DNA of 56,236 bases from a virus. Shown here one piece after another: positions 1-56,236 of this stretch. Below the pieces are notes generated by a model. It searched no databases, was not told where the DNA came from, and worked only from the letters and a program-made list of their open reading frames with translations. Where the stretch lies: IMG/VR virus record IMGVR_UViG_3300035497_000528; one strand, 5' to 3'. A program made the position numbers and the translations under genes. Numbering within the stretch: position 1 is the stretch's first letter; each line of letters starts with the position of its first letter.

Positions 1-191
1 TTACTGGGGATTCAAATAATTATTTTATTAAATCAAAATATCCAATTCGGAATAAACAGCAGATGCTTAATAAAATGGCGCTTAAGTATGATAAATGGAA
101 TAAAGAAGATTTTGTAATGCGTCCATGCACTTTTGCAGAATACTATCTAGGAATTTTACTTGACAAAATTGTAAATAAATAAAAAAAAGTG

Positions 192-220
192 TTGACAAAC
201 CGCACGTTCAGTGCTATAAT
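192..220 (+). promoter_or_regulatory. sigma70-type promoter TTGACA-N17-TATAAT
   Basis: ttgaca at 192-197 and tataat at 215-220, 17-bp spacer, RBS and ATG follow at 253. Confidence 0.6.
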
Positions 221-252
221 AACATTATCAAATGAAAGAGAGGAAATCAAAA

Positions 253-708
253 ATGACAAAACAGACAATGATTAAAAATTATAGAAAGTTCAGTGCGGCA
301 GATGCTTACATCTTAGGTTTTATTTACAAACACTTCGTTTACATGATTCAGGTTGATGAAATCATGCCGAGATTCATGCGAGTAGAACATGAATCCAGTA
401 AAAAAGGTGGCGCTGAAAAATTACAGTTCAGACTTCCGCAGAAATACCAAGAACAGCTTATTAAAAAAGGCGCTACGTGCTTAGGTTCAGAAGAAATTTT
501 AAACGGCAGATACAACAAAGGCGTTGAGTTTGAAAGAATTATTTCTGAATTAAACGGACAGGAGTTTAGAGGAAAAGACAATGTTCCATTTTACGTTGAA
601 GGAGATTTGAACATCGACGGAAAAGAAATACAGGTAAAATTTAATGGTGCACAGATTGTTTGTGTAAGAACCTTGAAAAAATTACAGAAAATGCAGAAAA
701 CCGCTTGA
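253..708 (+). CDS. hypothetical protein (track ORF 232..708; start more likely the 253 ATG, spaced after the RBS gaaagagagg)
   Basis: long ORF, RBS about 8 nt upstream of 253, promoter upstream, followed by hairpin ccgcttgacaagcgg. Confidence 0.55.
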   Translation: MTKQTMIKNYRKFSAADAYILGFIYKHFVYMIQVDEIMPRFMRVEHESSKKGGAEKLQFRLPQKYQEQLIKKGATCLGSEEILNGRYNKGVEFERIISELNGQEFRGKDNVPFYVEGDLNIDGKEIQVKFNGAQIVCVRTLKKLQKMQKTA

Positions 709-759
709 CAAGCGGTTCTGCATCTGCTATAATTAGTATCAGAAAGAGAGGTAAATGAA

Positions 760-879
760 ATGTCAATCTTGTACACAACTAAGGAAGCTTTTGAGAAGGC
801 AGAAAAGTATTTAAAAGAAAATCAGTTCTTGTATGTGGTAGAAAAGGACGCTAATGGCTACAAAATAATTTTAAAATAG
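760..879 (+). CDS. small hypothetical protein (39 aa, MSILYTTKEAFEKAEKY...)
   Basis: RBS agagaggtaaatgaaATG as at other early genes; not in the 60-aa ORF track. Confidence 0.4.
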   Translation: MSILYTTKEAFEKAEKYLKENQFLYVVEKDANGYKIILK

Positions 880-893
880 TTAAAAGAAAATAC

Positions 894-922
894 TTGACAA
901 TTACCAAAAAATAGGTTATAAT
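894..922 (+). promoter_or_regulatory. sigma70-type promoter TTGACA-N17-TATAAT
   Basis: ttgaca 894-899, tataat 917-922. Confidence 0.6.
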
Positions 923-959
923 AATATTATCAAAAGAAAGAAAGAAAGAGGTAGATAAA

Positions 960-1400
960 ATGACAAGAACAATTTATTTCGACATGGATGGAACAATCGC
1001 AAACTTCTATGGAGTAGAGGGATGGCTGGAAGATTTAATGAACTCGAACACAAGACCTTATGAAATTGCAAAACCGCTTTTAAACTTTTCAAGTTTCGCA
1101 AGACAGCTTCACAGATTGCAGAACAGCGGTTACAGAATCGGAATTGTATCATGGCTTTCCAAGAGTGGCTCACCAGAGTTCAATGCAGAAGTTACCGCAA
1201 CAAAGCTGAAATGGCTTGCTAAACATCTTCCGAGTGTTGAATGGGATGAAATCAAAATTGTCACTTATGGAACACCAAAAAGTTCGGTAGTATCTGACAG
1301 AACAGGTTTCCTGTTCGATGATGAAGAAAGAAACAGAACAGAATGGGGCGCAAATGCTTTCGATGTTCAGAATATCATGGAAATTCTCAGAAGCTTCTGA
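960..1400 (+). CDS. HAD-superfamily hydrolase, 5'(3')-deoxyribonucleotidase-like
   Basis: N-terminal motif IYFDMDGTI (HAD motif I DxDGT); size and layout resemble phage/host NT5C-type dNMP nucleotidases. Confidence 0.6.
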   Translation: MTRTIYFDMDGTIANFYGVEGWLEDLMNSNTRPYEIAKPLLNFSSFARQLHRLQNSGYRIGIVSWLSKSGSPEFNAEVTATKLKWLAKHLPSVEWDEIKIVTYGTPKSSVVSDRTGFLFDDEERNRTEWGANAFDVQNIMEILRSF

Positions 1401-1410
1401 GAATTTCCCC

Positions 1411-1439
1411 TTGACAGGGGGCGCCAACAGTGGTATAAT
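1411..1439 (+). promoter_or_regulatory. promoter whose -35 lies inside the loop of terminator hairpin ttcccc-ttgaca-ggggg
   Basis: ttgaca 1411-1416, tataat 1434-1439; inverted repeat cccc/gggg flanks the -35. Confidence 0.55.
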
Positions 1440-1466
1440 AAAGAAAAAAGAAAAGAGGCTGATACA

Positions 1467-1676
1467 ATGAAAAGAATTTACGTTTGGGATAGTGATGGAG
1501 ACATTGGAGCGTATGCAACAAAAGAGTTAGCAATGCAAGCCTTTGAAACCTATTATTTAAACTATCGGTTTAAAGAGAGTGAGGAAAAAGAAAAAGAAGA
1601 AGCGCGCCAACAGATGGAAGAAGAAGGCTATTACTACGATGAGCAGATTTATCCAGTGAATTTCTACGAGGATTGA
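1467..1676 (+). CDS. hypothetical protein (69 aa, acidic C-terminus)
   Basis: ORF with RBS aaagaggctgatacaATG. Confidence 0.5.
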   Translation: MKRIYVWDSDGDIGAYATKELAMQAFETYYLNYRFKESEEKEKEEARQQMEEEGYYYDEQIYPVNFYED

Positions 1677-1894
1677 AAGGGGGCAAACAAATGTTCTGGG
1701 TTTTGCGGTTTGTGGACAGCATTGATGATCATTACTTTCTGGAATGGGATAATGCAGTAAAATACTTTCGAGAGAATATTCTTCTGGGAGTAGACAGAAA
1801 AACAAGACTGGAAGCATTAGACAACATAGAAAAGTATGGCGAGTGGCAAGGCTGGTCTATTTATCTCGATGAATTTGAGGATGGTGAGAAGTAA
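1673..1894 (+). CDS. hypothetical protein (73 aa)
   Basis: ORF overlapping the previous stop (ATGA-type coupling), RBS gaaagggggc. Confidence 0.5.
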   Translation: MKGGKQMFWVLRFVDSIDDHYFLEWDNAVKYFRENILLGVDRKTRLEALDNIEKYGEWQGWSIYLDEFEDGEK

Positions 1895-1903
1895 AAAGTC
1901 AAG

Positions 1904-1936
1904 AGTCAAGTTGCACAAACTTGACTCTAAATTTTT
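1904..1936 (+). terminator. rho-independent terminator hairpin gagtcaag..cttgactc plus T-run
   Basis: perfect 8-bp stem then taaattttt; the loop contains the TGCACAAA box. Confidence 0.5.
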
Positions 1937-1950
1937 GTTTAAATTGCCTA

Positions 1951-2010
1951 TTGACAAATTCCAGGAGATGATGTAAAATGGCGCGCCGGCCACGCACCTG
2001 GGCCGGCGAA
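1951..2010 (+). ncRNA. micro transcription unit: promoter (ttgaca 1951-1956, taaaat 1974-1979) feeding straight into GC hairpin cgccggcc..ggccggcg
   Basis: no ORF or RBS; homologous units at 4365-4430 and 6040-6100; a convergent minus-strand promoter (rc of 2017-2046) faces the same hairpin. Confidence 0.4.
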
Positions 2011-2263
2011 ATTTCCATTATACCACACGGCTCAGCTTTTGTCAAGCAAAAAGTTGCACAAATTTTCTCGCTTAAATTTTCCCGAAATTGGGCACTTTGC
2101 TACTGGACCTGTGTCAACTGGCAATCTGCACAAACTTTTTCTGTTATCTTTGTACAGATTGCCTATTGCACTTTTGGTCAAGATGGCTTATAATAGGTTT
2201 ATCAGTTGAGGGGAACAGAAGTCAAGAGCAAACAAAAAAAATAAAAATAAATAAAAAAAATGC

Positions 2264-2292
2264 TTGACAAACTTCCTACTCCATGATATAAT
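2264..2292 (+). promoter_or_regulatory. strong promoter with A-rich UP element and extended -10 (TGaTATAAT)
   Basis: aaaaaaaataaaaataaataaaaaaaatgcTTGACAaac-N-catgaTATAAT; near-identical copies at 3158, 5222, 7055. Confidence 0.65.
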
Positions 2293-2323
2293 AAATACAT
2301 AAAGAACAGAGAGGTAAAAAGAA

Positions 2324-3022
2324 ATGGAGCAGAAAAAAATTGACAGAAGAATTAGTTACAAGGTAGTTTTAGATTGTGAGAGTTGTCCGCTTGACAAAAC
2401 TTTGGAAGGTGTACTTCCTAGCAATATGTTTTCCTATGATGTGGGTTGGGCGGTAGTTGATAAAAGGGGTTTTGTGTATGTAGTGAGAAGTTTTGTTGTT
2501 GATGAAATTTTTAACAAAGAAAAAGAACTGATGCAGTCAAGCTATTATGCAAAAAAAATTCCGATGTATAAAAAGGAAATTGCAGAGGGTAAAAGAATTG
2601 TTGCAAGTTTCTATGAAATCAGAAAACAGCTTGCGGATGACATGAAACTTTATGAAGTCAAGGAAGTGTATGCGCACAACATGCGTTTTGACTATGGAAC
2701 TTTAAACAATACTCAAAGATGGTTGACAAAATCCAAATATAGGTTTTTCTTTCCTTATGGAACTGAAATTTGCGATACTTTGAAAATGTCAAGACAGGTT
2801 ATTGGAAAAATGCCAACTTATCAGAAATTTTGTGAAGAAAATGGTTATTTAACCAAAAATGGCAGACTTCGATTTACCGCTGAAATCCTTTACAGATTTA
2901 TTTCAAAAAACAATGAATTTTCTGAAAACCACACTGGTTTGGAAGATGTTTTAATTGAAAAAGAAATTCTTGCATACTGTTTTAAACAGCACAAGAAAAT
3001 GGTTCGGAAGTTGTGGGCTTAA
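2324..3022 (+). CDS. DEDD-family 3'-5' exonuclease (DnaQ/epsilon-like)
   Basis: Exo I-like VVLDCESC and Exo II-like VYAHNMRFDYGTL motifs; 232 aa. Confidence 0.55.
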   Translation: MEQKKIDRRISYKVVLDCESCPLDKTLEGVLPSNMFSYDVGWAVVDKRGFVYVVRSFVVDEIFNKEKELMQSSYYAKKIPMYKKEIAEGKRIVASFYEIRKQLADDMKLYEVKEVYAHNMRFDYGTLNNTQRWLTKSKYRFFFPYGTEICDTLKMSRQVIGKMPTYQKFCEENGYLTKNGRLRFTAEILYRFISKNNEFSENHTGLEDVLIEKEILAYCFKQHKKMVRKLWA

Positions 3023-3157
3023 ACAAGCCCACAAGGACGGCGAAAAAAAATAAAAAAAAAAAGCTTGACAAACAAGTCAACCTGTGGTATCATTAAAGAG
3101 TAGCAAGGGAAGGAAAGTCAAGAGTGAAATAAAAAAAGAAAAAAAATAAAAAAAGTC

Positions 3158-3186
3158 TTGACAAACATAAAACCCTATGATATAAT
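3158..3186 (+). promoter_or_regulatory. strong promoter (UP element plus TTGACA-N17-TATAAT); second of two tandem promoters (first at 3065-3093)
   Basis: conserved cassette shared with 2264, 5222, 7055. Confidence 0.65.
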
Positions 3187-3239
3187 AAATACATAAAGAA
3201 AACAAAATAAAAATTAAAAGAAAGAAAGAGGTAGGTATT

Positions 3240-3623
3240 ATGACAAACAAAATGACTAACAAAAAGGCACTGGAAATCGCAATCGAGGTTATGAACGCTC
3301 AGGAAAACCCTAATGCAGAGGTTATCGAGAAACTGGAAAAGATTCTTGAGCAGACTGTTAAAAAGAACTCGGCTGAGAGAAAGCCAACAGCAACTCAGAC
3401 CGCAAATGAGGGTCTGAAAGAATCCATTCTCACTTATCTTTTTACTACAAAAACAAAGAAAACAATCTCGGAACTGATGAAAGAAGTTCCGGCACTCGAA
3501 GGACTTGCAAATCAGAAAGTCACAGCACTTGTAAGAGCGCTGAAAGATGATGGTTTGGTTGTAAGAATCGAGGAAAAGCGGAAAGCGTATTTCGCTTACA
3601 ACTCTTCTAAGGAAGAAGAGTAA
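3240..3623 (+). CDS. MTNKMTNK-family small protein, paralog A (putative winged-helix-like C-terminus)
   Basis: three paralogs (3240, 5307, 7140) share N-terminus MTNKMTNKKALEIAIE and C-terminal KVTALVR.LKDDG.V.RIEEKRKAYF; distant relative at 18725. Confidence 0.6.
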   Translation: MTNKMTNKKALEIAIEVMNAQENPNAEVIEKLEKILEQTVKKNSAERKPTATQTANEGLKESILTYLFTTKTKKTISELMKEVPALEGLANQKVTALVRALKDDGLVVRIEEKRKAYFAYNSSKEEE

Positions 3624-3636
3624 AGAAAAAAAATCA

Positions 3637-3657
3637 AGGGGAAATGAAAATTTCCCC
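3637..3657 (+). terminator. terminator hairpin ggggaaatgaaaatttcccc abutting the next -35
   Basis: 4-bp G/C clamp stem with AT loop right after the stop of 3240 gene; ttgaca starts at 3658. Confidence 0.45.
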
Positions 3658-3718
3658 TTGACAATCTCAATCGGCTGTGATAGAATAAGGTATAAACTAA
3701 AGAAAGGAGATAATCAGC

Positions 3719-4087
3719 ATGGATGAAAAGTTGATTGCAAAGCAAATGAAATTGCTCGGTTTGAGCAGAGAGGAAGCAATCCAGTTGATTGAGGATGATG
3801 AGCGGATAGATAAAGGCGAAAAGCTTTTTGATTTATCTAAGGAACAGGAAAAAGCTTCCAAGAAAGCAAGACAGGTTGAAAGGAAAGTGACAGCTTATAA
3901 GTTTGATACTTCTAAGAGAGAAAAGAAAAAGAATCCAGACAAGGAAGAACTGGTTTCAACTATGATTCAAGCATTGTCTGATAGTTTGGGAATTGTGGTT
4001 GATGAAGTTGCAAACCCAGAAAGAGAGTTTGTTTTCCATTTCCATGATACAAAATACAAAGTAGTTTTGAGCGCCCCCAGAAAATAG
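3719..4087 (+). CDS. hypothetical protein, paralog of 7617..8027 (QMKLLGLSREEAIQLIEDDE family)
   Basis: shared N-terminal motif and K/E-rich middle with the 7617 ORF; strong RBS aaaggaga. Confidence 0.55.
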   Translation: MDEKLIAKQMKLLGLSREEAIQLIEDDERIDKGEKLFDLSKEQEKASKKARQVERKVTAYKFDTSKREKKKNPDKEELVSTMIQALSDSLGIVVDEVANPEREFVFHFHDTKYKVVLSAPRK

Positions 4088-4133
4088 GGGGCGAAAAACC
4101 AGAAAATAGGAAAAGCGCAAAGGAGATAAAAAC

Positions 4134-4280
4134 ATGAAACATTTCGGTTTGGTAATCGACAAAAATGCAGATAACATTCTTTTGGATTTAGAAACAGGTG
4201 AGATTCTTGCAAAGGGTAAAAGCGCAATACAGGCGCATCTGTTGAAGCATGAAAACCGTTTCACCTTACAGCTGGTTTAA
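4134..4280 (+). CDS. small hypothetical protein (48 aa, MKHFGLVIDKNADNILLDLETGEIL...)
   Basis: RBS aaaggagataaaaacATG; followed by terminator 4292-4321. Confidence 0.45.
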   Translation: MKHFGLVIDKNADNILLDLETGEILAKGKSAIQAHLLKHENRFTLQLV

Positions 4281-4291
4281 ATGAGATTAAA

Positions 4292-4321
4292 AAGACTTTA
4301 ACTTGTTAAAGTCTTTTTTTT
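4292..4321 (+). terminator. rho-independent terminator aagactttaacttgttaaagtctt plus T8
   Basis: 9-bp stem then tttttttt. Confidence 0.7.
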
Positions 4322-4364
4322 GTGCAAAATGACGAATCAAAATTTTTGTGCATTTTGCCTATTG

Positions 4365-4430
4365 ACAAAATCCAAAAGGTGGAGTATAATTGAGCCGCCC
4401 GATTACGCTTGCGCTGGGCGGTTTTTGTGC
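4365..4430 (+). ncRNA. micro transcription unit: promoter ttgacaaaatccaaaaggtggagtataat then hairpin gagccgcccgattacgcttgcgctgggcgg plus T5
   Basis: no ORF; predicted product is a hairpin-only RNA of about 40 nt; homologous to units at 1951 and 6040. Confidence 0.4.
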
Positions 4431-4503
4431 AGTTTGTATAGTTCAGAGTTTTTCTTTTGGAAATCTTTGTGCAAAATTTTTTAAACGAATTTCCCGAAAT
4501 GGG

Positions 4504-4532
4504 TTGACAAAATGGCACGTAGGCATTATAAT
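4504..4532 (+). promoter_or_regulatory. sigma70-type promoter TTGACA-N17-TATAAT
   Basis: ttgaca 4504-4509, tataat 4527-4532. Confidence 0.6.
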
Positions 4533-4557
4533 AGTCTTATCAAATGAAAGAGAGGTA

Positions 4558-4848
4558 ATGAAAATGGTAGATAAATATTACATGACAATCAATGGAGCTG
4601 AATACAACGCACTGTTCGCTGACCCATTTGAGGCGGCTGACTTCCTCGATGCGAATGACGCAGATGGCAACGTGACCATCATCAACCGTATCCAGTCCAT
4701 GACTCCTCAGGAGGCTTTGGATGATCCGGAGTTCGATACTGGATACAAGGCTGAGGTAGTAGCCGCTGTACTCATTCCGAACCATCGTCAGTACACCAAG
4801 AGTGAACAGCTGATTGACCTGCTGAAAGGCTTAGGCTATCAGCTGTAA
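4558..4848 (+). CDS. hypothetical acidic protein (96 aa; track ORF 4390..4848 runs through the promoter, true start likely 4558 or 4564)
   Basis: RBS gaaagagaggtaATGaaaATG in frame; codon-like composition only after 4558. Confidence 0.5.
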   Translation: MKMVDKYYMTINGAEYNALFADPFEAADFLDANDADGNVTIINRIQSMTPQEALDDPEFDTGYKAEVVAAVLIPNHRQYTKSEQLIDLLKGLGYQL

Positions 4849-4853
4849 GCCTA

Positions 4854-4884
4854 AAGCCAGCCCGATAATTGGGCTGGCCGCTTT
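4854..4884. terminator. bidirectional terminator hairpin gccagcccgataattgggctggc
   Basis: follows the 4848 stop; also ends the leftward transcript from the minus-strand promoter at about 4915-4945. Confidence 0.5.
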
Positions 4885-5221
4885 CCACTGACGCGGCCAG
4901 AATTTCGATTATACCACAGGCTTCAGCATTTTGTCAAGTAAAACCGGCGAAAAAACTGCACAAATATTTTTCCCAAAATTTGTGCAGTTTGCCGATTGTG
5001 TTTTTGGGGCAGATGTGGTATTATAATAATGTCAAGAGGGAAGAGAAAAGGCTTCCAAGAGAAAAGAAAAAAAATAAAAAAAAAAAAACTCTTGACAAGT
5101 TAAATAAGAAGTGTTATAATAAAGACATCAAGAAGGGAAATGAGTTTCCTAACAGTCGAACTTGGATAGGTTGTAATTGGCGGTCGGATGAGCCATCTCA
5201 AAAAAAAATAAAAAAAACTTC

Positions 5222-5250
5222 TTGACAAACACTTCAAAGCATGATATAAT
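5222..5250 (+). promoter_or_regulatory. strong promoter cassette copy (UP element, TTGACA-N17-TATAAT)
   Basis: ttgaca 5222-5227, atgaTATAAT 5241-5250; an additional upstream promoter at 5093-5120 appears to give a non-coding leader. Confidence 0.65.
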
Positions 5251-5306
5251 AAAAACATCAAAAGGAACAAGGAAAAAGTTCTAAAAACCAGAAAGGAATT
5301 GATACT

Positions 5307-5702
5307 ATGACAAATAAGATGACAAACAAGAAGGCACTGGAAATTGCAATCGACCTTATGTATGCTCAGGAAAATCCTGACAAGGAAGCTATTGAAAAGC
5401 TTGAAAACATTCTTTACCAGACTAACAAGAAGAACTCTGCATCAAGAAAGCCGACAGCAACGCAGGTTGCTAATGAAGGTCTTAAGACTGACATTATCGC
5501 TTTCCTGTCCGATGGTAAGAGAGCAACAGTAACAGAAATCATGAAGGGTGTGGCAAGCCTCAGCGGTCTGTCTAACCAGAAGGTTTCCGCTATTGTTAGA
5601 CAGCTCAAGGAAGATGGGGTAGTTATCAGAATCGAGGAAAAGAGAAAGGTATATTTCTACCTTGCTAATCTTCCGGAAAGCAATGAGGAAACTGAGGAAT
5701 AA
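5307..5702 (+). CDS. MTNKMTNK-family small protein, paralog B
   Basis: same family as 3240 and 7140. Confidence 0.6.
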   Translation: MTNKMTNKKALEIAIDLMYAQENPDKEAIEKLENILYQTNKKNSASRKPTATQVANEGLKTDIIAFLSDGKRATVTEIMKGVASLSGLSNQKVSAIVRQLKEDGVVIRIEEKRKVYFYLANLPESNEETEE

Positions 5703-5726
5703 TCCTCAGTTTCCCCCAAAAGGGGG
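5688..5726 (+). terminator. tandem terminator hairpins (ctgaggaataatcctcag; cccccaaaaggggg) abutting the -35 at 5727
   Basis: two perfect inverted repeats straddling the stop codon, followed by ttgaca. Confidence 0.45.
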
Positions 5727-5787
5727 TTGACAGCTAGTCTACGCTATGGTATAATAACAGTATCAAAAAGAAAGAGAGGGAAATAAA

Positions 5788-5988
5788 ATGGATGTTTATG
5801 GTTTGGTAAATACTTCTTTAACGCTTGCAAGAATGATTGAGAATGAAAAGGCTCAAGATGCTAAACATTTCGCAAATGCAAGATGTAAGCCCGGAAGTTG
5901 GGTAGGAGTTGCCGCGTACGCAACTGACATGTGCCATGTGGAGTGCACAGGAGAGGAGATAAGAGAAGCCGCATACTTCTACAGTTAA
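5788..5988 (+). CDS. hypothetical protein (66 aa, Cys/His-containing)
   Basis: RBS agagagggaaataaaATG; terminator gaagccttcgggcttcttttttt follows. Confidence 0.5.
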   Translation: MDVYGLVNTSLTLARMIENEKAQDAKHFANARCKPGSWVGVAAYATDMCHVECTGEEIREAAYFYS

Positions 5989-6039
5989 AGAAGCCTTCGG
6001 GCTTCTTTTTTTTGTATAATTTTACCACTTGACAAATTC

Positions 6040-6100
6040 CAGAAGATGTGGTATAATTGGCCGGCCGTGGTCGCATGCGACGGCCGGTTTTTTCGTCAAT
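6040..6100 (+). ncRNA. micro transcription unit: promoter ttgacaaattccagaagatgtggtataat then hairpin ggccggccgtggtcgcatgcgacggccgg plus T6
   Basis: promoter followed within about 7 nt by a perfect GC hairpin and U-tract; no ORF. Confidence 0.45.
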
Positions 6101-6148
6101 AGTCAGTCTGCACAAAATTTCTCCCTGATTTTTGGTAAAAGTGCACAA

Positions 6149-6177
6149 TTGACATTTTCCCAAAATTTTGGTATAAT
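6149..6177 (+). promoter_or_regulatory. sigma70-type promoter with adjacent TGCACAA box
   Basis: ttgaca 6149-6154, tataat 6172-6177. Confidence 0.55.
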
Positions 6178-6207
6178 TTCTTTAGAAAGTAAAGGAGGGA
6201 ATAAACA

Positions 6208-6417
6208 ATGGATGCTTTTAAGAGAGAAACAATGATAGGTTTTACCTGTTGGGATATCAATGCAAAGTGTGTTCATAATCGGAACAGGGCAAAAGACGCC
6301 CACATGGTAAAGCGGTCAGCAAGAAGAAAAAATCGAGAAAAGTTAAAAAAACTATTGACAGACCCTCAAATCTATGTTATAATGATTACATCAAATGAAG
6401 AAAGAGAGGAAATGTAA
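6208..6417 (+). CDS. hypothetical basic protein (69 aa)
   Basis: strong RBS aaggagggaataaacaATG; the 3' end overlaps the promoter at 6355-6383. Confidence 0.45.
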   Translation: MDAFKRETMIGFTCWDINAKCVHNRNRAKDAHMVKRSARRKNREKLKKLLTDPQIYVIMITSNEEREEM

Positions 6418-6418
6418 A

Positions 6419-6595
6419 ATGACAAAAGTATCTTATCTGGTAAATGGAGTTGAAACCACAAGTTATGCAGAGGCAGTTGCTTCTGGACTTCCTTACAAAG
6501 TGAAATACACTGCTTTCCAGATGGAAAGTGGAAATGAAGAAGCGAGAATTGCAAGATGCAAAAAAATCGCTAAAAAGTTTGGATTTGGGGGTTGA
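6419..6595 (+). CDS. small hypothetical protein (58 aa; track ORF 6395..6595, likely start 6419)
   Basis: RBS gaaagagaggaaatgtaaaATG. Confidence 0.45.
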   Translation: MTKVSYLVNGVETTSYAEAVASGLPYKVKYTAFQMESGNEEARIARCKKIAKKFGFGG

Positions 6596-6652
6596 CAAAA
6601 CCCCGAATCCATGATATAATAACTACATCAAATGAAGAAAGGAATTGATAAA

Positions 6653-7015
6653 ATGAAGGAAGTAATTTACTATGAAGCCAATGATGGAGCAAGATTCAAT
6701 GATGAAGATGAATGCAGAAACTATGAATTTCAGCTTGCGCTGAATGCGGTTATTGGACAGTTCACTTTAGCAGATGAAGAAGGTAATTCAGTTGAGAGAT
6801 TAGAAGATGCTTATTTCATCGGAACTAAAACCGAAGAAGCCGCTTTGTTTATCCAGTATTGGGGAGAGGAAGAAGGTCTTTCTAATCCTTTTGATAACTA
6901 CAATGATTTGACCCCATCAGCTGGGCATTACTATTATTCACCTTCTGGAGAATGGAGAGATTTTGATATTGAATATGAGAGAATTATCAAAGTAAAGGAA
7001 ATGTTTGGGGATTGA
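6653..7015 (+). CDS. hypothetical acidic protein (track 6632..7015; likely start 6653 after RBS aaaggaa)
   Basis: ORF with RBS; promoter at 6592-6620 has its -35 inside hairpin gggggttgacaaaacccc. Confidence 0.5.
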   Translation: MKEVIYYEANDGARFNDEDECRNYEFQLALNAVIGQFTLADEEGNSVERLEDAYFIGTKTEEAALFIQYWGEEEGLSNPFDNYNDLTPSAGHYYYSPSGEWRDFDIEYERIIKVKEMFGD

Positions 7016-7054
7016 ATCCCCAAACAAAAATCCCAAAAAAATAAAAAAAAAAGC

Positions 7055-7083
7055 TTGACAAACCTAATAACCCATGATATAAT
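7055..7083 (+). promoter_or_regulatory. strong promoter cassette copy (UP element, TTGACA-N17-TATAAT)
   Basis: ttgaca 7055-7060, tataat 7078-7083. Confidence 0.65.
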
Positions 7084-7139
7084 AAATACATAAAGAACAA
7101 AGAAAACAAATAAAAAAAAGAAAGAAAGAGGTAGATACC

Positions 7140-7517
7140 ATGACAAACAACAAAATGACAAACAAAGTAGCCCTTGAAATCGCAATCGAAGCAGTTAGAG
7201 CAACAGGCAATGAAGAAGCAGTTGCAAAGCTTGAGAAAATTCTTGAGCAGACCATTAAGAAAAATTCAGCAGAGCGCAAGCCGACTGCTACCCAGACTGC
7301 TAATGAAGGTCTGAAAAATGTTATCCTTACTCATCTTGCAGGCGGTGCTTCCGCTACAATCTCCCAGATGATGAAGGAAATTCCGGAACTGGAAGGTTTA
7401 GCAAACCAGAAGGTAACAGCCCTTGTTAGACAGCTCAAAGATGAAGGTAAAGTTATCAGATTTGAGGAAAAGAGAAAAGCTTACTTCAAGCTTGCGGAAA
7501 TTGAGGAGGAGGAGTAA
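7140..7517 (+). CDS. MTNKMTNK-family small protein, paralog C
   Basis: same family as 3240 and 5307. Confidence 0.6.
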   Translation: MTNNKMTNKVALEIAIEAVRATGNEEAVAKLEKILEQTIKKNSAERKPTATQTANEGLKNVILTHLAGGASATISQMMKEIPELEGLANQKVTALVRQLKDEGKVIRFEEKRKAYFKLAEIEEEE

Positions 7518-7616
7518 TCCTCCCCTCCCCGTAGGGGAAAAGTTTAAAAAACTCTTGACAGACCTAGAATTGTGTGCTATACTTAATGTATCAAATGAAG
7601 AAAGGAAGTCGATAAA

Positions 7617-15448: not shown

Positions 15449-16531
15449 ATGAAATCCTTAATGGATCTTTTCCAGAGGGAGGTAGAACGAAAAAATTATA
15501 AACGAATACCTTATAAAGAATGGCGTTATTTTTCTAAAATAGATTCTTTTGGATCTATGTATTTTAGTTATAATGAATCTGAAGGTATGCTTCATTTTTA
15601 TATCCCCGGATCAGAAAAGGATATGCATATTTACACTATTGACGATGAATCTTTTGGACAGTTTTTCTACGATGTTGAACTTAAAGAAAGGTTAAATAAA
15701 GAAAAAATGTTTTCTAATAATATAGCTACTACAACAGCAATTTCTTCTGATATGATTAATCATGGTTATGCTACTACTACAGGACCTATTAATCAGTATC
15801 CATATTCAAATTATAGTCTTAGTCTTCAAGGACAGATTTATACTGATGAAAATAATATAAATAAAATTTCTGTTGAAAATGTAAAAAACAAAGAAGAAGA
15901 AAAGGAGAATAAAATGAAAAACTTTGATTTTGGTCCGTTCGTAAATAATACTATTAGAGTAAGTATGTATGGCTTAGCTATTAAAAATGATGATAATACA
16001 TGGGTTTCTTATGATAAAAATTCTGGAGATATTATTGATGTTGATATTCTCAATTTTGATGGGGCTAATTATCTGTATAAGATTCCAGTAGCAATTAAAG
16101 AGGTTACGGCTGGCGATGTAATTATTCATCGTAAGCAGCCTGTTATCGTAACTGAAGTGAAGGATGGAAATATTACTGCGGTTGATATTAAGGCCGGTGA
16201 AAAGAAAGTTATTCTTCCTACAAAGAATGTTTTTGGATTTGATTTTGTAACTAAGGTTGTATCTCTGTTTGATAACATTCAGAAAAGCGGTAATGCCCCG
16301 GATGCTGATCATCCATTTGGCAATATGCTTCCGCTTCTTATGCTGAGTGATGAGAATAAAGATATTGATCCTATGATGCTTATGATGCTTATGAATGGTG
16401 GTAATACTGGAGATATTAATCCACAGATGATGATGATGATGGCAATGTCTGGAAAATCTAAGTCTGATATGTTGCCAATGCTTATGATGATGAATTCGGG
16501 CTTTATGAATACGACTAAAAAGAAAGACTAA
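15449..16531 (+). CDS. hypothetical protein with a methionine-rich C-terminal tail (track 15422..16531)
   Basis: C-terminus MLPLLML..PMMLMMLMNGG..PQMMMMMAMSGKSKSDMLPMLMMMNSGFM; RBS gggggaaagATG. Confidence 0.5.
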   Translation: MKSLMDLFQREVERKNYKRIPYKEWRYFSKIDSFGSMYFSYNESEGMLHFYIPGSEKDMHIYTIDDESFGQFFYDVELKERLNKEKMFSNNIATTTAISSDMINHGYATTTGPINQYPYSNYSLSLQGQIYTDENNINKISVENVKNKEEEKENKMKNFDFGPFVNNTIRVSMYGLAIKNDDNTWVSYDKNSGDIIDVDILNFDGANYLYKIPVAIKEVTAGDVIIHRKQPVIVTEVKDGNITAVDIKAGEKKVILPTKNVFGFDFVTKVVSLFDNIQKSGNAPDADHPFGNMLPLLMLSDENKDIDPMMLMMLMNGGNTGDINPQMMMMMAMSGKSKSDMLPMLMMMNSGFMNTTKKKD

Positions 16532-16535
16532 CTGA

Positions 16536-16575
16536 ATTACAAAAGCCTCTTGTTTAGATAACAAGAGGCTTTTTG
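16536..16575 (+). terminator. terminator ttacaaaagcctcttgtttagataacaagaggcttttt
   Basis: stem aagcctcttgtt/aacaagaggctt then T-run. Confidence 0.65.
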
Positions 16576-16601
16576 ATTTTTTATTATAAAAATGTTATAA
16601 T
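16573..16601 (+). promoter_or_regulatory. conserved module-2 promoter
   Basis: ttgatt 16573-16578, tataat 16596-16601. Confidence 0.5.
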
Positions 16602-16632
16602 ATTTTTATAAAGTAAAGAAAAGGAGAATTAT

Positions 16633-16851
16633 ATGAAGGTGATAGAATATGGTAGAAAACGAGTTAGATGTCAGAGTTGTTTATCTCTTTTAGAATATGA
16701 AAGATCTGATGTAAATTGCCGAGAAGGTAATACAAATTCAAAAAAATGTTATTTTATTGTTTGTCCAGTTTGCGGTAAACAGATTCCTGTTATAACTCCT
16801 ATTCGGATGACTGATACAGCAAAACTTAATGAGGATGAAGGTCGGAATTGA
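16633..16851 (+). CDS. zinc-ribbon protein (72 aa)
   Basis: CQSC..(40)..CPVCG. Confidence 0.5.
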   Translation: MKVIEYGRKRVRCQSCLSLLEYERSDVNCREGNTNSKKCYFIVCPVCGKQIPVITPIRMTDTAKLNEDEGRN

Positions 16852-16876
16852 TTTTTTTATAAAAATTTGATATAAT
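16848..16876 (+). promoter_or_regulatory. conserved module-2 promoter
   Basis: ttgatt 16848-16853, tataat 16871-16876. Confidence 0.5.
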
Positions 16877-16946
16877 ATTTATAGAAAGTTAAAGAAGAGA
16901 AGAAATAAAAATCATACCAGAAGTGAAATGAAAAGGAGAATATATT

Positions 16947-18584
16947 ATGGAATTATTTGATATGCTTTCCGCAACTGAGAAAAGAACAATGGAGTGCTAT
17001 ATTGATGAATATGCTATGGATGAAGATGTTGATCTGCATGAATCAAGAAAGGCTCCGCTTGATTATATTATGAGAGTTTGGAATGAGCAGAAGGCAGTTT
17101 ATCTTAGCAAGCTGATGAAAGGTCAGTTGATTCTGAAGAAAGAAGTTCAGTTTGAGAAGAGTCGTTATGAACTTTTTAATGAGATTAGAGATAAGCTGCT
17201 GAATAATTCTTTTGCGCCGCTTCCCGCAGAAGATAGCGAGTTTATTGCTACTTATCGTTCTAAGTTCCTTAATAACAAGGGCGATTATTATAATAACGCT
17301 CGTGAATTTGATATGTATATGCTGATTGATCCATCAACTTTGATTGACAATGTTTGGGAGCGTGAGAGTTTTATTCTTGACCTTCCAAATGGAAAGGTTA
17401 TGAAAATCAATCATGGCGAAAAGGTCACCAGAGCCCTTGGTAAAATCGCCAAAGCTTTTGATATTCCGGGATTTGAGAGATTTCGTATCTTACATTCTCA
17501 GATTTTGAACCAGAAGAAACTCAAAGGCAATCTTTGTCTTTCTATTCATCCGCTTGATTTTATGACAATGAGTGATAATGCTTCTGGCTGGTCTTCTTGC
17601 ATGAGTTGGGAAGATGGTGGTTGCTATAGAATGGGCACTGTAGAGATGATGAACTCTCCAATGGTTCTTTGTGCTTATTTAACTGGCTCCGCTCAGATGA
17701 CTATGCCGGATGGAACAAACTGGAATAATAAGAAATGGCGTGAACTTTATATTGTTACTCCGGAGATTATCACAAATGTAAAAAGCTATCCATACTTCAA
17801 TGAGAATCTTTCCAGAGAAGTTCTTGCCTGGGTAAAAGAGCTTGCAGTTGAAGCTGGTATTGGAGATTATACTGAGAAAGCTCAGGGTTACAAAGCTTTT
17901 TCATGGGATTTTAATGAAGAACTGAATACGCATTTCTATGTTGATCCATATACTTATCAGATGTATAATGATTTTGATCATAATCATTTTTGTTATTTAA
18001 GCAAAACACTTGGAAAAGATAAGGATTTAAGATTCTGTTATTCCGGTCCAACAGAATGTATGTTTTGTGGCGGAATAAATCAGTATTTTGAAAGTGAAGG
18101 TTACTTAGTGTGCAGTGAATGTGAAGATTTTTATTATTGCGCTGAATGCGGTGACCGCATTAATCCAGATGAAAGTATTGAAATTGATAATGAATTACTT
18201 TGCAATTATTGTTATAGTCATAGAGTCGTTGAAGATGCTATTACTGGAGATGAGCATTTAAAAGATAATTGTGAAAAAATTTATTTAGCAACTCTTAAAG
18301 ATAATCGCTATTATTATAATAGATTGATTTATATTTATGTGGATGATGAACTTTCATATAAAGAAAGATTAAAAGAATTTTTTATTAATCCAGATGAATT
18401 AAAGTTATCATTAGATAATACTGCTTATATGGCAGATGTAAATAATCTTACTGACGAAGGGTTTAAGTTGTTTGGTTATGAATCTAAGAAAGACTTTTTA
18501 TTCAACGTTGCGACTTGTCATGAATATAGCACTGAAATTATTAGGTCATCTTTTAGCAGTGCAGACTTTAGTTGGGTCTTTTAA
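16947..18584 (+). CDS. large hypothetical protein, paralog of 21232..22617, with C-terminal array of CxxC zinc ribbons
   Basis: shared core GNLCLSIHPLDFM..W.SC... and NWNNKKWRELYIV with the 21232 ORF (GRLCVSVHPLDFI..W.SC.. KWNSKKWRVLMFM); C-terminal CxxC pairs. Confidence 0.55.
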   Translation: MELFDMLSATEKRTMECYIDEYAMDEDVDLHESRKAPLDYIMRVWNEQKAVYLSKLMKGQLILKKEVQFEKSRYELFNEIRDKLLNNSFAPLPAEDSEFIATYRSKFLNNKGDYYNNAREFDMYMLIDPSTLIDNVWERESFILDLPNGKVMKINHGEKVTRALGKIAKAFDIPGFERFRILHSQILNQKKLKGNLCLSIHPLDFMTMSDNASGWSSCMSWEDGGCYRMGTVEMMNSPMVLCAYLTGSAQMTMPDGTNWNNKKWRELYIVTPEIITNVKSYPYFNENLSREVLAWVKELAVEAGIGDYTEKAQGYKAFSWDFNEELNTHFYVDPYTYQMYNDFDHNHFCYLSKTLGKDKDLRFCYSGPTECMFCGGINQYFESEGYLVCSECEDFYYCAECGDRINPDESIEIDNELLCNYCYSHRVVEDAITGDEHLKDNCEKIYLATLKDNRYYYNRLIYIYVDDELSYKERLKEFFINPDELKLSLDNTAYMADVNNLTDEGFKLFGYESKKDFLFNVATCHEYSTEIIRSSFSSADFSWVF

Positions 18585-18644
18585 AAATATTGAGGAATCT
18601 TTTAAGATTCCTCAACGAAAATAAAAAATCTATATTGATTTTTA

Positions 18645-18673
18645 TAAAAAAATATAATATAATATATACATAA
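18645..18673 (+). promoter_or_regulatory. conserved module-2 promoter
   Basis: ttgatt 18645-18650, tataat 18668-18673, conserved leader. Confidence 0.5.
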
Positions 18674-18724
18674 GATAAAGAAAAGAAAACAAACAAATAA
18701 AAAATGAAAGGTTAGGTAGAGATT

Positions 18725-19186
18725 ATGGAAAAACTTACTAAGAAAGCTGTTTATGAAGCACTTGTAAAATTTGCAGAGACTGGCGATCTGACGATTAATG
18801 CTATGGAATTGAAGAAATTCGCAGAGAATGAGATCAATCTTCTGGATAAGAAACATGAGAAAGCAAAAGAAACTGCGGCTAAGAAGAAAGCGGCTGATGA
18901 GCTGATGAAGGTTGTATGCGAGGCTCTTTCTCAGGAGACTTTCGAGCCGATTGCTACGATTACTGAGAGAATTGGCAATCCGGATATCACTGTTTCTAAG
19001 GTAACTTATCGTTTAACTCAGCTTGTTAAAAGCGGACTGGCTGAGAAAGCAGAGATTTCTGTTGAGGACTCTGAGGGTAAGAAACGTCGGATTATGGGCT
19101 ACAAGGCTGTAGTCACTGAGGACGGTGAGGCTGAGTCGGAGTCTGAGGAAGTAGAAATCTTTGAGGATCCTGTAATCGAAGAGTAG
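18725..19186 (+). CDS. acidic protein, distant relative of the MTNKMTNK family
   Basis: N-terminus KKAVYEALVKF vs KKALEIAIEVM; C-terminal core SKVTYRLTQLVKSGL...GKKRRIMGY vs QKVTALVR.LKDDG..RIEEKRKAYF; acidic tail. Confidence 0.5.
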   Translation: MEKLTKKAVYEALVKFAETGDLTINAMELKKFAENEINLLDKKHEKAKETAAKKKAADELMKVVCEALSQETFEPIATITERIGNPDITVSKVTYRLTQLVKSGLAEKAEISVEDSEGKKRRIMGYKAVVTEDGEAESESEEVEIFEDPVIEE

Positions 19187-19195
19187 AAGTAAGTA

Positions 19196-19226
19196 AAGCC
19201 CCTTCACATGAAGGGGCTTTTTTATA
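19196..19226 (+). terminator. terminator aagccccttcacatgaaggggctttttt
   Basis: 9-bp GC stem then T-run. Confidence 0.7.
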
Positions 19227-19351
19227 CGGAAAAACTGAGCCGGGCGGCGCTGGGCGCCTAAATCGTAAACCCAAAACAAAAATTGGTTTTAGAATTTTTA
19301 ATTGACTTTTATCCAAAAAAATGGTATTATATAAATAAAAGGAGTGATTTA

Positions 19352-20122
19352 ATGAAATTTTGTTTAAATTCAAGGCAATCTAATGAGTATTTAAAAAAAG
19401 CGGATGAAATTCGTTTTGAATTTGGGGATAGAGAAGTAATTCCTGATTATGCGGAAAAATATCCAAAAGCTACATTAATCCTAAATTTAGATTTATATGA
19501 AGAAGCTGATTGGAAAGAACTCTCTAATTATAATATTTTAGCTAAAAATAAATTAATATTATGTATTCAAGATATAATGGATGCTGAATTAGCAAAAAAT
19601 AATGAGATTAAATTTTATTTTGATTATCCAGTTACCACATTTTATGAATTAAATTCAATGAAAAATTTAGGTGTATCTTATGTTAAAATTGGAATACCTT
19701 TATTCTTTCAAATGGATAAAGTTAAAAATATTGGGGTTCCTATTAGAGTTACGCCAAATGTCGCATATTCAGATGGATTTCCAAGAGAAGATGGTGTATG
19801 CGGTCAGTGGATTCGTCCGGAAAATATGGATGATTATGATGAATATATAGATGTAATTGATTTTGAACAATGTAATCTTCGTCAAGAGCAAGCTATGTTT
19901 CGTATTTATGCAGAACAGAAAGAGTGGCCAGGTGAACTTGGAACTATTATTACTAATTTGAATTATCCGGGAGTAAATAGATTAATTCCACCAGATGCGA
20001 CAAAGAGAAGATTAAATTGCGGTCAACGTTGTCAATATGGTCCTTGTAAACTTTGTTACCACTTATTAGATTTGGCAGATCCAGAAAAATTGAAGGCATA
20101 TCTTAAAGAATCCGAGAAGTAA
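19352..20122 (+). CDS. hypothetical protein with C-terminal Cys cluster (track 19283..20122, likely start 19352)
   Basis: RBS ataaaaggagtgatttaATG; C-terminal CGQRCQYGPCKLC. Confidence 0.5.
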   Translation: MKFCLNSRQSNEYLKKADEIRFEFGDREVIPDYAEKYPKATLILNLDLYEEADWKELSNYNILAKNKLILCIQDIMDAELAKNNEIKFYFDYPVTTFYELNSMKNLGVSYVKIGIPLFFQMDKVKNIGVPIRVTPNVAYSDGFPREDGVCGQWIRPENMDDYDEYIDVIDFEQCNLRQEQAMFRIYAEQKEWPGELGTIITNLNYPGVNRLIPPDATKRRLNCGQRCQYGPCKLCYHLLDLADPEKLKAYLKESEK

Positions 20123-20186
20123 TTGATTTTTTATTAAATTTATTATATAATATAAGTAATAAATAATAAGAAAGGAAATAATATAT

Positions 20187-21242
20187 ATGCAGATTCTTCT
20201 TGGTTCTGATTATAATTTATTTAAGAATATAGTTAGCATTAATCAGGATTCTTTAAAGAAAACTTTGAGAGCTTATATTGAAAAACATTATAAAAATTTC
20301 TATTTTACAGAAAATTATCTTATTGGTTATGGTGATATTCAAGTCGCACTTGTAGCCCATATGGATACAGTATTTACAAAATTACCTCAATCTATTTATT
20401 ATGATAGAGAGCAAGGGGTTATTTGGAGTCCAGAAGGATTAGGTGCAGATGATCGTGCAGGCGTTTTTGCAATTTTAAAAATCCTTGAAAGTGGTCTTAG
20501 ACCTACAGTGATTTTTACAACAGATGAAGAAAATGGATGTATTGGAGCGGAATTTTTAGTAAATGATTTTCCAGAAGATCCAATAGGATTAAAATATATC
20601 ATTGAACTAGATAGACGCGGAACAAATGATTGCGTATTTTATGAATGTGATAATAAAGATTTTGTAAAATATGTAGAACAGTTTGGTTTTATTGTAAATT
20701 TTGGAACATTATCTGATATTAGCGTAATTTGTCCAGCTTGGAAAGTGGCTGGAGTAAACTTATCAGTCGGATATGAAGATGAACACAGTAAAACAGAAAC
20801 TCTTCATACCGCTCCATTATTGCGAACTATTTCTAATGTAAAAAATATGCTTCAGCAGGAAAATATTCCATTTTTTAAATATGTTCCATGCGATAATACC
20901 TTTTTTAATTGGAGCGCTTGGCGCAGTTTTCAAAGAGGTTGTACATCAAAATCATATGATGATTATAATTATTGGTTTGATGATGAAGATACAATCGTAA
21001 AATGTGAAAAATGTAAAAAGTTATTTGCTGATTATGAAACTATTCCAGTAAAAAGAGCAGATGGAAAAATTGTTCATTATTGCACAGATCATTGTTCAGA
21101 CTTGGAATGGTGTTCAATTTGCGGGGAAGCTTTTGAACTTGCAACTGCAACAAATAAACAGAAAAAGAAAATTTTATGTCCGTCTTGTGCTTATGGGAAT
21201 AAAAATAATGAAAAAGGTAAGGTAAGAAAGAATGCAATTTGA
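20187..21242 (+). CDS. M28/M42-like zinc metallopeptidase domain fused to a C-terminal zinc-ribbon region
   Basis: ALVAHMDTVF, GADDRAGV, TTDEENGCIGAEF resemble the metal-ligand motifs of M28/M20/M42 aminopeptidases; C-terminal CEKCKK..C..HC..CSICG..CPSC. Confidence 0.45.
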   Translation: MQILLGSDYNLFKNIVSINQDSLKKTLRAYIEKHYKNFYFTENYLIGYGDIQVALVAHMDTVFTKLPQSIYYDREQGVIWSPEGLGADDRAGVFAILKILESGLRPTVIFTTDEENGCIGAEFLVNDFPEDPIGLKYIIELDRRGTNDCVFYECDNKDFVKYVEQFGFIVNFGTLSDISVICPAWKVAGVNLSVGYEDEHSKTETLHTAPLLRTISNVKNMLQQENIPFFKYVPCDNTFFNWSAWRSFQRGCTSKSYDDYNYWFDDEDTIVKCEKCKKLFADYETIPVKRADGKIVHYCTDHCSDLEWCSICGEAFELATATNKQKKKILCPSCAYGNKNNEKGKVRKNAI

Positions 21243-22617
21243 CGATATTAAAGAACAGTTTAAGCATGTAATTCAATATTCTCAAGGAGGATTGGATGTA
21301 AATGTAGATGATCTCTTTAGTCAGTGGGTAGAAGCTAAAAGAGATTTTATTGAAATCTTTGGCGGAAAGCTTATTTATGAATATCCAGAAAAAGTTTCTT
21401 TTGAATTAGGTGATAAAGAAAAAAATATTCGGATAGATAATTTTATAGACGATCTTTGTAATAAATGGGGAAATGAAGATCTTGCAGATTTTGTAGCAGA
21501 GCATAGGGGCGGTTTTTATTCAAATCAGCTTGAAAAAACTGTTAAATTAGACGATGGAACAGAACTTTTAAAAGGAAGAAAACTTCTTAAATGTTTTAAA
21601 TATTTTATTCATAATGATCAAATATTAAATGATGTTCAGTCTGAGGCAAGTAGAATTATTCAAGAAAATAAAATTGAGGGACGTCTTTGTGTTTCTGTGC
21701 ACCCGCTTGATTTTATTTCATCTAGTGAAAATACTCATAAATGGAGATCTTGCCATGCTCTTGATGGAGAGTACCGCGCAGGTAATTTATCTTATATGGT
21801 TGATAGAAGTACATTTATGTGTTATTTGCGGTCAGACCAGGAGGACGTTTTACCGAATTTTCCAAAAGATGTAAAATGGAACTCAAAAAAATGGAGAGTT
21901 CTTATGTTTATGTCTGATGATTGGGAAATGCTTTTTGCGGGACGTCAATATCCTTTTAGCACACCTACTGGATTGGATTTTTTAAGAGAAAAGATTTTTC
22001 CTTTACTTCACATGGGGGAGTGGACAAAGTGGACAGATAGAAAAATTAGAGACTTTAGAACTGAAGACTATTGTACTGGTTTAAGTGATAGTTATATTGG
22101 AGTTGGAAGAGAACTTTATAAAATGAAAGAACTTGTTATTAATCAGCCAGGTTCTTTAATGTTTAATGATTTGTTATCTTCAAGTTGTTATGATCCACTT
22201 TATTGCTTTAAGAAAACGAAATTAATACAATTCTGGACCGATGATGATACAAGTGTTTATACATATAAGGCAGATTGTAGAACTAAATTTCATATTGGTG
22301 GAGCTATAAAATGTTTACATTGTGGAAAAAATCCTATTGAATTAACTGAACGAATGTTTTGTAATGATTGTGAAATTGAATTTGATGATACAGATATAGA
22401 TGTTTTTGGAACATGTGATTGTTGTGGAAGGCGTTTTGTTTATGATGAAGGATATGGAGTTGAAGACGAGGTAATTTGTCCAAATTGTGAAGCAACAGAG
22501 ACTTTTATATGTCCGATTTGTTCTGAAAGACATTATAATTCAGATCAAGTTTATGATGAAAAAGCTGAAGAATATATTTGTAAAAATTGTTATGAAGAAA
22601 GAAAAGGAGAATTTTAA
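21232..22617 (+). CDS. large hypothetical protein, paralog of 16947..18584, with C-terminal CxxC array
   Basis: see 16947; C-terminal run of 8 CxxC pairs. Confidence 0.55.
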   Translation: MQFDDIKEQFKHVIQYSQGGLDVNVDDLFSQWVEAKRDFIEIFGGKLIYEYPEKVSFELGDKEKNIRIDNFIDDLCNKWGNEDLADFVAEHRGGFYSNQLEKTVKLDDGTELLKGRKLLKCFKYFIHNDQILNDVQSEASRIIQENKIEGRLCVSVHPLDFISSSENTHKWRSCHALDGEYRAGNLSYMVDRSTFMCYLRSDQEDVLPNFPKDVKWNSKKWRVLMFMSDDWEMLFAGRQYPFSTPTGLDFLREKIFPLLHMGEWTKWTDRKIRDFRTEDYCTGLSDSYIGVGRELYKMKELVINQPGSLMFNDLLSSSCYDPLYCFKKTKLIQFWTDDDTSVYTYKADCRTKFHIGGAIKCLHCGKNPIELTERMFCNDCEIEFDDTDIDVFGTCDCCGRRFVYDEGYGVEDEVICPNCEATETFICPICSERHYNSDQVYDEKAEEYICKNCYEERKGEF

Positions 22618-22931
22618 TGGCTAAGGGAGCAAATGCAAAAGTACAGGTAATTAATAAAATTGCGCAAGCTTTTGGAAATGATTATATTGGAGAGTTTGAT
22701 AAAAAGGTATATGTATGGGCAGACGATGGAGGCGAACGTGTACAGATTGCCATTGCTTTAACATGTCCTAAAAATCAAATTGATACTGGAGATGCAACTG
22801 GAGCAAGTGCGCCAGTGGGTGGAGCATTAAATTTCGAGGATATGCCGATTGCGCAACCGGTAAGTAGAACAGAAATTACTCAGGAAGAAATGGACCGAGT
22901 AGACGAACTTATGAAAAAATTAGGGCTGTAA
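22617..22931 (+). CDS. hypothetical protein (104 aa)
   Basis: ORF coupled to the upstream gene (TAATG overlap). Confidence 0.5.
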   Translation: MAKGANAKVQVINKIAQAFGNDYIGEFDKKVYVWADDGGERVQIAIALTCPKNQIDTGDATGASAPVGGALNFEDMPIAQPVSRTEITQEEMDRVDELMKKLGL

Positions 22932-23231
22932 TGGTCAAAGAAGATTAAGTATTCTTTTTGATTTTATAAAACTAATACCAAAGAAAAAAATTGATTTTTT
23001 AAAAAAATTTTGATATAATAAATATACAAAAAAAATAAAGGCTTTATAAAAATAAAGCCTTATACCTCATCAGCCTTAAACCGGTTGGGATTCTGGGTTG
23101 GCCTCCAAAACCAATGGCAATGCGTTCGATACGTAGGTGGGGTGTTAAAAATCTTAATTGATTTTTTATAAAAAAAATGTTATAATTATTAAGTAAATAA
23201 GAAAAGAATAGTTTTTGGAGGTCGGTAATTA

Positions 23232-24125
23232 ATGGAAAATCTTATGTTCGATTTTGAGAATGAAGAGGAAGAAAAAGTAATTGAAACTCCAGATGTAATG
23301 TGCGAAAGTGCTTTAAAAATGTATTTGCGTGAAATGGGATCTTTTAATTTATTAAGTGCAGAAGAGGAACATGATCTTGCAGTTCGTGCGGCAGAGGGAG
23401 ATTTAGAAGCAAAGAAACGACTTGTAGAAGCTAATCTTAGATTGGTGATTTCGGTTGCCAAAAGATATAATGGATGTGGTATGACAATGCTGGATTTGAT
23501 TCAGGAAGGTAACATTGGATTAATGAAAGCCGCAGATAAATTTGATTATGAAAAAGGATTCCGTTTTTCTACTTATGCGACATGGTGGATTAAACAGTCT
23601 ATTTCTCGTGCGGTTGCAGACCAGTCAAGAACAATTCGTGTTCCAGTCCATATCGCAGAAATGATTAATCGAATTAGAAAAACTGAGAGAGAATTAACTT
23701 CTCAGCTTGGGCATGAACCAACAGTCGAAGATCTCGCAAAAGCATTAAATTTAAAAGAGGAAGAAGTTAAAGAAATGCAGTCTTATATGAGTGATACTTC
23801 TAGCCTTGATGTGCAAGTTGGAGATGAAGAAGATACTACTATTGGATCTTTGATTGCAGATAATCATGCTATGAATCCAGAAGATTCTTATATCAACAAT
23901 TCTTTACATGATATGATTATTGAAATTGTTGATACTTTATCTGAAAGAGAAGCTGAAATTATTAAGTTACGTTTTGGACTTAATAATGGTAAACCAATGA
24001 CTCTTGAAGAAGTTGGTCAGGCTTATGGATTAACTAGAGAGAGAATTCGTCAGATTGAAGCTAAAGCACTCAGAAAACTGCGTCATCCGGCACGCTCAAA
24101 TATGTTGAAAGAGTGTATGGCATAA
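23232..24125 (+). CDS. RNA polymerase sigma factor, primary (sigmaA/RpoD)-like, regions 1.2-4.2
   Basis: YATWWIKQSISRAV (r2.3), RTIRVPVHIAEMINR (r2.4), TLEEVGQAYGLTRERIRQIEAKALRKLRHPARS (r4.2), very close to housekeeping sigmaA; lacks region 1.1. Confidence 0.8.
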   Translation: MENLMFDFENEEEEKVIETPDVMCESALKMYLREMGSFNLLSAEEEHDLAVRAAEGDLEAKKRLVEANLRLVISVAKRYNGCGMTMLDLIQEGNIGLMKAADKFDYEKGFRFSTYATWWIKQSISRAVADQSRTIRVPVHIAEMINRIRKTERELTSQLGHEPTVEDLAKALNLKEEEVKEMQSYMSDTSSLDVQVGDEEDTTIGSLIADNHAMNPEDSYINNSLHDMIIEIVDTLSEREAEIIKLRFGLNNGKPMTLEEVGQAYGLTRERIRQIEAKALRKLRHPARSNMLKECMA

Positions 24126-24243
24126 ATTTCTTGTGGTAGGCTGAGCTATTGCGCCGGCTTGCCAGAAGAAAAAGACCTTAATTGATTTTTTATAAAAATT
24201 TTGGTATAATATTTATAGAAAGTTAAGAAAGGAAAAAATAAAA

Positions 24244-24456
24244 ATGGCAAAAGATGAAGAAATGATTGAATTAAGCGAACTTCTTTATTCTGCTTTGAAA
24301 ATTGCAGGTAAATACGCGAGAGAATATCTTCCTGCTGAAATGCCAAATGATGTAGAATATATAAGAGCTATGATTGATGGTTCTAAAGATCCAGAAGGAG
24401 ATAATTTTGTATCAGTTTGGATTATGAAAGCTATGAGAGAGAAAGAAAAATCTTAA
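24244..24456 (+). CDS. hypothetical protein (70 aa)
   Basis: ORF with RBS after a conserved promoter-leader copy. Confidence 0.5.
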   Translation: MAKDEEMIELSELLYSALKIAGKYAREYLPAEMPNDVEYIRAMIDGSKDPEGDNFVSVWIMKAMREKEKS

Positions 24457-24514
24457 TTGATTTTAAATAAAAAATATGATATAATATTTATGTAAGGTAA
24501 AGAAAGAAAAAGAG

Positions 24515-24639
24515 AGACGCTGTCCAGCAAATATACAATTATAATGGATGAAAAATTTTAGTGGAAAATTTTCAGAATGGTAGATTTGATTGAGGCAGAT
24601 TTGGTATCCATCTTCGTCACCAAAAGCGCCTTAGCGTCT
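24515..24639 (+). ncRNA. ACAGCAAA-box stem-closed leader RNA element (copy 0) at the head of the tRNA array
   Basis: 5' agacgct-gtCCAGCAAA .. 3' agcgtct closing stem; sits directly after a conserved promoter. Confidence 0.4.
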
Positions 24640-24784
24640 AGGAAAAGGTTATTGCTTCAAGCTATGATTTCAACGGTGTCCTTAACAACGTAGAATATAT
24701 AGCATAATGAGAAGTCTTTGTTAGTATGGTAACTCTTTAAAACACCAACTAAACCTATGAATGAGTAATCATCATGGGTATTAA

Positions 24785-24856
24785 TGGCGTGTAGCTCAAT
24801 GGTAGAGCATTCGGCTGTTAACCGAGGGGTTGTGGGTTCGAGCCCCACCATGCCAG
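24785..24856 (+). tRNA. tRNA-Asn (GTT)
   Basis: cloverleaf resolved: acceptor tggcgtg/catgcca, D gctc..gagc, anticodon stem ttcgg/ccgag with loop ctGTTaa, T gtggg-ttcgagc-cccac. Confidence 0.7.
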
Positions 24857-25185
24857 TTTTGTAGCATAATATAAGGTGATGTAACTTACCATCTGAGGTT
24901 CGTGTACCGAGAAACAGAAAAAACGAGGTTGGCAACTTACCTGCACAGACATGCTGAAAAGTTGCAAAAAAGACATAAATCACTAAGTCTATAAAATTAC
25001 GTGTGCGGTTGACGTCAATGGGGGTCACAAAGTTGCGGGTTGCGCTCGTCGCTTAGCCAAAAGGAAAAACCACTACCGCAGAAATGCGGAATATAAATAT
25101 GGATTTGCTTAGTTGGTGACTTTTAAAATGAGGAAAGCGATCCAAATTGATTTTAAATAAAAAATATGATATAATATTTATATAA

Positions 25186-56236: not shown

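Follow-up and report, generated by a model that had tools for sequence, protein, structure and literature searches.

The early-gene region of a large phage, positions 1904-6180 of a 56-kb window (the whole stretch of DNA analysed, 56,236 nt), consists of recurring regulatory modules: promoters of a perfect host type stand directly against a 27-base GC hairpin, together with a conserved 8-base box (Table 1). Many of the module promoters point backwards and drive no gene. Between 1951 and 6057, five consensus promoters (TTGACA, 17/18 nt, TATAAT) adjoin GC hairpins. On the gene strand, the stop codon of a gene A is followed by an ordinary intrinsic terminator, a GC hairpin of ~27 nt and then either a U-tract or a perfect sigma-A-type promoter core aimed back at the hairpin (denoted M); sometimes a second promoter (P) adjoins the other side of the hairpin. 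Next come two back-to-back 8-mer boxes at fixed spacing and the promoter of gene B.

Table 1. Promoters, hairpins, terminators and boxes of the modules in the window.
Feature	Position	Strand	Details
Promoter remnant	1897-1928	-	-35-like AGTCAA (reverse complement TTGACT), 9 nt, box TGCACAAA 1912-1919
Exact box copies	1912, 2055, 2127, 4319, 4345, 4424, 4466, 4957, 4979, 6109
Degenerate box of P1	1934-1941	+	TTTGTTTA, 9 nt before TTGACA
Family D12 repeat copies	1941-1988, 4352-4399, 6019-6066	+	repeat search
Sense promoter P1	1951-1979	+	TTGACA (1951-1956), 17 nt, TAAAAT (1974-1979)
GC hairpin 1	1984-2008	either	25 nt, 8 bp, CGCCGGCC / GGCCGGCG
Antisense promoter M1	2017-2045	-	-10 at 2022-2017, -35 at 2045-2040
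Box of M1	2055-2062	-	9 nt upstream of -35
Promoter remnant	2112-2134	-	TGTCAA, 9 nt, box 2127-2134; no -10
Box-type weak -35 promoter	2149-2194	+	TTTGTACA, 9 nt, TTGCAC, 17 nt, TATAAT
Intrinsic terminator of gene 4134-4280	4291-4326	+	T-tract runs into box TTTGTGCA 4319-4326
Box of P2	4345-4352	+	9 nt before TTGACA
Sense promoter P2	4362-4390	+	TTGACA 4362-4367, 17 nt, TATAAT 4385-4390; 12/12 consensus
GC hairpin 2	4395-4421	+	27 nt; 6 bp perfect, 10 bp as folded
T-tract after hairpin 2	4422-4426	+	overlapped by box 4424-4431
Box and near-palindromic motif	4466-4473, 4489-4500	+	motif ATTTCCCGAAAT; upstream of gene promoter 4504-4532
Terminator-like hairpin of gene 4564-4848	4856-4878	+	GCCAGCCC / GGGCTGGC; overlaps 4874-4900 hairpin by 5 nt
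GC hairpin adjoining M2	4874-4900	either	27 nt, CTGGCCGC / GCGGCCAG
Antisense promoter M2	4908-4937	-	-10 4913-4908, 18-nt spacer, -35 4937-4932
Box of M2	4957-4964	-	19 nt upstream of -35
Divergent partner of M2	4967-5027	+	TTTTTCCCAAAATT motif, box, weak -35 TTGTGT, 17 nt, TGGTATTAT(AAT)
Intrinsic terminator of gene 5788-5988	5987-6010	+
Degenerate box of third cassette	6011-6018	+	TTTGTATA
Third-cassette sense promoter	6029-6057	+	TTGACA 6029-6034, TATAAT 6052-6057; 12/12 consensus
GC hairpin 3	6061-6087 (to 6093)	+	27 nt, 8 bp, then TTTTTT
Promoter remnant	6094-6116	-	CGTCAA, 9 nt, box 6109-6116; no -10

The original prediction of three homologous cassettes on the + strand is borne out: they form repeat family D12, are 71-77% identical and carry a GC hairpin 3-4 nt after each promoter. 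The hairpin ascribed to each is present (8 bp in hairpins 1 and 3; 6 bp perfect and 10 bp as folded in hairpin 2; folding energies of -18 to -21.5 kcal/mol), but the accompanying U-tract exists only after hairpins 2 and 3. Hairpin 1, common to the convergent promoters P1 and M1, has a U-tract on neither strand, and the sequence 3' of it is AAATTTCC. In read-through RNA, hairpin 2 folds at -18 to -19.4 kcal/mol, compared with -7.8 when RNA begins at the predicted P2 start; for hairpin 3 the corresponding values are -21.5 and -14.5 kcal/mol. The folding models predict that hairpin 2 is a terminator for read-through RNA and is weak in P2-started RNA.

Both proposed minus-strand promoters, 2045-2017 and 4937-4908, match the consensus at 12/12 positions. 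They had been thought to fire back into the hairpins of the + strand cassettes, forming two convergent pairs 60 bp apart. This is correct for the promoter at 2045, which faces hairpin 1; the promoter at 4937 faces a separate hairpin (4874-4900), with the nearest + cassette some 500 bp away, and therefore only one convergent pair (1951+/2045-) exists. Its -10 hexamers are 37 nt apart, and predicted start sites are thus about 23 nt, not 60 bp, from each other. M1 has the initial transcribed sequence GGAAATTT, followed by hairpin 1, and its RNA could end at the terminator-like hairpin 1902-1928 (about 115 nt, z-score -3.0); this AT-rich inverted repeat within the first promoter remnant looks terminator-like on both strands. 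The remnants at 1897, 2112 and 6094 were grouped as repeat family D15, and the last of them, directly after a T-tract, is by its sequence assigned to the module's 'T-tract state'. In the divergent partner of M2, the box (4979-4986) lies 41 nt from the M2 -35 and 9 nt before the weak -35. The 2149-2194 promoter, whose architecture also occurs in relatives, is located upstream of a UP-type promoter (2264-2292) and a gene at 2324.

Tested against composition, the box TGCACAAA is enriched as proposed: 13 copies are found in the 56-kb window versus 2.84 expected, a count reached in 0/100 shuffles. Ten of the copies fall within 1904-6180, and the three outside these intergenic regions (9004, 48363, 51242) represent about the chance number. 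The earlier list of copies stands in part; '2118' lies 9 nt short of the true copy at 2127, and the sequence at '6143' is TGCACAAT, which departs from the box at one position. The box is oriented and keeps a distance to the -35 of 9-10 nt (66 cases, including 8-nt ones) or 19-20 nt (23 cases). In relatives, it is also found 9 nt ahead of the weak -35 of gene promoters with ribosome-binding sites downstream, and perfect palindromic box pairs TTTGTGCAAATTGCACAAA also occur. Around -41.5 to -61.5, known promoters may carry a UP element or a site for a class I or class II activator or for phi29 p4. The box resembles these in being oriented, in lying on one helix face ahead of the -35 and in being found with weak -35 promoters; it differs in that TTTGTGCA-N9 does not correspond to the A/T-rich UP consensus and in also occurring at promoters already matching the full consensus. 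Judged by its placement, the box appears to behave like an activator or UP-type site, and an oriented promoter element that also precedes weak -35 gene promoters does not suit the suggested operator guarding decoys. The MTNK proteins, put forward as box binders, look like weak winged-helix proteins, and among relatives they do not come and go together with the box.

Related uncultured gut and rumen phages contain the same module in hundreds of copies, a recurrence that marks it, at the level of sequence, as a genuine regulatory system rather than a pattern due to chance. Across the window and 20 related loci, 83/578 promoters have a perfect GC hairpin of at least 6 bp within 14 nt downstream (52 antisense, or M, and 31 sense, or P, cassettes), whereas shuffling the 50 downstream bases yielded 1.5 cassettes (maximum 4). 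A second set of 96 loci, found only via the box-promoter 25-mer, supplied 247 further cassettes. The stem begins 7-8 nt after the -10 in M and 3-4 nt after it in P, and the modal hairpin length is 27 nt. The stems comprise 56 distinct sequences that differ widely among copies within one genome; 9/9 stem pairs vary on both sides (covariation), and CG positions are conserved (C6, C21 and G22 in 50/52). No ribosome-binding site with an ORF is found downstream of 72/83 hairpin promoters, while both follow 304/417 hairpin-less + strand promoters. The first 42 nt fold at <= -12 kcal/mol for 79% of antisense box promoters versus 7% of ordinary promoters. Promoters, hairpins and box are real, non-random and conserved, and the original observation holds in large part with its details corrected.

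The geometry is also conserved. M and the neighbouring divergent gene promoter are locked with their -35 hexamers 58 nt apart, and in about 30/52 cassettes 41-42 nt separate the M -35 from the box of the gene promoter. After hairpins of 25-29 nt, TGTCAA occurs either 27-32 nt away, with the M core present (49 cases), or 4-11 nt away, with a T-tract only (16 cases), and almost never in between; the same 27-nt hairpin is also found with a T-tract and no facing promoter. M hairpins lie just downstream of the terminator of a + strand gene, and the M strand then continues into an A-run and the reverse complement of that terminator. Only 15/68 hairpin loci are paired, with convergent -10 hexamers 33-38 nt apart.

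Such arrangements have partial counterparts in known systems, the closest being the promoter-early stem-loop (PeSL) cassettes of T4-like phages (Arbiol et al. 2010, PMC2839356; Comeau et al. 2014, PMC4122927), proposed to stop upstream transcription and then restart it. Terminator and mini-circle activities of PeSLs have been shown experimentally (PMC2839356, PMC4122927), whereas the activities of the present modules are predicted from sequence. Both are small composite intergenic motifs in a plastic early region that join a strong host sigma-70-type promoter to a GC-rich stem-loop, and in one PeSL subclass the stem-loop lies just after the -10, before the start site. However, every PeSL faces the gene that follows it and closes with a ribosome-binding site and an ATG, whereas most hairpin promoters of these phages either run antisense or have no gene to drive. 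Their hairpin keeps a fixed length (27 nt) and spacing, the 8-mer box stands where PeSLs have an A-rich upstream element, the antisense promoter is tied at a distance of 58 nt to the divergent promoter of a gene, and the hosts are Firmicutes-type rather than Gram-negative. Transcriptional interference between convergent promoters is also known from coliphage 186, in which pR and pL each serve genes of alternative programmes and start about 62 bp apart. There, as here, face-to-face polymerases must collide or exclude each other, but in the present modules the 33-38-nt separation of the -10 hexamers would leave no room for both polymerases at once, each pair includes one or two gene-less promoters and most hairpin loci are unpaired. 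Intrinsic (Rho-independent) and tandem terminators share the GC hairpin plus U-tract (4395-4426, 6061-6093 and the T-tract state of relatives) and a position just after another terminator; they differ in that most module copies, including all M-type copies and convergent pairs, lack the U-tract on either strand and have a promoter core instead.

Starting from what is observed, namely the elements, their fixed geometry and conservation, the stem covariation and the box-promoter association, we tentatively propose, at somewhat less than an even chance, that the modules are transcription-unit boundaries in which a back-up terminator or an antisense roadblock is joined to a regulated promoter. This reading draws on the finding that one hairpin slot carries either a U-tract or an M core, and among the three ideas of the original prediction a transcriptional insulator for the early module fits best. 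The slot would form a second barrier against transcription leaving gene A: with a U-tract, as a back-up intrinsic terminator; with an M core, through polymerase that is bound at M or fires head-on and so blocks or hinders read-through. M would also make a short antisense RNA with the hairpin as its 5' cap, although, given that a T-tailed hairpin lies within 110 nt in only 14/52 M units, M RNAs may be long rather than short. P promoters would start inside the stem base, so that their own RNA would be less affected by the hairpin than incoming RNA, in keeping with the PeSL logic of terminating and then re-initiating. Also in favour of this reading, hairpins that adjoin P alone or are shared by P and M form the more stable RNA on the + strand in 25 cases vs 4, whereas M-only hairpins show no clear strand bias (17 vs 10). 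The box is a putative binding site for a factor or polymerase subunit and, with an adjacent degenerate half-site, could form a palindromic site centred near -43 or -53; it would help weak -35 gene promoters and couple them to M. The fixed 7-8-nt distance from the M -10 to the hairpin and the conserved GGAAATTT within it suggest an additional role for the hairpin, either in the M transcript or in initiation itself. Such M-side conservation is not needed by a pure + strand barrier and counts against the boundary reading. The conserved CG positions hint at sequence-specific recognition, which the boundary model leaves unexplained.

The paired boxes could instead belong to a temporal switch, an unlikely alternative, though one that could hold together with the boundary reading. 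A host factor or a phage protein made early would bind them, activating the weak -35 gene promoter and shutting or trapping the neighbouring M, which earlier would capture polymerase unproductively; phage phi29 protein p4 at the A2c/A2b/A3 promoters offers a resemblance. Features that fit are the distance of the boxes from the -35 (one or two helical turns), their inverted pairing at a fixed spacing between the locked divergent promoters, the palindromic boxes and the weak -35 hexamers of gene-driving box promoters. A full consensus combined with a GC-rich initial transcribed region slows promoter escape, and M promoters have both, which would make them slow to clear. The presence of the neighbouring winged-helix paralogues does not follow that of the box, however, and a switch alone explains neither the need for a hairpin in the GC segment nor the T-tract that replaces the M core.

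It is likewise improbable that each cassette is a gene whose product belongs to a family of small hairpin RNAs acting in trans, with the promoter existing to make the hairpin, be it a decoy or sponge for a host or phage RNA-binding protein, nuclease or defence system, or a put-like polymerase-modifying RNA. Very strong promoters without an ORF, constant hairpin length, conserved CG positions, covarying stems and many copies per genome would suit such genes; the U-tracts of window cassettes 2 and 3 would give ~30-nt RNAs, and M1 its possible longer one. As a general rule, hairpin-only RNAs ended by terminators, as originally predicted, do not hold up: T-rich tails follow 0/52 antisense and 8/31 sense cassettes of the first set (6/134 and 21/78 in the second), and since the P stem lies 3-4 nt after the -10, transcription from the usual start site would begin within the 5' arm. 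The same hairpin exists without a facing promoter, few M units have a T-tailed hairpin downstream, and stems vary widely within one genome. The wobble-pair asymmetry of M hairpins (46 G-U vs 39 A-C) singles out no functional RNA strand, a point that counts against the boundary reading as well. The put-like idea in particular suffers from a single 27-nt hairpin that has no match in Rfam, also occurs without any promoter and is mostly antisense to every gene, where antitermination has no target.

A reading of the cassettes as chiefly linkers for recombination, or as regulatory cassettes that spread selfishly, with repeated sequence promoting the shuffling of small early genes and transcription features secondary, is very doubtful: about 100-150 bp are highly repeated within and between genomes, a precedent has been proposed for PeSLs (PMC2839356) and, compared with the related locus L016, one gene is replaced (window 260-743) and another deleted (1694-1889) with breakpoints at regulatory/gene boundaries, but these are ordinary promoter/5'-UTR boundaries and gene ends rather than GC hairpins or box promoters, and stems that diverged yet still pair, with spacing held to 1 nt, point to selection on function and not only on homology.

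The box-promoter element is matched by a CRISPR spacer in a Lachnospiraceae genome bin, and the phages concerned appear to form a clade of about 130-200 kb, tRNA-rich and uncultured, from gut and rumen, with hosts that are probably Clostridia. In this clade of large phages the module may, with a likelihood that we place a little under one half, serve to separate and drive the small early genes.

Promoters that abut GC-rich hairpins are conserved among relatives of this phage and occur far above chance expectation. Of 578 consensus-type promoters in the window and 20 non-redundant related loci, 83 have a perfect GC-rich hairpin of 6 bp or more no further than 14 nt downstream, compared with 1.5 (maximum 4) when the 50 downstream bases are shuffled. 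When promoters were compared without pre-selection for hairpins, 79% of antisense promoters carrying the box, a conserved 8-mer upstream of the -35 hexamer, folded at -12 kcal/mol or below within the first 42 nt; among ordinary plus-strand promoters the share was 7%. A 25-mer taken from the box-promoter element (TTTGTGCAWWTTKCCTATTGACAAA) matches 70 stretches in IMG/VR and a further 26 in genome bins, and the loci found in this way contribute 247 further cassettes with unchanged geometry. The 83 cassettes contain 56 distinct arm sequences, and in each of the nine stem pairs both partners have changed. The covariation score is 0.48, versus 0.16 in shuffles; because the sequences used for covariation had been chosen for having hairpins, it is the enrichment test that provides the unbiased evidence.

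The window belongs to a large phage-like genome with 27 tRNA genes at 24.7-38.3 kb, and an Rfam search of the whole window at gathering thresholds returned tRNA matches only (n=28). Its first 9 kb consist of small plus-strand genes, almost all with a perfect TTGACA-17-TATAAT promoter upstream, and 18 promoters of this early-gene part match at 12/12 positions. Promoters in the window have 12/12 or 11/12 hexamer matches and spacers of 17-18 nt; those joined to hairpins lie only within 1.9-6.2 kb of the 56 kb. The three homologous plus-strand cassettes of the original prediction proved to be one repeat family (D12; see the table). A U-tract, predicted in all three, follows hairpins 2 and 3, which like the T-tract state in relatives thus resemble intrinsic terminators; by contrast, it is absent after hairpin 1, after the hairpin of the second antisense promoter (M2) and in all 52 antisense cassettes of the window and its relatives. 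Both predicted minus-strand promoters were recovered. The first (M1) faces a sense promoter across hairpin 1 in the proposed convergent arrangement, and their -10 hexamers are 37 nt apart. M2 lacks a facing partner and has a 27-nt hairpin of its own.

A near-identity DNA search with the window found no match among cultured phages. A neighbouring 232-aa protein (phrog_20187) shares 41% identity with proteins of ~140 kb Enterococcus phages, and 24 relatives of it lie on IMG/VR contigs, the longest of 182 kb; the region checked in Enterococcus phage EF1 holds no exact box copy and only two weak look-alike cassettes. In the related locus L007, ~400 nt of ORF-free, structured-looking sequence that is missing from the window separate a winged-helix gene from an antisense cassette.

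Features of the cassette region and related loci (window coordinates unless a locus is named)
Feature	Coordinates	Strand	Remarks
Sense cassette promoters	1951-1979, 4362-4390, 6029-6057	+	TTGACA/TATAAT-type hexamers
GC hairpins 1, 2, 3	1984-2008, 4395-4421, 6061-6087		3-4 nt past promoter -10; folding -18 to -21.5 kcal/mol
Antisense promoters M1, M2	2045-2017, 4937-4908	-	12/12 each
M2 hairpin	4874-4900		27 nt
'-35 plus box' remnants	6094-6116, 2112-2134, 1897-1919		no -10; repeat family D15
Weak -35 box promoters	4979-5027, 2149-2194
Near-palindromic motif	2077-2089, 4489-4500, 4967-4980, 6155-6167		(A)TTTCCCGAAAT or TTTTCCCAAAATT
Tandem promoters	3065-3093, 3158-3186, 5092-5120, 5222-5250, 7055-7083; L007 17270-17470
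Recurring element between tandem promoters	1898, 2221, 3116, 5032		GTCAAGAG
MTNK paralogues	3240-3623, 5307-5702, 7140-7517		~125-131 aa
232-aa protein	2324-3022
tRNA cluster	24785-38264	+	27 genes, most amino acids covered, ORFs interspersed
Early gene replaced, window vs L016	260-743
Second early gene, precisely deleted, window vs L016	1691-1894; window 1694-1889
ORF-free stretch	L007 16622-17020
CRISPR array	L035 2059-5866	reverse	57 repeats, repeat ATTTCAATCCGCGAGGCACTTGCGTGCCTCGAC

The cassettes fall into two classes of strict geometry. In the antisense class (M, n=52) the stem begins 7-8 nt past the -10, with the consensus GGAAATTT, and a T-rich tail never follows; in the sense class (P, n=31) this distance is 3-4 nt and 8 members have T-rich tails. 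Hairpin length is almost constant (mode 27 nt), and positions C6, C21 and G22 are kept in 50/52 M hairpins, forming a CG pattern with a period of roughly 5 nt. Folding energies modestly favour the plus-strand RNA, which is the more stable in 25 versus 4 hairpins of P-only cassettes and pairs; for M-only hairpins the bias is not clear (17 versus 10). Wobble pairs, counted to tell which RNA strand is functional, gave 35 versus 19 for P cassettes (p = 0.04) and a non-significant 46 versus 39 for M cassettes. Most hairpin promoters (52/83) are antisense to genes. A stand-alone small-RNA gene would have its own promoter and terminator on either side of a discrete RNA. A T-tailed hairpin lies within 110 nt in only 14 of the 52 M units, so the M transcripts may continue as long antisense RNAs; for M1, an RNA of ~115 nt ending at 1902-1928 is predicted to be possible.

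The proposed enrichment of the box was borne out: TGCACAAA occurs 13 times versus 2.84 expected, a count reached in 0 of 100 shuffles, with 10 copies in the cassette region, although some of the predicted positions need shifting by a few bases, one was displaced by 9, and a mismatch occurs at one site. The box, TTTGTGCA, points towards a -35 located either 9-10 nt (66 cases, including those at 8 nt) or 19-20 nt (23 cases) away, two distances that differ by one helical turn, and it is also found as a perfect palindrome, TTTGTGCAAATTGCACAAA. Most hairpin promoters have it and lack an A-rich upstream tract (30% A, versus 51% in ordinary gene promoters). Many copies stand 9 nt before a weak -35 (TTGTAA, TTGCAT or CTTGCA) that is followed by a good extended -10 and shortly afterwards by a ribosome-binding site (RBS); these promoters drive genes, and the box is thus not limited to gene-less promoters. 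Its orientation, together with its presence at gene promoters, leads us to read it as behaving like an activator or UP-type site and does not support the proposal that it is an operator guarding decoy transcripts. It is equally not a hidden -35 of another promoter, as direct reading of the sequence found no -10 at a workable distance. A literature search for the 8-mer returned unrelated primer sequences only. A near-palindromic motif of the window takes the form ATCCYRAAA in relatives, at a fixed position immediately 5' of the gene-promoter box; it may resemble the CodY-box consensus.

Within the intergenic modules, M cassettes directly adjoin, on the 3' side, the intrinsic terminator of the upstream plus-strand gene. 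In ~30 of the 52 cases a fixed 41-42 nt separates the M -35 from the box of the following gene promoter on its right, which places the divergent -35 hexamers 58 nt from each other, on either side of two back-to-back boxes. The 27-nt hairpin occurs in four contexts: with M only, with P and M, with P and a T-tract, and with a T-tract but no facing promoter. Convergent P and M pairs number 15, with -10 hexamers 33-38 nt apart, and include the pair 1951+/2045- of the window; whereas in a convergent-promoter interference switch two face-to-face promoters have overlapping transcripts and each serves genes, here the antisense member serves none. The M-side TGTCAA stands either 27-32 nt (49 cases) or 4-11 nt (16 cases) past the hairpin, with almost none between, and this two-peaked distribution suggests that one slot is filled by either the U-tract or the opposing promoter core, as discrete and interchangeable alternatives.

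The best-supported reading is that the cassettes are transcription-unit boundaries fused to a regulated promoter. A hairpin with a U-tract would act as a second intrinsic terminator; with an M core, a polymerase meeting oncoming transcription head-on at a full-consensus promoter would take the terminator's place, through occlusion, roadblock or collision, and the core would also give rise to antisense RNA with the hairpin as its cap. At a sense P promoter, the usual start at the seventh nucleotide past the -10 would fall inside the 5' arm. With such a start, the RNA initiated at cassette 2 is predicted to fold at -7.8 kcal/mol versus -18 to -19.4 for read-through RNA, and that of cassette 3 at -14.5 versus -21.5, while cassette 1 is little altered. 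This would amount to the terminate-and-restart logic proposed for the promoter-early stem-loop (PeSL) cassettes of T4-like phages (PMC2839356). As in PeSL, a strong sigma-70-like early promoter is joined to an intergenic stem-loop in a plastic early region, the hairpin lying 3-8 nt from the -10. PeSL, however, faces an ORF, with a Shine-Dalgarno sequence and a start codon at its end, whereas 72 of the 83 hairpin promoters here lack a downstream RBS and ORF; the AT-rich tract upstream of its -35 is replaced here by the box; and antisense orientation, fixed geometry and divergent coupling are added. A review of Herelleviridae transcriptomes does not describe cassettes of this kind.

Several features count against a simple barrier: the strict M spacing and its conserved consensus, the conserved CG positions of the hairpin, the scarcity of nearby T-tailed hairpins in M units and the fact that M shows no wobble-pair signature. 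A bolder reading, to which we give a rather low probability, is that either the gene-less full-consensus promoters are themselves regulatory devices or the 27-nt hairpin RNAs form a new, abundant and protein-recognised class of phage non-coding RNA. The gene-less promoter would then work as a trap or roadblock for polymerase, limited at the escape step, with the CG-periodic hairpin as its clamp and with the paired boxes coupling it rigidly, as a dummy, to the weak gene promoter; polymerase captured there would have two effects, insulation of the upstream gene and the feeding or timing of the downstream one.

Among other explanations, a factor-driven temporal switch is possible and compatible with the boundary model, and the hairpins may possibly act in trans as RNAs. 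The cassettes could also be recombination linkers. PeSL stem-loops are known to terminate transcription, and PeSL cassettes to recombine into mini-circles. The window and L016, 91-98% identical over aligned blocks, differ by one replaced and one deleted early gene. The breakpoints, indirect data on recombination, fall at ordinary promoter/5'-UTR and gene boundaries, in keeping with cassette-like turnover of the genes, and not at hairpins. The put RNA of HK022 comprises two stem-loops in ~65-70 nt, just past an early promoter, sense and ahead of terminators and genes. The put-like RNA of the original prediction does not fit a single 27-nt hairpin that is mostly antisense, has no genes downstream and belongs to no Rfam family; an E-value search of window 1800-6300 found nothing above noise, with two sub-threshold chance matches at 3585-3669. 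A solitary CRISPR-repeat mimic is disfavoured by stems that differ between copies and, by eye against one candidate host repeat (ATTTCAATCCGCGAGGCACTTGCGTGCCTCGAC of L035), by no evident resemblance to the hairpin consensus. We also rejected a tRNA-like minihelix (CCA follows the stem in only 27 of 52 M cassettes and is explained by the G-rich sequence behind the facing -10, read on the other strand), a DNA cruciform, whose extrusion the 7-15 nt unpaired centres would make unlikely, and a replication origin or iterons, since dozens of copies lie dispersed and every one is tied to a promoter.

Three early paralogues beginning MTNKMTNK had been put forward as box binders. Their C-terminal parts give only sub-threshold winged-helix matches (ArsR/MarR/BlaI-like), and their presence does not follow the box across relatives: homologues occur in the box-free loci L006, L017, L019 and L024, and tblastn detected none in the box-rich loci L007 and L009. 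The candidacy is not supported, though a binding role may still apply. All three also match weakly a Cas8g1/Csx17 segment (TIGR04113; best E-value 2.6e-05), which falls well short of the curated cut-off. Upstream of such MTNK-type winged-helix genes, 2-4 consensus promoters stand in tandem, ~70-130 nt apart with no intervening ORF, and the RNA between them has purine-rich stretches.

A clue to the host came from a CRISPR array in L035 (CANRJG010000036.1, from an uncultured Lachnospiraceae bin), inside which the 25-mer matches at 3043-3067. Spacer 43 (CCCACAATTTTGTGCAAATTGCCTATTGACAAAGC) corresponds to the box, 9 nt and the -35 of the phage promoter, and it matches dozens of phage loci (28/28 bases in several, 25-26/26 in most and 33/35 in three), which suggests Lachnospiraceae as host of the phage clade and exemplifies a spacer matching a multi-copy regulatory element. 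The conserved 25-nt element, matched by a spacer in at least one Lachnospiraceae array, is also a practical marker for finding the clade. For phages not represented in culture, the cassettes provide predicted start sites and terminators ready for use, together with one regulator site, and they offer strong, compact, insulated expression parts for Firmicutes. If our reading is correct, the idea of compact promoter/stem-loop cassettes, drawn from T4-like coliphages, would also apply to large uncultured phages of Clostridia in the gut and rumen. These cassettes would differ from PeSL in their antisense, gene-less consensus promoters, in the discrete choice between U-tract and opposing promoter in one slot, and in the coupling of divergent promoters through a conserved upstream box.
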